Source of the DNA: Puia sp.
GTDB taxonomy: Bacteria > Bacteroidota > Bacteroidia > Chitinophagales > Chitinophagaceae
Direction: 5' to 3'
Assembly: GCA_035295505.1 (NCBI GenBank)
Contig: DATGIX010000104.1
Location: forward strand, 10,809-74,808
Length of the DNA stretch: 64,000 nucleotides
Part shown: piece by piece, positions 1-64,000 of the stretch
Layout: the number at the start of each line of letters is the position of its first letter
Position numbering within the stretch: position 1 is the stretch's first letter
Translations under genes and position numbers: made by a program
The notes under the pieces: model-generated
Database searches by the model: none
Told to the model about the DNA's origin: nothing
The model's input: the letters and a program-made list of their open reading frames with translations, nothing else

Positions 1-479
1 GAAAATCCATCGGAATCAGTCTGGATATTGCAAAACATTTTACAACTTACACGATGCTCTGCATGTTGCTCGGTTATATCATTGGTATTTTAGCAATTCC
101 AAAATATTTATCGCAGACAACTGCTTTAAAAATTTCTGCTATCATCGGCGTGATATTTTCTCTCTGTGCTATTTTCACCAGCGGTTACACATCGGTGTTA
201 TTTATTGCATTATTAGGATTGGCAAATGCACTCGTATGGCCGGCACTTTGGCCGCTTGCTATAAACGGTTTAGGAAAGTTCACCAAACAAGGTGCTGCAT
301 TACTAATCGTAGGCATTGCCGGTGGCGCTGTGCTGCCAAAAGTTTGGGCGGCATTAGGTGCTAATGAAGATATCGGCTTGCAAAAAGCGTTTTGGATAAT
401 GGTTCCATGCTATCTCTTCATTTTATATTTCGCGATTGCGGGTCATAAGGTTGGGTTGGCGAAGAAGAGTGAAAAATAG
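1..479 (+). CDS. MFS sugar transporter, FucP/GluP glucose-galactose family (5' end outside window)
   Basis: Frame is open back to the window start; hydrophobic helices with LGLANALVWPALWPLAINGLG and GIAGGAVLP motifs typical of the FucP-family C-terminal half. Confidence 0.8.
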   Translation, partial: KSIGISLDIAKHFTTYTMLCMLLGYIIGILAIPKYLSQTTALKISAIIGVIFSLCAIFTSGYTSVLFIALLGLANALVWPALWPLAINGLGKFTKQGAALLIVGIAGGAVLPKVWAALGANEDIGLQKAFWIMVPCYLFILYFAIAGHKVGLAKKSEK

Positions 480-502
480 TCTTATGCTTCTTGCTCATTA
501 AA

Positions 503-699
503 GTGGGATTCCCGCCTGCGCGGAAATGACGGGGAGAGCACGATTAATCACAAAATGCAAGAATCTTGTAGTTAATGAATAAGCTAATCATCATTCTTAT
601 CTAAGAAAAACTGAGAGTAAAATAAAGAACTATAATCAGAAAGAAGTGAGAAATTTACCACGAAGCTGCACGTCATTCCCGCGCATGCGGGAATCCCAC
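503..699. repeat. Inverted doublet of CGTC-tagged REP/dRS3-like palindromes (503-531 and 671-699)
   Basis: gtgggattcccgcctgcgcggaaatgacg ... cgtcattcccgcgcatgcgggaatcccac; the second copy is an exact ATTCCC-N8-GGGAAT, the first has one mismatch. Confidence 0.9.
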
Positions 700-715
700 C
701 GAACAAATCAACCAC

Positions 716-1006
716 TCACAACTCATCGAATAAATCCTTCCAATCAGGATTCACTTCGATAATCAGTTTTTCTTTCCATTCTCTGTTCCATTTTTTAAGA
801 ATCTTTTCTCTGGCAATTGCATCTTCAATTCTTGAATAACTTTCATAATACACCAATTTGTTGCAATTGTATTTTGCAGTGAATGATTCGGGATAAAACT
901 TTTCTTTGTGCTCCTTTACTCGTGCATATAAATTTGAAGTAACACCGATGTATAATACAGTGTGAAAATCATTCGCCATGATGTATATACAACCGCCGTA
1001 TTGCAT
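716..1006 (-). CDS. Small GIY-YIG nuclease family protein (YhbQ/UPF0213-like)
   Basis: CIYIM...VLYIGVTSNLYARVKEH, FTAKYNCNKLVYYE, AIAREKILKKWNREWKEKLI motifs; 96 aa. Confidence 0.9.
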   Translation of the reverse strand: MQYGGCIYIMANDFHTVLYIGVTSNLYARVKEHKEKFYPESFTAKYNCNKLVYYESYSRIEDAIAREKILKKWNREWKEKLIIEVNPDWKDLFDEL

Positions 1007-1035
1007 GATAAGAATATAGATTGCTCAACAAAAAA

Positions 1036-1186
1036 GTGGGATTCCCGCATGCGCGGGAATGACGACAAACTTCCTGATAAAATTTGACATCATGAATTTT
1101 TGAGCTCGATATAGCAAGTTATTATACACAGTAAATTTTAAATTTACTTAGATAGTAGTACGTCATTCCGGCGTAGGCGGGAATCC
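1036..1186. repeat. Second inverted REP doublet (1036-1064 and 1161-1186)
   Basis: gtgggattcccgcatgcgcgggaatgacg ... cgtcattccggcgtaggcgggaatcc. Confidence 0.9.
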
Positions 1187-1216
1187 AACCGCACAAATTG
1201 ACGAGGCAATGACGAA

Positions 1217-2230
1217 TCACTTCTTTCTCCTCAACCTCACCGTCGAACTTTGTGTGAGGCTGCTGCTCATATAAACTTCATAACGGTTTTTCCCATCTGA
1301 AATAATCATCAGCGCTGTGTTTGGCGGGATCGTGCCGAGGTTCTCAGCGAACATGCTGATTTCATTCATATCTGTGGTGCTGTCTAATGCAACATATAGG
1401 TTAATGGCTTTTGCAGATAAGCCCTGATGTGATAACACTAATTTATTATTCAGGAAAACAGAAATGCTGTCGCCGTCAATATCACCATTATCATAAAAAG
1501 TTACTTTCACAGAATCACTTTCAATCAGCAAATCTTTATTGTAAATATTTTTTCTCTTGGCATAAGCCTCTGTAATTTTTTTAACATCACTCGCTTCTTT
1601 CAACGGAGTGACATCAGTTGTTTTCAATGGTGGACCGTCAATCGAAATTTTTTTATTCTTTTTTATTTCTTCAAAATTGATTTCTTCTTTTTTAGATTCA
1701 TTAGCACTTACCACAAAATCATCCGGCTGTGGTTTCCACACTTGTTTGCCGGCAACTGCATTTGCCAATGTTTCATTGGTGTTTTCGCTGGTATCAATGG
1801 TGTAAGTAACTCTCAAATCAGGGCAAGTGTATTTATATTTTCCATCGTGATAAAAATGCCCGTTGATTTTTTTCTGCACTGCTGAAACAAATAATGTCCC
1901 GATAAAATCTGTGTTGCACTCAATGCTGTTCACTGTTGAATTCGTTCCATAATAAATAACAGGAATGTCTTGTATCGTTATCTCTTTTGTTTTTGCATTG
2001 TATGTTCCGTGAATGAAAAAACTTTGATACACATCTTTGAAATAATAACCGAAGATGCCTTCTATTTCATCGCCTTTTTGTTTGATGATTAATTCAGTGA
2101 GATAATTGCTAAAGTTGCCAGCCATGTCAACATCTGCTTTTCCATACCACGAGCCGGTGACAGTGTTGTTATTCTGCGCATGGAGAATATGGCAGATGAA
2201 AAGAAAAAGAGGTAGCAGCAGTTTTTTCAT
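1217..2230 (-). CDS. Secreted hypothetical protein
   Basis: 337-aa ORF with signal peptide; C-terminal VTFYDNGDIDGDSISVFLN beta-rich domain. Confidence 0.7.
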   Translation of the reverse strand: MKKLLLPLFLFICHILHAQNNNTVTGSWYGKADVDMAGNFSNYLTELIIKQKGDEIEGIFGYYFKDVYQSFFIHGTYNAKTKEITIQDIPVIYYGTNSTVNSIECNTDFIGTLFVSAVQKKINGHFYHDGKYKYTCPDLRVTYTIDTSENTNETLANAVAGKQVWKPQPDDFVVSANESKKEEINFEEIKKNKKISIDGPPLKTTDVTPLKEASDVKKITEAYAKRKNIYNKDLLIESDSVKVTFYDNGDIDGDSISVFLNNKLVLSHQGLSAKAINLYVALDSTTDMNEISMFAENLGTIPPNTALMIISDGKNRYEVYMSSSLTQSSTVRLRRKK

Positions 2231-2249
2231 GATGTTGAGTTAAATACAA

Positions 2250-2516
2250 TTTCACGCAACGAGGCAACGATTGCAACGAAGCAACGGGTACAAAGAAACA
2301 AAGGAATATTTGAAATCTCATTTTTTAAGACACCCGAATAAATAAGAAAATCTTAAAATGCATCTTCACATATTTTCACGCGACGAGCGCAGAGAATGCA
2401 ACGAAGCAACGGGTCATTAAATTCGCTACGTTCTTATAACTATGATTATTCAGTAAGTATAATACATTCAAAAAAAATCTTTGCGCTCGTTGCCTTCGTC
2501 GCCTCGTTGCGTGAAA
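2250..2516. repeat. Cluster of 8-9-nt periodic repeats (GCAACGA units): two forward arms (2250-2288, 2374-2412) and one inverted arm (2481-2516)
   Basis: tttcacgcaacgaggcaacga... versus ...gcctcgttgcgtgaaa; another copy at 15954-15973. Confidence 0.75.
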
Positions 2517-2520
2517 AAAT

Positions 2521-2546
2521 AAAAAAAGCCCGCTTGCGCGAGGCTT
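2521..2546 (-). terminator. Intrinsic terminator of rpsA
   Basis: Minus strand AAGCCTCGC-GCAA-GCGGGCTT followed by a T-run, 25 bp after the stop codon. Confidence 0.8.
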
Positions 2547-2571
2547 CGAGAAAACTGTGTATGTTATTCTC

Positions 2572-4551
2572 TTATTGCTTAGGTTCTTCGCTGCTGTCTG
2601 CTGCTGCTCCGCCTTTCTCACCTTTCTCTTCCTGTTGCAGTTTTTCTTTAATGCCTGCGAGTGCGCCAAGGTCTCCAAGCGTTGGTTTTTCAACTTTCGC
2701 CTGAATGTTCTTAACAGCTTTGCGTGCATTATCTGCTTCAGTTCTTTCCGCTTTTCTCGCAACTTCTTTTTCTTCTGTTTTCGCTTGTTCCCAAATGCGT
2801 GTGTGGGAAAGAACGATGCGTTTTTCGTTGCGGTCAAATTCAATCACCATGAACTGTGCAGTTTCATCAGCGTTCACTTGCTTGCCATCTTCTTTGAAAA
2901 GATGACGGTTAGGAGCAAAACCTTCGAGACCATAAGGCAACTGAACAAGCGCACCTTTATCATCTTTGCGCGTTACAGTTCCTTCGTGGATAGTGCCGAT
3001 AGCAAATGTTTGCTCGAGCGCATTCCAAGGGTCTTCTTCCAGTTGTTTATGTCCTAATTGCAACTTGCGATTGTCTTTATCGATTCCAAGAATTATCACT
3101 TCGATATTCTGTCCGACTTTTGTGTATTCTGAAGGATGATTGAAACGTTTCAGCCAGCTTAAATCACTGATGTGAATCATGCCGCCGATGCCCGGAGCGA
3201 GCTCAACAAACACGCCGTAAGGAGTGATGTTTTTCACAAGTCCTGTATGCTTGCTATCTTTCGGGAATTTAGTTTCAATAGTGCTCCATGGGTCTTCGCT
3301 TAATTGCTTAATAGAAAGACTCATTTTGCGTGAAGCCTTATCAAGCGTCACTACTTTTGCCTGATGCTCATCACCTAATTTGAAGAATTCTTTTGCATTG
3401 ATAGGTGTGTTTGCCCATGTGATTTCGCTCACGTGAACAAGACCTTCAACACCCGGCATCACTTCGAGGAATGCGCCGTAATCTTCAATGTTCACCACTT
3501 TGCCTTTCACGATTGCACCTTCCTTGATTGTTTCAGGAAGCACATCCCAAGGATGCGGCGTCAATTGTTTCAAGCCAAGGCTGATGCGTTTTTTGCCATC
3601 ATCAAAATCAAGCACAACCACCTGCAATTTCTGGTCAAGCTTCAGCACTTCGCTTGGGTGAGAAATTCTTCCCCAGCTAATGTCAGTGATGTATAATAAA
3701 CCGTCGAGACCACCGAGGTCCATGAACGCACCGAAGTCGGTGATGTTCTTGATAGTTCCTTCAAGCACCTGCCCTTTCTCGAGCTTGCTCATAATCTCTG
3801 CACGCTGTGCTTCGATATCGCTTTCAATAAGTGCTTTGTGAGATACTACCGCGTTCTTGATAGTTTCGTTGATTTTTACAACTTTGAACTCCATCGTTTT
3901 ATTAACGAACTGGTCGTAGTCAGTAACAGGCTTCACATCGATTTGTGAACCAGGAAGGAAAGTTTCCATGCCGAACACATCCACGATAAGACCGCCTTTA
4001 GTTTTGCTGGTAACAGTTCCAGTGACCACTTCGCCTGTTTTGTGAACTTCCACAATGCGCTCCCATGCACGTGTGATGCGTGCCTGTTTGCGGCTCAGGT
4101 GAAGGTGACCTTCTCTGTCTTCTTTTTCAACCACCATCACTTCCACTTCATCGCCCACTTTTAAATTTGGTGTGTCGCGGAATTCATTCAGTGAAACAAG
4201 GCCATCGCTTTTGAAACCGATGTTGATGACAACATCTGTTTTAGTGAGCGCCACAATCAATCCCTTCACCATTTCATTGTCGGTGATGGAAACGAAAGTG
4301 TTGTCGTACACGTTGTCGTACTTTTCCTTTTCTTCCTTCGTGTAAGGAGTAACATTGCGCTTGTCGATGCTCCAGTCAAAATCGTCGTGCGCAGTAACGA
4401 TTCTTTCTTCAACCGGAGGAACAGCCACAACCGGAACAACCTGAGGTTCCGCTGCCGCAGCAACAGGTGCATTTGTTGTCGCTGTAACCTCTGCACTTGC
4501 AGTCGGTTCCTGTCCTTCAGCGTTTGAGTTAACAATATTGTTTTCTGACAT
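2572..4551 (-). CDS. rpsA: 30S ribosomal protein S1
   Basis: Six S1 repeats (e.g. [29 protein letters not shown]); N-terminal HDDFDW motif typical of Bacteroidota. Confidence 0.98.
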
Positions 4552-4582
4552 AGTAAAACCCGTTGATTTTTTAAACGGGCTG

Positions 4583-4590
4583 CAAAGATA
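4583..4590 (-). promoter_or_regulatory. Bacteroidota sigma-A -7 element for rpsA
   Basis: TATCTTTG matches TAnnTTTG, 31 nt before the ATG. Confidence 0.8.
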
Positions 4591-4627
4591 ATAAAATACG
4601 GGGATTTTTAGGCGTTTTTTAGAGATA

Positions 4628-4740
4628 AGTTTCCAGTTTTTAGTCTATAGTTTCCAGTTCTTTGGATGCATCAGCGATTATCATTTCGTGCTGCGATTTC
4701 GAATGGAGAACTCGAAACTGAAAACTATAAACTGGAAACT
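4628..4740. repeat. Heptamer-periodic inverted repeat
   Basis: (AGTTTCC-like)n left arm and (GGAAACT-like)n right arm. Confidence 0.75.
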
Positions 4741-4858
4741 ACTTTGGTTGCCAGCTTTGAGCCTTGATTGAACATCGTTGCGACGCTCCGTTCATCGATT
4801 GTAGTACTATTCGGCTCCTCTTCTATAGCAAGCCACTGGCTAAGGCAAAGAAGTTAAG

Positions 4859-4866
4859 TAAATTTG
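4859..4866 (+). promoter_or_regulatory. Putative -7 element for the HEPN gene
   Basis: TAAATTTG, 33 nt upstream of the ATG at 4900. Confidence 0.55.
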
Positions 4867-4899
4867 AAATTAAAAATAAGGTATCGAACTTACTAACTA

Positions 4900-5931
4900 A
4901 TGAGAAAGTATCAACGAGCAATAGTTTTCACAAAAGTGCCTTTAGGAGGTTATTATCGATATAAAGACATGTTCCAAATCTTTCCGGCTGATTTTAAAGA
5001 CATGCCACAAAATCCATATCAAAAGCATTATCCCAATATTTTAGAATATTGGTTTACAGATGATGAAAAAATAATAAGAGAATCAGAGTATGAAAATTTA
5101 AACGAATTATTTACTTCAACTGCAACTATTGTTACCAAAGAAGACAGGATTATATCTCTTTTAAATTCGTTCACTAACAATATTTTTTTCAAATATAATT
5201 ATGAAGGTATATGGGCTATTCCGGTATTATTTGATGTAAACACAAATGTTATATCGGAAGAAATAAATTCATTAACTCCAAAATGGAGTATTAAAACCTT
5301 CCATTTCCCTACTCTCTCAAATCAGCTACAAATAACAAAATTTACCAACCTCTCCTATAGCGAGATAAAGAAGATTGCTCATCTTGAATTTTATACTCGT
5401 TTTCCTAACCTAGATAATGATAACGAACGTTCAATAGTATTTCCAGAGACTTTCGATTCGATTTTGGACTCTTATTTTTCTATAGAAAAAGAATTGCAAA
5501 CTATTATTGACTCTGCTATTGGATATAACATGGCTGCTATCGAGCTTTGGGGACATAAAAAAACTATAGGGTTATTAGCTTCATTTACAGCAGTTGAAAC
5601 AATGGTGAACTTAGAATACCGACAACAAAAAATAGAAAAATGTGAGAATTGTGGACAGTTGAAATTCAGTGTTGCCAAAAAATTTAGAGAATACTTATTG
5701 AAATATATTGGTAGTTCGAATGAAAATAAAAAGAAATTTAATTCCTATTATAACCTTCGCTCAAAAATTGTACACACTGGAGCAAGATTAAAAGCTGAAA
5801 TTTTATTTTCAGAAGTTTCAAAAAAAGAATTAGAAACCGAATACATAACAAGAGTTGAGATATTACAAATTGGTAAACTTTCAATTGCAAATTGGTTACT
5901 CTTAAATACAAAACAAACTAATTTTTTATAG
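4900..5931 (+). CDS. HEPN-domain protein (Apea-like), putative defence RNase
   Basis: C-terminal LLASFTAVETMV helix, CENC motif and YNLRSKIVH (R-X4-H) motif; AT-rich. Confidence 0.7.
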   Translation: MRKYQRAIVFTKVPLGGYYRYKDMFQIFPADFKDMPQNPYQKHYPNILEYWFTDDEKIIRESEYENLNELFTSTATIVTKEDRIISLLNSFTNNIFFKYNYEGIWAIPVLFDVNTNVISEEINSLTPKWSIKTFHFPTLSNQLQITKFTNLSYSEIKKIAHLEFYTRFPNLDNDNERSIVFPETFDSILDSYFSIEKELQTIIDSAIGYNMAAIELWGHKKTIGLLASFTAVETMVNLEYRQQKIEKCENCGQLKFSVAKKFREYLLKYIGSSNENKKKFNSYYNLRSKIVHTGARLKAEILFSEVSKKELETEYITRVEILQIGKLSIANWLLLNTKQTNFL

Positions 5932-7124
5932 CGAGAACGAAGCCATCTGCTTTCAAATTAATACAACCCAAAAATCGCAAGACCAGATTCCCGCCTACGC
6001 GGGAATGACGGCGAGAGCATGAGAAATTTTAAACTTCAGGAATTTTGAAATTACTTCGAGAGTTGCCGTCATACCTGCGCATGCAGGTATCTGGATTTGC
6101 AGAGAAAGATTTTTGCAAACATTAATCAAAACAAAGCTTTCATCAACCCGCACTCCACAGCGCGTAACGAAGCCATCTGCCATTCAAATTAATATGATGA
6201 AATCGCAAGAGCAGATTCCCGCCTACGCGGGAATGACGGCGAGTGCACACGAAATTTCAAACTGCAAGAATTTTGAAATTACTTAGAGGTCAACAGACCT
6301 GTCAGGTTTTTAAAACCTGACAGGTCTGAGCAGCGATTACTAAATTTATTTTGCACCCCACAGCGAGTAACGAAGCCATCTGCTTTTCAAATTAATACAA
6401 TCCAAAAATCACAAGAACGGATTCCCGCCTACGCGGGAATGACGGCGAGAACGTGCGAAATTTTAAATTGCAAGAACTTTGAAACTACTTAGAGAGTTAC
6501 CGTCATACCTGCGCATGCAGGTATCTGGATTTGCGGAGAAAGATTTTTGCAAACATTAATCAAAACAAAGCTTTCATCAACCCGCACTCCGTGGTGAGTA
6601 ACGAAACCATCTGCTTTTCAAATTAATACAACCCAAAAACCGCAAAAGCAGATTCTCACCTACGCGGGAATGACGGAGAGTGCAAACGAAATTTTAAACT
6701 ACAAGAATTTTGAAATTATTTAGAGCTCAACAGACCTGTCAGGTTTTTAAAACCTGACAGGTCTGAACAGCGATTACTAAATTTATTTTACACCACACAG
6801 CGAGTAACGAAGCCATCTGCTTTCAAATTAATACAATCCAAAATCGCAAGAGCATATTTCTCCGCCGCGGCGGACGGGAATGACGGCGAGTGCGCACGAA
6901 ACTTTAAACTGCATGAACTTTGAAATTACTTAGAGGTCAACAGACCTGTCAGGTTTTAAAAACCTGACAGGTCTGAGCAGCGATTACTAAATTCATTTTG
7001 CACACGGTGAGTAACGAAGCCATCTGCTTTTAAATTAATACAACCCAAAAATCGCAAGAGCAAATTCCTGCATACGCAGGAATGACGGCGAGAGCGTACG
7101 AAATTTTAAACTGCATGAATTTTG
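5931..7124. repeat. Mosaic tandem array: six ~125-bp cores alternating with module A or B (order A,B,A,B,B); BIME/NIME-like
   Basis: Cores start at about 5931, 6160, 6363, 6594, 6800 and 7007; each has gcgagtaacgaagccatct and a gattcccgcctacgcgggaatgacg-type REP. Confidence 0.92.
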
Positions 7125-7136
7125 GTTTTTATATTA

Positions 7137-7151
7137 TACCAATTTTTGGTA
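7137..7151. promoter_or_regulatory. Palindromic operator upstream of parD
   Basis: TACCAA-TTT-TTGGTA, 21 bp before the antitoxin ATG. Confidence 0.55.
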
Positions 7152-7172
7152 CTTTTAATCAAACTTATAGTA

Positions 7173-7415
7173 ATGGCTCGCAACACATCTATTTTATTAG
7201 GCGATTATTTTGAAGACTTCATTTCATCTGAAATTTCATCAGGGCGCTATAGCTCTGCAAGCGAAGTTGTGCGCACAGCGCTCAGGCTTTTACAGCAGGA
7301 AGAAATGAAAAAGAAAAACTTATCAAAAGCATTGCTCCAAGGCGAGAAAAGCGGTTTCGTTAAAAACTTCGATGCAAAAGCCAATCTTAAAAAACTTCGT
7401 GCAAAGCACTCATGA
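7173..7415 (+). CDS. parD: Type II antitoxin, ParD family (ribbon-helix-helix)
   Basis: MARNTSILLGDYFEDFISSEISSGRYSSASEVVRTALRLL; ATG at 7173 is more plausible than 7122. Confidence 0.9.
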   Translation: MARNTSILLGDYFEDFISSEISSGRYSSASEVVRTALRLLQQEEMKKKNLSKALLQGEKSGFVKNFDAKANLKKLRAKHS

Positions 7416-7714
7416 AAGCACTGCCTTATGTAATCAGCAAAAAAGCTATTTCCGACCTGGAAGATATCTGGCTTTACACCGCTGATAAATGGTCAATTGA
7501 ACAAGCAGACAGATATTACAACCTGATTTTCGATGAAATATCTTTTATCTGCAAAAACCCAAAGACAGGAAAAGAAATGGAACACGTACGGAAAAGTTAC
7601 AGAGCAGCCAAAGTGAAATCACACCTTATCTTTTACAAAATTGAAAATAACACCATCATGATTGTAAGAATTTTACATGAACGAATGGATATTGAAAACA
7701 GGCTAAATGATTGA
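7412..7714 (+). CDS. parE: Type II toxin, RelE/ParE family
   Basis: YVISKKAISDLEDIWLYT...WSIEQADRY...SHLIFY...IVRILHERMD; ATGA overlap with the antitoxin. Confidence 0.92.
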   Translation: MKALPYVISKKAISDLEDIWLYTADKWSIEQADRYYNLIFDEISFICKNPKTGKEMEHVRKSYRAAKVKSHLIFYKIENNTIMIVRILHERMDIENRLND

Positions 7715-7785
7715 TTTCATCATTAAAAATGTCGACATGAACCAACTACAATCCAAAACTTTCTAAATCCTCGCTTTATATCCAA

Positions 7786-8253
7786 ATGGAAGAAAAACAA
7801 TTAATCATAAGAAAAGCAACAGAACAAGACGTCCATGTGATTTTAGCATTTGAACAGGAAATCATTAATGCAGAAAGACCATTTGATATCACATTAAAAA
7901 CAGAGCCGACCTATTATCATGACATCCCGAAAATGATAAGCTCGGAAAATATTTATTTTATAGTCGCGGAAATAAATAATGAAATAATCGCATCAGCTTA
8001 TTCCAGAATCATCAGCTCAAGCCATTATCTGAAACATGATGAGCACGCTTATCTCGGCATGATGTATGTAGTCCCCGAACATCGAGGCAAAGGCATCAAC
8101 AAAAAAATGATTGACGAATTGATTGCTTGGTCAAACTCAAGGAATGTGCATGAATTCAGATTACTTGTGTATAATGAAAATTCACCTGCAATAAGCGCTT
8201 ATGAGAAATCGGGGTTTGTTAAGCATGTGGTTGAAATGCGCATGTCATCTTAG
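7786..8253 (+). CDS. GNAT family N-acetyltransferase
   Basis: MYVVPEHRGKGI acetyl-CoA binding motif; AISAYEKSGF. Confidence 0.85.
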   Translation: MEEKQLIIRKATEQDVHVILAFEQEIINAERPFDITLKTEPTYYHDIPKMISSENIYFIVAEINNEIIASAYSRIISSSHYLKHDEHAYLGMMYVVPEHRGKGINKKMIDELIAWSNSRNVHEFRLLVYNENSPAISAYEKSGFVKHVVEMRMSS

Positions 8254-8284
8254 CGATTCAAGTATCTCATTTATTCATCAATAG

Positions 8285-8902
8285 TCAGTGGAAATTTGTT
8301 GATTTTCGGGTACTAATCAGCAAAACATATTTTTGTTTATATAAAGATATCGCAGTCTGCTCTTTAAGTATTGATATCTGATCTATATCCGAACTTGAAA
8401 GATTTTCTAAAAAAGGCTTAAAGTCACTTTGGTATAAAAAAGGCCGACCGTTAATTATAACATAGACATCCGAAAGTTGAGTAGCCCAATTTTCAACTTT
8501 AGCTTTAATATTAGAAAATCCATTTTGCAAAAACTGATAGCCGTTTAAAGAATCTATCTGACTAACAGTTGTACCCGAAGTTGAAATAACAATTAGATCA
8601 TATCGGATCTTTGAAGAATAATCTTCAACGGTTTTATAATTTGATAAAATTTTAATTTCTTTAATTTTAGGGATATCAAGTTTGGATAAAGAATTGTGGA
8701 TATCAGCTGAGTCAATTAAATTGTTATCAATTTTTAATAATGCGCTTTTAGCAAAAAGCAATTCTTTAGAATCTTTGTGACCGACAAATATCTTATCAAT
8801 TTTCTTGTCAATCTTCCCTGAATTATTTTTTTTAAAAATTGAGCAGGATGTCAGAAGGAAAGTTAGTGCAACTATAAAAATCAACGACTTTTGATTGTTC
8901 AT
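8285..8902 (-). CDS. Hypothetical lipoprotein
   Basis: Lipobox LLTSC; AT-rich 205-aa ORF. Confidence 0.65.
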   Translation of the reverse strand: MNNQKSLIFIVALTFLLTSCSIFKKNNSGKIDKKIDKIFVGHKDSKELLFAKSALLKIDNNLIDSADIHNSLSKLDIPKIKEIKILSNYKTVEDYSSKIRYDLIVISTSGTTVSQIDSLNGYQFLQNGFSNIKAKVENWATQLSDVYVIINGRPFLYQSDFKPFLENLSSSDIDQISILKEQTAISLYKQKYVLLISTRKSTNFH

Positions 8903-9083
8903 TATTTGTTATTAATAGCTTTGTTGAAATTTCAGTTCAGAAGAAATAAAGTTAAGAAATAGTCCTTGGTAACAAGCAGAAAAATTAAAGATTAGATTGA
9001 GAATCACTCGTTTTATGACCGCCAATTCGTCTTAATTATTTCGTATTTTTAAAATCAGAAATTTCACTTCAAACATTCATATC

Positions 9084-9422
9084 ATGACTGTAATAACAGA
9101 CGAATACATGAAAGAAAAACTCACGGAAACAAAACCGTTTACCGTAGTTATCCTAAAGAAAGGGCCTAAATTCAAAATGCCGGAAGTGTTCCCGACAATA
9201 TGGGAGCACGGCAGAAAAAATTTTCAGCTAAAAGCAGAAGGAACACTCGCTGTTGTTTGCCCAATCAATGACGGCACCGAAGTCGCAGGCGTTGGCATTT
9301 TCACAACCAATGAAGAAGAAACCAAAAAGCTGATGGAAGAAGACCCTGCAATCAAAGCAGAAATTTTGCTGTATGAAATTCATCCTACAAAAAGTTTTCC
9401 CGGAAGCAGCTTGCCGTTGTAA
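9084..9422 (+). CDS. YciI-like protein
   Basis: GVGIF...EETKKLMEEDPAIKA motif. Confidence 0.7.
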   Translation: MTVITDEYMKEKLTETKPFTVVILKKGPKFKMPEVFPTIWEHGRKNFQLKAEGTLAVVCPINDGTEVAGVGIFTTNEEETKKLMEEDPAIKAEILLYEIHPTKSFPGSSLPL

Positions 9423-9488
9423 AAAGAATGCGACGCTAAATAGAAATGCTGACATTTTCTTTTCATCAAATTTTACAAATCAAATAAA

Positions 9489-9878
9489 ATGAATAAAGAA
9501 ATCAAAGCATACAACGATAAACAAACAGCTGAAGACAAAAAGATTTGCAATACGCTGTATCAGGAAATCAGCGCTCATTTAAAAGAAGCAGAAAATAAAA
9601 TCTGGCATGCGCATCCTGTTTGGTTTCTCGATGGAAACCCGATTGTTGGTTATAGCAAATTAAAAGACAGCGTCCGTTTATTATTCTGGAGCGGACAATC
9701 ATTTGATGAAGATGGGTTAGCAAAAGAAGGAAGTTTCAAAGCTGCAGAAAAACGCTACACATCATCTGAACAAATCAATAAAGGCGATTTGAAACGCTGG
9801 CTCGGAAAGTCGAGGGAAATTCAATGGGATTATAAAAATATTGTGAAGCGAAAAGGAGTTCTCGAAAAATTGAAATGA
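9489..9878 (+). CDS. DUF1801 (YdhG-like) protein
   Basis: KIWHAHPVWFLDGNPIVGYSK...LLFWSGQSF. Confidence 0.8.
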   Translation: MNKEIKAYNDKQTAEDKKICNTLYQEISAHLKEAENKIWHAHPVWFLDGNPIVGYSKLKDSVRLLFWSGQSFDEDGLAKEGSFKAAEKRYTSSEQINKGDLKRWLGKSREIQWDYKNIVKRKGVLEKLK

Positions 9879-9943
9879 AATAATTACTAACTGTAGTTTG
9901 TAATTTGCATCATATATAATGATTAATTCTTCAATAAAAAATC

Positions 9944-10666
9944 ATGAAATTATCTGGCAATAAAATTTTGATCACAGGTGGCGCAAGCGGCATTGGCTTA
10001 GGTCTTGCTGAAAGGTTCATTCAGGAAAACAATACAGTTATCATTTGCGGAAGGCGTGAATCAGTACTCAAAGAAGTAGCAGACAAATTTCCTTCTATAA
10101 TCACCAAAACCTGCGATTTGTCGATTGAAGAAGATCGCATTGAGCTTTATGAATGGGTTTCAAAAAATCACAGCGATCTGAATGTGCTGGTAAATAATGC
10201 CGGCATTCAAAACTGGATGACTGTTCCGGAAAATGGGTTTTATGAAAAAGCAAATGATGAAATCACGATAAATGCATTAGCCCCCGTTCATCTGACGAGT
10301 TTGTTCATAAATCTACACTCATTAAATACAATTATTAATGTAACATCAGGATTGGCGTTTGTGCCATTTTCAAAAGTGCCTGTTTATTGCGCCACCAAAG
10401 CATTCATGCGCTCTTTCACACTTTCCCTTCGCCATATTTTGAAATCAACAAACATCGAAGTGATTGAAATGATCCCGCCCGCATTGAACACAGACCTTGG
10501 AGGGAAAGGCATACACGACGGGCATCCTCCTGTGAGCGAATTTGTTGAATCTGTTTTTCAGCAAATGAAAGAAGGGAAGACTGAGCTCACTTTTGGTTTC
10601 AGCGAAGGAAGAGCGAAAGCTAACAATGAAACCATCGCTGAATATTTTAACAGGTTAAATCCTTAA
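9944..10666 (+). CDS. Short-chain dehydrogenase/reductase (DltE-like)
   Basis: ITGGASGIG, NNAG and YCATK motifs. Confidence 0.9.
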   Translation: MKLSGNKILITGGASGIGLGLAERFIQENNTVIICGRRESVLKEVADKFPSIITKTCDLSIEEDRIELYEWVSKNHSDLNVLVNNAGIQNWMTVPENGFYEKANDEITINALAPVHLTSLFINLHSLNTIINVTSGLAFVPFSKVPVYCATKAFMRSFTLSLRHILKSTNIEVIEMIPPALNTDLGGKGIHDGHPPVSEFVESVFQQMKEGKTELTFGFSEGRAKANNETIAEYFNRLNP

Positions 10667-10720
10667 GCATGCACGAGTCTTTCTTCAAAAGATTTCCTGC
10701 TCGTTTTAAAATAACTATTT

Positions 10721-11242
10721 ATGAATTTTTCGCTGGAAAAATCAATTCAGATTCTTGAACGCACTCCAGTCGTTCTCGAAACATGGTTAAAAGATATTTC
10801 GAATGAATGGGCAACAAGCAACGAAGGCCCGCAAACATGGAACGCCTACGATATAGTCGGGCACCTTATTCACGGAGAGAAAACAGATTGGATACCGCGG
10901 GCAGAAATTATTCTTTCAGAAAAAAATGATAAAAGATTTGAAAAGTTTGACCGCTTCGCACAATTTGAAGACAGCAAAGGAAAATCATTAGAAGATCTTT
11001 TAGAAGAATTTAAAATCATCCGGAAAAAGAATATAAATATCCTGCATTCTCTAAACATAACTGATGCAGATTTAGAAAAGAAAGGCATTCATCCTGCTTT
11101 TGGAGAAGTCACATTGGTTCAGCTACTTTCCACATGGGTCGCACACGACCTCAATCATATTGCACAGATTGCAAGAGTGATGGCCAAACATTATAAAGAA
11201 GATGTTGGGGCGTGGACAGCTTATTTGAAAATATTGCAATAG
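10721..11242 (+). CDS. DinB family protein
   Basis: IVGHLIHGEKTDW and WVAHDLNHIAQI histidine triad. Confidence 0.85.
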   Translation: MNFSLEKSIQILERTPVVLETWLKDISNEWATSNEGPQTWNAYDIVGHLIHGEKTDWIPRAEIILSEKNDKRFEKFDRFAQFEDSKGKSLEDLLEEFKIIRKKNINILHSLNITDADLEKKGIHPAFGEVTLVQLLSTWVAHDLNHIAQIARVMAKHYKEDVGAWTAYLKILQ

Positions 11243-11369
11243 TTTTTACAAAAAAACTTCCGCTTAAAGCACCATTTCTTAATTGCATTATAATGTCTGA
11301 TACGAAATTATAGCTAACCTTCCGTGTTTATCTGTAAAATCTGTGGTAAAAAAAATATTTCCAAAAAAA

Positions 11370-11418
11370 TTTGGGTAACTCAAAAGTTACATATACATTT
11401 GGGTAACTTAAAAGTTAC
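11370..11418 (+). promoter_or_regulatory. Two tandem palindromic operators bracketing a -7 promoter element
   Basis: GTAACT-N4-AGTTAC at 11375-11390 and 11403-11418; TACATTTG at 11394-11401. Confidence 0.75.
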
Positions 11419-11423
11419 TTATT

Positions 11424-11870
11424 ATGAACAGGACAATCAAACAGAATTTTTTCTATTCCCACACTCCTGAAGTTGTTTGGGAATTTCTGACAAATGCCGA
11501 ACTGATTGCGCAATGGCTGATGCCCAATGATTTTCAGCCAGTCGTTGGCCATGATTTTACATTCAGGATAAGACCGATCCCTGAATTTGAATTTGATGGA
11601 ATTATTTATTGTAAGGTGTTGGAGATGATTCCTCACAAAAGACTTTCATATTCATGGAAAGGCGGGCCGGGCGATGGCAGGATTAATCTCGATTCAGTTG
11701 TTGAATGGACATTAACAAAAAAAGACAATGGCACCGAGCTCTCTCTCGTTCACAGCGGCCTGATGGAAAATGTCAGTATCTATAATGCCATGACAAAAGG
11801 ATGGATGGAGAATATGGCTAAAATTGCCGGACTTATAAAACCCACAACCAATGGCACAACCAAGGCTTGA
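11424..11870 (+). CDS. SRPBCC/AHSA1 domain protein
   Basis: PEVVWEFLT...QWLMPNDF...GTELSLVHSG. Confidence 0.85.
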   Translation: MNRTIKQNFFYSHTPEVVWEFLTNAELIAQWLMPNDFQPVVGHDFTFRIRPIPEFEFDGIIYCKVLEMIPHKRLSYSWKGGPGDGRINLDSVVEWTLTKKDNGTELSLVHSGLMENVSIYNAMTKGWMENMAKIAGLIKPTTNGTTKA

Positions 11871-12177
11871 CGCATTTCAGGTAATCGCAGACCCGAGCAG
11901 AAGGCAAATCCTGAAAATGCTTACGAAAGACAGTTTAACAATCAACAGTCTGGCAGAAAATTTTGACATGAGCCGCCCTGCAGTTTCAAAACACATCAAG
12001 ATTCTTTATTCAGCCGGCTTCATTTCAATTGAAGACATTGGCAGGGAAAGATATTGCATGCTCAAACAAGATGGCTTTGATGAACTACAGAACTGGATTA
12101 ACTTTTTTGACTCATTCTGGAAAAATAAAATGAAAAAATTGGAGACATTATTAAACAATAAAATAAATAAAAAATGA
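11851..12177 (+). CDS. ArsR/SmtB family transcriptional regulator
   Basis: DAFQVIADPSRRQIL...MSRPAVSKHIKIL...GRERY. Confidence 0.9.
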   Translation: MAQPRLDAFQVIADPSRRQILKMLTKDSLTINSLAENFDMSRPAVSKHIKILYSAGFISIEDIGRERYCMLKQDGFDELQNWINFFDSFWKNKMKKLETLLNNKINKK

Positions 12178-12644
12178 AAACAGCAACTCTGACAGAACAG
12201 CAAAATTATCACGCAAGCATCACTGCAAATGCGAGCGCTAAAAAAGTGTTCGAAGAAATATGCAAAGTGAATGAATGGTGGACTGCAAAATTTGAAGGCA
12301 GTGCAAAAAAACTGAACGATGTTTTCACAGTTCACTTTGGGGAAACATTTGTGACATTTAAAATTGTAGATGTTATCCCAAATGAAATCATTGTATGGCT
12401 TGTTACAGATTGCCACTTGCCATGGCTGAGAGACAAAAAAGAATGGAATGAAACTAAAGTAGTTTTTGAAATTTTGCAGGAAAGAGAATCAACTAAAATT
12501 GATTTGACGCATGTTGGCTTAACGCCGGAAGTTGAATGTTATCATGGTTGTGAAAAAGGTTGGGATTTCTTTTTCAGGAAAAGTTTGCTCAAACTAATAA
12601 CAACAGGGAAAGGCATGGCTGACACACCAATTGCTGAGAGATAA
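12174..12644 (+). CDS. SRPBCC domain protein
   Basis: EWNETKVVFEI, LTHVGLTPEVECY..C..GW. Confidence 0.8.
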   Translation: MKTATLTEQQNYHASITANASAKKVFEEICKVNEWWTAKFEGSAKKLNDVFTVHFGETFVTFKIVDVIPNEIIVWLVTDCHLPWLRDKKEWNETKVVFEILQERESTKIDLTHVGLTPEVECYHGCEKGWDFFFRKSLLKLITTGKGMADTPIAER

Positions 12645-12680
12645 ATTTTAAAATTATTCAGTAACTGCTTATTTTCAGGA

Positions 12681-13553
12681 ATGAAAATAATCCTGACAGT
12701 CATTATTTCAACTTTTTTTTACTCGCAACTTTTTTGTCAATCGAATCAATCAAAGCAGCCTGACAGCAGCAGGCCGTTTGTTCTTGGAACAATTGAAGAA
12801 ATTCAATCGAAGATTTTATCTGAAAAAAGGATATTGAATATTTATCTCCCGGAAGGATATAATAAAAATGATACCATCAAATACCCGGTGATCTATTTAT
12901 TGGACGGTTCTGCTGATGAAGATTTTATTCATGTTGCAGGGCTTGTTCAATTCAATACTTTTCCATGGGTGAACCGCGTTCCGAAATCAATTGTTGTTGG
13001 CATTGCAAATATCGACAGGAAAAAAGATTTCACTTATCCTACTACAATTGAAGATGATAAAAAGAAATTTCCGACAACAGGAAAATCTGAAAATTTTATT
13101 TCATTTATAGAAACAGAACTTCAACCCTTTATTGAAAAGAAGTACACAACGAATACTTCGAAAACAATCATTGGCGAATCATTAGGAGGCTTGATGGCAA
13201 CAGAAATTTTATTCAAGAAGCCCACTTTATTCAATAAATATATCATCATTAGCCCAAGCCTTTGGTGGGATAATGGCTCATTGCTAAATCTATCGCCAGA
13301 TATTTTGAAAGAAAGCTTTGCTCAACAAACAGCTATTTATATCGGAGTTGGGAAAGAAGGCCTTACTCCCACTGCTATTCCCCGTGTGATGGAAGTAGAT
13401 GCTAATCTGTTAGCTGAAAAATTAAGATCAGCCAAAAACAAAAACCTGCACATTTATTTTGATTACTTGCCGGAAGAAAACCATGCGACCATCGGTCATC
13501 AGGCTATATTAAATGCATTCAGGTTATTGTCTTCACTACAAGAGAAAAAATAA
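12681..13553 (+). CDS. Alpha/beta hydrolase (IroE/Fes-like esterase)
   Basis: YPVIYLLDG, GESLGG nucleophile elbow, SPSLWW. Confidence 0.85.
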   Translation: MKIILTVIISTFFYSQLFCQSNQSKQPDSSRPFVLGTIEEIQSKILSEKRILNIYLPEGYNKNDTIKYPVIYLLDGSADEDFIHVAGLVQFNTFPWVNRVPKSIVVGIANIDRKKDFTYPTTIEDDKKKFPTTGKSENFISFIETELQPFIEKKYTTNTSKTIIGESLGGLMATEILFKKPTLFNKYIIISPSLWWDNGSLLNLSPDILKESFAQQTAIYIGVGKEGLTPTAIPRVMEVDANLLAEKLRSAKNKNLHIYFDYLPEENHATIGHQAILNAFRLLSSLQEKK

Positions 13554-13638
13554 ACACCTGTTTTAAATCCCTCTGAATTATTTTCTTTCTGTTGTAATAA
13601 TTCATTCCTTTAGTGGTACTAATTATAAAACAATCTGC

Positions 13639-14145
13639 GTGACAGACGTTGAACAGAAAAAGATTCTTGACGAGTGGCTGAGCTTGCACAAGGGCATCAT
13701 CTTCAAAATAGTTCGCGTATATGCTTTTAATGCAATGAATCAGGACGATCTTTTTCAGGAAATAGTTATTCAGATATGGAATTCTATTCCATCATTCCGG
13801 GGAGAATCTTCTGTCACAACATGGCTCTATCGGATTTCGCTGAATACTGCACTTAAATGGGCGAAGAGAGAGCAAAAACATGATCATTCAGAAACGCTGG
13901 ATAATGTGCAGCACATTTTGCTCGAAAACAAAATCACAACAGATGAGCGTTTAGTATGGCTCTACGAAGAAATTCACAAGCTGGATGAGGTTGACCGTTC
14001 GATTACGTTACTGCTGCTCGATGGATTCAGTTATAAAGAAATGTCGTTGATATTGGGAATTACAGAATCAAATGTCGGCGTAAAAATCAATCGCATCAAA
14101 AAGCAATTAATCAGCAAATCAAAAAATTATAGTTATGGAATTTGA
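13639..14145 (+). CDS. ECF RNA polymerase sigma factor
   Basis: DDLFQEIVIQIW, TWLYRISLNTAL, region-4 GFSYKEMSLILGITESNVGVKINRIK. Confidence 0.9.
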   Translation: MTDVEQKKILDEWLSLHKGIIFKIVRVYAFNAMNQDDLFQEIVIQIWNSIPSFRGESSVTTWLYRISLNTALKWAKREQKHDHSETLDNVQHILLENKITTDERLVWLYEEIHKLDEVDRSITLLLLDGFSYKEMSLILGITESNVGVKINRIKKQLISKSKNYSYGI

Positions 14146-14707
14146 AGAACTGCAAAAAATATGGGATTCACAAAACAATCAATATATGTATGCTTTCAAT
14201 CAAAGTGCCTTATATAACCTTATTGAGTCAAAAAAGAAAAAAGCAGCACGCATCACTAACCTTAGCGAGTTGATGCACATCCTGGTGAACATGCTAGCCG
14301 GAGTTATTTACATTGTTATCATTGCGACTATGACCAAGAAAAATATGTTTATGTATGTAATTGCAGCATGGATGTTTGCTATCGCTTTGTATGTAGTGAT
14401 AAACAGGATGCGCAGGATAAAAGAAAATAAAAATTTTGATATTTCCATCAACGGCAACCTTCAGCATGCTATTTCACTAACAACTTATCAGGCAAATCTT
14501 TCACAGGCCATGCGCTGGAATATCCTACCTGTTGCTATTCTTGTTCTTGTTATGGTTTGGGATTCAGGTAAATCTCCATTAATAATCGCTGCGTTGTTTA
14601 TTTGCTTTCTTGTAGCATATTTAATAAGCACGAAAGACCAGAATATTTATAAGGCAAGAAAACGCGAATTGAAAATATTGCAACAGAAATTAGAAAGTGA
14701 AGCTTAA
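14135..14707 (+). CDS. Membrane protein, probable cognate anti-sigma factor
   Basis: Overlaps the ECF stop; MEFEELQKIW N-terminus followed by about four TM helices. Confidence 0.65.
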   Translation: MEFEELQKIWDSQNNQYMYAFNQSALYNLIESKKKKAARITNLSELMHILVNMLAGVIYIVIIATMTKKNMFMYVIAAWMFAIALYVVINRMRRIKENKNFDISINGNLQHAISLTTYQANLSQAMRWNILPVAILVLVMVWDSGKSPLIIAALFICFLVAYLISTKDQNIYKARKRELKILQQKLESEA

Positions 14708-14713
14708 ATTGCA

Positions 14714-14737
14714 TCTGCCACGATTTTGAATCGTGGC
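14714..14737. terminator. Hairpin after the anti-sigma gene
   Basis: tgccacgatt-ttg-aatcgtggca, perfect 10-bp stem. Confidence 0.45.
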
Positions 14738-14796
14738 ATAATTTTTTGTCACAATTTCTCTTTATTAATCCGTGCAATCTGTGGCTGATAAAAAAT

Positions 14797-15906
14797 ATGC
14801 AATACAAAAGAATGCCCATCGAAATAGAATCTCCTGAAAGTTTAGGATATGATTCTATTGAATGCAACCTCGCTGAAAGCTCCGTGCGTGATGTTCTTTT
14901 CAAAGAAATCGATATCAATTTAAATGAATTGGTGATTGCCTATGGCGATCATATTGGTAAGCCAGCACTAAGAGAACTAATTGCAGCTAATCACAAAAGC
15001 ATCAATGGTGAGGATGTGCTGTTGACAGTTGGAGCTGCAGCTTCATTATTTATTATCAATTCATCGTTGCTGACAGAAAAAGATCATTTAATTGTAATCA
15101 GGCCAAACTATGCAACGAACATAGAAACACCACGAGCTATTGGCTGCGAAATCAGTTTTATAGATTTGGTTTTTGAAGAAAAATATGCACTTGATATTGA
15201 AAAAATAAAATCAGCTATCCGACCGAACACAAAGCTCATCAGCATTACAACACCGCACAATCCAACGGGCACAATGCTTAGCGAGGAACAGCTTGTTGCA
15301 TTATCAAAACTTGCTGAAAAAAACAATTGCTATTTATTGGTGGATGAAACTTATCGTGATATTTCGTTTCACTCTCCTACTCCATTAGCCGCAACATTGA
15401 GCAAAAATGTCATCAGCATTTCATCTGTGTCAAAAGCTTATGGAATTCCCGGCATTCGTTTGGGCTGGCTTATTACTCGCGACAAAAATTTACAGCATCT
15501 CTTTCTTGCGGCTAAAGAACAAATCTATATCTGCAATTCAATAGTTGATGAAGAAATATGCCATCAGTATTTGATTAAAAAAGAAAAATATTTCCCTTCA
15601 ATTCAGAAAGAAGTAAAAATCAATTTTGATATTCTCAAAAACTGGATAGGCAATCACAAATATTTAGAATGGGTTGAGCCTTCAGGTGGAGTTGTTTGCT
15701 TTCCGCGTTTTAAGAATGAAGTGAATATTGACATTGAAAAGTTTTATAAAACATTATTGGAAGATTATAAAACTTATGTCGGCCCCGGGCATTGGTTTGA
15801 GCAAAGCAAACGTAGCTTTAGATTAGGTTTTGGTTGGGAAAAGCAAGAAGCATTTGAAAAAGGGCTTAAGAATTTAGACAGAGCTATTAAAGCATCATTG
15901 ATTTAG
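14797..15906 (+). CDS. PLP-dependent aminotransferase class I/II
   Basis: TPHNPTG, LVDETY, SVSKAYGIPGIRLGW; start MQYKRMP preferred. Confidence 0.9.
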   Translation: MQYKRMPIEIESPESLGYDSIECNLAESSVRDVLFKEIDINLNELVIAYGDHIGKPALRELIAANHKSINGEDVLLTVGAAASLFIINSSLLTEKDHLIVIRPNYATNIETPRAIGCEISFIDLVFEEKYALDIEKIKSAIRPNTKLISITTPHNPTGTMLSEEQLVALSKLAEKNNCYLLVDETYRDISFHSPTPLAATLSKNVISISSVSKAYGIPGIRLGWLITRDKNLQHLFLAAKEQIYICNSIVDEEICHQYLIKKEKYFPSIQKEVKINFDILKNWIGNHKYLEWVEPSGGVVCFPRFKNEVNIDIEKFYKTLLEDYKTYVGPGHWFEQSKRSFRLGFGWEKQEAFEKGLKNLDRAIKASLI

Positions 15907-15926
15907 CAGTGATTAATAACAAGACG

Positions 15927-17186
15927 CTAACTCCTCGTTGCGATAGTTGTATGCGTTGCCTCGTTGCGTGAAACAATTGATTTTGCTGCAACAAACCCGC
16001 TTGTCCACGCATGCTGAAAATTGAACCCTCCGGTAATACCATCAACATCCATCACTTCGCCTGCAAAAAATAAATCAGGAACAATTTTGCTTTGCATGGT
16101 GTTCGGGTCAATCTCCGATAACTTAATGCCACCTGCAGTCACAAACTCTTCTTTAAAAGTTGTTTTTCCTTTCACTTCAAATTGTTGTGCAATTAAATTT
16201 TGAATCAAAACATTTTGAAGTTTTCCAGGCAAATCTGCCCAGCGCATATTTTCGGTTATGCCTGACTGTTGAATCAGATATTCCCACAGCCGTTGCGGCA
16301 ATCCAAAATAATTTTTACCCGAAATTTTTTGTGATGCATTTTCACTTCGTAGGTCAGAAAATTTTTCTCTCAACGCCTGTTCGGCATATTCTGGAAGCCA
16401 GCTTATCACAACTCCGAACTCATAACTCCGAACTGATAATTCTCTTGCTCCCCATGCTGACAATCTTAATACCGCAGGGCCGCTTAATCCCCAATGAGTA
16501 ATTAAAACCGGTCCTTGCTCTGATAATTTTGAGCCGACAATTTTCACTCTTGCATTAGCAACCGAAACACCCATTAGTTTAGTGATAGAATTATTCGGAA
16601 GATTAAATGTGAACAACGAAGGAACCGGCTCTTCAATGGAATGCCCAATATTTTTCAGCCAATCAAACATGGATGATTTTGGATAACCGCCGCTTGCGAT
16701 GCAGAGATAATTCGCAGTCAAGAGTTCAGCGTTAAGAGTCCTGATTTGCCAATCGCTGTTTATTTTTTTTATTTCTTTTACTTCCCGGTTAATCAAAATT
16801 TCTATCCGATATTTATTCGCTTCTTTAATCAGGCATTCAATAATTGTGTCTGATGAATCTGTTATTGGAAACATTCTTCCATCCTCTTCCTTTTTTAGCA
16901 TCACATTTCTTTCTTCAAACCATGTAATAATGTCTTTTGTAAAAAACTGATGAAATGCTTTCTTCACAAAATGCTGTCCTCTCGGATATTTTTTCATCAT
17001 CTCTTCAATTTCAAAACATGCATGCGTAACGTTGCAACGCCCGCCACCACTCACTTTCACCTTACTTAATAATTTGGAAGATTTTTCAAGAATGGTCACT
17101 TTCAAATCAGGGTTCATTCTTGCAGCATTCACTGCGCAGAAAAAACCTGCCGCGCCGCCACCAATCACAATTAAAGTCCTGGGCAT
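15927..17186 (-). CDS. HI0933/BaiN family flavoprotein
   Basis: IGGGAAG, KVKVSGGGRCNVT, EFVTAGG, DGITGGFNFQHAW. Confidence 0.92.
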   Translation of the reverse strand: MPRTLIVIGGGAAGFFCAVNAARMNPDLKVTILEKSSKLLSKVKVSGGGRCNVTHACFEIEEMMKKYPRGQHFVKKAFHQFFTKDIITWFEERNVMLKKEEDGRMFPITDSSDTIIECLIKEANKYRIEILINREVKEIKKINSDWQIRTLNAELLTANYLCIASGGYPKSSMFDWLKNIGHSIEEPVPSLFTFNLPNNSITKLMGVSVANARVKIVGSKLSEQGPVLITHWGLSGPAVLRLSAWGARELSVRSYEFGVVISWLPEYAEQALREKFSDLRSENASQKISGKNYFGLPQRLWEYLIQQSGITENMRWADLPGKLQNVLIQNLIAQQFEVKGKTTFKEEFVTAGGIKLSEIDPNTMQSKIVPDLFFAGEVMDVDGITGGFNFQHAWTSGFVAAKSIVSRNEATHTTIATRS

Positions 17187-17187
17187 A

Positions 17188-18732
17188 TTATTCAGGTTGC
17201 ATCAGCATAATGGAAGACAATGTTTCTATCCCGTTCCAGAAATTCTGCAAACGCAGGTTTTCATTTTCTGCATGCTGATTATTATCATGATTCTCAATCG
17301 GAACGATGATTGTTTTTGCATTCAGATATTTCTCAAATAAAAACAATGGCAGGCTTCCTCCGAGAGATGGAAATAAAACAATTTTGTCGTCCGTTGTTTT
17401 CTGCACTGCAGCAATGATATTTTTTGCAATGGGCAAATTCATAGAAGTGCGTTGTGCATTGTAACCATCATTAGGCGCAATGGCTTTAATAATTTTTGCG
17501 TGAGCAGATCTTTCTTCATCGGAAGGTTCGTGGTCAATTAGGTAATAACCTTGCTGGCGAATATGCTCAATCACTTTCTGTTGCTGTTTCTTCCAATCAT
17601 TACCCAACACCAATCGCAAATCAAGTACAGCCGATGCAGTGGTAGGAATCACATTGCTGGCTTGCTTCCCGACATTTCCGCTTGCCATGCCGTTGATATT
17701 AAGTGATGGCAGGTTGATTGATTCAGCCAAAGTTTTGTCCGGCATTTCGTTGGCAGAAATGCCAAGTTCTTTTTTCATTTGCTCATCCACTGAAGGAATT
17801 TCTGCAATCGCTTTTTTTTCAGCATCAGTAAACGGGATTACATCTGCATAAAAATATTTCACAGTCACCTTCCCCTCATCATCTTTCATCGACGCTAATA
17901 ATTTTGCAAGCATCAACGCAGGGTTTGGAGCCCAATTTCCATAATGCCCGCTATGCAGTGGACGTTTCGAAGCATATACAGTCAAATCAATATGACAATC
18001 TCCACGCACCCCAAACACGATTTGTTTTTTTCCTGATTGATGAACAGGTCCGTCACAGATTATCCAAACATCCGATTGTAATAACGATTTGTATTTTTCC
18101 AATACTTCTGAAAGGTGCGTTGAGCCTGCTTCTTCTTCTCCTTCAAAAAAGAATTTGATATTGTAATGAAGTTTCAATCCTGATTTAATGATTGCATTGT
18201 ATGCATTTAAAATGGCAGCAACTCCGCCTTTATCATCAGAACCTCCGCGAGCATAAATCCTCCATTCAGGATTGAATGAAGTATTGTCGTCAGGAAAAGA
18301 AATGATGCTTGCATTTCTTTCAAGTGATCCATTTAGCAATTGCGGCTTGAATGGCTCGAGCGGCTTTGCCCATTGCAGTGGATTAACCGGCTGACCATCG
18401 TAATGCGCATAAAAAATAATTGTGTGCGTTGCTCCGGGAACATTTGCTTCTCCATAAACAACCGGAGGTTTTGATGGGGTAATGGGCGATAGCAATTGAA
18501 TATTTTGAATGCCTCGTTTATTCATCATGCTCATAATAAATGCAGCATTCTTTTGAATATTCACCGAATCATCTGCAATATTTGGAATGGAAAGAAATGA
18601 AACGAATTCATTGATGATGGGATGCTCATTCTGCTCTCTGAATTTTCTGATTTTTAAAATTTCAGGTGATTGAGCGAATGATATTTGAGTAACAAAAATA
18701 AAAGCACCTAAAGCAGTCAGATATCTTTTCAT
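17188..18732 (-). CDS. Secreted M20/M25/M40 family metallopeptidase
   Basis: YAHYDGQP, YARGGSDDKG, EGEEEAGS, DNNQHAENE. Confidence 0.88.
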   Translation of the reverse strand: MKRYLTALGAFIFVTQISFAQSPEILKIRKFREQNEHPIINEFVSFLSIPNIADDSVNIQKNAAFIMSMMNKRGIQNIQLLSPITPSKPPVVYGEANVPGATHTIIFYAHYDGQPVNPLQWAKPLEPFKPQLLNGSLERNASIISFPDDNTSFNPEWRIYARGGSDDKGGVAAILNAYNAIIKSGLKLHYNIKFFFEGEEEAGSTHLSEVLEKYKSLLQSDVWIICDGPVHQSGKKQIVFGVRGDCHIDLTVYASKRPLHSGHYGNWAPNPALMLAKLLASMKDDEGKVTVKYFYADVIPFTDAEKKAIAEIPSVDEQMKKELGISANEMPDKTLAESINLPSLNINGMASGNVGKQASNVIPTTASAVLDLRLVLGNDWKKQQQKVIEHIRQQGYYLIDHEPSDEERSAHAKIIKAIAPNDGYNAQRTSMNLPIAKNIIAAVQKTTDDKIVLFPSLGGSLPLFLFEKYLNAKTIIVPIENHDNNQHAENENLRLQNFWNGIETLSSIMLMQPE

Positions 18733-18984
18733 GGTCTTAAAGGTAACAAATAATCAGAGAGTAGTTGAAACTGCAGCTTTCTATCACCGGTTAATAACTG
18801 TGAAACAGTTTTTGATTTATTAACTCGCATGCATAACCGAAAAGTATTCTGTAAAAAATGAGTGCCCTTTACAGCGATTAATCAATATAATCACTATAAA
18901 AGGCACTATAAAACTGTTTAAAACCTAACAGGTAGAAACCTGTATGCTCAGCTTATGAACGCTTTAATCAAAAATATTCGTTGC

Positions 18985-20577
18985 TTACCATCCTGGTGTT
19001 TGTTTGTACACGTTATTACTTGCGGATATTACATCAGGGCTTATTGGCCATGCCATGTGTTTTGCCGGATCAAAACTTCTTTGCGGCCAAACAACGCTGG
19101 TAGTATAAGGTGAAGCAGGATCCGTTTTATTATCGTGAATGCGGCCATGAAGTGGCGCATTTATTTTATCAAAATCTCCCCATCTTTTCAAATCTTGAAA
19201 TCTGTCGGTCCATTCGCACGCAAGCTCGCAGCGGCGCTCATGCTTCAAATCATCCATAGTAGGATTTACTATTGATGCTAATCCTACTCTCGCACGCACT
19301 TCATTAAGCGGTGCTGCAGCATCAGCATTTTTGCCTTGCTGGATCAATGCTTCAGCTTTGAATAACAAAATCTCTGCATAGCGCATCAACGGCAGGTTCA
19401 ACATAGTTGTCGGATAATTCCCGTCCTGATTAATCATTGAATTGGTTCCGGCCTCCAGATTAGTTCCATAGCTATATGGCTCCATGTATTTATTAATCTG
19501 AAAACCGGAAAGACTGTTTGTGGAATAGTATTGCCAGTCTTGGCCAAAATAAGTAAAGTGATCGCCAAAATTAAGAATGGTAGCTTCACGTCTTGGATCA
19601 GTCGCTTCATATTCATCATACAATTCTTCTGTGGGTTGAAAATAACCCCAGCCATTATAAATTCCCCAGCCTTTGTTTTCAAGCACTACTCCCATAAATT
19701 CAGAACCACCGAGTGTGCTTGATGTTACTGACCAAATATATTCAGAGCTCCAGTTGTTTGCAATTTTAAAAACTGCTTTGTAATTATCAGCAGAAGTACC
19801 CTGCCCGGTAATCAAAGCTCTTCCACATTCATTCTTTATCCGATCGCAGAGATCAGGAATCAATGCCCACTTGGTATTGTCATACTGCGCCCAATAAGCA
19901 TAAGTTTTTACAAGATACCCGAGTGCTGCAGCTTTATGAGCCCTGCCCTGATCCGCTGATCCATAAGTTTCAAATAATGGAAGAAGATCAGATGCTTTTT
20001 GAAAATCGCCTGCGATGATTTCATAGTTATCAGTCACTGATGCCAACTGAGGCGGGATGCGATAACCGAATTGAGCGTTCTCCACGCCATCATAAGGCAC
20101 CCCCTGATTTTTGTGACCCCAGAGATATGCAATCCAAAAATGTGAAAACCCTCTCATGAAATATGCTTCGCCAAGAGATCGGTTTTTCAGATCATCAGAA
20201 ATATTGGTTGCATTTTGCAAGCCTGCAATTGCTTCATTTGCTTTGTTGAGTGTGAAATATAAATCGCTCCATCCTCCTGCCATATAATCTTCAGCACCGG
20301 TGCAAACAAAATTTTTAATATTTTCTGCTGCAGGCTTTGGCCTTCCTACGATCAAATCATCGCTGGCATTCTGCATCCAAAAAAGATTTCTTCCCCATGT
20401 GGATTCATAACGCATGGACACATACAATGCGGCCGTCGATTTTGTGACCATGTCTGTTCCGTTCCACTGGTATGCAGCAGTTGGTGTGCCATTTGGTTTT
20501 GTATCAACCCAGTTTTTACTGCATGAACCGAATATTAATGTCGAACATAAAAGCGAATAATATAATGAGCGTTTCAT
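18985..20577 (-). CDS. SusD/RagB family lipoprotein
   Basis: Lipobox FGSC; GEAYFMRG, RYAEILLFKAEA, HERRCELACE..RFQDLKRWG. Confidence 0.92.
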   Translation of the reverse strand: MKRSLYYSLLCSTLIFGSCSKNWVDTKPNGTPTAAYQWNGTDMVTKSTAALYVSMRYESTWGRNLFWMQNASDDLIVGRPKPAAENIKNFVCTGAEDYMAGGWSDLYFTLNKANEAIAGLQNATNISDDLKNRSLGEAYFMRGFSHFWIAYLWGHKNQGVPYDGVENAQFGYRIPPQLASVTDNYEIIAGDFQKASDLLPLFETYGSADQGRAHKAAALGYLVKTYAYWAQYDNTKWALIPDLCDRIKNECGRALITGQGTSADNYKAVFKIANNWSSEYIWSVTSSTLGGSEFMGVVLENKGWGIYNGWGYFQPTEELYDEYEATDPRREATILNFGDHFTYFGQDWQYYSTNSLSGFQINKYMEPYSYGTNLEAGTNSMINQDGNYPTTMLNLPLMRYAEILLFKAEALIQQGKNADAAAPLNEVRARVGLASIVNPTMDDLKHERRCELACEWTDRFQDLKRWGDFDKINAPLHGRIHDNKTDPASPYTTSVVWPQRSFDPAKHMAWPISPDVISASNNVYKQTPGW

Positions 20578-20597
20578 AACTAAAGTTTTTGAAAGAA

Positions 20598-23500
20598 TTA
20601 TAAATTAAGTTTTACACCCGCTGCAAATACTCTTGACACAGGGAATTGCCCTCCATCAAAACCAATGCCTCCCACTTCAGGATCCATTCCGCTATACTTG
20701 GTGATGGTGATTAAATTGTCTGCGCTGATGTAAACACGCAAGCTCGTGTTGTGCAAAAATTTCGGGAAGTTGTAACCGATGATCAAACTTTTTAATCTCA
20801 GATAATTTCCGCTTTCCAGATACCAGTCAGAAGGAGTCTGGAAGTTATTATTTGCATCACTCGCAGAAATAATCGGTATGGTCGATTTTGTATTTGTAGG
20901 TGACCATGCATCTAAAATTTTATCCCATCTGTTATAACCTTGTTCAGCTCCATTCAAAGTCGATTCTTTGAAAGCATGGAATAATTTCACGCCTGCAACG
21001 CCTTGCCAAAACATGGTCATATCAAATCTTCTCCATGAAAGATTTGCCGTGAAGCCATAAGTAAATTTTGGAAGAGCACTTCCCATATACACTCTGTCGC
21101 CATCATCAATTTTGCCACTGTTGTCTTTGTCAACAAATTTCAGGTCGCCGGCTTTTGCATTAGGCTGAATCCTGTTGCCATTCTTATCAACGTAATTAGC
21201 CGCATCTGCATCGCTTTGAAAAATGCCAGCAGTTTTTACGAGCCAGTAGGATTCATAAGGCTGGCCCACCGTCGACCGGTAAGGTGATAATGTTCCTCGC
21301 CATGTGCTGCCATCCGGCCAAAATGAATTTGGGTTGTTATCAATATAAGAAACCCTGTTTTTTAATGTTGCAAAGTTTCCGCTGATCTCATAAGCAAATT
21401 CTCCTGCGCGATTTCTCCAGGTTGCTGCAAATTCAAATCCGGTGTTCCTGATTTTTCCCTGGTTAATCAATGGTGCGCCAAAACCATAAGTGTTTGGCCA
21501 GTTCGCAGTTTGAGCTGTGATGAGATTATAAGTCAGCTTATCAAAATAATCTACAGTGAGAGATAATTTATCGTGCCATACATTTATATCCATACCAAGG
21601 TCTTTCTGCTCTGCTGTTTCCCATGTCAGCTTTGCGTTTGTAAAGCTTCCTACATACAACGCAGTTGTTTGAGGTCCGCCATCACCAACCTGATATGTGT
21701 AATCAGAATTCAGCAAAGGGTAACCGTAGTTAACAGGAACAGAACTTAAATTTCCGATACGGCCCCAGCTTCCTCTTATCTTTAATAAATCAAGAGCTGG
21801 CAAATGAAAAAATGGCTCAGAGCTGATTTTCCATGCTGCAGTTACGCCAGGCACACCAATCGTGCGATGCCCGGGAGCAAGCCTTCCTGCAATATCATAT
21901 CGATAACTTCCTGTGACGAAATAACGATCAGCCCAGCTATATGTCAATCTTCCAACATAAGATTGATTCCTGTCTTTCCAATCCCAGTCTGTAGGTTTTA
22001 TATCTGTGAAGTTTCCGGCATTAATAAAAAACTGAGCCCATGTCGCTTCATTGTCAAAAGTTTTTGCCGAAGCGCTGAAACCTTCCCCTGAATTTTCTTG
22101 CGCAGTTGTAGAAACCATGGCACCAATGCTGTGGCTTCCAAAATTGCGGCCATAATTGATTGTATTCTCCCAAATCCAGTTGTAGGTTTTATTGGTTGAA
22201 TAATCCAATTCGTTTTGATCATTAGGCTTGCCCGGCTCTGTTCTTCTGGGAATAAAATTTTTGTACAATGATTGTCCTTGTCTGTAAGAAAATCTTGTTA
22301 AGAAAGAAAGCCCTCTGATGATATTTGAAATTTTTAATTCTGAAACGGATTGCACATCGAGCGATTTATTATATGGTTGATTGCGCAATAATGTAGCAAC
22401 AGGATTTATAACATCACCATGAATGCCGAGGTATGGAGAATCTCTTGGGCCAACTCCACCAAAAGTTCCGTCGGGATAATAAACTGTTGCGGAGCGTGGC
22501 ATGTATATAGCGGATAAAATGGTGCCGTCATATCCGCTCTCTGTACTTGTTCCTCTGTGGTCGTTATTATTTAAAAATATATCCTGTTTGAATTTTATGT
22601 GCGAGTTAAACTGATAGGCAGAATTAAAACGCAAGGAAATATTTTTTGCGTAAGTGTTCAGCAGCGTACCCTGATTTTCTTCATACCTGCCCTGGAACAA
22701 AGAAGAAAATTTTTCAGTGCCTGCATTCAATGTAATATTATGTCTGTGGATTAATCCCGTCCTGAATATTGAGTGTATCCAATCAGTGCGTGTAACCTGG
22801 TCGTTAGGGTTTTTTGTTGCATCCCATCCGTCAAGTGGTGGTAAGCCTGCATTTGTATAAGCAAGGTTAGCAACCTTCGCTTCATTTGCAGCCGTTAATG
22901 ACTGCGGCAATCTCCATGCGTTCTTTGCACCAACAAAGCCTGTATATTCAATACCAGGCTTGCCTTGTGCAGCCTGGCGAGTTGTTATTAATACAACACC
23001 CGCAGCTCCAGAGAATGCCCCGTAAATAGCTGCTGATGCAGCATCTTTTAACACCGTTACCGATTCAATATCTGCAGGATTGTATGGAGCACCCGGAACA
23101 CCATCTACTACAAATAATGGAGCATCTCCATTTCTTGAGCCTGTTCCTCTAATGAACAATGTTGGTGATTGATCGGGATGGCCGCCATTACTGACAATTG
23201 TAACTCCAGGCACTTTTCCCTGTATCATACTTAATGCATCCACAACAGGCCTCTCTTTTATTTGAGGCATATCTGGCACTGTTGAAACTGCTGCTGATAA
23301 ATCTTTTTTCTTCATCGTGCCATATCCAATTACAACCACTTTGTCCAAACTGCTATTTGTCTGTTTCATGATGATACTGATGGAGATTCGTCCGTTTTCC
23401 TTCAGTTCATAACCTGTAAGTGTGTCTGATTGATAACCAACATAACTAAAAACAAATTGATAGCCCGGGCCTGAAGGCAAATCACTGAATGAAAAAATTC

Positions 23501-23702
23501 CTTTCGCATCAGTTGTGGCGCTGCGGGAAAGGCCTGACGAAATGTTTTGCAAGTGCACACTAACACCGGCCAACTCGTCTCCACTCTCATTTCTAACGAT
23601 GCCGATCGCCTTGTTAGCGGTATTGCTCTGTGCCTGCAAACAAAATGTTGCAATGAGCAATACCAGCATACATAACAATACTCTTTTCATAAGCTGTGTC
23701 AT
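20598..23702 (-). CDS. SusC/RagA TonB-dependent transporter
   Basis: VVVIGYG, PLFVVDGVP, DIESVTVLKDAASAAIYG, LTWET, C-terminal GVKLNL. Confidence 0.95.
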   Translation of the reverse strand: MTQLMKRVLLCMLVLLIATFCLQAQSNTANKAIGIVRNESGDELAGVSVHLQNISSGLSRSATTDAKGIFSFSDLPSGPGYQFVFSYVGYQSDTLTGYELKENGRISISIIMKQTNSSLDKVVVIGYGTMKKKDLSAAVSTVPDMPQIKERPVVDALSMIQGKVPGVTIVSNGGHPDQSPTLFIRGTGSRNGDAPLFVVDGVPGAPYNPADIESVTVLKDAASAAIYGAFSGAAGVVLITTRQAAQGKPGIEYTGFVGAKNAWRLPQSLTAANEAKVANLAYTNAGLPPLDGWDATKNPNDQVTRTDWIHSIFRTGLIHRHNITLNAGTEKFSSLFQGRYEENQGTLLNTYAKNISLRFNSAYQFNSHIKFKQDIFLNNNDHRGTSTESGYDGTILSAIYMPRSATVYYPDGTFGGVGPRDSPYLGIHGDVINPVATLLRNQPYNKSLDVQSVSELKISNIIRGLSFLTRFSYRQGQSLYKNFIPRRTEPGKPNDQNELDYSTNKTYNWIWENTINYGRNFGSHSIGAMVSTTAQENSGEGFSASAKTFDNEATWAQFFINAGNFTDIKPTDWDWKDRNQSYVGRLTYSWADRYFVTGSYRYDIAGRLAPGHRTIGVPGVTAAWKISSEPFFHLPALDLLKIRGSWGRIGNLSSVPVNYGYPLLNSDYTYQVGDGGPQTTALYVGSFTNAKLTWETAEQKDLGMDINVWHDKLSLTVDYFDKLTYNLITAQTANWPNTYGFGAPLINQGKIRNTGFEFAATWRNRAGEFAYEISGNFATLKNRVSYIDNNPNSFWPDGSTWRGTLSPYRSTVGQPYESYWLVKTAGIFQSDADAANYVDKNGNRIQPNAKAGDLKFVDKDNSGKIDDGDRVYMGSALPKFTYGFTANLSWRRFDMTMFWQGVAGVKLFHAFKESTLNGAEQGYNRWDKILDAWSPTNTKSTIPIISASDANNNFQTPSDWYLESGNYLRLKSLIIGYNFPKFLHNTSLRVYISADNLITITKYSGMDPEVGGIGFDGGQFPVSRVFAAGVKLNL

Positions 23703-23795
23703 TTTGGGTGTTTGAAATAATTAGGAATACAATAAATGTCCCTTCAACAAATGGAACGTTTGTTTAGCGTTTGAAATCTTTAATAATTAGTATGA

Positions 23796-24833
23796 TTAAT
23801 TTATCCTCCTGACCGTGTACCCTTGCCCGTTTTTTTTGATGATCAAATCGTTGAGCTTTGCAATTGTATTTAAAAATTCATCTAATGTTTCTGATGTTGA
23901 TTTATGCATTCCTGTAAAATTCATATCGCCGATTGCTGCCGTGTCGTATTTTATTTTCACATGATATTGTTTCTGCAGCTCCTTAAAAACTTCCTGTAAT
24001 GGTTTATTATTGAAATCAAGCGCAACTGCTGGTTTCAAAACAGCTATTTTTTTTGTTTCAGGATTTTCTTCCGGCCTGAACGCATGAACATCAACAGCTA
24101 AACTTTTATTATTGAAACTAAGTTCATGTCCAGGGCTGAGGAAAACATCTTCTACATGCGGTGCTTTTTCTTCGTTTCGAACCACCACTTTGCCTTCAAA
24201 TAATTTCACTGTTGTGACCATTTCGTTCTTTGCATTCACTGTGAACATAGTTCCTAATGCTGTAGTGTTTATTTTATTTGAATGAACACAAAATGGTTTC
24301 GATGGATCTTTTGCTACTTTAAAATTTGCTTCTCCCGTCAAAAAAATATCTCTCCTGTTTTCATTGAAAGAACTATTGTATGATATGCTGCTCCCTGAAG
24401 AAAGCACAACAACACTGCCTTCCGGCAAAATAATTTTTTTAGGTGTTGTTAAATCATTCTTCTCAGTAGCGAACAATAGGTTCTCTTTTTTTTCAGGCTT
24501 GTTTTGGTCAACTGCTATTGAACGATCAACACTATGATGATTCAAATAAAAAACTGATGCAGAAATCAGCAATACAACAGATGCGGCGGCGACCCAACCA
24601 AATCTTCTGATGAAAATTACTTTTTTATCAATGCGTTCATTTATTTTTTCAAACATCCGCTCTGAGATATCGCCGTTCATTTTTTCAGCAGAAAAAGAGT
24701 GCCAGCTTTCTTCAGTCAAATATTTCTCCAACTGGTCTGGATTTTCCCTGAACCATACAGTTACCATTCGCCTCTCTTCTTCAGTGCATTTGCCAGTCAA
24801 AAAATCCCTTATCAACTTTTCTGAAATGTGCAT
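23796..24833 (-). CDS. FecR family anti-sigma factor
   Basis: TM helix then LPEGSVVVLSSGS, LTGEANFKVAKD, TTALGTMF. Confidence 0.9.
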   Translation of the reverse strand: MHISEKLIRDFLTGKCTEEERRMVTVWFRENPDQLEKYLTEESWHSFSAEKMNGDISERMFEKINERIDKKVIFIRRFGWVAAASVVLLISASVFYLNHHSVDRSIAVDQNKPEKKENLLFATEKNDLTTPKKIILPEGSVVVLSSGSSISYNSSFNENRRDIFLTGEANFKVAKDPSKPFCVHSNKINTTALGTMFTVNAKNEMVTTVKLFEGKVVVRNEEKAPHVEDVFLSPGHELSFNNKSLAVDVHAFRPEENPETKKIAVLKPAVALDFNNKPLQEVFKELQKQYHVKIKYDTAAIGDMNFTGMHKSTSETLDEFLNTIAKLNDLIIKKNGQGYTVRRIN

Positions 24834-24972
24834 ACAATAATATTTCGTATGAAACTGAATAATCCCTTACTCCGTTTAAAAATATTTTTTGAATATAAGA
24901 AATTAAAACTGTAGAAATGATGAGCATAGTAGATTCTCATCTTATATTCCGACAAGGATTTAATTTGAGCTT

Positions 24973-25494
24973 TTAAAAAAATGAGAGTGATTTTCTGATA
25001 TGCCTGATCGCTCTTGTAATATGGGTTTCTACCGTTTTGGAAGTAATGGAAAGCTCAGAGCTGATTTCTTTGTGAGAGCGTTCTTCAAATCTGCTGTATT
25101 TGAATACTTTTTTTTGAACAGGTGGCATTGTTTCAATTGCATTCATAGCAAGCGCTAGTTCGTTCTTTGTTTCCGGATTGTAATATTCAATTGCTTCTGC
25201 ATTAAACTCCATAGAACTCAGGGGAACTACTTTTCTTACTTTATTTTTTCTGAGCAAATCTATAAGTATGCTTTTTGCGATTCTGAAGAGTTGAGCAGAA
25301 AGAGGGTGTTCTATTGATAGCTTGCTGCGTTTTTCCCAAATTTTTACAAAGCTCAATTGAACAGTTTCCTCTGCAAGCCATTCTGATTGAGTATATCGAT
25401 AAATATAATGGTAAAGTTTCGAGTGATACTCAAAATAAAAATCCTGAAAGCTTTGACGATCTCCTTTCCTGATATTTTCTATCAATTCATTCAT
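24973..25494 (-). CDS. ECF sigma-70 factor, Bacteroidota FecI-like
   Basis: AEETVQLSFVKIW, region-4 SHKEISSELSITSKTVETHITRA; ATG at 25494 preferred. Confidence 0.9.
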   Translation of the reverse strand: MNELIENIRKGDRQSFQDFYFEYHSKLYHYIYRYTQSEWLAEETVQLSFVKIWEKRSKLSIEHPLSAQLFRIAKSILIDLLRKNKVRKVVPLSSMEFNAEAIEYYNPETKNELALAMNAIETMPPVQKKVFKYSRFEERSHKEISSELSITSKTVETHITRAIRHIRKSLSFF

Positions 25495-25609
25495 ATGCAG
25501 TCGCAAATCAAAAAACTAAGGTAGATAAAAAAGCAAATAGATTCCATCAGCCTTTTTTATCTGTGCGTTAATTTTCACGAAACCGTTTTCGTAGCTCTTA
25601 ATAAACCTG

Positions 25610-26440
25610 TTATCTATTGCCTGATGAAGAAACTGTTACAAGGTCGGAAGAAAATAAATTAGGATTCGCTTTTTCTGCGGCTTCTATAATGCTATAATCT
25701 GAAAGTATATCAGCTTTATTTTTTTGAACATGAACATCATGTTCGAAGTGAACAGAAGGCTTGTGGTCTTTTGTGCGCACAGTCCAGCCATCATCTTCTG
25801 TATAAACATCTCTTACGCCGAGATTAATCATTGGTTCAATAGCAATCACCAATCCTTCTTTCATTTTTGGCCCGCTGCCACGCTTGCCATAATTAGGAAC
25901 CTGCGGGTCTTCATGCATGCTTTTTCCCAAGCCATGACCAACAAGCTCACGAACTACTCCATAACCATATTTTTTTTCTGTATGTTCCTGAATGGCAAAA
26001 GAAATATCTCCCACACGATTTCCAGCTACTGCTTTTTCAATGCCTTTGTATAATGATTCTTTGGTCACTCTTATTAACTGAGCAACAGGCTGACTGATTT
26101 CGCCTAACACGAATGTATATGCGTGGTCGCCGTGATAACCGTTTTTCACAACGCCGGTATCAATTGAAACGATATCACCCTCTTTTAATTCTTCTTTATT
26201 TGGAAAACCATGCACAACAACGTCATTCACAGAAATGCATGAATTGAAAGGATAGCCTCGATAATTTAAAAAATTAGGAGCCGCTTTATTATCTCTGATA
26301 AACTCACCAATGATTTTATCAAGCGAAAGCGTAGTGATGCCGGGCTTTAAAATTTTTGCAATCTCAGTAAGGGTTTTGCTTACGAGCAAAGCGCTTTGCC
26401 GCATCAGTTCAATTTCAGCTTGTGTTTTATAAAAAATCAT
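25610..26440 (-). CDS. map: Methionine aminopeptidase type I
   Basis: CISVNDVVVHG, GHGLG, IEPM, HFEH; directly after secY. Confidence 0.97.
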   Translation of the reverse strand: MIFYKTQAEIELMRQSALLVSKTLTEIAKILKPGITTLSLDKIIGEFIRDNKAAPNFLNYRGYPFNSCISVNDVVVHGFPNKEELKEGDIVSIDTGVVKNGYHGDHAYTFVLGEISQPVAQLIRVTKESLYKGIEKAVAGNRVGDISFAIQEHTEKKYGYGVVRELVGHGLGKSMHEDPQVPNYGKRGSGPKMKEGLVIAIEPMINLGVRDVYTEDDGWTVRTKDHKPSVHFEHDVHVQKNKADILSDYSIIEAAEKANPNLFSSDLVTVSSSGNR

Positions 26441-26711
26441 TGGGTGAATAGTGAATGGTCAATGGTGAATAAGTTTCATCAGGAATTAAAGGTCGATAAG
26501 TTTTCGTTTGGGCTTGCACGTTGCTCAATAGAATTGTTTCAGTACAAGTGAGTGACACAATCCGCCGCGGCGGACTTAATAGTAGCAATGTCGCTTAATA
26601 TATAATAAAACTCTTACGGCTTATAACTTGCCACTTACCACTTCTATATTACAAATAAACCTGTCAGCGGTTCGCATAACAGGTTCATTATAGAAAAATC
26701 TGAAAATATTT

Positions 26712-28055
26712 TTAGATGACAGCACCTGAAACAGTAGATGACTGGCGACCCTGAATCCTTCCGCTTTTCATCAATCCATCATATTGACGCATCAGCAATT
26801 GTGTTTCCACTTGCTGTAATGTATCGAGAATTACACCCACCATAATCAACAATGATGTGCCTCCGAAAAATGATGCAAATGATTGTGTGATTCCGAGACG
26901 TTGCGCAAACCCAGGCAGGATACCGATTACAGCCAGTAACACTGCACCTGGCAAAGTGATTTTATCCATCACTGAACCAATATAATCTGCAGTTGGCTGA
27001 CCAGGTTTTACACCAGGGATAAATCCGTTGTTGCGCTTAAGGTCTTCAGAAATTTGCTTGGGGTTAAAAATTAAAGCAGTGTACAAGAACGTGAATGCAA
27101 TCACTATCACCGCATAGATTATCATGTGCAGATAATCTTTCGGATCTGAAAATATTCTTGATATACCTTCTTTATTTTCAAAGCTTGTATATGAAATCAA
27201 AGTTGGAAGGAACATGATTGCCTGCGCAAAGATGATTGGCATTACACCGGCACTGTTCACTTTCAATGGAAGAAATTGCCTGGCGCCACCGAATTGCTTA
27301 TTACCAACAATCTGCTTGGCATAGTTCACCGGAACTTTTCGCACCCCTTGAATCAGCACAATCAATCCCATGATGATTCCGATAAGGATGGCGATTTCAA
27401 TCACGAAGATTAATATACCGCCGCTTCCGATTGCGAGTTTCGCTGTAAGCTCCTGCCTGAAAGCATTTGGGAGCCTCGCTAAAATTCCAATCATGATGAT
27501 GAGTGAAGTACCGTTGCCTAATCCTTTATCAGTGATTTTTTCACCGAGCCACATCACGAACAATGTTCCTGCTGTTAGCACGATTGGAGTAGTAATCCAT
27601 AAATAAGCTGAGAAAGAATCAATAACTGCATCTTTCGCCATCGTTCTTAAATAGGTCACATAAGCATAAGCCTGAACGAACGTGACAATAACAGTAAGAT
27701 ATCTTGTCCACTGATTGATTTTTTTTCTGCCGCTCTCGCCTTCTTTCTGAACCTTTTGCATTTGAGGAACAAGGATTGTCATCAATTGCATAAAGATAGA
27801 GGCAGAGATATAAGGCATGATACCAAGCGCAACAATTGACGCTTGCAAAAATGCACCACCAGAGAATGCATCAATCAATCCGAGCGCACCACCCTTTGCT
27901 CCGGATAAGCTGCTGAGTTTATGAGGGTCGATTCCGGGCAATGTGATATAAGTACACACCCTGAAAATGAACACAAGAAGCAAAGTAGTAAGTATCTTAC
28001 TCTTCAGCTCCTCGATGCCCCAGATATTTTTTAGTGTTTGAATCAGTTTCTTCAC
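26712..28055 (-). CDS. secY: Preprotein translocase SecY
   Basis: ALGIMPYISASI, NGTSLII, LKVNSAGVMPIIFA, GGTSLLIMVGV. Confidence 0.98.
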   Translation of the reverse strand: MKKLIQTLKNIWGIEELKSKILTTLLLVFIFRVCTYITLPGIDPHKLSSLSGAKGGALGLIDAFSGGAFLQASIVALGIMPYISASIFMQLMTILVPQMQKVQKEGESGRKKINQWTRYLTVIVTFVQAYAYVTYLRTMAKDAVIDSFSAYLWITTPIVLTAGTLFVMWLGEKITDKGLGNGTSLIIMIGILARLPNAFRQELTAKLAIGSGGILIFVIEIAILIGIIMGLIVLIQGVRKVPVNYAKQIVGNKQFGGARQFLPLKVNSAGVMPIIFAQAIMFLPTLISYTSFENKEGISRIFSDPKDYLHMIIYAVIVIAFTFLYTALIFNPKQISEDLKRNNGFIPGVKPGQPTADYIGSVMDKITLPGAVLLAVIGILPGFAQRLGITQSFASFFGGTSLLIMVGVILDTLQQVETQLLMRQYDGLMKSGRIQGRQSSTVSGAVI

Positions 28056-28126
28056 GAATGTTGTAATTTTTTATTTAGCCAAAACAAAAAAGACGCAGTT
28101 CATGCGCCTTGCAAGTTACACAAAAA

Positions 28127-28576
28127 TTACTTGAGAATTTCTATAGTTCCGCCAGCTTCTTCAATAGCAGCTTTTGCCTTTGCGCTCACTGCATTCACTT
28201 TGAAAGCGATTTTAGTTTTCAATTCGCCGTTTCCGAGAACTTTTACTAATGAAGTTTGGCTGATGAGTCCATTAATATATAAATTTTCCGGAGAGAATTC
28301 TTTGATACCATATTTTTCAATCAGATGGTCAATTTGACCAAGATTGAAAACATTGTATTCTATTCTGTTGATGTTTTTGAAACCGCGTTTTGGAAGCCTT
28401 CTCTGGATGGGCATCTGACCGCCTTCATGAGCCATTTTGCGCTGATAACCTGCACGGCTCTGTCCGCCTTTATTACCTTTTGTTGAAGTTCCGCCTTTAC
28501 CGGAAGCTTCGCCGCGACCTAATCTTTTTTCTTTGTGAGTAGACCCTTTTGCAGGCCTGATAGTGTGTAATTTCAT
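28127..28576 (-). CDS. rplO: 50S ribosomal protein L15
   Basis: RLGRGEASGKGGTS, HEGGQMP..RRLPKRGF. Confidence 0.98.
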   Translation of the reverse strand: MKLHTIRPAKGSTHKEKRLGRGEASGKGGTSTKGNKGGQSRAGYQRKMAHEGGQMPIQRRLPKRGFKNINRIEYNVFNLGQIDHLIEKYGIKEFSPENLYINGLISQTSLVKVLGNGELKTKIAFKVNAVSAKAKAAIEEAGGTIEILK

Positions 28577-28691
28577 TTTATTTGATTTTAACTCAACGGG
28601 GAATCGCCCCTCGCTTATTAATTATCTGATGTGAAAATGTGCGGATATGCGAATTCTTTTCATTCGCAAATCTGCACATCCGCAAATTTGC

Positions 28692-28874
28692 TTATTTAAC
28701 TTCTTCAACTTTCACCAGATGATCCACTTTGCGCACCATACCTAAAATTTGTGGAGTTGCTTCTACTTCTTTACTAGCGTGCATTTTTTTCAAGCCAAGT
28801 GCAAGCAATGTTTGCTTCTGGCGCTCTGGTCTGTCAATTCCGCTCTTAACCTGTGTTATTTTAATTTTTTTCAT
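28692..28874 (-). CDS. rpmD: 50S ribosomal protein L30
   Basis: IKITQVKSGIDRP...LGLKK; synteny. Confidence 0.96.
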   Translation of the reverse strand: MKKIKITQVKSGIDRPERQKQTLLALGLKKMHASKEVEATPQILGMVRKVDHLVKVEEVK

Positions 28875-28901
28875 AACTCAACTATTGAACTGTGGACAGA
28901 A

Positions 28902-29423
28902 TTATTGTCCGTTAAAAACTTTCTTTAAAGATAAATGGCGTGTTCTTGAAACAGTGATTGGCTCTCTCAACATCGCCAATGCTTTAAACGTTGCTTTCAC
29001 CACGTTGTGTGGGTTTGCAGAACCAAGTGATTTTGCAAGAACGTCTGTTACACCAGCGCTTTCAAGAACAGCACGCATGCTGCCTCCGGCGATTACACCA
29101 GTACCATGAGCAGCTGGTTTAATCAGCACTTTCGCTGCGCCTTCTTTTGCAAGCTGGTCGTGAGGAATTGTGCCATGCAGAATCGGAACTTTAATCAGGT
29201 TCTTTTTTGCATCTTCAATTCCTTTGGTGATGGCTTCCTGCACTTCTTTCGCTTTGCCCAAACCATGACCAACAACGCCGCCTTCATTTCCTACTACTAC
29301 TAATGCAGAAAAACTAAATGCACGTCCGCCTTTTGTTGTTTTCACAACACGGTTGATAGCAACTACTTTTTCTTTCAATTCCAGGTCGCCGGCTTTTACT
29401 TTCGTTAAGTTTACTTTTGACAT
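28902..29423 (-). CDS. rpsE: 30S ribosomal protein S5
   Basis: [26 protein letters not shown]. Confidence 0.98.
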
Positions 29424-29454
29424 TGTATGCTTTGAAAAATTTTCAAATAATTTT

Positions 29455-29808
29455 TTAGAATTTTAATCCGCCTTCACGAGCGCCTTCAGCAACTGCTTTC
29501 ACGCGACCATGATATAAATTCCCGCCGCGGTCGAATATGCATTCTTTCAAACCAAGTTCATTTGCTTTGCGTGCGATAGCTGCTCCAACCAATTTGCTTT
29601 TCTCGCTCTTTGTTCCCTTTTGCGCAGTGATATCTTTATCACGAGAAGATGCTGCTGCTAAAGTTTTGCCATCATTATCATCAATCAATTGCACATATAT
29701 ATCGCTGTTGCTCCTGAACACTGCCAGTCTCGGCTTTTCAGCAGAACCGGCAACTTTTTTTCGGATGCGGTATTGAACCTTTTGCTTCTTTACAAATTTC
29801 TTGTCCAT
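29455..29808 (-). CDS. rplR: 50S ribosomal protein L18
   Basis: [24 protein letters not shown]. Confidence 0.98.
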
Positions 29809-29856
29809 GATTTTTATTTTGCAATCCTGATACTGCCAGGATTTTTATTAACTCAT

Positions 29857-30411
29857 TTATTTACCAGCAGCTTTACCAGCTTTCTTGCGAACCACTTCAC
29901 CCACATAGCGAACACCTTTTCCTTTGTATGGCTCTGGTTTGCGAAGCCCGCGGATTTTTGCAGCAACCTGACCAATCAATTGTTTGTCGATTCCTTCTAA
30001 AGAAATTTTCGGGTTCTCTCCTTTTTCCTGCGCTGTTGCTACTTTCAATTCTTTTGGGATTTCGAAAATGATATTATGAGAATATCCTAATGACAAATCC
30101 AATAAATTCCCCTGATTAGAAGCTTTGAAACCTACACCGATTAATTCAAGCTTTCTTGTATAACCTTCGGTAACTCCTTTCACCATGTTTGAAATCAAAG
30201 AACGATATAAGCCATGCAATGCACGATGGCGAATTTGGTCAGTAGGGCGAGTAAATTCAACCTGTCCATCTTTCACTTCAGCTTTTATATCGCGGTCAAG
30301 TGCTTGTTTCAATTCACCTTTTGGTCCTTTCACGCTAATCACATTATCAGCACTAACGGTGATGGTTACCCCATTTGGAACTGCTACCGGTTTTTTTCCT
30401 ATACGAGACAT
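29857..30411 (-). CDS. rplF: 50S ribosomal protein L6
   Basis: MSRIGKKP, RKPEPYKGKG. Confidence 0.98.
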   Translation of the reverse strand: MSRIGKKPVAVPNGVTITVSADNVISVKGPKGELKQALDRDIKAEVKDGQVEFTRPTDQIRHRALHGLYRSLISNMVKGVTEGYTRKLELIGVGFKASNQGNLLDLSLGYSHNIIFEIPKELKVATAQEKGENPKISLEGIDKQLIGQVAAKIRGLRKPEPYKGKGVRYVGEVVRKKAGKAAGK

Positions 30412-30538
30412 ATCAGTTTGTTGTTTATAGTTTGTTGTTGTTAGTTCTTTGACCGGTCAGCCTTGATATGAAAGGCTTAATGTATCAGGAACTGTTATCT
30501 CAAAAATCTTTTAATCCTGCAAATCCAGGTTCAGACAA

Positions 30539-30937
30539 TTAATAAATGTAGCAAAGAACTTCTCCGCCTACATTTTGCGCCTTCGCTTCTTTATCAGTCA
30601 TCACACCTTTTGATGTGGAGATGATAGCAACGCCTAATCCATTTTTCACACGCACAAATTCTGCAGGGCTCGCATATTGGCGAAGACCCGGACGGCTCAC
30701 TCTTTCAAGCGATTTGATTGCAGGCTCTTTCGTTTGCGGATCATACTTCAAAGCGATTTTGATTACGCCTTGCTTAGTATCATCCTCAAATTTATATTTC
30801 AGGATATATCCTTTGTCGTATAAAATTTCTGTTATACGCTTTTTCAGATTAGACGCAGGAATCTCAACAATACGGTGATTAGCCATCTGCGCGTTGCGCA
30901 CTCTCGTCAAATAATCTGCAATTGGATCTGTAACCAT
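30539..30937 (-). CDS. rpsH: 30S ribosomal protein S8
   Basis: [32 protein letters not shown]; start at 30937. Confidence 0.97.
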
Positions 30938-31020
30938 TTTTATCTCTTTGAATAATTTTAAAAATTCTTTTGTCATCGGTCCTCAGTCTGCGGACTGCCG
31001 ACTGATAACTGCGGACTGTT

Positions 31021-31290
31021 TTACCAGCTCGCTTTTCTTACGCCCGGGATTTTTCCAGCCAATGCCATGTCACGGAAAACCAATCTCGAAACACCGAAGT
31101 ATCTCATATAACCTCTTGGTCTGCCTGTTAACTGGCAACGATTTTTCAGGCGCACAGGAGATGCATTTTTAGGAAGCAAATCCAAAGCTGCATAATCGCC
31201 TGCTGCTTTTAAAGCCGCACGTTTATCAGCATATTTTGCTACTAATGCTTCTCTTTTTTTCTGCCTGGCTTTTACTGACTCTTTCGCCAT
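31021..31290 (-). CDS. rpsN: 30S ribosomal protein S14 (non-zinc-ribbon form)
   Basis: [23 protein letters not shown]; only one Cys. Confidence 0.97.
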
Positions 31291-31315
31291 TTTGTGTTTT
31301 TATTTTAATGAACGA

Positions 31316-31888
31316 TTAATCTTTTTTTGCAGCATTCCTGAATGGCATACCCAATTCTTTCAACAATTCGTATGCTTCTTCATTTGTGTTTGCTGTTGTC
31401 ACAAATGTGATATCCATGCCCGTTATCTTCGTTACTTTATCGATATCCACTTCAGGGAAAATGATTTGCTCAGTAATACCCAATGTGTAATTACCACGAC
31501 CATCAAATGATTTTTCATTCACGCCTTTGAAATCGCGCACACGTGGCAATGCTGTTGATACAAGCCTGTCAAGAAATTCATACATCTTCTCGCCGCGCAA
31601 TGTTACTCTTGCACCAATCGGAATATTTTTTCTCAACTTGAAGTTGGAGATATCTTTAGTAGACATAGTCGCTACAGCTTTCTGACCTGTGATTAATGTC
31701 AGCTCATCAAGTGCTACATCAACTAATTTTTTGTCGCTTACTGCTCCATTCACACCTCGGTTCAAACAAATTTTTTCAAGTCTTGGAGCTTGCATGATGG
31801 TGCTGTATCCAAATTTTTTCATCAGCGTAGGCACCACTTCATTTTTGTACTTGCCGATTAATCTCGGAGAATATTTTTCTGTGCTCAT
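31316..31888 (-). CDS. rplE: 50S ribosomal protein L5
   Basis: [26 protein letters not shown]. Confidence 0.98.
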
Positions 31889-32226
31889 TATTTAATGACC
31901 CCCTCTGATTTTTTTGATATGCGAACTAATTTTCCGTTCTCTCTTGTGCGTTTCACTTTGGTTGCTTCGCCGGCTTTTGCATCCCACAACATTACATTTG
32001 AAATGTGGATAGCAGCCTCAATTTTCACAATGCCACCTTTTGTGTTCTGCGCAGAAGGCTTTGTGTGTTTCGTTACGATGTTCGCACCTTCCACAAGCAC
32101 CTTCGCTTTGTCAGGAAAAACTTCCAGCACTTTGCGAGGCTTCTTCAAATCCTTATCGTCGCCAGCAATCACCACTACGCTGTCGCCTTTTTTAATATTA
32201 AACTTCGGTTTAAATCTGTTGCTCAT
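31888..32226 (-). CDS. rplX: 50S ribosomal protein L24
   Basis: [24 protein letters not shown]. Confidence 0.97.
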
Positions 32227-32233
32227 TTTTAAA

Positions 32234-32337
32234 AGTTTCCAGTTTACAATTTTCAGTTTCCAGTTCTTTAGTTTTAAGTTTCATTTTAAATTTCAAATTT
32301 GCAGAACCGGAAACTTGAAACCAGAAACTCGAAACTA
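32234..32337. repeat. Heptamer-periodic inverted repeat between rplN and rplX
   Basis: agtttcc agtttac aattttc agtttcc ... gaaactt gaaacca gaaactc gaaacta. Confidence 0.75.
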
Positions 32338-32341
32338 TTTT

Positions 32342-32710
32342 CTACAGCACTTCAGGTGCTAATGAAATAATTTTCATGTATCCTTTATCACGAAGCTCTC
32401 TTGCAACCGGCCCGAAAATACGTGTACCTCTTGGCTCTTCGGATTGGTTCAGCAACACCACTGCGTTATCATCAAACCTGATATAAGAACCGTCTTTGCG
32501 GCGCAATTTGTTTTTTGTGCGAACAATAACAGCTTTCGTTACAGTTCCTTTTTTAATGCCACCTGCAGGCAATGCATCTTTCACAGTCACAACAATCTTG
32601 TCGCCGATTTTCGCATAATCCTGACCACTGTTCCCAAGCACTCGGATGCAAAGAACTTCTTTGGCACCGCTGTTGTCTGCTACGTTTAGTCTGCTTTCTT
32701 GCTGAATCAT
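32342..32710 (-). CDS. rplN: 50S ribosomal protein L14
   Basis: [29 protein letters not shown]. Confidence 0.98.
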
Positions 32711-32787
32711 TTTATTTCGCTTTGTGCTTATAGTTTCAGTCTACAAGCAATTTATTACTACTAATCTTTTACTTCTTACAGTTTCTT

Positions 32788-33045
32788 CTACTTAGCTTTC
32801 TCGATCACTTCCACCAATCTCCAACGCTTTGTTTTGCTAAGCGGGCGGCTTTCCATAATCTTCACAATGTCGCCAACTGTGCACTCGTTCTTTTCATCGT
32901 GTGCATGAAAACTGGTTGTTTTCTTTACAAACTTCCCATAGATAGGATGCTTTACTCTTCTTTCAACAGTAACGGTAATGGTCTTGTCCATTTTGTTGCT
33001 CTTCACAACACCCGTTTTTGTTTTTCGCAAATTTCTTTCAGCCAT
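32788..33045 (-). CDS. rpsQ: 30S ribosomal protein S17
   Basis: [22 protein letters not shown]. Confidence 0.98.
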
Positions 33046-33049
33046 TTTA

Positions 33050-33259
33050 TTAAGCTTTTGATTTCTTATTATTCAATTCTGTTTTTAGCCTCGCGATATC
33101 CTGCCTCAAAGAGCGGATGCTCATTGGGTTTTCCAATGGAGAGATAGCGTGCGCAAACTCTAATTTCTTCAATCTCAGTTCATCTTCCTGAATGCGCGAC
33201 TTCAAATCCACTTCGCTTAAATCTTTCAGGCTTTTTACAAAATCAATTCTCTTAGACAT
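33050..33259 (-). CDS. rpmC: 50S ribosomal protein L29
   Basis: [19 protein letters not shown]; synteny. Confidence 0.95.
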
Positions 33260-33281
33260 TGTATATCTCTTTTATAAATTT

Positions 33282-33716
33282 TTATTTAGCAGCAACAATC
33301 GCAACTGCATCGCGGCGAACAACAAATTTTGTTTTGATGGGCAATTTCTGCGCAGCCAGATGCAACGCTTCTTTTGCTGTTTGTTCAGGAACGCCATCAG
33401 CTTCAAACAAAATTCTTCCTGGCTCAACTACAGCAGCCCAATATTCAGGGTTACCTTTACCTTTACCCATTCTCACTTCAAGTGGCTTCTTAGTGATTGG
33501 CTTGTCAGGAAATATTCTTATCCAAACATTCCCTTCACGTTTCATGTGGCGTGTTAGTGCCTGGCGAGCAGCTTCAAGCTGACGGTTTGTTAACCATATT
33601 GCTTCGAGTGCTTTCAATCCATAAGAACCAAATGCAATAGAGCTTCCTCTTTTTGCAGTCTCGCGGATTCTGCCTTTCTGCCCTTTCCTATGTTTCGATC
33701 TTTTCGGTTGTAACAT
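33282..33716 (-). CDS. rplP: 50S ribosomal protein L16
   Basis: [20 protein letters not shown]. Confidence 0.98.
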
Positions 33717-33720
33717 GTTC

Positions 33721-33835
33721 AGTTCCTAGTTTTGAGTTTCGAGTATCGAGTTTCAGCTCTTTACTTCAAAACAAATGTTCTAATTTTTATTAAGCGTTCC
33801 GGAAACTATAAACTTGAAACCGGAAACTGTAAACT
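33721..33835. repeat. Heptamer-periodic inverted repeat between rpsC and rplP
   Basis: agttcct agttttg agtttcg agtatcg ... ggaaact ataaact tgaaacc ggaaact gtaaact. Confidence 0.75.
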
Positions 33836-34660
33836 TTAATGTCTTCTATCTCCACCGCCACGTCCGCCTCTGTCGCCGCCACCTCTTCTATCACCTCTGT
33901 CACCGCCGCGTCCGCCTCTGTCATCTCTTCTATCACGATGGTCGTCTCTTCTTCCACCACCATCTCTTCTATCGCCGGCATTAGAACCGCCTTCTTTTCC
34001 ACCAACAAAATTCGGATTCAAATCTCTCTTAGCTAAAACTTCGCCTTTGCAAATCCAGACTTTGATACCAATCTTTCCATATACTGTTTGTGCAAACACG
34101 CTTGCATAATCAATATCCATACGAAGCGTGTGCAACGGAGTTCTCCCTTGTTTGATTTCTTCTGAGCGCGCAATTTCATTACCACCCAAACGACCACTCA
34201 CTTTCACTTTAATACCTTCCGCTCCCATGCGCAATGAAGACGCGATTGCCATTTTAATAGCACGTTTGTAGTTGATACGGTTTTCAATTTGTCTTGCAAT
34301 CGTATCGCCAACAATATTTGCATCCAGCTCAGGACGGCGGATTTCCAGAATATTAATCTGAACATCATCTTTGCCTGTAAGCTTTTTCAATTCTTCTTTG
34401 ATACGGTCAACTTCGCCACCACCTTTACCAATGATGATACCAGGCTTTGAAGTGTGAATCGTTACAATGAGTTTATTAAGCGTGCGCTCAATAACAATTT
34501 TTGCAATGCCACCTTTATTGATACGTGCGTTGAGATAAGTTCTGATTTTATTATCTTCAATCAATTTGGATGCATAATCTTTTTTGCTTCCAAACCAGTT
34601 AGATTCCCACCCGCGGATGATACCCAACCTTGCACCAATAGGATTTGTTTTTTGGCCCAT
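33836..34660 (-). CDS. rpsC: 30S ribosomal protein S3 with RG/D-rich C-terminal tail
   Basis: [22 protein letters not shown]. Confidence 0.98.
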
Positions 34661-34681
34661 ATTATGCTTTAATGTGTTTTA

Positions 34682-35044
34682 TTAATTTTTTGATTCGGCA
34701 ATTGCTTTTACATCTACGATAATCGTTACGTGGTTGCTGCGCTTGCGAACGCGATAGCCACGACCTTGCGGTGCAGGGCGCATGCGCTTGAGCACTCTTC
34801 CATTATCTACAAAAACTGTTTTCACAACGAGGCTTGCATCGGCTGCGCTCTTTCCTTCATTCTTTTGTTCCCAGTTCTTCACTGCGCTCCATAATAATTT
34901 ATGAAGAGGAGTTGAAGAATGCTGTGGATGATGTTCCAACAAAGCCAATGCTTTTTCAACATGCAACCCGCGAATTTCATCAGCCAGCAAACGCATTTTG
35001 CGGGGCGATGTCGGGTAATTTCTCAATTTAGCTACTGCTTCCAT
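34682..35044 (-). CDS. rplV: 50S ribosomal protein L22
   Basis: SPRKMRLLAD, KRMRPAPQGR. Confidence 0.98.
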   Translation of the reverse strand: MEAVAKLRNYPTSPRKMRLLADEIRGLHVEKALALLEHHPQHSSTPLHKLLWSAVKNWEQKNEGKSAADASLVVKTVFVDNGRVLKRMRPAPQGRGYRVRKRSNHVTIIVDVKAIAESKN

Positions 35045-35052
35045 TTTTATTT

Positions 35053-35119
35053 AGTTTCGAGTTCAGAGTTCGGAGTTCAGAGTCTGCGTTTCCCGACTCA
35101 CAACTCTCGACTAAGAACT
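35053..35119. repeat. Heptamer-periodic inverted repeat between rpsS and rplV
   Basis: agtttcg agttcag agttcgg agttcag ... cccgact cacaact ctcgact aagaact. Confidence 0.7.
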
Positions 35120-35121
35120 GT

Positions 35122-35394
35122 TTAAGCTATTTTTTTACTAGAATGTCCTTTGAACTGGCGTGTTGGTGCAAACTCACCGAGCTTATGACCAACCATAAAT
35201 TCTGTTACATACACAGGAATAAATTTATTTCCGTTGTGCACCGCCAATGTATGTCCTACGAAATCAGGAGTAATCGTTGAACGACGGCTCCATGTTTTAA
35301 GAACACCTTTTTTTAATTTTCCTTCATTAATGCTCAACACCTTTTTTTCGAGGTTTGCATCAACATAAGGACCTTTTTTAATTGAACGAGCCAT
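35122..35394 (-). CDS. rpsS: 30S ribosomal protein S19
   Basis: [31 protein letters not shown]. Confidence 0.98.
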
Positions 35395-35456
35395 GTTTAA
35401 ATTATAATTTGATAATTGGATAATGTGATGATGAAATCAGATTATCACTTCAAAAT

Positions 35457-36296
35457 TTATTGAGATAATTTTTTACCGTTCTTTCTCTGGATAATGAACT
35501 TGTCAGTTCCTTTTCCTTTCGTTCTTGTCTTCAATCCTCTTGAATATTGTCCGTTTCTAGAACGAGGCTGACCTCCTGATGCTTTACCTTCACCACCGCC
35601 CATTGGATGGTCAACTGGGTTCATCGCCACACCGCGGTTTCTCGGGCGAATTCCTCTCCAGCGATTACGTCCTGCTTTACCCATGCTCTGCAAATTGTGG
35701 TCGCTGTTTGAAACAACTCCAACAGTTGCATAACAGTTAATCAAAACTTTTCTCAACTCACCGGAAGGCATTTTGAGAACTGCATATTTTTCTTCTTTGT
35801 TAGTAAGCTGCGCAGAAGTTCCTGCGCTGCGAACTAATTTTCCACCCTGACCAGGTTGCATTTCGATATTATGAATGTTCGTACCAAGCGGCATGAATTT
35901 CATTTGCAATGCATTTCCGAGTTCAGGTGCGACATCATCACCAGAGGTAACGGTGGCGCCTACCTGCAAACCTTGCGGAGCGATGATATATCTCTTTTCT
36001 CCATCAGCATAATTCAACAATGCGATGAATGCACTTCTGTTCGGGTCATATTCTATTGATGCAACTGTAGCCGGAATATTTTTCTTGCTTCTTTTGAAAT
36101 CGATAATGCGGTACATTTTTTTGTGACCACCACCAATGTAGCGCATTGCTCTTCTGCCCTGAGCGTTTCTTCCGCCTGTTGATTTTACTTTTTCAACCAG
36201 CGTTTTTTCAGGAACATCATGTGTAACTTCAACATACGCGTTGCCAATTCTCCAACGTGTTCCTGCTGTAATCGGTTTATATTTTTTCAGTGCCAT
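35457..36296 (-). CDS. rplB: 50S ribosomal protein L2
   Basis: [25 protein letters not shown]. Confidence 0.99.
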
Positions 36297-36341
36297 AATC
36301 TATTCAACTTTTGCGGCAGTTGATGCCATTCATTTTTTAAA

Positions 36342-36641
36342 TTAGATGTTAGAATACAAATCAATGGTTTCGCCTTCAGCAATTGTTACCAATGCTTTTT
36401 TGTAAGATGGCTTGCGACCTTCTACAGTGCCGGCTTTCGTGAAACGTGATTTGTGTTTTGCCGGAACAATTACTGTGTTCACATCAACAATCGTCACTCC
36501 GTAAAATCCTTCCACAGCTTTTTTGATTTCCAGCTTGTTCGCCTTTCTGTTCACTCTGAAAGCATATCTTCTCAACTTCTCTTGCTGTGCATTTGCTTTC
36601 TCTGTGAGTATCGGCTTTATTAAAACTTCAGAAAGTTTCAT
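36342..36641 (-). CDS. rplW: 50S ribosomal protein L23
   Basis: KPILTEKA, ANKLEIKKAVE, YKKALVT. Confidence 0.97.
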   Translation of the reverse strand: MKLSEVLIKPILTEKANAQQEKLRRYAFRVNRKANKLEIKKAVEGFYGVTIVDVNTVIVPAKHKSRFTKAGTVEGRKPSYKKALVTIAEGETIDLYSNI

Positions 36642-36669
36642 TTTTATGTAGTTTGAAATTCTTTATTAA

Positions 36670-37305
36670 TTATTCGTCTCCTGTTTGATTATCAGAAAAA
36701 ACTTTAGCAGCACTTTCTGACAGCACCAACACATCAGCGTTCACAATATCATACGTATTCATATCAGCCAATAAAGCACTGTTCACTTTTTCAACATTGC
36801 GCAGGCTGAGGTATAAATTATCATTGTACTCAGGGAATACAAATAAGGTTTTCTTATTAGCAACATCTAAGCTTTTCAAAATGCTAATGAATTCTTTTGT
36901 TTTTGGCTTATCCAATTTGATATCTTCCAAAACAACAATCGAATTTGTTTTTGCTTTATGTGAAAGCGAAGACATTTTTGCGAGGTCTTTCACTTTGCGA
37001 TTCAATTTAAAATCCCAGCTATGCGGCTTAGGGCCAAACACCGTACCACCACCTTTGTATAATGGGTTACGGATATTTCCTTTACGAGAGCCACCTGTTC
37101 CTTTTTGCTTGTGCAATTTTTTAGAAGAACCCTTCACCTCCATACGAGTCTTCACCTTGTGTGTTCCCTGGCGCTGTGCTGCGAGATATTGCTTCACTGC
37201 GAGGTAAACCACATGCTCATTAGGTTCGATGCCAAAAATTTCTTCTGGCAACTCAACTGTTCTGCCGGTTTTCTTTCCTTTTATATCTAAAACTTCTGCT
37301 TGCAT
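36670..37305 (-). CDS. rplD: 50S ribosomal protein L4
   Basis: RQGTHKVKTR, KQKGTGGSR, GGGTVFGPKP. Confidence 0.98.
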   Translation of the reverse strand: MQAEVLDIKGKKTGRTVELPEEIFGIEPNEHVVYLAVKQYLAAQRQGTHKVKTRMEVKGSSKKLHKQKGTGGSRKGNIRNPLYKGGGTVFGPKPHSWDFKLNRKVKDLAKMSSLSHKAKTNSIVVLEDIKLDKPKTKEFISILKSLDVANKKTLFVFPEYNDNLYLSLRNVEKVNSALLADMNTYDIVNADVLVLSESAAKVFSDNQTGDE

Positions 37306-37333
37306 TTTCTTTTATTTAAAACCTGATGGTTTA

Positions 37334-37951
37334 TTATTTCTGTATGTAAACGATTGAACCAATATGACCCGGAACCGAGCCGCTGATAAGAATGTAGTTT
37401 TTCTCGGGGAAAATTTTTACAACCTTCAAGCTTTTTATTTTCACTCTGTCAGCACCCATTCTTCCAGCCATGCGAACACCTTTCATTACACGTGATGCAT
37501 CAGATGAGTTACCAAGGGAACCCGGAGCACGCTGACGGTCATGCTGACCATGCGATTGCTGACCAACACCGTGGAATCCGTGGCGTTTTACTACACCCTG
37601 GAAACCTTTACCTTTTGTTGTGCCAACCACATTCACTTTTTCGCCTTCTGCGAAAATGTCAACTGTGATAGATTCACCTAAATTTTTTTCTATCGAGAAA
37701 TCACGGAATTCTTTGACGAATTTTTTGGGAGCTGTGCTTGATTTGGCGAAGTGATTTTTTTCTGAGGAGATGCTGTGTTTTTCATTCTTGTCGCCGAAAC
37801 CTAATTGAAGAGCGCTGTAACCATCATTATCTTTTGTTTTCACCTGTGTAACAACACAAGGTCCTGCTTCGATGATGGTGCAGGAAGTCTGCTTGCCATC
37901 GGGACTGAAGATGCTGGTCATCCCAATTTTCTTGCCGATAATACCTTTCAT
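37334..37951 (-). CDS. rplC: 50S ribosomal protein L3
   Basis: [12 protein letters not shown] (start 37951), [12 protein letters not shown]. Confidence 0.98.
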
Positions 37952-38224
37952 TTTTTTCTGTTTGCGCCGTAGGTATAAGGACAATCATTGGCTTTCCAAT
38001 TGATGGAAAAGCAAGATTTCAATCCCTCGTTTGCTGCTGACCTTTTCTGTTAGATGAACTGATTCATCAGAAGTACCAGCAGTAAACAAACCCGGAACGG
38101 CTTGTTCATATGTATCTTTCTTTGCAGAAAGAGTTTATAATTTTAAAATCCAGCGCTGCTTTATTTGTGAAACCTTCACAAGGTTTGCAGATAGATTATA
38201 TAAAGAACTTTAAATCCTTAGTCG

Positions 38225-38530
38225 TCAGGCTTTGATCTCAACATCCACACCACTTGGCAAATCCAATTTTGAAAGCGCATCTACTGTTCTTGAAGAAGAA
38301 GTGTAGATGTCCAGCAAACGCTTGTGCGTGTGCAACTGGAACTGTTCACGAGCTTTCTTGTTCACGTGTGGCGAGCGCAAAACGGTGAAGATTTTCTTTT
38401 TAGTAGGTAAAGGAATAGGACCTGTAACTACTGCACCTGTGCTGCGCACGGTTTTTACGATTTTCTCGGCAGATTTATCTACCAAGTTATGGTCGTATGA
38501 CTGTAATTTGATTCTGATACGTTGAGACAT
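38225..38530 (-). CDS. rpsJ: 30S ribosomal protein S10
   Basis: [34 protein letters not shown]. Confidence 0.98.
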
Positions 38531-38559
38531 AGCCAAAACCCATTTTTGGAATGGGAGTG

Positions 38560-38567
38560 CAAAGGTA
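38560..38567 (-). promoter_or_regulatory. -7 promoter element of the S10 operon
   Basis: TACCTTTG, 29 nt upstream of the rpsJ ATG; short hairpin (cccatt..aatggg) in the leader. Confidence 0.8.
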
Positions 38568-38632
38568 AGGGTTGGTTATTAAACAGACAAAGTTTTAGAA
38601 TATTTTTTTGAGGATTTTCAGGCTAACCAAAA

Positions 38633-40807
38633 TTAAAGTCTTTTTAAGCCGACAATCAGGGAGGCAAATCCACCCGAAGCCGCCTGTTCAACCCTGATTA
38701 TATGTGCTCCTGCGCTTAAATTTAGCTGCACTCTTTTATGAGGCGATTCGTCAAAAAGAAATGTAACAGGCTTCCATTCATCAATAGCCAATGAATCGTC
38801 CACATAAATCCGAACGATATCATTCCATGTAACGTTCAGTTCATATTTGCCTGCTGTGACTTCCAACTTTCCGGTTGCTGAAGTAAAAAATTGCGGAAAG
38901 ATTTTGTTGGATTCTTTTAATCCGCCCCACCATGCATAATGCAAATCATTTGTTTGTTCAAGCTTGACAGATTCCTGCAAAACAATGGCTTTCATTTTTT
39001 CAGAAGTCTGAACCGGATTTGAAGAGCTGTCAAAAGCAAACCATTTCACAGACCATGAAATTGGCACGAATGGCTCTTTATAATCAAAATGATATAAAGT
39101 TCCGGCTTTAATCTTTTCTCCAAATTGAGTGGTAATTTCATCGCCAATAAATTCCATTTCAATCTCAACTCCGCTTTTCTCAACATTATTTTTTATTACT
39201 GTAATATGAGAAGGAACAGTTCCTTCTTTCAATGAAATATTTTTTGTTCCTTTTGATTGAATCATTTTCCAATTTCCTTTTGGGCCGAGAATATCGAATT
39301 GCAAAGTATCTGATTTGCTTAATGCATTTGTGTTCCAGATAATCGGAGAGCGAAAATCATAAGGGCCCCATTCCGTGATGCGTATTTCTTTTTTCCCTTT
39401 CGGATGAGATTTTGACAAAAATGCATTTTGAGGATTTTTGATTTCAGGAAGATTGATATCATCTTTTGTTTCTTGTATCAAAACAGGAACGTCGGTCATA
39501 TAAGCATTGCTGATAGTCGTGTCTTCCTTAAATAATGAATCACAATTTTTGTAATAATTATTTCTTCCCACCAAATCGGATGTGTTTGAAATATCATTTA
39601 CCAGATGTTCATGATTGAAAACATTGTCAGCAATCTCATATCGCATGCTCCGCACATCTCTGTTTTTTGCATAACCCCAATCTGCGGGTTGTTCTTTTTT
39701 TCCCCAAATCTTTATGGATATTTTATTGTCACGAAAATTGTTGCTTAGAATTTTATTATCCTGACCTTGCTCGATAGCAATAGCAGTTTTGTTCCCGATG
39801 ATTTCATTTTTTCTGATTAATGTATTATAGCTGTATCCACCCCAAATTCCATTATCACATTCTTCAATTTTATTTTTGATGATTTTATTTCTGCTGAATG
39901 TCAGTTCCACTCCATTTGTCGGTGCATAAGAAAAGTCATTTCGATAGAGGAGATTATCATTGCAACCTCCTTTTCCGGTATCCATAGTTGTTTGTCCTGC
40001 CCATAAAAAAAATCCATCACCGGAATGCGTTGCAGAATTGTACGCGAAAATATTTTCATTGCATTGCTCAAAAACTAAAATGGCTGCAGAGTCCTGGCCG
40101 CGATAATAAACACCAAAGCTAAAACCGCGCACATTCCAGTCGAGTTTATTATACATGATTTTGTTGCGGCTGCTTTTATATAAACCAATCCCGATTCCCG
40201 AATTGAAAGAAAAATCATTGTTATAAATCATCCCGTCATTGCACTCGGTCATCATTAATGCGCATTGTCCGCCAGTAATAATATTATTATCAATAACAGC
40301 TTTATCGCATCCGCGCAAATACATAGCAGCTCCATAACGCAGCCATTCATCTTTTTCGTTGTGGTGATAGCTCATCCAATCACTCACGTCTTCTTTTTGT
40401 AAAGTGCTATTCAAATGCTGGCGATAATTATAACTGAAATCGCAATGTTCAATGACCAAGCCTTCTACATTTCTTGCAATCAATGCAATCTTGTATCCTT
40501 TTGCGTTCAGGTTTTTTATGGTAATATTTTTCCCACCATTAATTAGAATGGCAATGCCATAAAATTCATCAGGCATTTGTTTGTCATTGCTTCCTTTCAT
40601 AGTTGCGCCGTTAAAGTCAACAACAATATCATTGCCTTCAATTTCAATCACTGGTGATTGAAAATCTTTGCTCGCGTCAAACTGATAATAGTCTTTTTTG
40701 ATTTTCATTGAAGCATTAATCTTCATTCCATTTTTCAGTTCTGTGAATTGAGAAAACGAATCGTTAGTGAGAAAGAAAACAAAGATTAATAAAACGAAGT
40801 TTTTCAT
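38633..40807 (-). CDS. Secreted right-handed beta-helix (NosD/pectin-lyase-like) protein with C-terminal PA14-like domain
   Basis: Asn-ladder repeats (NNIITGG, NNDFSFNSGIGI); C-terminal DIVRIYVDDSLAIDEW and GAHIIRVEQ; start 40807 with signal peptide. Confidence 0.7.
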   Translation of the reverse strand: MKNFVLLIFVFFLTNDSFSQFTELKNGMKINASMKIKKDYYQFDASKDFQSPVIEIEGNDIVVDFNGATMKGSNDKQMPDEFYGIAILINGGKNITIKNLNAKGYKIALIARNVEGLVIEHCDFSYNYRQHLNSTLQKEDVSDWMSYHHNEKDEWLRYGAAMYLRGCDKAVIDNNIITGGQCALMMTECNDGMIYNNDFSFNSGIGIGLYKSSRNKIMYNKLDWNVRGFSFGVYYRGQDSAAILVFEQCNENIFAYNSATHSGDGFFLWAGQTTMDTGKGGCNDNLLYRNDFSYAPTNGVELTFSRNKIIKNKIEECDNGIWGGYSYNTLIRKNEIIGNKTAIAIEQGQDNKILSNNFRDNKISIKIWGKKEQPADWGYAKNRDVRSMRYEIADNVFNHEHLVNDISNTSDLVGRNNYYKNCDSLFKEDTTISNAYMTDVPVLIQETKDDINLPEIKNPQNAFLSKSHPKGKKEIRITEWGPYDFRSPIIWNTNALSKSDTLQFDILGPKGNWKMIQSKGTKNISLKEGTVPSHITVIKNNVEKSGVEIEMEFIGDEITTQFGEKIKAGTLYHFDYKEPFVPISWSVKWFAFDSSSNPVQTSEKMKAIVLQESVKLEQTNDLHYAWWGGLKESNKIFPQFFTSATGKLEVTAGKYELNVTWNDIVRIYVDDSLAIDEWKPVTFLFDESPHKRVQLNLSAGAHIIRVEQAASGGFASLIVGLKRL

Positions 40808-40864
40808 ATTAGTCAGGCTGAATGATAAAGTTCCAGAATTAAAATAAGAAATGAGAAACAAAAA

Positions 40865-40907
40865 ATAAGGAATTAGAAAGTAGTCGCTCCACTTTCTAAT
40901 TCCTTAT
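40865..40907. repeat. Perfect 17-bp inverted repeat within heptamer-periodic flanks
   Basis: ataaggaattagaaagt-N9-actttctaattccttat. Confidence 0.7.
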
Positions 40908-40931
40908 TCCAAATTTCTTATTTCTAATTCC

Positions 40932-43130
40932 CTATCTGCCTCCCGGCGGGCAATGTTCTTTCAGATAATTTGTATAAAGTGTTCTTAGATGTTCTGTCGT
41001 GCCAGCACCTTCATTAATGCTATGCGTGCGATTTGGATAAGAAATTAACTGAAACTGCCTGTTGTATTTTATCAGTTCATTAATCAGCATCTCCGCATTA
41101 TTGTAATGAACATTATCATCACCAGTACCATGAATATATAATAAATTGCCACGAAGATTTTTTGCATAAGTAATTGGTGAACCTTTCATAAAATCATCTT
41201 TATTTTCTTGAGGCAGTCCCATATATCTTTCTTGATAAATATTATCATAAGTAAGCTGGTTGCCAACAGCAGCGATTGCAATTCCTGTTTTATAAATTTC
41301 AGGATGCTGGAACATGAGGTTCAATGTTGCGGAACCCCCGCCACTCCAGCCCCAAACAGCAACACGTGAAGTATCAACAAAAGGCATTTTCAAAATTTCT
41401 TTGGCAGCCATAGCCTGATCGCTGATATTAATCAATCCTATTTTTCTATAAACACATTTTCTCCAAGCGCTTCCTTTTGGCACAGGCGTTCCGCGATTAT
41501 CAATAGAAACATAGATATAGCCATCATCCGCCATATTGCCAAGGTATTCCCTGTTATTAGCGATTCCATAAGAATCACGAACATTTTGACCTGCCGGTTC
41601 TGTGTAAACAAAAAACACAACCGGATATTTTTTTGTTGCATCGAAATGGCTTGGTTTTGCCATCCACGCATCCATTTCAATCCCTTCTTCCGTTTTTATT
41701 TTTAAGAAGCTGACATTCGATTTTGTTGAATCAGCTTGTTCAACTGCGTGATACACTTTATGTCCATCCAATGCTGAATGGTCTGGCAATGCAACCCATT
41801 CTGTTGTTGTTGGCGTATAATGATTGGAGAAACTATGCCAGGCGATTTTCGCATTCGTGGAAATAATATAATCATGCGTGCCGAGTTGGTTCAACGGCGA
41901 TAATAATTCAGCTTTGCCTTTGCCATTCAACTTTGTGCGATATAAATATTTCTGTGTAGCATTATTCGGTGATGCCATAAAATAAACATAACCGCTTTTT
42001 TCGTCGACCTTTTTAATATCTATCACATCATAATTACCCGGAGTTATCAATGTTTCTTTTTTTCCATCGTGGCTGATACGATACAGATGAAGCCATCCAT
42101 CCTTTTCACTCATCCATAAAAACTCTAAACCATTATTTAACCAATCCCAACCACCCATTCTATAATTTGCATAATAACGCCCTTCGATATCAATCCACGC
42201 AGCATCTTTTTCAGTATAAATAATTTTTGAAAGCCCATCTCCAACATTGCAAAGCATCAAATCACTTTGGTTTTGTTTTCTGTTCAGATGTTGGATGATG
42301 AGTTCATCATTATTAGCAGCCCATTCCATTCTCGGAACATAACTTCCCCAAACTTTATCATCCGGAATATCCATCCATTTTATTTGCGCGGAAGAAATAT
42401 CAACAACACCAATTTTATAAGGCGATGGCTTTTCGCCGGCAACCGGATATTCAACCGGAACAACTCTTGAATAAACAGAGTCTGTAAGATTCGGCATGAG
42501 GTAATCTCTCGTGTTGCTTGCATCAATTTGCCAGTAAGCAATTTTTTTGCTGTCAGGGCTCCAGCGAAAACCATCGCGGCAATCAAATTCTTCTTCATAA
42601 GCCCAGTCAAAAGTTCCGTTAATTAATTTTCTTGTTCCGTCAAATGTCAGTTGCTTGATTTCCCCTGAAGACAAATCTTCAACATACAAATTATGGTTGC
42701 TCACATAAGCTGCTTTATTTCCGTCAGGAGAGATTTTCGCAAACATCAATGATGAAACCGGTAATGATTTTCCGAGTTGTGATAAAGATTTTTTTTGCAA
42801 ATCGTACAGCCAATAATCACCTCTCGTTTCATAACGCCACACTTTTTTTGAATTGGTATAAATCAAAATTTTTTGCGCATCATCTGAAACCGAGAATCTT
42901 CTGATTGCTAATGGGTTTGTTTGTCCGGCAGGAACCAATTTATCTTTTGAAAGAATGACTGTGTCCTTATTACCAATAACAGATGTAGATATAATATCAG
43001 CTTGCTTTACCGAATAATAAGAATTTCCATCTTTGCTCCATTCGTATTTATTGCCATATTGTGCGAAGGTTGAGTATTGTATAAAAATTATTACAAAAAA
43101 GAACAGCAGCATTTTTTGGCGGCGATACAT
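40932..43130 (-). CDS. S9B dipeptidyl-peptidase IV family peptidase
   Basis: DPPIV N-domain (NGTFDWAYEEE), GWSGGG nucleophile, HGTGDDNVH, YPNRTH. Confidence 0.93.
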   Translation of the reverse strand: MYRRQKMLLFFFVIIFIQYSTFAQYGNKYEWSKDGNSYYSVKQADIISTSVIGNKDTVILSKDKLVPAGQTNPLAIRRFSVSDDAQKILIYTNSKKVWRYETRGDYWLYDLQKKSLSQLGKSLPVSSLMFAKISPDGNKAAYVSNHNLYVEDLSSGEIKQLTFDGTRKLINGTFDWAYEEEFDCRDGFRWSPDSKKIAYWQIDASNTRDYLMPNLTDSVYSRVVPVEYPVAGEKPSPYKIGVVDISSAQIKWMDIPDDKVWGSYVPRMEWAANNDELIIQHLNRKQNQSDLMLCNVGDGLSKIIYTEKDAAWIDIEGRYYANYRMGGWDWLNNGLEFLWMSEKDGWLHLYRISHDGKKETLITPGNYDVIDIKKVDEKSGYVYFMASPNNATQKYLYRTKLNGKGKAELLSPLNQLGTHDYIISTNAKIAWHSFSNHYTPTTTEWVALPDHSALDGHKVYHAVEQADSTKSNVSFLKIKTEEGIEMDAWMAKPSHFDATKKYPVVFFVYTEPAGQNVRDSYGIANNREYLGNMADDGYIYVSIDNRGTPVPKGSAWRKCVYRKIGLINISDQAMAAKEILKMPFVDTSRVAVWGWSGGGSATLNLMFQHPEIYKTGIAIAAVGNQLTYDNIYQERYMGLPQENKDDFMKGSPITYAKNLRGNLLYIHGTGDDNVHYNNAEMLINELIKYNRQFQLISYPNRTHSINEGAGTTEHLRTLYTNYLKEHCPPGGR

Positions 43131-43180
43131 GATTTAATTTTTGTGGAAATTAAATCATTCAGTTGAGAAGATTTGCCCTA

Positions 43181-43218
43181 AAATAAAAATCCCGCCACAT
43201 TATTAATGATGACGGGAT
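43181..43218 (-). terminator. Terminator after the YXWGXW gene
   Basis: Minus strand atcccgtca...tggcgggat followed by tttttattt. Confidence 0.6.
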
Positions 43219-43239
43219 GAAATGAGTTGATTGCAAAAA

Positions 43240-43551
43240 TTAATATCTCCTACCTCTTCTCCAGCGGCCAGGCATCCATTGCCAGCCTCTGCGGGCATGA
43301 ACCCAACGACCTGGTACCCAAACCCATCCCGGATGTGGAGGCAACATCCAACGACCACCTCCATATTCATAATGATCGCCTCTGCCATTCCAGTCCTCTT
43401 CAATCCACACATGTGCCGGGCTTGGTTGAACTGGTCTAACAATTCGTGGTGCCGGAGGCCTAACGGTAACGTATACCTGCGCAGAAGCAGAAAATGAAAC
43501 TGCCATCACAATCACAGATAAAATTGCTACTCTGCTTACAATTTTTTTCAT
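43240..43551 (-). CDS. Small secreted YXWGXW-repeat protein
   Basis: Signal peptide; VRPPAP, WVWVPGRW, WQWMPGRW repeats. Confidence 0.8.
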   Translation of the reverse strand: MKKIVSRVAILSVIVMAVSFSASAQVYVTVRPPAPRIVRPVQPSPAHVWIEEDWNGRGDHYEYGGGRWMLPPHPGWVWVPGRWVHARRGWQWMPGRWRRGRRY

Positions 43552-43640
43552 AATAGATGATTTTAAAATTTATGCTTTGAGCATGTAAAACTAAAAAAGT
43601 TTAACCCAAAAGGGAACTAATTGTTTTCCAATCACCCCGT

Positions 43641-43673
43641 AAAAACACAACCTCGCCGATTTTGGCGAGGTTG
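43641..43673 (-). terminator. Terminator of fusA
   Basis: caacctcgcc-N6-ggcgaggttg 10-bp stem with a downstream T-run on the minus strand. Confidence 0.75.
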
Positions 43674-43705
43674 CATCAACTATAATCTTAATCTAAAAGT
43701 CTTTC

Positions 43706-45847
43706 TTACGCATTCACTTTTCCTCTCACCTTTGCTATCACTTCTTCAGCGATATTATTTGGTGCAGGAGAGTAATGAGAAAATTCCATGGTTGAAGTTG
43801 CACGACCTGAAGAAAGAGAACGCAATTGCGTTACATAACCAAACATTTCACTTAGAGGAACTTTTGCTTTAATCACCTGTGCATTATTCCTGCTATCCAT
43901 TCCTTCGAGAATGCCACGGCGACGGTTCAGGTCACCTGTCACATCACCCATGTATTGGTCTGGTGTGATGACTTCCACTTTCATGATTGGTTCCAACAAA
44001 ACAGGTTTTGCTTTTTTCGCCGCTTCACGAAAGCCTTGTTTGGCACAAAGCTCGAACGACATAGAATCTGAGTCAACCGCGTGGAAACTTCCATCAAACA
44101 CACGAATTTTCATGTTCTCAACAGGATAGCTCGCAAGAACGCCTGTTGTCATTGAACTTTCAAAACCCTTTTGAATCGCAGGCACAAACTCACGTGGAAT
44201 CGAACCTCCGAACAAATCATTCACAAACTGATAATGACCTTTGTCTTCTTTCAAAAACTCTTCGTCAGCAGGTCCGATTTCGAAAACGATATCTGCGAAC
44301 TTACCACGACCACCTGTTTGTTTTTTCAATGTCTCTCTATGTTCAACAGTTTTCTGGAATGCTTCTTTATAAGCAACTTGCGGAGCACCCTGATTAATCT
44401 CAACTTTGAATTCACGTTTCATTCTATCCACAATAATTTCAAGATGAAGCTCGCCCATTCCGCTCAAAATAGTCTGACCTGTTTCTTCGTCAGTCTTTAC
44501 TTTCAATGTCGGGTCTTCTTCCACCAATTTTGCAATTGCCATTCCCATCTTGTCAACATCAGCCTGGGTCTTTGGCTCAACAGCGATTGAGATAACCGGT
44601 TCAGGGAAAGTCATACTTTCGAGAACAATCGGATCGTCTTCATTACAAAGTGTATCTCCGGTTTTAATATCTTTAAAACCAACCGCAGCACCAATATCTC
44701 CTGCTTCGATGAAATCAATAGGGTTTTGTTTATTTGCATGCATTTGCATAATGCGTGAAATACGTTCGTTCTTTCCTGTACGCGTGTTCAGCACATAAGA
44801 ACCGGCATCCAAGTGACCGCTGTATGCACGGAAGAATGCGAGCCTTCCAACAAAAGGGTCAGTCATGATTTTGAATGCCAATGCTGCAAATGGCGCTTTT
44901 GCATCTGGCTTGCGCTCAAGTTCTTCGCCTGTATTAGGGTCTGTTCCTTTCACAGCTTCAATATCCAAAGGGCCAGGCAAATAACGAACGATAGCATCCA
45001 ATGCAGTTTGAACACCTTTGTTTTTGAAAGATGAACCACACATCATCGGAATAATAGAAATATCAATGGTCGCTTTGCGGATGGCTTCATGTACTTCATC
45101 TTCCGTGATGGTGTTCGGGTCATCAAAGAATTTTTCAAGAAGCTTGTCATCATATTCTGCAACGGCTTCAATCAAATGCTGTCTCCATTCTGCTACTTCA
45201 TCAGCCATATCATCGGGAATCGGAACTTCTTTGAAAGTCATACCTTTTGTGTCTTCGTCCCAAATAATCCCTTTCATCGTAATCAAATCCACAACGCCTT
45301 TGAAAGCATCTTCAGCTCCGATTGGTAGTTGTAATGGAACAGCTTTTGCACCGAGCATTTCTTTCACTTGTTTCACCACATTCAAAAAGTCTGCACCCGC
45401 ACGGTCCATTTTATTCACGAAACCGATACGCGGAACTTTATAACGATTTGCCTGCCGCCAAACAGTTTCTGACTGCGGCTCAACGCCTGACACTGCGCAG
45501 AACAATGCCAGCAAGCCATCCAATACACGCAATGATCGTTCTACCTCAACGGTAAAATCAACGTGACCGGGAGTATCAATGATGTTGAATTTATATTGTT
45601 TTGTATTCGCATTTTTCTGTCCCTGTGTTGTCGGGAAATTCCAAAAACAGGTAGTCGCAGCGGAAGTAATGGTAATACCTCTTTCCTGCTCCTGCGCCAT
45701 CCAGTCCATTGTTGCAGCGCCGTCATGAACTTCACCGATTTTGTGGTTCACGCCCGTGTAATAAAGGATACGCTCTGTCGTAGTGGTTTTTCCGGCATCA
45801 ATATGAGCCGCAATACCAAAGTTTCTTTGAAATCGTAAGTCTGCCAT
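43706..45847 (-). CDS. fusA: Elongation factor G
   Basis: [34 protein letters not shown]. Confidence 0.99.
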
Positions 45848-46011
45848 TTTATTATTTTAAAAAGTTATTGCTTTTGAGTCTGTCTTTCTTCTGATTTAGT
45901 TTTTGCCTTTTAGCATTTAAAAGATTGATATTATTGAAAATCAATCGTGTTGAACATTACAAAAACTATGATAACGGCTGCATTGGTATAAAATTTTGAA
46001 ATTTCGGTGTG

Positions 46012-46019
46012 CAAAGGTA
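46012..46019 (-). promoter_or_regulatory. -7 promoter element of fusA
   Basis: TACCTTTG, about 165 nt upstream of the ATG. Confidence 0.7.
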
Positions 46020-46054
46020 CATAAATTATTGATGCAAAAAGGTATGTGTGGGTA

Positions 46055-46163
46055 AAGTTTCGGGTTTCTGGTTTCGAGTTTCAAGTTCTTAATTCTAAAT
46101 CTCTAATTAGAATTTATAATCATTCATGGCATCCTCAGAACTGAAGACTGTCAACTCCAAACT
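46055..46163. repeat. Heptamer-periodic inverted repeat between rpsG and fusA
   Basis: aagtttc gggtttc tggtttc gagtttc ... cagaact gaagact gtcaact ccaaact. Confidence 0.7.
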
Positions 46164-46278
46164 ATCATAATACCAGCTTCAGCAACTCCTATTGAGCATC
46201 CTTGCGTCGCAATCCGTCTATCAGTTGTGCTACTATTGAGCTGAAGTTTCATAATCGGCAATATCTTTCACCTAATAA

Positions 46279-46380
46279 TTGTCCGAACCATGATTTTGAC
46301 CTGATTGAACTGATTATACTGATTGTCTATATTTATAATCAGGTGAATCATAAAAATCAGCTTAATCCCAGTTCAGACAG
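46279..46380. repeat. Nonamer-periodic inverted repeat element
   Basis: ttgtccgaaccatgatt..gacctgatt gaactgatt atactgatt / aatcaggtg aatcataaa aatcagctt aatcccagttcagaca; half copy at 30504-30538. Confidence 0.65.
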
Positions 46381-46382
46381 AC

Positions 46383-46407
46383 AAAAAACCCCGCAAAATT
46401 GCAGGGC
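46383..46407 (-). terminator. Terminator after rpsG
   Basis: Minus strand ccctgcaa-tt-ttgcgggg followed by tttttt. Confidence 0.7.
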
Positions 46408-46440
46408 TCAAACTAATCAGAATATCTTCAAAAAATTAAA

Positions 46441-46908
46441 CTATACTTTAAAGTGAGCAAATGCTTTATTAGCTTCTGCCATACGGTGCGTGTCTTCTTT
46501 CTTTTTGAAAGCGCCGCCTTCACCTTTGCTTGCAGCAACGATTTCATTCGCCAATTTATCAGCCATGCTTCTTCCGTTGCGCTCGCGGCTATAGCGGATA
46601 AGCCATTTAATGCTCAAAGAAATCTTTCTGTCAGCACGAACTTCTGAAGGAATCTGGAAAGTTGCGCCACCAATCCTGCGGCTTCTAACTTCGACCGCCG
46701 GAGTGATGTTTGATAAAGCACGCTTCCAGATTTCATAGCCATCTTCATTGGTCTGTTTTGACACTTTCGCCAATGCATCATAAAAAATATTGAAAGCGGT
46801 GTTCTTTTTACCTTGCCACATAAGGTTGTTCACGAAACGTGTTACCTGAATGTCATTATATTTTGCATCAGGTGCGAGTGGTAATTTTTTGGCTTGCGTC
46901 TTCCTCAT
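46441..46908 (-). CDS. rpsG: 30S ribosomal protein S7
   Basis: [27 protein letters not shown]. Confidence 0.98.
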
Positions 46909-46932
46909 TGCTGAATTAAATTTCTATTTGAA

Positions 46933-47331
46933 TTATTTTTTTGCTGCTGGTTTTGGTCCACCTTTATCTTTCTTCGTTCCGTATTTGGAACGGCTCTTCT
47001 TGCGGTCTTTCACGCCTGCTGTGTCAAGGCTTCCGCGAACGATGTGATAGCGAACACCCGGTAAATCTTTTACACGACCACCGCGGATAAGCACGATGGA
47101 GTGCTCCTGCAGGTTGTGACCTTCACCCGGGATATAAGCAATCACCTCCACTTTATTAGTTAAACGAACTTTAGCAACCTTGCGCAAAGCTGAGTTTGGC
47201 TTTTTTGGCGTGGTTGTGTAAACACGAGTGCAAACGCCACGGCGCTGCGGGCATGCATCCAAAGCCCTTGATTTGCTCTTTGCTTTGATGATTTCTCTTC
47301 CTTTTCTAACTAATTGTTGTATGGTAGGCAT
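46933..47331 (-). CDS. rpsL: 30S ribosomal protein S12
   Basis: [33 protein letters not shown]. Confidence 0.99.
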
Positions 47332-47358
47332 TCTTGACCTATTTTATTTTTTGGACGG

Positions 47359-47366
47359 CAAAGGTA
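47359..47366 (-). promoter_or_regulatory. -7 promoter element of rpsL-rpsG
   Basis: TACCTTTG, 27 nt upstream of the ATG. Confidence 0.8.
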
Positions 47367-47509
47367 AAGACCGAGGAACTAATATCCAAATAAAAAAACA
47401 GTTTTTAGTAAGCAGTTCGCAGTATTCAGTTGGCAGGCTCAAATTCATAATCAAAACGGCATATATGTACTCAAAACAAAAGTAAAGATATTGATTTTAG
47501 TCAATTGTT

Positions 47510-47683
47510 TTAGGAATCGTTTTTGTGTTCTTTGTAATAATAAAACATGTTTATTATTGAAGACAGCACAAATAGACCCGCTGAAATTCTACCTAATAAT
47601 TTACAGTGAAAATGAAAAAACAATAAACCCAGAAATATAAAAAAGACTGCAATCAATCCCGTATTACCTGCATTAAGTTTCAT
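47510..47683 (-). CDS. Small two-TM membrane protein (57 aa; not in ORF track)
   Basis: Hand translation: MKLNAGNTGLIAVFFIFLGLLFFHFHCKLLGRISAGLFVLSSIINMFYYYKEHKNDS. Confidence 0.55.
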   Translation of the reverse strand: MKLNAGNTGLIAVFFIFLGLLFFHFHCKLLGRISAGLFVLSSIINMFYYYKEHKNDS

Positions 47684-47755
47684 TAACTGAATTTAGCAAA
47701 TATTCTTAATTGTGTTCTGGGTGCATATTTGCCTAACGATAACTAACTTTGTGAT

Positions 47756-47899
47756 ATGGCAGAAAAGAAAAAAAAGAAGCTCACTACTGAAGAAAAATTT
47801 GCTAACGCTGAAATGATACTGAAGGGGAAAAAAATAAATCCTCTCGGGAAAGAACTATTCGAAACAGTATTAAAAAAGACAGTTAAACCAAAAAAATAA
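47756..47899 (+). CDS. Small basic protein (47 aa; not in ORF track)
   Basis: MAEKKKKKLTTEEKFANAEMILKGKKINPLGKELFETVLKKTVKPKK; TAACTTTG ends 4 nt before the ATG. Confidence 0.65.
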   Translation: MAEKKKKKLTTEEKFANAEMILKGKKINPLGKELFETVLKKTVKPKK

Positions 47900-47908
47900 A
47901 AGTTTTTT

Positions 47909-48418
47909 TTATAAAGTTTCCGTTGAAACAGGTGATAAGGAATCTGGAAACCTCTTTTCAAGCTCATCTCTTAAGTTGGGGAAATAATAAGACACCATTG
48001 CAATTGGATTAGTCAATTGAATAAGAACATTATTAAATACAGTTCCTTTTAAAGATTGAGAAAATAATGCTCTTGTTTGCGGGATTGCTTCAGTGAAAAT
48101 TATTACATAAAATTCTAATGGTAATTTTATAGATTCCGCATCAACCATAAAAGATGTTAGCTCCTTTATAAAAAAAACATTTTCGACCTCAATTTGAGCT
48201 AATTGAACTGCGGGCGTATCCTCATAAAAAAAGAAAGCAGTTAAAACCAAATTTGCTAATTGAAATTCTAAGTTGAAGCCAATATTTTGCGCAATCTCAA
48301 TTTTCACGCGTCTATCTGCTCCGGGAATATAGCCCAACTCGTTAAGAGAAAACTTTCTTAATTTGATTTCGCGTACTTCAACAGTAATTAAGGAACCCTG
48401 AGAAGTATTAATCTGCAT
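47909..48418 (-). CDS. Putative SecB-like chaperone of a toxin-antitoxin-chaperone module
   Basis: 169 aa; beta-rich N-part followed by IIFTEAIPQTRALF..SLKGTVFNNVLIQLTNP, resembling the SecB C-terminal helix/strand pattern; 11-bp overlap with the antitoxin. Confidence 0.55.
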   Translation of the reverse strand: MQINTSQGSLITVEVREIKLRKFSLNELGYIPGADRRVKIEIAQNIGFNLEFQLANLVLTAFFFYEDTPAVQLAQIEVENVFFIKELTSFMVDAESIKLPLEFYVIIFTEAIPQTRALFSQSLKGTVFNNVLIQLTNPIAMVSYYFPNLRDELEKRFPDSLSPVSTETL

Positions 48419-48863
48419 ATTTAAGTTTTAAATAGGAATATATAACTTTAGTACTGTCGGGTTGTTCCTTAAATGGGCTAAAAGGTATAACCATAGCTTC
48501 TAAATTTTTATTCTCTTTGCTTTGTCTAAACTCTTTATATTTTAGTTTCTCATTTACATTAAAATTATAAGTAGGGAAATCCAATAATTCAAATTCCAAT
48601 TTTCGAGATAATTTCCAAATTGTTTGAAGGCTTAAATTTTCTTTTCCTTGTAAAACCCTGCTTATATATTGCCTTTCTACACCCAGCAATACTGCTAAAT
48701 CTGTCTGATTAAATTCATCTCGCGTATTTAAAATTGCAGATATATTACGAGCAATCTTAGCTGAATATTCGCTTAACCAAGGCTTTTCAATTTTTTCATT
48801 GACCTTTTCCTCCCATTTTGATGGAGTATTACTTATTAATTTTCTAAAGTTTTCATTTTTCAT
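48408..48863 (-). CDS. XRE/HigA-like HTH antitoxin with C-terminal extension
   Basis: NQTDLAVLLGVERQYISRVLQGKENLSLQTIWKL HTH; tail of about 50 aa ending VIYSYLKLKYAD. Confidence 0.8.
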   Translation of the reverse strand: MKNENFRKLISNTPSKWEEKVNEKIEKPWLSEYSAKIARNISAILNTRDEFNQTDLAVLLGVERQYISRVLQGKENLSLQTIWKLSRKLEFELLDFPTYNFNVNEKLKYKEFRQSKENKNLEAMVIPFSPFKEQPDSTKVIYSYLKLKYAD

Positions 48864-49467
48864 AATAAGAATATTTTATGTCATCCTGAGATGTCACATC
48901 ATTTTCCAGCAACCATTCTTTAACCTTTTGAAGTTTATTTAATTCTTCTAATGTATCATGATGATGCTCCATCCAATGTGTTAATTTGATAGCTCCCCCC
49001 GTTATCACAAATGTATTATCCTCAATTCTTAACCCGTAAAGCCTCAATATAGGTTGTGGATTATTTATTTTATCTTCTATTTTGAATTTTGACTCTTGTA
49101 ATGAATCCTCATCAAATTGCTTTTTTTCCTTTTCAAGAGGTTTAAATAAAGTTTGCAAAAAACCTGAAGAAGTTTTATAGCCATCTAATCTATATTGAAT
49201 AAATAAAGAGTAAATCTGCGTTGCTTCAAATTCTACCTTTTCTGATAGATTGAAAGCTTTATCAAAATGTCCAAATGTCTCGTAATAATCAAAATACGAA
49301 TCTTTTAGAAACTCTTCATTAAATAAAAAATAGCTTAAAACGAAATTAGAATCATCCCATTGTTCAAAGAGCCTTTCAAATTCATCTGGTTCACCTTCTC
49401 TGTATCTAACAGCAAAGAGACCTTCAACTGAACCCTCATCATCTACGAAGATAGGAACTAATTCCAT
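48853..49467 (-). CDS. Putative RelE/HigB-like toxin
   Basis: Start MELVPIF (49467); C-terminal LRLYGLRIEDNTFVITGGAIK pattern; 11-bp overlap with the HTH gene. Confidence 0.6.
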   Translation of the reverse strand: MELVPIFVDDEGSVEGLFAVRYREGEPDEFERLFEQWDDSNFVLSYFLFNEEFLKDSYFDYYETFGHFDKAFNLSEKVEFEATQIYSLFIQYRLDGYKTSSGFLQTLFKPLEKEKKQFDEDSLQESKFKIEDKINNPQPILRLYGLRIEDNTFVITGGAIKLTHWMEHHHDTLEELNKLQKVKEWLLENDVTSQDDIKYSYYEK

Positions 49468-49493
49468 AATTGTCAACTTAAAAGTTGACAATT
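49468..49493. promoter_or_regulatory. Palindromic operator abutting the toxin start codon
   Basis: aattgtcaact-taaa-agttgacaatt; extra half-site ttgtcaact at 49503-49511. Confidence 0.65.
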
Positions 49494-49548
49494 AGCCTTT
49501 GTTTGTCAACTATGATTGGAATCATAAATTAACAAATAAAGACTGGAA

Positions 49549-50427
49549 TTAAACCACGTGACTTAAAACAATATCAAACATTTCATCTTGTTTTTCTCTT
49601 TGCATCATTCTAAAGGCTACTTCATCAACATATTTTTGCAAATGTTTTGCTGATACATGAATATGTGTTCCTTTAATAGTACGCTTCAAATTTGACCATG
49701 CATTTTCTATATTATTGGTAGTGTATTCTCCCCTCTTATACTCATTCTCTATGTGGTTTATAACTTCGTGTTTTATGTAATGCAAATTTAATCCTGAATA
49801 TCCGGCGTGTGAATCGGTAACTATTGTAGCGTTAGCATCAACATTTGCCTTTACTCTTTCTCTGTAAGATTTAATGTCTGTCATTACTTCAAACTTTATT
49901 TGCTTCTTATCATTGATAAAGCCCATAACGCCTACTTTGTTATCAAACTTTGTATTTCCGCTCTCATAAATCTCTTTGCGCTCTTTAGCATGTTTGTTTG
50001 CTAATTTCATCCCGAACCAGCTTTCATCTATTTGCACAGTTCCCGTTAGCTTCGGCATTCTCTTATCAGCCATCAGTATTTTTATTTGGTGTGCCATGCG
50101 AAGGGCTGTTTTGTAACATACGTTCAATGTGCGCTCAATCTCTTTTGCGCTCACACCGTTTCGCGTTGTGCATTGCATATATATGATAAGAAACCAGTCT
50201 AACAAGGATGTTGTGCTTTTCTCAAATATTGTGTCTTTAGTGGGATATATCTGGAAAGCACAATTAGGGCAAAAATATGAGCGTCTGCCTTCCACTCTTT
50301 TAAACTTGTTATCGCTCTCGCATTTAGGGCAAATGAGGTTATTAAATCTTAGCTGAAAGATTTTGTCTAAACATGCATCATCGTTAGGATATGCAGTTCT
50401 GAATTGGTTTATAGTTAATTTGTTCAT
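49549..50427 (-). CDS. IS1595-family (ISXO2-like) DDE transposase
   Basis: Zn ribbon CPKC...CPNC, HTH, VQIDESWFG, IVTDSHAGY, TTNNIENAWSNLKR, HVSAKHLQKYVDEVAFR; start 50427. Confidence 0.93.
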   Translation of the reverse strand: MNKLTINQFRTAYPNDDACLDKIFQLRFNNLICPKCESDNKFKRVEGRRSYFCPNCAFQIYPTKDTIFEKSTTSLLDWFLIIYMQCTTRNGVSAKEIERTLNVCYKTALRMAHQIKILMADKRMPKLTGTVQIDESWFGMKLANKHAKERKEIYESGNTKFDNKVGVMGFINDKKQIKFEVMTDIKSYRERVKANVDANATIVTDSHAGYSGLNLHYIKHEVINHIENEYKRGEYTTNNIENAWSNLKRTIKGTHIHVSAKHLQKYVDEVAFRMMQREKQDEMFDIVLSHVV

Positions 50428-50477
50428 AGTTGTAACATTTAAGTTTGAAACTTGCAACTAACAAGACAAAAAATATA

Positions 50478-50660
50478 TTATCTCCGTCTTGCAATCACAG
50501 GTATTGCAGGGAATTTGTCAAGCTGAATGAATTGGATGCCATCAATAACAAAGCTGTTCATCTTCCCTTCTTTGATTAATTTGTATATGTATGAAGTAGT
50601 GACATTCTCTTTGAGAGCGTAGTTCTTAATCGTAATAAGATTATTCACTTCTACTTTCAT
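50478..50660 (-). CDS. Small excisionase/HTH-like DNA-binding protein (60 aa)
   Basis: MKVEVNNLITIKNYALKENVTTSYIYKLIKEGKMNSFVIDGIQFI; TATATTTG ends 4 nt before the ATG. Confidence 0.7.
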   Translation of the reverse strand: MKVEVNNLITIKNYALKENVTTSYIYKLIKEGKMNSFVIDGIQFIQLDKFPAIPVIARRR

Positions 50661-50738
50661 AGTGCAAATATATGTAAATAGTTGATAGTTGCAACATTCC
50701 AACTAATTATTTTTAAAACTATTTTATAGCTTTGCATC

Positions 50739-50876
50739 ATGCTTAATTTATACTTCATAATGTATGAATATAAATTCTTCGGGATATACTGGTATTACTT
50801 TGTGATTCTGATTTTTGCAATAATCATCGGCAAATACTTCTATGATAAATGGCGTGACAGGGATATGTATAAATAA
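50739..50876 (+). CDS. Small single-TM membrane protein (45 aa; not in ORF track)
   Basis: MLNLYFIMYEYKFFGIYWYYFVILIFAIIIGKYFYDKWRDRDMYK; TAGCTTTG ends 4 nt before the ATG. Confidence 0.55.
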   Translation: MLNLYFIMYEYKFFGIYWYYFVILIFAIIIGKYFYDKWRDRDMYK

Positions 50877-50883
50877 GCACAAA

Positions 50884-51387
50884 TCATTTAAACTCTATCG
50901 TATCAGAGTTGAATAGTAAATCAAAGCCATTGAACTTGTATTCATCCCTTAATCTTGTTCCTTCATCTGTCAGCCATTCAGATTTTACCCAATACAAACC
51001 TCTGTGCGTTCCTTTCTCTTGTAATAATCTCAGGATTTGGTGTTTGTTCAGGTTTCTCAGGCTTTCGCGGATATTGTGTTTGCTGCCTGTCAATTCTGTG
51101 AACTTATCTTGCACTTCTCTTAGCTTGCTTGCAACCCCGAGAATATCGAACACCTTAATGATTTGTACTTTCAAATCTGCTTTTAGCGGGAATGTTGATT
51201 GGCTCTGCATTTCATTATGTGGTGCAATTGGTGCAGCATTATCATTTACCTGAGATAACCTGAGATTTAGATTGCCAAACTTAATTCGCTTTATTACCTT
51301 ATCAATATCATTTACTTTATCTAAAAGCTCTTTCTTTTCTTTTGTCAAGCTCATTAATATCAGCTCAACATCTTGTGATTGTTCCAT
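50884..51387 (-). CDS. Hypothetical transposon cargo protein (N-terminal coiled coil)
   Basis: 167-aa ORF inside the TIRs; TAACTTTG at 51414-51421 upstream. Confidence 0.65.
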   Translation of the reverse strand: MEQSQDVELILMSLTKEKKELLDKVNDIDKVIKRIKFGNLNLRLSQVNDNAAPIAPHNEMQSQSTFPLKADLKVQIIKVFDILGVASKLREVQDKFTELTGSKHNIRESLRNLNKHQILRLLQEKGTHRGLYWVKSEWLTDEGTRLRDEYKFNGFDLLFNSDTIEFK

Positions 51388-51555
51388 TCTATTTGTTGTT
51401 TAATTAATAACTGCAAAGTTATCAATCAAATACAGCCATAAATAAAAACACGCGAGAATGTCGCGTGCTATCAGGTTTACTTTTGTTCTGACTACATATA
51501 TGCCATCAAAACCGCCATCACAGAACCCCACAAACTACAAACCATAAACTACAAA

Positions 51556-52620
51556 CTAAACCTTCACCAGCCACCCAAACCTGTCCTCAGCTTTTCCTAT
51601 ACGTATATCTGTGAGCGATTTTTTAACAGCCGGGGAGATTTTCCACTTATCAGTATCAAAATTCATCACAAAATCTTTGTAACGAAGTTCTTTAACCGGA
51701 GAGATGGTTGCCGCAGTCCCAGTACCAAAAACTTCAGTGAGATTCCCTGATTTATACGCGTCGATGACTTCATCGATATTAATCCTTCTTTGCTCAACTG
51801 ATAATCCCATTTCTTTTAAAATAGTCAGCACACTGTCTCTTGTTACGCCATTCAAAATCGTGCCTTCTTCTAATGATGGAGTAACTGCTTTATTGCCGAA
51901 AATAAAAACCACATTCATCATGCCCACTTCCTGCAGCCATTTGTGCTCAAATGCATCTGTCCATAAAACTTGGTCGTAGCCATGTTTTTTTGCAAGCATG
52001 GTTGGATACATAGCGCCTCCGTAATTTCCTGCATTTTTTGAAAACCCAACACCACCCGGAGCGGCACGTGTATATTTTTCTTCAACATAAATCTTTAATG
52101 GAGCAGCATAATATGGGCCGCAAGGGCAAAGCATGATGATAAACTTATAAGAATCAGACGGCTTCACACCAATCACATTATCAGTTGCAAACATCAATGG
52201 GCGGATATATAAGGAGCAATCTGCTTTTTCTGGAATCCAGTTTTTGTCAAGGTTGATGAGTTGTTTCATTCCTTCGATAAAAATTTCTTCGGGAACGGTT
52301 GGCATTTCCATCCGTTCTGCAGAAAGATTGAAGCGTTTGAAATTATCATCAGGGCGAAAAATAAATGCTTCGCCCTTTGTGTCTTTATATGCTTTGATGC
52401 CCTCAAAAATTGCCTGGCCATAATGAAGCGCCATTGTAGAAGGTTCAAGAAGGAGAGGCTGATATGGTTTTATTTCTACTGATTTCCATTCGCCGTTTTC
52501 ATAATCAGCTTCCAGCATGTGGTCGGTGAAATATTTTCCGAAAGGGAGATTATCAAAATCCATTTCGCGCAGTTTGCTGACTGCAGCTTTCGTAATTTTT
52601 ATGCCCATCGTATCTATCAT
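51556..52620 (-). CDS. ilvE: Branched-chain amino acid aminotransferase
   Basis: LHYGQAIFEGIKAY, LYIRP, KNAGNYG, ILNGVTRDS, GTGTAA. Confidence 0.95.
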   Translation of the reverse strand: MIDTMGIKITKAAVSKLREMDFDNLPFGKYFTDHMLEADYENGEWKSVEIKPYQPLLLEPSTMALHYGQAIFEGIKAYKDTKGEAFIFRPDDNFKRFNLSAERMEMPTVPEEIFIEGMKQLINLDKNWIPEKADCSLYIRPLMFATDNVIGVKPSDSYKFIIMLCPCGPYYAAPLKIYVEEKYTRAAPGGVGFSKNAGNYGGAMYPTMLAKKHGYDQVLWTDAFEHKWLQEVGMMNVVFIFGNKAVTPSLEEGTILNGVTRDSVLTILKEMGLSVEQRRINIDEVIDAYKSGNLTEVFGTGTAATISPVKELRYKDFVMNFDTDKWKISPAVKKSLTDIRIGKAEDRFGWLVKV

Positions 52621-52705
52621 AAGAATTTATTTTTTCCCGATGCAAAGAAACAAAGATTCTTTGTGATAGCAAAGCAAAAACTAACGATTGTTAGTTATGA
52701 AAAAA

Positions 52706-52903
52706 TTATTTCCGATTCTTTTGTTTAATTGCCCGATAAATTAAATAGCAACCGAAGAATGTTATTAATAAAGCTATTATTGAATAAATGATAGTATGAG
52801 AATGCATCATTAAGCTATCACCATAAAAAGCAGAAATGAAGAATAACCAACCAATTCCTAACAAGCATAATATTATCCCAAATCCTAAAATGCCAGTATC
52901 CAT
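52706..52903 (-). CDS. Small two-TM hypothetical protein
   Basis: 65-aa hydrophobic ORF. Confidence 0.5.
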   Translation of the reverse strand: MDTGILGFGIILCLLGIGWLFFISAFYGDSLMMHSHTIIYSIIALLITFFGCYLIYRAIKQKNRK

Positions 52904-52996
52904 TTTATTTTAATTTAAGCGTCAAGATAAAATTATTGATTTGACAAATTACTTCATTGAAGTTTTATAGCATAATTTTATCGTCAACTTTTAATA

Positions 52997-53506
52997 ATGA
53001 GCCTGAACGAAGTTCAATTACCATCAATATCAATCTCCGGTTTATACAAAAACACTCTCGTCACATTAACCGTAGAGAAAAAAATTATTGAAACGAAAAC
53101 AGCAATTGCTCCGAAATCCTTAGGCGGAAATAAAAAAAATATCTTGATTCTTGCAAAAAGCAGTGATGCCGTTTTTGTAAACGACAAGCAATTGTCTTTC
53201 CTCACAAAATTGCTCGAAGCATGCAAAATAAATATCGGTGATGTTGCGATTGTTAATGATATAAAAGAACAATTCACCATCAGCGAACTGAAAGAAGAAT
53301 TTCATCCAAAATCACTGATACTTTTTGGCTGCAGCCCCGCTTCTATCAAACTGCCGATTGAATTCCCGATGTTCAAGCTGCAGGAATTTGGCGGTTGCAC
53401 TTATTTATGTGCGCCGACCCTGGAAGAATTGGATATGGATACAAACGATGGAAAAGTTTTGAAAAGCAAGCTTTGGGTATGTTTGAAAAAATTATTTGAA
53501 TTGTGA
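52997..53506 (+). CDS. Hypothetical protein (resembles Bacteroidota DNA polymerase III psi-like proteins)
   Basis: LGGNKKNILIL, FLTKLLEAC, KSKLWVCLKKLF; upstream of rdgB. Confidence 0.5.
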   Translation: MSLNEVQLPSISISGLYKNTLVTLTVEKKIIETKTAIAPKSLGGNKKNILILAKSSDAVFVNDKQLSFLTKLLEACKINIGDVAIVNDIKEQFTISELKEEFHPKSLILFGCSPASIKLPIEFPMFKLQEFGGCTYLCAPTLEELDMDTNDGKVLKSKLWVCLKKLFEL

Positions 53507-53508
53507 TT

Positions 53509-54093
53509 ATGACCAAGCTAATTTTTGCAACTAACAATGAACATAAGGTAGAAGAAATACAATCTGCTATTGGCAATATTATAGATGTGATTAGCCTGAA
53601 GCAGGCAGGCATTGACATCGATATTCCCGAACCCCATGATACGCTTGAAGAAAACGCATCTGAAAAATCAAGAACGATTCATAGGCTTACAAAAATAAAT
53701 TGTTTCAGCGAAGACACAGGACTTGAGGTGGAAGCATTGAATAGTGAGCCAGGAGTGAAAAGTGCACGGTATGCCGGTGAGGACAAATCTTTTGATAAAA
53801 ACATTGATAAGCTATTATCAAAACTTGGCGACAATAAAAACCGCAAAGCTCAATTCAGGACTGTTGTTTCGTTGATATTGGATGACAAAGAATATTTGTT
53901 TGAAGGAATTTGTGAAGGCGGTATATTAACAGAAAGAAAGGGCGAAAAGGGATTTGGCTACGACCCGGTTTTTATACCAGATGGCAGCGAAAAAACTTTT
54001 GCGGAAATGAGCATGGATGAAAAAAATGAATATAGTCACCGAAAAAAAGCGGCGGATAAAATGATAAAGTTTCTCCAAGAGAAAATCAAATAG
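53509..54093 (+). CDS. rdgB: Non-canonical purine NTP pyrophosphatase (Ham1 family)
   Basis: FATNNEHK, EDTGLEV, PGVKSARY, GFGYDPVF, SHRKKA. Confidence 0.95.
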   Translation: MTKLIFATNNEHKVEEIQSAIGNIIDVISLKQAGIDIDIPEPHDTLEENASEKSRTIHRLTKINCFSEDTGLEVEALNSEPGVKSARYAGEDKSFDKNIDKLLSKLGDNKNRKAQFRTVVSLILDDKEYLFEGICEGGILTERKGEKGFGYDPVFIPDGSEKTFAEMSMDEKNEYSHRKKAADKMIKFLQEKIK

Positions 54094-54157
54094 CAAATAT
54101 GCCACTGAAAAACTAAAGCTCTGAACTATTCTGTGTTTCAGTGGCAAATAAAATTTT

Positions 54158-54589
54158 ATGGCAAGAATAAAGATTGATTTACCGGAACAATTTTCATTTC
54201 TAACGGAAATCCCTATCCGCATAACAGATTTGAATTATGGCGGTCATGTCGGCAACGATATTGTGCTGTCGCTTATTCATGAAGCAAGAGTGCAATTTCT
54301 AAAACATGCAGGTTATACTGAACTTGATTTTTCTGGAGTCGGATTAATCATGAGCGATGTCGCCATCGAATTCAAGAATGAAATTTTTTATGGAGATATT
54401 ATCAAAGCTTCTATTACAGCGAAAGAATTTTCCAGAGTAGGGTTTGATATTTTTTACAAGCTTGAAAAAGAATCAAGCAATAAAATGATTTTATTAGCTA
54501 TTGCAAAAACCGGGATGGTTTGTTATAATTATCAGACAAAAAAAATTGCGGCTGTTCCTGATGAAGCAAGAGTGAAGTTGAGTAGCTGA
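54158..54589 (+). CDS. Acyl-CoA thioesterase (hotdog fold)
   Basis: RITDLNYGGHVGND, HEAR. Confidence 0.85.
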   Translation: MARIKIDLPEQFSFLTEIPIRITDLNYGGHVGNDIVLSLIHEARVQFLKHAGYTELDFSGVGLIMSDVAIEFKNEIFYGDIIKASITAKEFSRVGFDIFYKLEKESSNKMILLAIAKTGMVCYNYQTKKIAAVPDEARVKLSS

Positions 54590-54593
54590 AATA

Positions 54594-55328
54594 TTATGAA
54601 TTCCAAATTCTCCAGCTTTCTTCCGCCTGCAGCACGAGCATTTCAAGCCCGTTCTCAATTACAGCTCCACGTTCCTCTCCTTTTTGCAAAAAAGCTGTTT
54701 TTGCAGGGTTATAAATCAAATCAAAAAAATAATGCTGAGATGTGATTGCCTGATAAGTGATTTCAGGATATGCATAGACGTTAGGATACATTCCGATGGG
54801 AGAAGTATTAACAATCAGTTGATGAGACCTGATAATATTTTCATTTAAATCATTGTAGCTAATCGCATTTTCAGAAGAGGGTTTTCTTGAAACTAATTTA
54901 TATTCAATCCCCAATTTCTTCATCACATACTCAACTGCTTTTGCCGCACCGCCAGTTCCCAATATCAAAGCATTCTTGTGATGTGCTTTCAATTTTTTCT
55001 TCAGTGAAATTTCAAAGCCGACAACATCAGTATTAAATCCGTACAATTTTCTGTCAATGATTTTAATGCAATTGCATGCATTAATTTGTTCTACAACTTC
55101 GTTTTTAAAATCTAAAAAAGGGATGACTTGTTCTTTGTAAGGAATCGTTACATTCAATCCGCACAACTCCGCTTCTGATAAAATGATGGAAGAAATTTCC
55201 TGAATTGCTGGGATAGAAAAATTCTGATAAGAACAATCTTCAATATTTTCTTTATTGAATTTTTCCGTGAAATATTTCTGCGAAAAAGAATGGCTAAGCG
55301 GATATCCTATCAGCCCGAACTTTCTCAC
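54594..55328 (-). CDS. aroE: Shikimate dehydrogenase
   Basis: GYPLSHSFS, GLNVTIPYK, NTDVVG, LGTGGAA, YNP, NGLEML. Confidence 0.95.
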   Translation of the reverse strand: MRKFGLIGYPLSHSFSQKYFTEKFNKENIEDCSYQNFSIPAIQEISSIILSEAELCGLNVTIPYKEQVIPFLDFKNEVVEQINACNCIKIIDRKLYGFNTDVVGFEISLKKKLKAHHKNALILGTGGAAKAVEYVMKKLGIEYKLVSRKPSSENAISYNDLNENIIRSHQLIVNTSPIGMYPNVYAYPEITYQAITSQHYFFDLIYNPAKTAFLQKGEERGAVIENGLEMLVLQAEESWRIWNS

Positions 55329-56098
55329 TTATTTTCTTTTTTATCGAGGAACAAATGGAAGGTATCACCACGAAGCCCAATGCGCATCGCTTCTAAAGGA
55401 ATCACTTCTGTTGGAGCGATATTACCAAGGTTCACATTACAACCAATCAGTTCAATAAAATATAATTGTTGCGATTTTTGTGGTGCCTCCCACAAAATTT
55501 TTTCTGCGGGTATCTGTGTCAGAATTTCCTGTACCAATCCTTCACGCACTTCACCGCTTCCACGATAAATACCTACGTTGCCCGCTTCGCGTGCTTCCGC
55601 AATTACGTAAGATGCGCCTGCATTTAATTCAGCACGCATCAATTCAATCCATTTGTATGGCGGGATGATATGCTCTGCATCTTTACTCCCAACTTCACTC
55701 AACACTGTTCCATGTTTCGTCATCTTTTCTATGTAGCCGCATTTTTCAGCATGAGGGATATTGATAGAACCATCGCTCACTTCCATATAAGTGATTCCGT
55801 ATTCTTTGCAAACATTAATGTATTCATCAAACATGTTTCTTATCAGAAATGCCTCGAACAATGTGCCGCCGAAATAAACAGGAATATTATAAGATTTATA
55901 AACTTCAAGCTTCTCTTTCAAAACAGGTGTAACAAAAGAAGTTCCGAAACCAAGCTTTACAATATCCACATGCGGATATGAAATACTTAAAAAGTTTTTT
56001 GTCTCTTCTACACTAAGACCTTTGTCCATCACCATCGTAATGCCGCTCTTTCTTGGCTGAGAAATTCTATCAGGAATCTGTGATAATTTAAAATTCAT
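55325..56098 (-). CDS. comA: Phosphosulfolactate synthase (ComA) family protein
   Basis: GITMVMDKGL, DIVKLGFGT, FGGTLFE, EVSDG, SEVGSK, EARE; start 56098. Confidence 0.85.
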   Translation of the reverse strand: MNFKLSQIPDRISQPRKSGITMVMDKGLSVEETKNFLSISYPHVDIVKLGFGTSFVTPVLKEKLEVYKSYNIPVYFGGTLFEAFLIRNMFDEYINVCKEYGITYMEVSDGSINIPHAEKCGYIEKMTKHGTVLSEVGSKDAEHIIPPYKWIELMRAELNAGASYVIAEAREAGNVGIYRGSGEVREGLVQEILTQIPAEKILWEAPQKSQQLYFIELIGCNVNLGNIAPTEVIPLEAMRIGLRGDTFHLFLDKKENK

Positions 56099-56263
56099 CT
56101 TTGTTTGTTGAAATGTAAAAACTGCGCAAAAATAAGGAACTATGCAATACGGTAGTGAATGGCGAATTGTCAATGGTCAATATCAACAGCAGAAAAACAG
56201 CATTGACTAAATTGTATAGCCACTCGAATCATGAACCTCATATCCAAAATGGGCCATCAGGAG

Positions 56264-57685
56264 CTAAAACAATTTATTCTTTTTGTATCGCGCAATCACG
56301 TCAACAACTGATTGATATTGCAGTATAGAAGGATTCAGTTCTACCATTTTCTTTAGTAGCTTAGGTGATTGGCTCATCGCTTTTTCCAATTGCAGCAACC
56401 CTTGTTTTGATTTTCCCAATGCAAAATAAATGGCGCTCAGATAAAAAATGAAAATCGATTTGCCATTGGTGATGCGAATTGCAGCTTGTGTTTGCTCTAA
56501 TGCTTCGTCAAAAAATCTGGCATTATATAAACATCTTATCAATGCTTCCCAGCTTGAAATATTTTTTGGCCGTACACGCACAACATTGGAGAAATATTGA
56601 ACAGCGTCTTTGTATTCACCCAATTGCATTTTGCACTCTCCCATTGCCAGATTATATTCAGCCTGGTTAGGATGAATGCGCATCGCTGTTTCAAGATATT
56701 TCACAGCATTCACCCAGTTTTCTTCATTCAGATAAGTGCATGCGATTTTATAATACAATTTGCTGTCATCGGAATTGAGATGAGATGCTTTTCTATAATA
56801 AATTCTTGCCTGCGCGTAATTGTTAAGCTTGTCATGACAATGCGCAATAGCTTCATAAATCACGTCTTCAGGACGGCTTAATTCTATTACTTTTTCAAGT
56901 GCTTCAATCGCATCTTTAAATTTTCTTAACCTGATATATGCATCGCCCATATTGCGATAAGCATAATCGAATTTTTCATCAATTGCAATGGCGTATTTGT
57001 AGGCATCAATTGCTTTCTCATATAATTTCAATCCCTGATAAGAAGCCGCAAGATTGAACCACGCGAGCTCACTGTATGGATAGTCATCGATTATTTTTTG
57101 ATGAAGGCGGATGCTCTCTTCATTTCTTCCGGTGAAATCAGTCCAGAAACAAATTTTATATAATGCCTCTTCATTATTCGGGTCTTCTTCTAAAATCAAT
57201 TTTAAGCAATCGAATATTTTGTCGAACTCTTCATAATCGTCGTACACGTCTGACAATTCAAACAACAATTCAATGCGCTCCTGCCCTTCAAAATGCTGTA
57301 ATGCATGCTGCAAAATCATAACAGCTTTTTCCTGCTGGTCGAGTGCGAGATATGCATCTGTTTTTAAAATATAAAGATTAATATCAGAGCTATCGAAAAG
57401 TTCAGCCTTTTCAAGAATGCGCAGCGCATCATTATATTTTCTTGTCGCAATCATCAAATCTGCTTTCTTAATAAGCAACACAGACGAAAAAGGGAATTGC
57501 TCAATGCCTAATTCAACGGCTTCGAGCGCCTGCGGCAATTCTTCTATGTCATCAAAATAGTCGATTATTTTTTCGAAAGATTCTTCGTCCAAAAAAGAGT
57601 TAGTTAGCCCTGTGCGAAGGTTCTGATAGCGCTTAAGTAGCTCTTTCAAATCTTCATTATCGTATTGGTAGGGATTTTCTTTCAT
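56264..57685 (-). CDS. Tetratricopeptide repeat protein
   Basis: Multiple TPR-like helices (AWFNLAASY, AYRNMGDAY); start MKENPY at 57685. Confidence 0.88.
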   Translation of the reverse strand: MKENPYQYDNEDLKELLKRYQNLRTGLTNSFLDEESFEKIIDYFDDIEELPQALEAVELGIEQFPFSSVLLIKKADLMIATRKYNDALRILEKAELFDSSDINLYILKTDAYLALDQQEKAVMILQHALQHFEGQERIELLFELSDVYDDYEEFDKIFDCLKLILEEDPNNEEALYKICFWTDFTGRNEESIRLHQKIIDDYPYSELAWFNLAASYQGLKLYEKAIDAYKYAIAIDEKFDYAYRNMGDAYIRLRKFKDAIEALEKVIELSRPEDVIYEAIAHCHDKLNNYAQARIYYRKASHLNSDDSKLYYKIACTYLNEENWVNAVKYLETAMRIHPNQAEYNLAMGECKMQLGEYKDAVQYFSNVVRVRPKNISSWEALIRCLYNARFFDEALEQTQAAIRITNGKSIFIFYLSAIYFALGKSKQGLLQLEKAMSQSPKLLKKMVELNPSILQYQSVVDVIARYKKNKLF

Positions 57686-57916
57686 AATCTGGTAAGAATT
57701 GTAAGTTAATACATTCGTTCGTCCAAACAAATTTGAAGTTATAGGCAACCAAATTCCAAATAAAACAGTATTAATTAACAATAGCTAAAGAAATGTGAAT
57801 AAACAGCTTAAGTGTGAATTGTAACATTTTGCCGACATTTGCGTTAAAGAAATACTAAAACAAGGGATGAACGGTTAAAAAATACCAAAAGTTTTTTATT
57901 ATATTTGTAGCGTAAA

Positions 57917-58300
57917 ATGAGTATTAAAACTAACATACAAAGTAGAAAGTTGATACTGCAAAGTGCGTTGAGCTTATTGTTGATAATTGCAGTTGTCATT
58001 GCTTTTGCAAGCAAAGGTGGTGGCGACAAAAAGAAGAATGTAGCATCAAAAGCAGAATTTGCACCTATCAATATTTCCAGCGCTTTCACATTGAAAAACG
58101 GTACCACTTACATGGGCAGCCACATTTTCAATCAGCAAAGAGACAGGTCGAATATTTCTGTTAACACCGTTATTACTTATCAGAAAGGCAACACGATTTA
58201 TATCATGCCTTACAAATACAAAGTGAGCATTTCTCCACTGAACAATTCTTCTAAAACTAATCTTCAATTATTAGATTTGAAGATTAATGTTCACAAATAA
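57917..58300 (+). CDS. Secreted/membrane-anchored hypothetical protein
   Basis: N-terminal TM helix; YQKGNTIYIMPYKYK. Confidence 0.65.
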   Translation: MSIKTNIQSRKLILQSALSLLLIIAVVIAFASKGGGDKKKNVASKAEFAPINISSAFTLKNGTTYMGSHIFNQQRDRSNISVNTVITYQKGNTIYIMPYKYKVSISPLNNSSKTNLQLLDLKINVHK

Positions 58301-58313
58301 TCTGTTGAATTTT

Positions 58314-58967
58314 CTATTTTGATTTTTTGCTTTCTTCGTAGGTCATCTCGCGATAACCGCTTTTTGGCAAGTCGAACTTTGATGCAGGAACAGGGTTGAG
58401 ATTGATTTTTGAAACCGTGTATTGAATCTTGAAATTCCCATTTGCTAACTCATACTGCAAAGGAAGCCCATCCAGGTTTTTGAATCTTGGATTATAGTCT
58501 TTATTATCAGGAACAATTTCTGTGGTGTAATAAGCAATAATGTCTAACCCATTTTTTGTTTTGCCCACAGCTTTGATGCATTTATAACCAGCAATGGTTT
58601 TCGTTTCGGAAGTGTTCGCGAAAACTGTGCCATCATAAGCTTTATTCATGTCCTGCCAGTTTTCCTGACTTAAGCGAATGAGCAATTTCTGTCCACTTAC
58701 TTCTTTCAAAAGAACAGCCTGACCGGTTTTTGAATCGTAAATAGTAGAAGAAGAAAACAATGCGCTCGATGTTTCTGAACGAACGAGGTTTCCTTTAATA
58801 TAGATTGTATTCGTTGCGACATCTTTTGAGGCTTTAGCTGAATTATTTGATATCGTAGTGTAATCATACACAACTGTCAGCTCAGAGACTTTCTTTTGAG
58901 CCTTTACCGAATTTAATAAGCTTACAAAAAAACAAAAAAGAACCAAGGCGAATTTCAAAGGTTTCAT
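58314..58967 (-). CDS. Secreted hypothetical protein (DUF4412/GLPGLI-like)
   Basis: Signal peptide; ETKTIAGYKCIKA and GLPLQY motifs. Confidence 0.65.
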   Translation of the reverse strand: MKPLKFALVLFCFFVSLLNSVKAQKKVSELTVVYDYTTISNNSAKASKDVATNTIYIKGNLVRSETSSALFSSSTIYDSKTGQAVLLKEVSGQKLLIRLSQENWQDMNKAYDGTVFANTSETKTIAGYKCIKAVGKTKNGLDIIAYYTTEIVPDNKDYNPRFKNLDGLPLQYELANGNFKIQYTVSKINLNPVPASKFDLPKSGYREMTYEESKKSK

Positions 58968-59049
58968 TTTGTGAATTTAAGTAAAATATAGACTGAAAAA
59001 GAATCAGGAAGATTAATGTGGCAGGGGCTGCGAGCCCTGAGCTATTAGC

Positions 59050-60879
59050 TCAAGGCTTCTTCTTCAACTGCTGCACTTTTTTCTGTGCGTCCTGCATTTG
59101 CTCAAAACGTTCCTGCCATTTGGCTTTTGTTTTAGGCTTGTTTTTGTTTGCCTGAAGTTTTACGAGAATTTTATCGTGGTCAATGATATAATTCTGTATT
59201 ATAAATTGAAGTATCAATGTAATAATGTTCGAAACTGTATAGTACCATGTGAGCGCAGATGGAAGACTGTTGAAAAAGAAAAGGAACATAATCGGCATAA
59301 TATAAGGCATGTATTTCATCGCCGGATTGTTCTGGTCAGGCGTGGTCATGCTCATACCGTATAACGAAATAACAAAGTTGGTAGCAGAGGCTAATAATCC
59401 AAACAGACTAAGGTGGTCGCCGAAAAGTGGAATGCTGAAACCAAAATGAACCACCGCATCATACGCTGATAAATCTTTCGACCATAGAAATGCCTGGTTG
59501 CGCAATTCAATATTTGAATTAAAGAAACTGTACAATGCAAAGAATATCGGAATTTGGAGCAAGGCTGGAATACAGCCGCCAAGCGGATTTACGCCTGCTT
59601 CACGAAAAAGCTTCATTTGCTCCATGCTTGCACGTTGCTGGTCATTACCCACTCTTTTTTTCATCTCATCAATTTCAGGTCGGAGCGCTTTCATTTTTGC
59701 ACCGCTCAAATAACTGCTATATACAAGCGGAGAAGTCACAACTCTAATTACAATCGTGAGCAGCATAATCACAATGCCATAACTCGCTATAAATTTTTTG
59801 AAGAAATCAAAAACAGGCATCACGAGGTATTGATTAATCGGGCGAACAAAAGAATAAAAACCACGACCTAAATCAATAATCTTATCCATCCCTGAACCTT
59901 CTTTTTTCAGAATGTTGTAATCATTCGGCCCATAATAAAATTGAAATGGAATGATAGCAGAATTTCCCGCAGGAATTTTATATTGAAATGCCACATCTGC
60001 CTTTGCCACCAAATTTGATGAATCAGAAACTTCTCTCGCCCATTTCACGTTGCCCGAAACGAAGCTATTTTTCGCCAGCAATGTTGTGTTGAAGAATTGT
60101 TGCGATACAGAAATCCATTGAACCGGCTTTTCAAAAACTGCTTCTGTTTTTCTGGAGATATAATCAAAATTATTATCCTCGTAATAGCTGATGTTTGCCT
60201 GGCGCTTTTCATACATCACACTTTGTTGCACACGCATTGGCTCATAATGCCATGCGAGATTCATGTTGTTGCCCGTGAAAAGTTTTCCAGGGTTTTCAAC
60301 CTGAATTTCCCAATCAATCATATAATCATTCGGGCGAATGGTGTAATGATGAACAATAGATTCGCCACCCGGAGATGGCAAACGGAAATCGACTGTCTGT
60401 GACCCATCTGCATTTTTAGTGAGCTTTCCTTCGCTAAAAAACAAATCAGCAATTTGTGCTGATTGATTGTTCTGCGTATTTATCGGATAAGAAATATGAT
60501 TTTCAGAAGCAGGGTTAATAATTTTTACAGGAGTGCTGTCATAAGCATTGAATTTTTGCAGCTCCACTTTTTTCGGCTGACCACCTTTGTTCGTGAACTC
60601 TATCCTCATCAGATCATTTTCAACTGTGAGCAATTGCTCCGAACCGATAACTGCTTTATTAAAACCCGTTGTATCGATGGGCGCAGTTGGATTATTTTTA
60701 ATGGTGTCCTGTAATTTGGCAGCAGCATTCTGCTTTACTTTCACCATGGCGATGGAATCATCATAATGCTTTTTTTGCTTTTCGTATTCCTGGCTGTTTT
60801 TGGTTGAAATAAAGAGGTACAGAAAAAGCAAGATACCCAGCAGCACAAAACCAATCACGGTGTTACGGTCCATTCCCAT
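59050..60879 (-). CDS. yidC: Membrane protein insertase YidC
   Basis: MDRNTVIGF, YYGPNDY, SGAKMKALRPE, GVNPLGGCIPALLQIP. Confidence 0.97.
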   Translation of the reverse strand: MGMDRNTVIGFVLLGILLFLYLFISTKNSQEYEKQKKHYDDSIAMVKVKQNAAAKLQDTIKNNPTAPIDTTGFNKAVIGSEQLLTVENDLMRIEFTNKGGQPKKVELQKFNAYDSTPVKIINPASENHISYPINTQNNQSAQIADLFFSEGKLTKNADGSQTVDFRLPSPGGESIVHHYTIRPNDYMIDWEIQVENPGKLFTGNNMNLAWHYEPMRVQQSVMYEKRQANISYYEDNNFDYISRKTEAVFEKPVQWISVSQQFFNTTLLAKNSFVSGNVKWAREVSDSSNLVAKADVAFQYKIPAGNSAIIPFQFYYGPNDYNILKKEGSGMDKIIDLGRGFYSFVRPINQYLVMPVFDFFKKFIASYGIVIMLLTIVIRVVTSPLVYSSYLSGAKMKALRPEIDEMKKRVGNDQQRASMEQMKLFREAGVNPLGGCIPALLQIPIFFALYSFFNSNIELRNQAFLWSKDLSAYDAVVHFGFSIPLFGDHLSLFGLLASATNFVISLYGMSMTTPDQNNPAMKYMPYIMPIMFLFFFNSLPSALTWYYTVSNIITLILQFIIQNYIIDHDKILVKLQANKNKPKTKAKWQERFEQMQDAQKKVQQLKKKP

Positions 60880-60902
60880 TTTAATAGAATTTTAAAGAGG
60901 TG

Positions 60903-60910
60903 CAAAGATA
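60903..60910 (-). promoter_or_regulatory. -7 promoter element of yidC
   Basis: TATCTTTG, 23 nt upstream of the ATG. Confidence 0.75.
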
Positions 60911-61089
60911 GGTGGTAGAGTTGAGAGTACATAGTGGCAAGTTGCCAGTTTCCAGTTATTAGTTCACAGTTAGTTTCTACAAATTAAAATCTTCAGAAGA
61001 AAACAGAAACAAGAATGCCAACTGTTAACTGCCAACTGAATATTAAGAAATGTTTTGACTCCGAACTCAGAACTTTCGACTCCCGACTA

Positions 61090-62757
<1,668 letters not shown>

Positions 62758-63097
62758 TTATTTATAAAATCAATTGTTATTTCAATGCTATCGGGCAAAA
62801 ACAAAAAAACAAAAACCAAATTGAAATGATTCATTCCAACTGATAATTTGCTGTACGTTTATTTTGCTGATCGGTGCTCTGCCTTGCTCTCAATGACCCG
62901 AGGAAAAAAAGTAAGATTTAATAATTCCAGAAGGTCATGTAAAGTTAGGGTAATTTATCCATGCTGAAAAAGAGCTTTATAAGATGTGGATAAACTAACA
63001 TTCATTTGCCCAGGTATTATCTTCTGTGTATTTACTATAAGCCGAACTTTATTACCGCTTAATCGTTGAAATTTCATTTTATTTAAAATTCTCCGAT

Positions 63098-63937
63098 ATG
63101 AAAAAGTATGTTCTCCCGTTCGTCCTTGCTTTTATTTCTTTATCTGTCAGCGCTCAAAAAATGAGCTGCTGTTCGGTTTCTGCTACCGATAAATTTGCGC
63201 GTTTGTCTTTAGACAAAGCTTTTGTGATGAGCCATCCGAATCCTTTGCCTTTTAATTTTCACAGCGAAAATGGAAAAGATATCACTTACAAAGCTGCCGA
63301 TGGAACGGATGCATACGGATGGGAAATCAAAGCAAAAAGCCCAACTAATAATTATCTTTTTGTTATTCAGGAATGGTGGGGATTGAATGACTACGTGAAA
63401 AAAGAAAGTGAAGGCTTGTGGAGTGATTTGGGAAATGTGAATGTGATCGCATTAGATTTATATGATAAAAAAGTGGCAACGAGCCGCGAAGAAGCTGCAA
63501 AATTGATGCAGTCGGCTTCCGGCGAAAGAATTGTTTCGATTATCAAAGGCGCGATAGCTTATGCAGGAACCAAAGCAAAAATTTATACCATCGGCTGGTG
63601 CTTTGGCGGAGGCTGGAGTTTGCAGGCTTCGTTGCTTGCCGGCAATCAGGCATTCGGCTGTGTGATGTATTACGGCATGCCAGAAAAAGATGTTGAGAAA
63701 TTAAAAATGTTACACACTGATGTGCTTGGCATTTTTGCGAATAAAGATGGATTTATTACTCCAAAAGTTGTAGATGAATTTGCAGAGAATATGAAGAAAG
63801 CCGGAAAGAAGATTACGATAAAAAAATATGAGGCAGACCATGCATTTGCGAATCCGAGCAATCCGTCTTTTGATAAAGAAGCAAAAGCAGATGCATACAA
63901 GAATGCACTTGCCTTCCTGAAAGAAAGGATAAAATAA
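63098..63937 (+). CDS. Dienelactone hydrolase family protein
   Basis: QEWWGLN, GWCFGGG, YYG, HAFANPS. Confidence 0.9.
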   Translation: MKKYVLPFVLAFISLSVSAQKMSCCSVSATDKFARLSLDKAFVMSHPNPLPFNFHSENGKDITYKAADGTDAYGWEIKAKSPTNNYLFVIQEWWGLNDYVKKESEGLWSDLGNVNVIALDLYDKKVATSREEAAKLMQSASGERIVSIIKGAIAYAGTKAKIYTIGWCFGGGWSLQASLLAGNQAFGCVMYYGMPEKDVEKLKMLHTDVLGIFANKDGFITPKVVDEFAENMKKAGKKITIKKYEADHAFANPSNPSFDKEAKADAYKNALAFLKERIK

Positions 63938-64000
63938 ATATCCCGCGCAATAATATTTTTAGGATTTGCAGCTATTTCAGACTGGTGAAAGAATAAGACG

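Follow-up and report, generated by a model that had tools for sequence, protein, structure and literature searches.

The locus and its question

What does a small nuclease gene do between inverted copies of a dispersed hairpin repeat? The question is raised by the left end of a 64,000-nucleotide stretch of Puia sp. DNA, called the window throughout this text. A sequence-only reading of this DNA had described a 96-residue GIY-YIG gene with an inverted repeat doublet on each side, and had placed the nuclease in the position that a RAYT transposase holds in a REPtron, where it might nick or spread the repeat. The open reading frame, its PF01541 domain and the four repeat copies are confirmed (Table 1). 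Very probably the window, from a member of the Bacteroidota, holds a canonical gene of an Ssn nuclease together with the NTS-like hairpins that are its cognate repeats, and the system it represents has already been published.

The Ssn family and the Ssn-related motifs (SRM) were described by Chenal et al. (2025, Nat Commun 16:2388; PMC11893778). About half of the Neisseria dRS3 repeats are a longer, oriented element named NTS, CGTCATTCCCGCGMAVGCGGGAATCYRG. The 94-residue SsnA of N. meningitidis binds NTS solely as single-stranded DNA (ssDNA) and cuts a few nucleotides upstream, on the 5' side; the substitutions Y6A, Y17A and E64A abolish the cutting. Binding by SsnA depends critically on the C that follows the palindrome, and cleavage on the three bases that precede it. 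The same authors likened NTS-ssnA-NTS to an insertion sequence and compared it with RAYT/REP, so the arrangement, which had been taken as new at the present locus, and the analogy drawn for it were both in the literature (PMC11893778).

Table 1. Features of the ssn locus and of the repeat array in the window
Feature	Position (nt)	Strand	Description
Outer left repeat	503-531	minus	Degenerate stem, one mismatch (ATTTCCGCG); fold -5.4 kcal/mol, z -1.3
Inner repeat, stop-codon side	671-699	plus	CGTCATTCCCGCGCATGCGGGAATCCCAC; CGTC tag, perfect ATTCCCGC/GCGGGAAT hairpin, trailing C
Conserved 3' extension of the 671-699 repeat	through 708	plus	CCACCGAACAAAT
ssn gene	716-1006	minus	96-residue single-domain GIY-YIG nuclease, assigned to the Ssn family
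Inner repeat, upstream of start codon	1036-1064	minus	Same 29 nt (CGTCATTCCCGCGCATGCGGGAATCCCAC) as 671-699, inverted
Outer right repeat	1161-1188	plus	Degenerate stem, one mismatch (ATTCCGGCG)
Mosaic array	5931-7124	minus	Six units of ~205-230 bp, one repeat copy each
Array repeat copies	5986-6010, 6214-6238, 6420-6444, 6651-6675, 7063-7087	minus	Five clear copies
Array degenerate repeat copy	near 6855-6883	minus	
Array inverted variant copies	6067-6091, 6501-6525	plus	CGTCATACCTGCGCATGCAGGTATC; two compensatory stem changes

The nuclease gene and its product

Pfam model PF01541 (GIY-YIG) matches residues 5-79 of the 96-residue protein with an E-value of 9e-14, and the protein has no other domain. 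A search of NCBIfam returned sub-threshold matches only and no family-level model, and a sequence search of the PDB matched no solved structure. The closest database proteins, at about 70% identity, are entries from Chitinophagaceae, Pedobacter and Arachidicoccus named 'GIY-YIG nuclease family protein'.

The 94-residue GIY-YIG protein of N. meningitidis exhibits 50% identity to the window protein across 88 of its 94 residues (E 3e-30). Residues Y8, Y19 and E67 of the window protein align with Y6, Y17 and E64 of SsnA, and in the alignment Y8, Y19, R29, H33 and E67 are invariant. One Neisseria locus encodes a 94-residue protein with Y6, Y17 and E64; this is an exact N. cinerea sequence, and it shares a 90% cluster with the 94-residue proteins of N. 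meningitidis and N. gonorrhoeae. By the criterion of Chenal et al. 2025 (PMC11893778), a homologue matches with E < 1e-10 and the match covers more than 75% of the query. The window protein lies within these limits, and at 50% it falls short of their strict 60%-identity criterion.

Repeats flanking the gene

Two repeat copies lie on each side of the gene, all of them no more than 215 nt away. The inner copies form a convergent pair with their tags outward, and the gene sits inside the 336-nt spacer between the 29-nt copies; the inverted repeat that they belong to has arms of 49 nt, which are 86% complementary. As ssDNA, both inner copies fold into a perfect 8-bp hairpin of -9.0 kcal/mol, with a z score of -2.7 for the copy at the stop-codon side and of -3.9 for the copy upstream of the start codon. 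The outer copies fold poorly as ssDNA, and at the 1161 copy the canonical hairpin is not the minimum-energy fold. Nt 1161-1198 carry the same 3' extension as nt 671-708 and are 87% identical to nt 670-708, and nt 507-574, beside the outer left repeat, display 66-79% identity to the units of the array at 5.9-7.1 kb.

The dRS3 pattern ATTCCC-N8-GGGAAT is exact in both inner copies and one base off in each outer copy, in keeping with the dRS3, CGTC-tagged type to which the core had been assigned. Compared with the published NTS, the inner repeats show differences at two positions. The SRM pattern of the same paper is matched exactly by three array copies, while each of the four flanking copies has one mismatch to it, located at the last, loosely defined position. 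Seven matches at one mismatch are observed in the window, against a mean of 2.3 in shuffled 64-kb windows.

The repeat family across the genome

The assembly comprises 5.2 Mb in 236 contigs with 38% G+C. A genome-wide count of the repeat, which had been suggested as a check, gives about 33 copies at up to 6 mismatches; about 28 are found at up to 5 mismatches, all with CGTCAT, and the CGTC tag is kept in every genome copy. Twelve of the 33 copies fall within the window's first 7.1 kb, inside 6.6 kb around the gene (binomial p ~7e-27). Among 22 distinct genome copies the 8-bp stem is paired in 96% of cells. Compensatory changes occur at three of the eight stem pairs, and none of 500 shuffles matches the observed covariation score; the observed arrangement is therefore real and non-random.

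Away from the window the repeat is found either singly or in convergent doublets, of which there are six, with tags outward and spacers of 20-58 nt. This geometry is that of the inner pair enclosing the gene. Neither target-site duplications nor direct repeats are seen at the borders of the doublets. A search of the whole 5.2-Mb assembly for a RAYT/IS200-type gene (Y1_Tnp, PF01797) yielded no match, with control genomes scoring as they should, and the earlier statement that no RAYT accompanies the repeats thus holds for the assembly.

Many single copies also have in common a module of about 60 nt on the 5' side of the tag, with the form …TTTCAAAATTC..CAGTTTAAA…ACGTTCTCGC directly followed by CGTC. 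It is present at C103:20673, C173:5279, C195:3914, C197:10055 and C8:21682 and in the window array. An SsnA-type cleavage would fall within this module; the flank at this place in Neisseria has been described as variable.

A second paralogue in the same genome

The genome encodes a second Ssn paralogue on the minus strand of another contig (C232:10064-10351). Its product exhibits 63.5% identity to the window protein and 47% to the N. meningitidis protein. The paralogue is flanked, within C232:9890-10600, by another CGTC-tagged family, CGTCATTTCGA...GAGAAATC, which has a long interior loop. This family numbers 26 copies in the genome, mostly arranged as convergent doublets of about 145 bp made of two hairpin subtypes. 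A third tagged family with the stem ATTGC (CGTCATTGC...GCAATC) has 11 closed copies, and tblastn at E <= 1e-3 found no third ssn paralogue in the genome. Two paralogues and two distinct tagged families within one genome offer a ready pair for tests of the specificity between enzyme and motif.

Homologues in the order

Among 151 genomes of the order, 52 have a homologue of the window gene and the only one from the same genus does not; the gene is thus accessory. A truncated SRM pattern matches at just 3 of 30 homologue loci, because the stems differ between homologues. The flanks were therefore examined with a 'closed tag' test, which takes CGTC and ATxyz, followed within 90 nt by the complement z'y'x'AT and a C. 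In the flanks that were read, clusters of CGTCA(T)-tagged hairpins stand on both sides of the gene, and their stems are locus-specific.

Tagged closed hairpins lie within 1.5 kb of the gene at 23 of 29 homologue loci in the order, and on both sides at 12, so that the flanking of homologues by such repeats, the second check that had been suggested, turns out positive. Their density is 1.18/kb at the loci, against 0.018/kb genome-wide and 0.013/kb in shuffled sequence, an enrichment of about 65-fold. Chenal et al. 2025 (PMC11893778) found at least one SRM within 5 kb of ssnA homologues across bacteria in 71% of cases and on both sides in 42%, and the present survey reproduces these figures. The ATTCC-type motif is present at least three times in eleven genomes of the order, and nine of them have the gene (Fisher p 0.001). 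The stem type follows the protein tree weakly: 18 changes are needed, where shuffling gives 22.6 on average and 18 at the least, on a tree that is poorly resolved and in a comparison that taxonomy confounds.

The nearest copies to the gene show three geometries. The order (+) gene (-) is found at the window locus and at seven others. The order (-) gene (+) is found at 11 of 13 Neisseria loci and at five others, including the closest relative, and at eight loci the nearest copies are in direct orientation. Overall, the nearest copies are inverted at 24 of the 32 loci having copies on both sides.

The closest relative encodes a protein of 80% amino acid identity. Its DNA homology to the window spans the open reading frame only (window nt 1008-725), starting 2 nt before the ATG and stopping 9 nt short of the stop codon, and on both sides of it the repeat forms mosaics that differ from those of the window. 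The sharing of the reading frame alone, with repeats arranged differently, speaks against a transposon with fixed ends. An autonomous transposon or IS of the fixed-TIR kind was rejected on this ground, together with the three flank geometries and the target-site duplications, of which none were seen.

The region of the closest relative (metagenome contig L181, nt 1300-3700) lies inside about 2.6 kb of gene-free DNA. A scan of it turned up no fewer than 16 copies of the repeat, in two subtypes, an array much larger than that of the window; the copies form regular doublets with a spacing of about 140 bp or multiples of it.

A search for filled and empty sites found no such pair. The orthologue of the 337-residue gene in the congener is 53-56% identical and lacks synteny, hence no empty-site comparison. 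Another contig that encodes the same protein without any difference agrees with the window at 100% of positions over 4 kb, which indicates the same organism and hence offers no polymorphism.

Neisseria and wider spread

A search of the genus Neisseria with the window protein detects homologues in 21 of 61 genomes. Barring one weak match, their identity is 44-55%, and the per-genome E-values range from 1e-22 to 1e-28. The exact motif lies near the gene at all 12 Neisseria loci inspected. In the genome collection CGTCATTCCCGCGNNNGCGGGAATC is carried by more than 120 records; these span many phyla and include N. lactamica and N. dentiae.

The exact 22-base motif CGTCATTCCCGCG-N3-GCGGGAATC occurs in records labelled as Bacteroidota, in Alpha-, Beta-, Gamma- and Deltaproteobacteria, in Dehalococcoidia, Planctomycetes, Verrucomicrobia, Gemmatimonadetes and Nitrospirota, and in others. 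Such conservation across phyla is remarkable for a non-coding repeat. N. lactamica NS19 has exact NTS copies, and a search for the nuclease there gave no homologue at E <= 0.001; this strain thus has the repeats without the enzyme.

Identity and proposed activity of the nuclease

The product of nt 716-1006 is very probably an Ssn-family enzyme (CDD cd10448 type, GIY-YIG_unchar_3), and the flanking repeats are very probably its cognate Ssn-related motifs. The assignment follows from the homology, from the catalytic residues and recognition bases that are kept, and from the recurrent association of gene and repeats. It is supported, too, that nuclease and repeats are a functional pair and not chance neighbours.

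By analogy with N. meningitidis SsnA, a repeat exposed as ssDNA in the CGTC-to-GGAATC sense would fold into the 8-bp hairpin. The protein would bind the hairpin together with the C that follows it and make a Mg2+-dependent cut on the 5' side of the CGTC tag, at a distance of a few nucleotides. It would leave RNA, double-stranded DNA and the opposite strand intact. We infer from the homology that site-specific ssDNA cleavage is the probable activity of the window protein, and the idea that the nuclease may nick the repeats is backed by its likeness to SsnA, an ssDNA cutter that acts a few bases 5' of the tag.

The most likely cellular role, by the Neisseria example, would be the fragmentation of repeat-bearing ssDNA in the course of uptake, conjugation or repair. 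The nuclease may in addition contribute to the accumulation of repeats in the vicinity of its own gene. To our knowledge, natural competence is not established for the lineage of the window. The copy number of about 33 is low beside the hundreds of copies in pathogenic Neisseria, which makes a genome-wide role, for instance in the control of transformation, less obvious here.

Relation to known systems

The locus resembles SsnA/NTS in its single-domain GIY-YIG protein of about 95 residues with the catalytic Y, Y and E in place, in a repeat with a CGTC tag, a ATTCCCGCG stem and a trailing C, in repeats on both sides of the gene, in the patchy occurrence of that gene, and in the presence of doublets and mosaic arrays. 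It differs in several respects: the host is a member of the Bacteroidota with 38% G+C, the repeat copies are few, the nearest tags face outward from the gene and not, as in Neisseria, inward, and in the Puia genome a second paralogue and a long-loop repeat family coexist with the pair.

With the dRS3 repeats and NIMEs of Neisseria and the CGTC-1 family (Di Nocera et al. 2013, PMC3733652), the repeat shares the ATTCCC-N8-GGGAAT core and the CGTC tag, and the dimers and large intergenic mosaics of those elements are comparable to the array at 5.9-7.1 kb. The difference lies in the phylum and in the spacer modules of the array, which in a rough comparison are unrelated to the Neisseria RS elements.

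REPtrons, as summarised in PMC3733652 from the work of Nunvar (2010), Ton-Hoang (2012) and Bertels and Rainey (2011), combine a RAYT (Y1 HUH) with GTAG-tagged REPs or REPINs. The present locus is like them in having a single-copy gene, an enzyme predicted to recognise an ssDNA hairpin, inverted copies of a dispersed repeat that bracket the gene, and doublets and mosaic clusters. It is unlike them in its enzyme, a hydrolytic GIY-YIG protein in place of an HUH protein with a covalent tyrosine intermediate, in its tag, CGTC and not GTAG, and in the absence of a Y1_Tnp gene from the genome. Membership of the REPtrons was rejected on these grounds: the gene is GIY-YIG, the assembly lacks PF01797 and the tag is CGTC.

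The value of the locus is thus mainly confirmatory: the Ssn/SRM association is reproduced independently, in a soil-type member of the Bacteroidota and with a motif close to that of Neisseria. Three features may be of interest to the Ssn field, namely the two paralogues with their two tagged families, flanks whose geometry is the reverse of the one in Neisseria, and a low-copy repeat that is strongly clustered around the gene.

Do Ssn nucleases spread their repeats?

The question that the locus raises is one already in the literature. An analogue of a REPtron in the strict sense would be a locus in which the nuclease, replacing the RAYT, mobilises the repeats by excision and re-insertion of singles or doublets, perhaps together with its own gene. 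This reading is compatible with the Ssn identity, and the dispute concerns the biological role. Much of the locus anatomy agrees with it: the patchy distribution of the gene in the order and its absence from one congener, the inverted copies that bracket it at most two-sided loci, the crowding of 12 of the 33 copies about it, the six convergent doublets elsewhere with the geometry seen around the gene, and a genome without a RAYT. CGTC-tagged REPs (type 1 being dRS3) were noted by Di Nocera et al. 2013 to have no dedicated transposase (PMC3733652), and mobilisation of the repeats by Ssn was raised as a hypothesis by Chenal et al. themselves (PMC11893778). Against this stand the variable repeat arrangement with its three geometries, the exclusion of the flanks from the DNA homology to the closest relative, and the failure to see target-site duplications at doublets or to find a filled and an empty site.

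The chemistry of the enzyme also bears on the matter. GIY-YIG enzymes hydrolyse DNA without a covalent intermediate; we know of no strand-transfer activity among them, and of no transposition activity for Ssn. A hydrolytic nuclease alone would leave the re-insertion unexplained. We regard repeat mobilisation by the nuclease as rather unlikely. The locus anatomy neither proves nor excludes that the nuclease spreads the repeats.

Patchy gene, inverted copies and local repeat excess together fit a selfish or formerly mobile module. In a bolder form of the idea, repeat-ssn-repeat would be a selfish, self-propagating module, a counterpart of RAYT/REPIN outside the HUH enzymes, in which Ssn and the repair or replication machinery of the host copy the hairpins. 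This is distinctly unlikely in our estimate. If true, the genome would harbour two orthogonal lineages, the ATTCC short-loop repeat with the first paralogue and the ATTTC long-loop repeat with the second, and would be a natural test bed for specificity and co-evolution.

Could the repeats instead act mainly at the level of RNA or regulation, as terminators, mRNA stabilisers or a promoter barrier, with the nuclease incidental? The hairpins sit between convergent or adjacent genes, and the copy at nt 1036-1064, only 30 nt upstream of the start codon, could affect expression; REPs have such roles in other bacteria (PMC3733652). Yet the conserved CGTC tag and trailing C correspond to what SsnA needs for cleavage and binding, not to what a terminator needs, no T-run follows the hairpins, and SsnA has no action on RNA (PMC11893778). 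As the best explanation of the locus a regulatory role is very unlikely; it may still exist alongside the preferred one, ssDNA cleavage by an Ssn nuclease at its cognate repeats.

An unrelated small GIY-YIG protein in a REP-rich intergenic region, be it the remnant of a homing endonuclease or a repair nuclease of the YhbQ/UPF0213 type, is hardly credible and largely refuted: REPs do accumulate in intergenic DNA generally, and the Pfam and NCBIfam assignments are merely generic with no solved structure matched, but the association recurs at the 23 of 29 loci of the order (~65-fold) and at the 12 of 12 Neisseria loci, the repeat type switches with the paralogue inside one genome, and the 50% identity to the characterised SsnA extends along the whole length.

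The array at 5.9-7.1 kb and its surroundings

The sequence-only reading had counted the repeat six times in the array, a fair count, since the minus strand holds five clear copies and a sixth that is degenerate. The units alternate between those with an inverted variant copy and those with an unrelated 35-bp palindrome, CAGACCTGTCAGGTTTTTAAAACCTGACAGGTCTG, and in every unit the tag is preceded on its 5' side by the conserved module, about 60 nt long.

The array units start with AACGAAGCCATCTGC, which resembles the closing half of another tagged hairpin type that has lost its tag. That hairpin type, CGTCATGGCGAGG..CGAAGCCATC, is seen intact at one homologue locus (L015). The array is bracketed by a 343-residue open reading frame without a Pfam match and a ParD/ParE-like pair, at nt 4900-5931 and 7122-7714, respectively. 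Nearer to the gene, nt 2250-2516 contain a 30-nt inverted repeat (TTTCACGCAACGAGGCAACGATTGCAACGA) with arms that are 90% complementary and 207 nt apart. Together with direct repeats of the GCAACGA type, it lies in or around the gap that extends from the 337-residue gene to the 3' end of rpsA.

Follow-up and report, generated by a model that had tools for sequence, protein, structure and literature searches.

What kind of element is the array of palindromic repeats that separates an upstream gene from parDE in this Bacteroidota genome, and which enzyme, if any, would act on it? The array lies within the window (the whole stretch of 64,000 nucleotides analysed here) and probably represents a tandemly duplicated cluster of oriented CGTC-tagged hairpins of the NTS/dRS3 type (SRM), arranged as a NIME-like mosaic. 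A preliminary description had already recognised six units with a common core and interchangeable modules, A or B, and every feature that it listed for them was found again in its place by unit alignment, TRF (score 733) and BLAST of the units against each other, where E values of 1e-27 to 1e-90 far exceed chance. The common core spans about 131–139 aligned columns and is 74–88% identical from unit to unit (a core divergence of 12–26%), and the units as wholes differ by 5–25%. The AB double unit (434 bp) occurs at least twice, at 91–93% identity, and the G+C content describes a wave along the array, with peaks of 58–75% at the hairpins and troughs of 17–29% in the spacers. Eight tagged hairpins are found within 1.2 kb, with recurring segments between them (Table 1).

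Table 1. Positions in the window of the array, its elements, the nuclease gene ssn and the neighbouring genes (u1 to u6, units of the array).
Feature	Position	Strand	Description
Hairpin pair, one side of ssn	508-530; 671-698	-; +	
ssn	716-1006	-	96-aa single-domain GIY-YIG nuclease, presumed class-1 hairpin enzyme
Hairpin pair, other side of ssn	1037-1064; 1161-1188	-; +	
Upstream gene	4900-5931	+	343 aa; stop codon abuts u1
Whole array	5931-7124	.	u1-u5 full (204-230 bp), sixth unit u6 truncated; order A,B,A,B,B
u1	5931-6159		type A, 229 bp
u2	6160-6363		type B, 204 bp
u3	6364-6593		type A, 230 bp
u4	6594-6800		type B, 207 bp
u5	6801-7005		type B, 205 bp
u6	7006-7124		core only, ends within AT hairpin
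u1 class-1 hairpin (NTS-like SRM)	5983-6010	-	CGTCATTCCCGCGTAGGCGGGAATCTGG, intact
u2 class-1 hairpin	6211-6238	-	intact
u3 class-1 hairpin	6417-6444	-	intact
u4 class-1 hairpin	6648-6676	-	stem broken (ATTCTCAC / GCGGGAAT); tag and 3′ C retained
u5 hairpin	6856-6886	-	chimera: class-1 tag and outer stem enclosing TCCGCCGCGGCGGA core
u6 class-1 hairpin	7060-7088	-	compensatory change (CCTGC/GCAGG) preserves stem
u1 module A hairpin (class 2)	6067-6094	+	CGTCATACCTGCGCATGCAGGTATCTGG
u3 module A hairpin (class 2)	6501-6528	+	95% identical to the copy at 6067
u2 module B	6294-6328	.	35-bp perfect palindrome, 17+1+17
u4 and u5 module B	6731-6765; 6941-6975		same perfect 17+1+17 palindrome
Unit head, decayed right part of class-3 hairpin	6363-6383	+	GCGAGTAACGAAGCCATCTGC
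Further unit heads	begin at 5931, 6160, 6593, 6800, 7006		
u2 AT-rich hairpin in 55-nt spacer (linker 2)	6253-6280	.	perfect only in u2
parD	7173-7415	+	directly downstream of truncated u6
parE	7412-7714	+	

The units follow a single layout, namely a decayed class-3 hairpin on the plus strand, a spacer of about 37 nt, a class-1 hairpin on the minus strand, a spacer of 55 nt and, on the plus strand again, module A, which is a class-2 hairpin, or module B, the 35-bp palindrome. In u1, the class-2 hairpin, whose stem is unlike that of class 1, stands head-to-head with the class-1 hairpin across the conserved 55-nt spacer, which accepts four different partner hairpins on its tag side. A single segment distinguishes A from B units; it begins 5–6 nt 5′ of the class-2 tag, and its end lies on the 5′ side of the (former) class-3 tag, 3 nt away. 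The earlier reading, in which dispersed palindromic elements make up a mosaic and its modules can replace each other, is borne out. The hairpin aatttcaaa/tttgaaatt had also been described, and it is indeed present, although it is perfect in a single unit and shows no convincing covariation. It had been overlooked, moreover, that the unit head 'gcgagtaacgaagccatct' derives from yet another class of hairpin, now decayed. The intact form of this class-3 hairpin, CGTCATGGCGAGGAACGAAGCCATCTGC, is found at G000:C73:26923-26960, in a locus with the same composite architecture in single copy, and the CGTC tag has been lost from the class-3 heads of all six units, where it reads CTCCAC or CTCCGT.

The earlier exclusion of a CRISPR array holds, since identical repeats and unique spacers would be expected there, whereas the inter-repeat segments recur both inside the array and at other sites of the genome. 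Small genes on the same strand run downstream of the array, and these had prompted the idea of integron attC sites. An integron cassette array was rejected, as the units contain no ORFs and the R″/R′ boxes are inconsistent; the attC-like GTAAC/GTTAC pairing exists in u3 only and is missing from the B units.

The source genome is a metagenome-assembled draft of 236 contigs, rated 100% complete, and the interior of the array and its copy number come from one assembly. In an independent short-read assembly (Logan, SRR5579871), one contig stops 36 nt inside u1 and another begins in the u5 palindrome and crosses u6 into parD, so that these contigs are interrupted at either edge of the array. The units could therefore be wrong in number or order, or strain variants could have been strung together by the assembler. 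However, the independent contigs reproduce both junctions base for base, and unit differences of 5–25% imply that collapsed or expanded identical repeats cannot explain the array. Such differences, combined with the alternation of A and B, are not invented by assemblers, and the composite locus on C73 repeats the architecture in single copy, so that an assembly artefact seems highly improbable.

The class-1 hairpins connect the array with a nuclease system of Neisseria, in which SsnA binds and cuts the NTS motif in single-stranded DNA only, and not in RNA; altering the stem sequence abolished activity even though the hairpin was retained, and the C just 3′ of the palindrome is the most important base for binding (Chenal et al. 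2025, Nat Commun 16:2388; PMC11893778). In the array, the CGTCAT tag is carried by all six class-1 hairpins and by both class-2 hairpins, and a cytosine directly follows the palindrome in u1–u4 and in both module A hairpins, this base being A in u5 and T in u6. The class-1 hairpins of u1–u3 differ from the N. meningitidis NTS, CGTCATTCCCGCGMAVGCGGGAATCYRG, by no more than two mismatches (26–27 of 28 positions are the same) and also fit the published degenerate SRM pattern. These three units share an identical, perfect motif of 28 nt amid flanks that have diverged by 12–19%, which suggests conservation of the hairpin or conversion. The class-1 hairpins of u4–u6, three of the six, are damaged at positions important for Neisseria SsnA, and half of the array may thus be inactive. 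The TCCGCCGCGGCGGA core of the u5 hairpin is otherwise found in class-4 hairpins at C73, C40 and C175.

A candidate for the cognate nuclease is encoded 5 kb upstream of the array by ssn, a gene that the preliminary description had overlooked. Its product matches PF01541 over residues 5–79 (E 9e-14), with no second domain in Pfam, and shares 43 of 88 residues (49%, E 4e-29) with the 94-aa SsnA orthologue of N. gonorrhoeae; Y8, Y19 and E67 correspond in the alignment to Y6, Y17 and E64 of this orthologue, residues that were mutated by Chenal et al. (2025). NCBIfam returned GIY-YIG-type matches below threshold only, and a sequence search of the PDB with the ssn product gave no match. The gene is flanked by two hairpins on each side, an arrangement also present in the relative G001, and the orthologous gene of N. 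gonorrhoeae is surrounded by 13 NTS in 1.66 kb. G000, the genome of the window, encodes a second Ssn paralogue at G000:C232:10067-10351, and in this genome as in G001 each of the two is bordered by a motif class of its own; both motif classes are interleaved within the one array.

The clustering of hairpins around ssn and the array stands out at the scale of the 5.2-Mb genome. A census with the class-1 pattern CGTCAT-N-CC-N10-GG-N-AT gave 30 hairpins against about 0.6 expected, and 11 of them lie within 6.6 kb around ssn and the array (window positions 500–7100; Poisson P = 6e-24). The stem positions that this pattern leaves free pair in 28–30 of the 30 copies, with double-sided changes (CG/TA; TA/AT/GC), and C follows the palindrome in 28 of them. 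A generic search of the genome for GTCAT-tagged hairpins showed no excess (276 vs 252–268 in shuffled sequence), and the stricter census pattern was therefore used instead. The published degenerate SRM pattern, with 14 sites genome-wide vs 4–7 in shuffles, is too strict for this genome, and copies other than those of u1–u3 fall outside it, including the ones that flank ssn.

Among 25 genomes of the genus, the head-to-head hairpin doublet is found in G000, G001 and G003, and a homologue of the nuclease in the same three and in G019. Within the genus, the repeat is restricted to nuclease-bearing genomes, a co-occurrence that may stem from the common ancestry of the three species. Metagenome contigs searched for the doublet contained two single doublets, one being the C73 locus of this very genome, and no more arrays, while the 15-mer AACGAAGCCATCTGC gave only chance matches, in unrelated phyla, against genome contigs. 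Synteny with the closest relative ends about 70 bp upstream of rpsA (window position 4624), and no empty site could be reconstructed from it. The gene just upstream of the array has no family match, and no homologue was found for it in 40 relatives except for a marginal one (E 9e-4). The best matches of rpsA are in Bacteroidales (55–57%, as against 38–44% in other phyla), in agreement with the host first proposed.

Since the array consists of hairpins of the type cut by Ssn, and an ssn-type gene lies 5 kb away, the two together are, judged by their sequences, a Bacteroidota example of the system described in 2025, and they leave that picture unchanged. Both share the oriented CGTC(AT) tag, the ATTCCC-N8-GGGAAT palindrome with its 3′ C, a GIY-YIG nuclease with one domain and about 95 aa whose gene has the motif on either side, and motif clusters close to particular genes. 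In contrast to the Neisseria system, the host belongs to Bacteroidota and has about 30 class-1 copies instead of hundreds, a composite unit of about 215 bp has been duplicated in tandem to give a regular cluster, and hairpins of several classes are interleaved in the array, as is a 35-bp palindrome without a tag.

The analogy with dRS3 and NIMEs drawn in the preliminary description is upheld, as what it called a REP is the NTS/SRM motif in oriented form, and the regular G+C wave is of the NIME type. The dRS3-type palindromes of 20 bp are separated by segments that recur elsewhere and measure about 37–140 bp, inside the 19–214 bp range of RS elements (PMC1797815), and the array adjoins variable, accessory genes. 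However, the array units duplicate each other, whereas NIMEs are a patchwork of over 100 RS families, and the array has no link to Correia elements or to filamentous-phage integration. Neither the RS families specific to Neisseria nor their syntenic positions are found here, and the spacers are lineage-specific, which, together with the Bacteroidota host, makes the array NIME-like and not a NIME. Such arrays were stated in 2007 to be absent from non-neisserial genomes (PMC1797815). Thus, arrays of the NIME type, once held to be peculiar to Neisseria, would also form around Ssn-type hairpins in the low-copy genome of a soil Bacteroidota, and array building appears to be tied to the pairing of Ssn and hairpin, and not to the biology of Neisseria.

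The hairpins also resemble the CGTC-1 REPs (Di Nocera et al. 2013, BMC Genomics 14:522; PMC3733652) in their 8-bp stem, 4-nt loop and short tail, which reads CCA in the copies beside ssn, and in pairing chiefly head-to-head across a conserved spacer, with partner hairpins that can be exchanged; heterodimers occur. The CGTC-1 family has been recorded in Bacteroidetes, and grouped CGTC REPs are rare outside Neisseria and Wolbachia (PMC3733652); unlike in that picture, one third of the copies are grouped in this genome.

Membership of the enterobacterial BIMEs, to which the array had first been compared, has to be abandoned. BIMEs and REPINs are similarly clustered, mosaic, extragenic palindromes with defined linker motifs, and in both systems a small nuclease, encoded between copies of its own repeat, probably recognises the hairpins in single-stranded DNA, but BIMEs and REPINs combine a GTAG tag with an HUH/Y1 enzyme, whereas a CGTC tag is found here with a GIY-YIG enzyme; the resemblance is one of analogy. 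Mobilisation by a RAYT, the IS200/IS605-like tyrosine transposase of the classical REP or BIME systems of enterobacteria and pseudomonads, would account for the clustering of the palindromes, their alternating orientation and their REPIN-like dimers. However, no RAYT or Y1 transposase (PF01797) was detected in the 100%-complete genome, control genomes being positive, the tag is not GTAG, and the CGTC survey reports no dedicated transposase or other enzyme for these REPs (PMC3733652), a vacant place that Ssn now appears to occupy. Mobilisation by a RAYT is largely refuted, and its probability is negligible. Members of the IS110 family elsewhere target REPs and dRS3. As a partner of the array, this family was discarded, being represented by a single copy on a 3-kb contig with no adjoining hairpin.

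The array could also function as RNA, its hairpins serving, in the transcript that links the upstream gene to parDE, as terminators, as stabilisers of 3′ ends or, as the preliminary description had proposed as a possibility, as RNAs released by processing. It is indeed intergenic, with both neighbouring genes co-oriented, REPs stabilise mRNA in E. coli (PMC3733652), and the units fold as RNA far better than shuffles (z = −5.3). Nevertheless, the palindromes fold no less well whichever strand is taken, and also when treated as DNA (z = −3.95), and the folding score is thus non-discriminating. An Rfam scan of positions 4500–8500 at E up to 1 gave no matching family and only chance miRNA-like matches on the palindromes, terminator-like matches are few (5 vs 2.4 expected) and confined to the minus strand, and the AT hairpin shows no covariation. 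Moreover, recognition of DNA by Ssn can account for the 3′ C and for the conserved tag with its asymmetry, and SsnA does not bind RNA. A function at the RNA level is very unlikely. For annotation, this conspicuous non-coding repeat would then be explained at the DNA level, and not as a CRISPR, sRNA or integron feature.

The array grew by local tandem duplication of the AB double unit, with one B unit in addition; point decay came afterwards, as did a compensatory change in the stem of u6 and exchange of the hairpin core in u5. By homology, its action would take place on DNA: whenever the minus strand becomes single-stranded, during replication or repair or in incoming DNA, the intact class-1 hairpins of u1–u3, and possibly that of u4, would fold, and Ssn would bind them and cut on the 5′ side of the CGTC tag, at a distance of a few nucleotides. 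By analogy with Neisseria, homologous single-stranded DNA spanning the accessory locus could be fragmented in this way, reducing recombination there; both the cleavage itself and any benefit to the cell are what we infer from this analogy. Alternatively, the array could be an inert fossil, a decaying by-product of old repeat proliferation and unequal recombination that neither interacts with Ssn at present nor affects the cell. The damage to the hairpins of u4–u6, the tagless class-3 heads in all six units, core distances of 12–26%, which indicate that the duplications are not recent, and the lack of any comparable tandem array in relatives or in the metagenome collection would agree with such a fossil. 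Nonetheless, the motif of u1–u3 has stayed perfect and identical despite the divergence of its flanks, the stem of u6 has been preserved through a compensatory change, and an intact ssn gene lies nearby, so that we regard a fossil as rather unlikely. For an element recognised by Ssn, the locus would offer a natural test set of nuclease specificity, comprising three intact class-1 hairpins, one with a broken stem and one chimera, in addition to one compensated stem without the 3′ C, two second-class stems and six decayed third-class copies.

The array may even record the building of mosaics by Ssn itself, whose nicks in single-stranded DNA would permit the replacement of segments between hairpins, but this proposal is distinctly unlikely. 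It finds support in the ends of the segment that distinguishes A from B units, which coincide with the plus-strand positions where Ssn is predicted to nick, in the spacer that accepts four partners and in the foreign core of u5. If true, this would identify Ssn as the enzyme, missing for so long, that builds the arrays of CGTC REPs or mobilises them. The interleaving of paralogue-specific motif classes would fit mosaic building as well. The 35-bp palindrome of module B lacks the CGTC tag and possibly bears no relation to Ssn; its family is dispersed in 26 copies, and the right-hand tail of the module (about 30 nt) recurs at about six further loci.

The six-unit hairpin mosaic at 5931-7124 (the array) is a further case of the already described NTS/SRM-type repeats, the motif of the Neisseria nuclease SsnA and the Ssn-related motifs of its homologues. 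In Neisseria, about half of the dRS3 palindromes form part of NTS, CGTCATTCCCGCGMAVGCGGGAATCYRG, an oriented motif of greater length (Chenal et al. 2025, PMC11893778). This motif is bound as a hairpin of single-stranded DNA by SsnA, a 94-aa single-domain GIY-YIG protein, which cuts a few nucleotides upstream of it and leaves duplex DNA, RNA, and the opposite strand untouched (PMC11893778). NTS typically flanks ssnA genes, and across phyla there are homologues that have Ssn-related motifs of their own (PMC11893778). The hairpins of units u1-u3 show at most two mismatches to NTS, and the published degenerate pattern also fits. Moreover, a census pattern fixed in its tag and outer stem alone (CGTCAT-N-CC-N10-GG-N-AT; about 0.6 copies expected by chance) occurs 30 times in the 5.2-Mb draft genome (G000); the free stem positions are paired in 28-30 of the 30 copies, double-sided changes included, and a C follows the palindrome in 28. 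Eleven of these hairpins lie within the 6.6 kb that hold both the array and ssn, a GIY-YIG nuclease gene (Poisson P = 6e-24).

The gene ssn stands between two hairpin pairs of the array type, with tails reading CCCA or CCAA, those of the array copies being CTGG, CTGC, or CCGT. Its product consists of one GIY-YIG domain (PF01541, E 9e-14). In a collection that includes two N. gonorrhoeae chromosomes, tblastn picked out the 94-aa SsnA orthologue, which has Y6, Y17, and E64 as in PMC11893778 and 13 NTS copies around its gene in 1.66 kb; the Puia protein is identical to it at 43 of 88 positions (E 4e-29), with Y8, Y19, and E67 aligned with those three residues. In the related genome G001, the ssn orthologue occupies a different locus, again between doublets (head-to-head hairpin pairs) in the same relative orientation, one upstream and two downstream. 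In addition, G000 encodes a second Ssn paralogue (64% identical) with a different tagged repeat, CGTCATTTCGAGCGAAGCCATTTGG...GCGAAGCGAGAAATC, on either side of its gene, and the second paralogue of G001 is flanked by CGTCATTGCGAAGCCC...GGCAATC repeats, which suggests paralogue-specific motif classes. Of 25 same-genus genomes, three (G000, G001, and G003) have a detectable doublet and four (the same three and G019) a detectable nuclease homologue, a co-occurrence that is supportive but not independent, as G000, G001, and G003 may be close relatives. In G034, which belongs to the same order but to a different family, seven copies of CGTCATTGCGGGCTTGACCCGCAAT in one orientation, about 48 bp apart, form a tandem hairpin array directly adjoining a GIY-YIG homologue (58% identical).

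Coordinates of the array, the ssn cassette, and related loci (window positions unless a contig or locus is named)
Feature	Position	Strand	Remarks
ssn cassette	503-1188
Hairpin pair, one side of ssn	508-530 and 671-698
ssn	716-1006	-	96-aa GIY-YIG gene
Hairpin pair, other side of ssn	1037-1064 and 1161-1188
343-aa gene	4900-5931
u1	5931-6159		type A, 229 bp
u2	6160-6363		type B, 204 bp
u3	6364-6593		type A, 230 bp
u4	6594-6800		type B, 207 bp
u5	6801-7005		type B, 205 bp
u6	7006-7124		truncated core
Module A hairpins	6067 and 6501
Module B palindromes	6294, 6731, and 6941		first copy 6294-6328
parDE	7173-7714
Other full composite	G000:C73:26690-27720
Other copy of full core + module A	G000:C73:26692-26898		81%
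Second Ssn paralogue, G000	G000:C232:10067-10351		locus C232:9880-10575
ssn orthologue, G001	L137 1000-1657
Second paralogue, G001	L145 159-446
Tandem hairpin array, G034	L144 232-734

The mosaic given in the preliminary description, five full units followed by a truncated one, is borne out. A core of about 131-139 aligned columns is common to the units, with pairwise identities of 74-88%; the copies of module A are 95% identical, and those of module B combine a perfect palindrome of 35 bp with a tail of 84-95% identity. For the right half of the array the Tandem Repeats Finder score is 733, BLAST of unit against unit gives E-values of 1e-27 to 1e-90, and the only ORF of at least 60 aa in the region is one 62-aa frame across palindromes. 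Both junctions are reproduced exactly in an independent Logan assembly of SRR5579871, whose contigs break inside the array; thus, the edges are confirmed, and the interior comes from one assembly. The divergence between units is too great for an expansion artefact.

A BLAST search of the array parts against the whole draft genome shows that the array is assembled from dispersed repeat families. Each unit consists of a decayed class-3 hairpin (plus strand), a spacer of about 37 nt, a class-1 hairpin (minus strand), a 55-nt spacer containing a weak AT hairpin, either a class-2 hairpin on the plus strand (module A) or a palindrome element (module B), and a tail. The full core with module A has one further copy, and the GC-rich hairpin (CGTCATTCCCGCGTAGGCGGGAATCTGG in minus-strand reading), the 55-nt spacer behind it, the module A hairpin, and the 35-bp palindrome recur separately. 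The head of the unit, gcgagtaacgaagccatctgc, represents the right part of the tagged class-3 hairpin. Intact, as CGTCATGGCGAGGAACGAAGCCATCTGC, this hairpin occupies the corresponding position of the C73 locus and occurs at six further loci; in the array, its tag has decayed to CTCCAC or CTCCGT. The palindrome GACCTGTCAGGTTTTNAAAACCTGACAGGTC (26 copies, counting that at 6294-6328 and 25 other genome sites) has no CGTC tag; at C75:51032 it occupies the usual place of the class-1 hairpin before the 55-nt spacer and can, therefore, take either end of this spacer. Its copies mostly lie in short stop-to-stop frames, with a T run behind several. All six class-1 hairpins of the array have their cuttable orientation on the minus strand.

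A 434-bp AB double unit is repeated at 91-93% identity, and the non-hairpin module tails (95% identical) are almost confined to the array locus; the array, therefore, grew by local tandem duplication, from AB to ABAB with a further B, rather than by repeated insertion. The degree of divergence varies along the units (modules 95% identical, heads 75-91%, 55-nt spacer 79-91%), and the identity of the 28-nt hairpins among u1-u3 points to hairpin conservation or conversion. The u6 stem is kept through a compensatory C-G to T-A change, and the u5 core is TCCGCCGCGGCGGA, otherwise a fourth hairpin class (C73, C40, and C175), which indicates exchange between hairpin classes. Positions important for Neisseria SsnA are damaged in the u4 stem and at the 3' C of u5 and u6. 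A and B units diverge from a point 5-6 nt on the 5' side of the class-2 tag up to one lying 3 nt 5' of the former class-3 tag. These two boundaries at one locus give a lead, though a rather improbable one, that hairpins and modules may be swapped at the tag side, where Ssn would nick; if so, Ssn would be the array-building enzyme.

The motif, the enzyme homologue, the linkage of the two, and the record of duplication are observed; the action of Ssn on the array would be as follows. When the minus strand becomes single-stranded, the intact class-1 hairpins would fold (the array DNA has a folding z of -3.95), and Ssn would bind them and cut just 5' of the tag, as four Ssn homologues do in vitro (PMC11893778). 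Plus-strand GC skew is negative over most of the window (about zero near the array) and its ribosomal-protein operons are on the minus strand, weak indications that this strand is probably the leading-strand sequence and, therefore, also the exposed lagging-strand template. In Neisseria, Ssn cutting lowers the integration of NTS-bearing transforming DNA about five-fold (PMC11893778). The suggestion that the array acts at the RNA level found no support.

In its sequence features, the array element agrees with both the NTS/SRM repeats and the CGTC-1 REPs, which have an 8-bp stem, a 4-nt loop, and head-to-head dimers with conserved spacers, and occur in Bacteroidetes (PMC3733652). Of the neisserial (NIME) and enterobacterial (BIME) analogues proposed earlier, the NIME-like architecture holds, including a regular G+C wave like that described for NIME arrays (PMC1797815), although strictly defined NIMEs are bound to Neisseria; a BIME of the RAYT type does not, since a search of the genome for these REP-associated transposases found none. 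A link to IS110 was discarded, its single genome copy having no adjoining hairpin. What sets this array apart is its regular tandem duplication, the mixing of several hairpin classes within it, and, in G000 as in G001, a pair of Ssn paralogues each flanked by its own class.

The array has a 343-aa gene on one side and parDE on the other. The 343-aa protein matches no Pfam or NCBIfam family and has no convincing homologue in 40 relatives (one marginal match in G018, E 9e-4, 26% identity); the TAG stop of its gene directly abuts the first unit, which starts inside a class-3 hairpin. Homology with the closest relative breaks off some 70 bp upstream of rpsA, which makes everything right of 4624 variable. 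The mechanical ParD ORF has a TTG start at 7122, inside the last unit, and the likely start is the ATG at 7173, which gives 80 aa and agrees with the call in the Logan contig. The 49 nt that separate the array from this ATG (7125-7172) are similar to a stretch of the module A tail (ATTTTTGCAAACATTAATCAAA versus ATTTTTGGTACTTTTAATCAAA, 77%). The sole other full composite lies between an HNH/homing-endonuclease-repeat gene and a Phd/YefM-YoeB toxin-antitoxin pair, a setting that mirrors the place of the array between an orphan gene and ParDE. Neighbours of this kind are a tendency noted in passing, other copies adjoining housekeeping genes. Doublets also adjoin an AAA_15/AAA_21 ATPase (C61), a 174-aa protein with an RNKFAH motif (C173), and, in a metagenomic sequence (L150), a HigA-like gene.

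What the first reader, a model, noticed from the sequence alone, without database searches (positions are those of the whole stretch)
47458..51504. Complete 4-kb IS1595-family cargo transposon with intact ends
Seen: 29-bp TIRs (2 mismatches), a perfect 8-bp flanking direct repeat (atcaaaac), an uninterrupted transposase in the middle of the element and seven other ORFs. Known: IS1595-family elements make 8-bp target duplications and some subgroups carry passenger genes. Inference: a recent, probably still mobile vehicle for defence cargo. The boundaries would be missed by annotating the transposase alone.
Basis: partly seen in the sequence, partly recalled or inferred. Interest (0 to 1): 0.8.

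Follow-up and report, generated by a model that had tools for sequence, protein, structure and literature searches.

The report
Cargo-carrying IS1595 transposon with TAC module
This is a complete 4-kb jumping gene of the known IS1595 family, inserted between two housekeeping genes of a soil Bacteroidota bacterium; it carries a three-gene toxin-antitoxin-chaperone cassette, and its relatives carry other anti-phage-type cassettes in the same slot.

Summary
The 29-nt terminal inverted repeats (27/29) sit at 47458-47486 and 51476-51504, flanked by a perfect 8-bp duplication (ATCAAAAC). A relative with about 91% identical flanks has ilvE and rpsL adjacent, with one copy of the site and no element.

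The transposase is an intact IS1595-family DDE enzyme. Twelve further complete relatives from Chitinophagaceae-type soil contigs each have matching ends and their own perfect 8-bp duplication.

The closer relatives share a four-gene backbone:
- a 167-aa coiled-coil/winged-helix protein;
- a 60-aa HTH protein;
- the transposase;
- a small lysine-rich protein.

Cargo differs in every element. Eight of 13 match anti-phage or toxin-antitoxin models (PD-T4-9, PD-T4-10, RosmerTA-like, methyltransferase).

The window's cargo is a three-gene operon: a 212-aa unknown protein, a 151-aa XRE-HTH protein and a 169-aa protein that models confidently as a SecB-like chaperone. This is the toxin-antitoxin-chaperone (TAC) layout.

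The element is a new member of the known "transporter IS" class. Current mobility and a defence function are inferred, not shown.

The parts
47450..47457 (.). Left copy of the 8-bp target-site duplication, ATCAAAAC
   Evidence: The relative's empty site has a single TCCAAAAC here.
47458..47486 (+). Terminal inverted repeat at the cargo-side (distal) end, GGCATATATGTACTCAAAACAAAAGTAAA
   Evidence: The last ~49 bp of the element are homologous to the distal end of L036.
47510..47683 (-). 57-aa hydrophobic ORF in the variable stretch between the K-rich gene and the distal repeat; doubtful as a gene
   Evidence: No homology to other elements. L036 has an unrelated small membrane-type ORF at the same position.
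47756..47899 (+). Small lysine-rich basic protein (47 aa), a conserved backbone gene convergent with the transposase
   Evidence: It aligns with equivalents in L004, L006, L012, L036, L037 and L044 at 35-77% identity. It was called as a gene in an independent assembly. Its DNA is homologous to L036.
47909..48418 (-). Cargo gene 3: SecB-like chaperone (169 aa)
   Evidence: AlphaFold2 model on 70 homologues has pLDDT 92.4. The top 18 PDB fold matches are all SecB or the M. tuberculosis Rv1957 TAC chaperone, probability 1.00, TM 0.54-0.69 normalised to the target. The family has about 140 cluster representatives. PADLOC PDC-M64C scores 2e-7.
48408..48863 (-). Cargo gene 2: XRE-type HTH protein (151 aa), putative antitoxin with a ~58-aa C-terminal tail; overlaps both neighbours by 11 nt
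   Evidence: Pfam HTH_3 scores 1.6e-7 over residues 52-93. It matches HigA/HipB-type antitoxin and PDC-M64 models. Homologues occupy the same middle position in L046, L047 and L049.
48853..49491 (-). Cargo gene 1: 212-aa protein of no named family (204 aa from the ATG at 49467), putative toxin
   Evidence: No Pfam, NCBIfam or PDB sequence match. Weak PDC-M64B hit, 1.5e-4. Homologues precede the HTH and SecB-like genes in L046, L047 and L049.
49549..50427 (-). IS1595-family DDE transposase (292 aa from the conserved ATG; the ORF extends to a TTG at 50457)
   Evidence: PF12762 3.6e-31, PF12760 zinc ribbon, NF033547 9.8e-47. D134, D205, E241 and CxxC...CxxC are conserved in at least 98% of 113 relatives.
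50478..50660 (-). Backbone gene B: 60-aa helix-turn-helix protein (weakly excisionase-like)
   Evidence: It is 47-95% identical in sister elements and always sits just upstream of the transposase. The only family hint is TIGR01764 'excise' at E=0.017.
50884..51387 (-). Backbone gene A: 167-aa protein with an N-terminal coiled coil and a C-terminal winged-helix domain
   Evidence: 82 relatives, all unnamed and without Pfam domains. Model pLDDT 75: helix 3-37, disordered 42-62, winged-helix-like 68-135. The top fold hits are winged-helix DNA binders but weak, E about 0.1.
51447..51469 (-). Intrinsic-terminator-like hairpin plus T-run just inside the repeat, facing read-through from ilvE; followed by a TAnnTTTG box upstream of gene A
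   Evidence: The hairpin is kept with changes on both arms in L001, L036 and L044, and the TAACTTTG-type box is kept in five of the eight aligned elements.
51476..51504 (-). Terminal inverted repeat at the backbone-side (gene A) end
   Evidence: It aligns with the ends of seven sister elements.
51505..51512 (.). Right copy of the 8-bp target-site duplication, ATCAAAAC

Best explanation
Window 47458-51504 is one 4047-bp unit transposon of the IS1595 family, a 'transporter IS' (tIS). It entered the 167-bp spacer between ilvE and rpsL by DDE transposition and duplicated 8 bp of target.

It belongs to a lineage of Chitinophagaceae-type soil bacteria. The backbone of the closer members runs: inverted repeat, terminator hairpin, gene A (coiled-coil/winged-helix), gene B (60-aa HTH), transposase, a convergent small lysine-rich gene, inverted repeat. 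Unrelated gene cassettes sit in defined slots, mainly between the transposase and the lysine-rich gene.

In the window that slot holds a translationally coupled three-gene operon of the toxin-antitoxin-chaperone type:
- a 212-aa putative toxin;
- an XRE-HTH antitoxin;
- a SecB-like chaperone presumed to stabilise the antitoxin.

Shown here: the boundaries, the duplication, the empty site, the family, the cargo variability and the SecB-like fold.

Inferred: that the transposase is still active; that A, B and the small basic protein act in transposition or its control; that the 212-aa protein is a toxin; and that the cassette protects against phage or simply stabilises the element.
For: Ends and duplication.

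Empty site: the joined flanks align end to end, 91.3% over 1743 bp, with L032 and L034. There ilvE and rpsL are adjacent with one TCCAAAAC.

Transposase identity and catalytic residues.

Twelve further complete elements have the same terminal motif (commonly GGnnTATrTGTAGyCArrAC; L005a and L025 depart from it) and their own perfect 8-bp duplications: L001, L004, L005a, L006, L012, L021, L023, L025, L026, L036, L037 and L044.

Backbone genes are conserved while cargo shares nothing between elements. Against the closest relative L036, homology is confined to element positions 1-624, 790-1956, 3628-3766 and 3999-4047. This leaves a sharp cargo slot at 1957-3627.

Cargo of sister elements:
- PD-T4-10 A+B in L023 and L036, and B only in L001;
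- PD-T4-9 A+C with a SecB domain in L004;
- RmrA at 3e-57 in L026;
- an M78 peptidase plus a DUF4411 PIN protein in L006;
- a 790-aa type II/IIG methyltransferase in L021.

Window cargo: SecB-like model and fold hits. The same three-gene order recurs outside any tIS in L046, L047 and L049.

The rpsL-side junction is confirmed at 100% identity by two other assemblies.
Against:
- Wherever one exact transposase was found on several contigs, it sat at the same locus. The elements therefore look single-copy, and transposition may be rare.
- The ilvE-side junction is spanned only by the window's own assembly. Two other assemblies break inside genes A and B.
- The 212-aa 'toxin' matches no known toxin family.
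- The PDC-M64 hits are weak, and that PADLOC candidate has no literature behind it.
- The winged-helix assignment for gene A rests on weak fold hits, E about 0.1.
Confidence: 0.88

Rival explanations
1. A fixed relic. The element arrived by transposition but is no longer mobile, and host selection now maintains only the cargo, or the cargo's own addiction effect does.
For: Each exact transposase was found at a single locus across samples. L026 shows that family members do decay, since its transposase is broken into fragments. L001, L044 and L005a occupy the same orthologous spot, which could reflect old vertical inheritance rather than fresh hops.
Against: In the window the transposase, both repeats (27/29) and the duplication (8/8) are intact. 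G+C is still 10 points below the host's. Thirteen different insertion sites exist in the family.
Confidence: 0.3
2. The cargo is an ordinary addiction or stabilisation toxin-antitoxin module with no role in phage defence. It benefits the transposon by killing cells that lose it, rather than benefiting the host.
For: The classical TAC of M. tuberculosis is described as a stress-responsive toxin-antitoxin system (title and abstract listed, PMC3581621). No defence model scores strongly on the window's cargo.
Against: E. coli HigBAC and CmdTAC (PD-T4-9) are TAC systems with demonstrated anti-phage activity. Sister elements carry PD-T4-9-like, PD-T4-10-like, RosmerTA-like and methyltransferase cassettes in their cargo slots, which points to a defence-type cargo pool.
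Confidence: 0.4
3. This is not one transposon. A plain 1-kb IS1595 insertion sequence lies among unrelated island genes, and the outer inverted repeats are coincidental or belong to another element.
For: Most IS1595 members are about 1 kb and carry only a transposase (own knowledge of ISfinder).
Against: No inverted repeats flank the transposase gene itself. The outer ends are shared by 12 relatives that each have an 8-bp duplication. The relative's empty site lacks the whole 4047 bp at once. The foreign G+C spans the whole interval.
Confidence: 0.02

Closest known systems
Transporter IS (tIS) of the IS1595 family (Siguier, Gagnevin & Chandler 2009, cited in PMC3129680; TnCentral preprint 10.1101/2021.05.26.445724); from memory, the ISNwi1+/ISNha5-type subgroups
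   Same: A single IS1595-type DDE transposase with an N-terminal zinc ribbon, short terminal inverted repeats, an 8-bp target duplication, and passenger genes inside the repeats. Total size is within the 1.7-8 kb I recall for these subgroups. The D-D-E...K spacing and GG-start ends resemble ISNwi1 as I recall it.
   Different: This lineage has three conserved non-transposase backbone genes (167-aa coiled-coil/winged-helix, 60-aa HTH, about 47-aa lysine-rich) and defined cargo slots. I found no description of these in the searched literature. Subgroup assignment could not be tested because no ISfinder search was available here.
Toxin-antitoxin-chaperone (TAC) systems: M. tuberculosis HigB1-HigA1-Rv1957; E. 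coli HigBAC and CmdTAC/PD-T4-9 (10.1101/2024.02.24.581848; PMC11618068; PMC9519451)
   Same: The three-gene order is putative toxin, XRE-HTH antitoxin with a C-terminal tail, then a SecB-like chaperone. The chaperone model matches SecB and Rv1957 structures. The genes overlap, which implies co-translation.
   Different: The first gene (212 aa) matches no HigB, CmdT or other named toxin family. The chaperone family is not recognised by Pfam SecB (1 of 70 members at 0.003). The chaperone-addiction element in the antitoxin tail is assumed, not shown.
PADLOC candidate system PDC-M64
   Same: All three cargo proteins hit PDC-M64 B/C models, the best at 8.7e-10 for the HTH protein and 2e-7 for the chaperone.
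   Different: The hits are weak, and the HTH protein matches both the B and C models. PDC-M64 is an untested candidate with no paper in the searched library.
Defence-cargo transposons such as Tn7-like elements (own knowledge: Benler et al. 2021)
   Same: A conserved transposition module with a variable cargo region enriched in defence and toxin-antitoxin genes, and recurrent use of the same chromosomal spot by different cargo variants (TPM-phosphatase gene 3' end).
   Different: Far smaller (3-5.4 kb), with a one-protein DDE transposase. There is no TnsABC-type machinery and no evident target-selector protein.

Membership tests
IS1595 family insertion sequences | DDE transposase of the ISXO2/IS1595 type with an N-terminal zinc ribbon | tested here: met
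   PF12762 3.6e-31 (cut-off 27 bits, score 108.7). PF12760 2.8e-6 (27.6 bits against a cut-off of 25.4). NF033547 9.8e-47.
IS1595 family insertion sequences | Intact catalytic D, D, E (plus K/R) residues | tested here: met
   D134, D205, E241, R249 and four zinc-ribbon cysteines are conserved in at least 98% of 113 aligned relatives and are present in the window's protein.
IS1595 family insertion sequences | Terminal inverted repeats and an 8-bp direct target repeat | tested here: met
   29-nt repeats at 27/29 and ATCAAAAC on both sides. Twelve relatives also have 8-bp duplications.
IS1595 family insertion sequences | Assignment to a named ISfinder subgroup or element by BLAST of the transposase and ends | not testable with these tools
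   No ISfinder copy is available. Public names of relatives say only 'IS1595 family transposase'.
Transporter IS (tIS) | Passenger genes unrelated to transposition lie inside the IS ends and move with it | tested here: met
   The empty site lacks the whole 4047 bp. Cargo differs completely between sister elements with homologous backbones.
TAC (toxin-antitoxin-chaperone) systems | A dedicated SecB-like chaperone encoded in the operon | tested here: met
   Model pLDDT 92.4. The top 18 PDB fold hits are SecB or Rv1957, probability 1.00. The only sequence-profile hits in the PDB are SecB, but at E=0.5.
TAC (toxin-antitoxin-chaperone) systems | An antitoxin carrying a C-terminal chaperone-addiction (ChAD) extension | tested here: inconclusive
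   The 151-aa protein has its HTH_3 domain at 52-93 and a ~58-aa aromatic-containing tail. No test of the ChAD element was possible.
TAC (toxin-antitoxin-chaperone) systems | A recognisable toxin (HigB, CmdT, HEPN, MqsR and similar) | tested here: not met
   The 212-aa protein and three homologues match no Pfam, NCBIfam or PDB toxin. Its role as toxin is inferred from its position only.
TAC (toxin-antitoxin-chaperone) systems | The three genes co-occur as a conserved unit in unrelated contexts | tested here: met
   The same order occurs in L046 (chromosomal, no family ends nearby), L047 (between IS1-like and IS256-like transposases) and L049.
Anti-phage defence system | Protects a host against phage infection | not testable with these tools
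   Only model similarity is available: weak PDC-M64 hits for the window, and stronger PD-T4-9, PD-T4-10 and RmrA hits in sister elements.

The most novel reading that the evidence does not exclude
This Chitinophagaceae tIS lineage may be a dedicated shuttle for defence and toxin-antitoxin cassettes. It has a four-gene backbone (coiled-coil/winged-helix protein, mini-HTH, transposase, small basic protein), fixed cargo slots, shuffling of backbone modules between elements, and repeated use of preferred chromosomal spots. On this reading, single IS-type transposases seed and refresh small defence islands. The accessory DNA-binding proteins would control when the element moves, or which ends or cargo it uses.
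Probability: 0.3. Interest if true: 0.6.

Novelty: new member of a known kind. Interest (0 to 1): 0.42.

Why it matters
Annotation pipelines label only the transposase. The true unit is 4 kb and includes a self-contained toxin-antitoxin-chaperone cassette inserted 126 bp upstream of the rpsL operon.

At family level, 13 bounded elements with 13 different cargoes give a clean natural catalogue. Eight of the cargoes match defence or toxin-antitoxin models. This shows small cassettes being moved by a one-protein transposase in soil Bacteroidota.

The five cargoes with no match are cheap candidates for new conflict systems. The three conserved accessory genes are untested candidates for transposition control.

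None of this changes the known concept of transporter IS or of TAC systems.

Tried and rejected
- The viral-contig scan with gene A found nothing. There is no sign of a phage origin.
- The word-based homology search for the 169-aa protein found only itself. The exhaustive search was needed.
- Direct BLASTP of the 169-aa protein against the SecB-domain protein of L004 showed no similarity. Pfam SecB is not detected in the window's protein. The SecB assignment therefore rests on the fold.
- The PDB profile search for the 212-aa family gave only an implausible lipocalin hit at 0.0015, which I dismissed as noise.
- My impression that the C-terminal half of the 212-aa protein resembles HigB/Gp49-type RelE-fold toxins comes from memory of motifs only. 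No tool supported it, so it is not claimed.
- The idea that multi-contig transposases mean multi-copy elements was rejected. All contigs showed the same locus.
- No target-site consensus emerged beyond 71% A+T in the 13 duplications.
Full report
**Observation.** The claimed features are present exactly where stated.
- The arms 47458-47486 and 51476-51504 are 29 nt long with 2 mismatches. They are the longest inverted repeat in the region.
- The 12-nt tip GGCATATATGTA occurs nowhere else in the 64-kb window.
- ATCAAAAC abuts both ends.
- The interval has 30-32% G+C, against 40-44% in the flanking rpsL/rpsG and ilvE genes.
- The transposase ORF is uninterrupted. Alignment with relatives puts its start at the ATG that gives 292 aa (49549-50427).

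**Is it one mobile unit?** Three lines of evidence say yes.

1. Looking up the exact S12 protein of the window recovered contigs L032 and L034 from a related organism. There the ilvE-type aminotransferase and rpsL are adjacent.
   - The window's two flanks, joined in silico, align with these contigs without a break (91.3% over 1743 bp).
   - The contigs carry one copy of the site, TCCAAAAC.
2. Scans with the transposase gave further loci. In these I found twelve more complete elements of 2.5-5.4 kb.
   - Each has the same kind of end, commonly GGnnTATrTGTAGyCArrAC; L005a and L025 depart from it.
   - Each has its own perfect 8-bp flanking repeat: GTAAACAG, TGGTAGCT, AAAGAGAA, TGTCTGAT, AAAAATAT, TTAAAATT, GAAATTAT, CTCTCAAG, TAAATTAT, GTGAGAGG, GTTAGGAG and GTAGATAA.
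3. Two other assemblies of the same organism (L030/L033 and L031, 100% identical) span the rpsL-side junction.
   - They break inside genes A and B, so the ilvE-side junction rests on the window's assembly alone.
   - Its matching repeat and duplication make a misjoin very unlikely.

**The transposase.** It matches the IS1595 models strongly: PF12762 at 3.6e-31, the PF12760 zinc ribbon, and NF033547 at 9.8e-47. In an alignment of 113 relatives, D134, D205, E241, R249 and the CxxC...CxxC cysteines are conserved in at least 98% of sequences. All are present in the window's protein. More than 1200 relatives exist. The named ones come from Puia, Ferruginibacter, Sediminibacterium, Panacibacter and other Chitinophagaceae.

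**Backbone and cargo.** All-against-all comparison of the proteins of the first seven complete elements shows a conserved backbone in the closer members and wholly different cargo (later elements). In reading order the backbone is as follows.
- The repeat, then a terminator-like hairpin facing outward (51447-51469). The hairpin is kept with changes on both arms in L001, L036 and L044.
- A TAnnTTTG-type box.
- Gene A (167 aa).
- Gene B (60 aa).
- The transposase.
- A convergent 47-aa lysine-rich gene (47756-47899).

Gene A has 82 relatives, all unnamed and without Pfam domains. Its model (pLDDT 75) is a long N-terminal helix, a disordered linker and a winged-helix-like domain. The fold matches are to winged-helix DNA binders but are weak, with E about 0.1. 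Gene B is a mini-HTH with only a faint excisionase-type hint.

Against the closest relative L036 (transposase 85% identical), DNA homology is confined to four segments in element coordinates: 1-624, 790-1956, 3628-3766 and 3999-4047. The cargo therefore sits in a sharply bounded slot between the stop codons of the transposase and the lysine-rich gene.

The backbone itself is mosaic. The second element in L005 has A at 92% and B at 95% identity to the window, but a transposase at only 62%. L036 shows A at 66%, B at 85% and the transposase at 85%.

**Cargo of the family.** Eight of the 13 elements carry cassettes that match defence or toxin-antitoxin models.
- PD-T4-10 A+B in L023 (1e-21 and 2e-23) and L036 (1e-17 and 2e-10), and the B protein in L001.
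- PD-T4-9 A and C, with a Pfam SecB domain, in L004. This is the CmdTAC type.
- An RmrA-type HTH/M78 protein at 3e-57 in L026.
- An M78 peptidase plus a DUF4411 PIN protein in L006.
- A 790-aa type II/IIG methyltransferase in L021.
- The window's own cassette.

L005a, L012, L025, L037 and L044 carry genes with no match.

**Cargo of the window.** The three genes overlap by 11 nt each (48853-49491, 48408-48863, 47909-48418).
- The middle protein is an XRE-type HTH. It resembles HigA/HipB antitoxins and has a ~58-aa C-terminal tail.
- The last protein has no close relatives, but an exhaustive search found 140 cluster representatives.
  - A model built on 70 of them is confident, with pLDDT 92.4 and pTM 0.84.
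  - Its top 18 structural matches are all SecB or the M. tuberculosis Rv1957 SecB-like chaperone in complex with the HigA1 ChAD peptide.
  - The sequence profile's only PDB hits are also SecB, but at E=0.5.
- The first protein (212 aa) matches nothing named.
- The same three-gene order, with homologues of all three proteins, recurs in L046, L047 and L049. L046 is a chromosomal site without family ends. L047 lies between IS1-like and IS256-like transposases.

The cassette is therefore a self-contained unit with the TAC layout, and the element picked it up as cargo. Some TACs are shown anti-phage systems, namely HigBAC and CmdTAC/PD-T4-9. All three proteins also hit the untested PADLOC candidate PDC-M64 weakly. 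No paper mentions that candidate. A defence role is a reasonable but unproven inference. Plain addiction is the main alternative.

**Mechanism, with status.**
- Shown: insertion by a cut that leaves an 8-bp duplication; a single-protein DDE transposase; carriage of the whole 4 kb as one unit; exchangeable cargo in set slots.
- Inferred from knowledge of DDE insertion sequences: the transposase binds the two ~29-bp ends and moves everything between them, and the outward terminator shields the element from ilvE read-through.
- Inferred from TAC biology (10.1101/2024.02.24.581848): the SecB-like protein keeps the antitoxin soluble through its tail, and a competing client such as a phage protein frees the toxin.
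- Unknown: the roles of A, B and the lysine-rich protein. My best guess is DNA-binding regulators or architectural factors of transposition.

**Comparison with the known.** Passenger-carrying IS1595 elements are an established class. They are called 'transporter IS' and are reported only for the IS1595 and IS66 families. All testable family features are met. Subgroup placement needs ISfinder. From memory, the GG-start ends, the D-D-E...K motif and the size fit ISNwi1+ best.

I found no paper describing IS1595 elements as carriers of defence cassettes, nor this backbone. Other agents of this scan have noted many similar cases. Those notes are leads, not evidence, but they mean the theme is recurrent rather than singular.

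**Limits.** Copy number in the source genome and excision in reads are therefore untested. 'Recent' means only later than the split from a relative whose flanks are 91% identical. Where one exact transposase was seen on many contigs, it was always at the same locus, so activity may be low.

**Verdict.** This is a real, complete and well-bounded tIS of the IS1595 family carrying a TAC-type cassette. It is a new member of a known kind. The family-level picture is the more interesting part.

Noticed in passing
L001:4478-4497; L044:4903-4922; L005:2600-2625: Three different family members with different cargo sit at or a few bases after the stop codon of the orthologous TPM_phosphatase gene of a LemA-TPM-TPM operon. 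L001 and L044 share exactly the same offset; L005a lies four bases further downstream. This is either a preferred target or an old insertion whose cargo has been replaced.
   Followed up: partly
L005:2618-7089 and L005:7098-10856: Two family elements lie in tandem. The first (duplication AAAGAGAA) abuts the end of a second element whose terminus is degenerate (CTGATATATAAAG instead of GGCATATATGTAG). The second element's genes A and B are 92-95% identical to the window's, but its transposase is only 62% identical, so backbone modules recombine between elements.
   Followed up: partly
window 50529 and 51061 (ends of L031 and L030): Two independent assemblies of the same organism break inside genes B and A of the element. 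This is consistent with near-identical A/B modules in other elements of the same community.
   Followed up: no
L036:5243-5272: A solitary family terminus (GGCATATGTGTAGCCAGAATAC) lies about 750 bp beyond the complete element. It is possibly the remnant of another insertion.
   Followed up: no
window 51528-51555: Tandem 14-nt units (CCACAAACTACAAA / CCATAAACTACAAA) lie between the ilvE stop and the insertion site. They are also present in the relative's empty site, and seem to be the same kind of short periodic repeat another note reports in the ribosomal-protein operons of this genome.
   Followed up: no
L047:122-3470: A homologue of the window's three-gene TAC cassette lies between an IS1-like and an IS256-like transposase gene. 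The cassette type is therefore associated with other mobile elements as well.
   Followed up: no
L044:6816-8534; L005:5034-6502; L012:4247-5596; L037:8016-9197; L025:7115-7717 and 9090-9518: Cargo operons of five bounded sister elements have no defence-model or informative Pfam match; only DUF7689 and a weak DUF6978 hit appear. They are candidate new conflict systems by association.
   Followed up: partly
window 47332-47457: The element sits 126 bp upstream of the rpsL start codon, with all cargo genes pointing towards rpsL. Whether the native rpsL promoter survives, or read-through from the element contributes to rpsL expression, was not examined.
   Followed up: no
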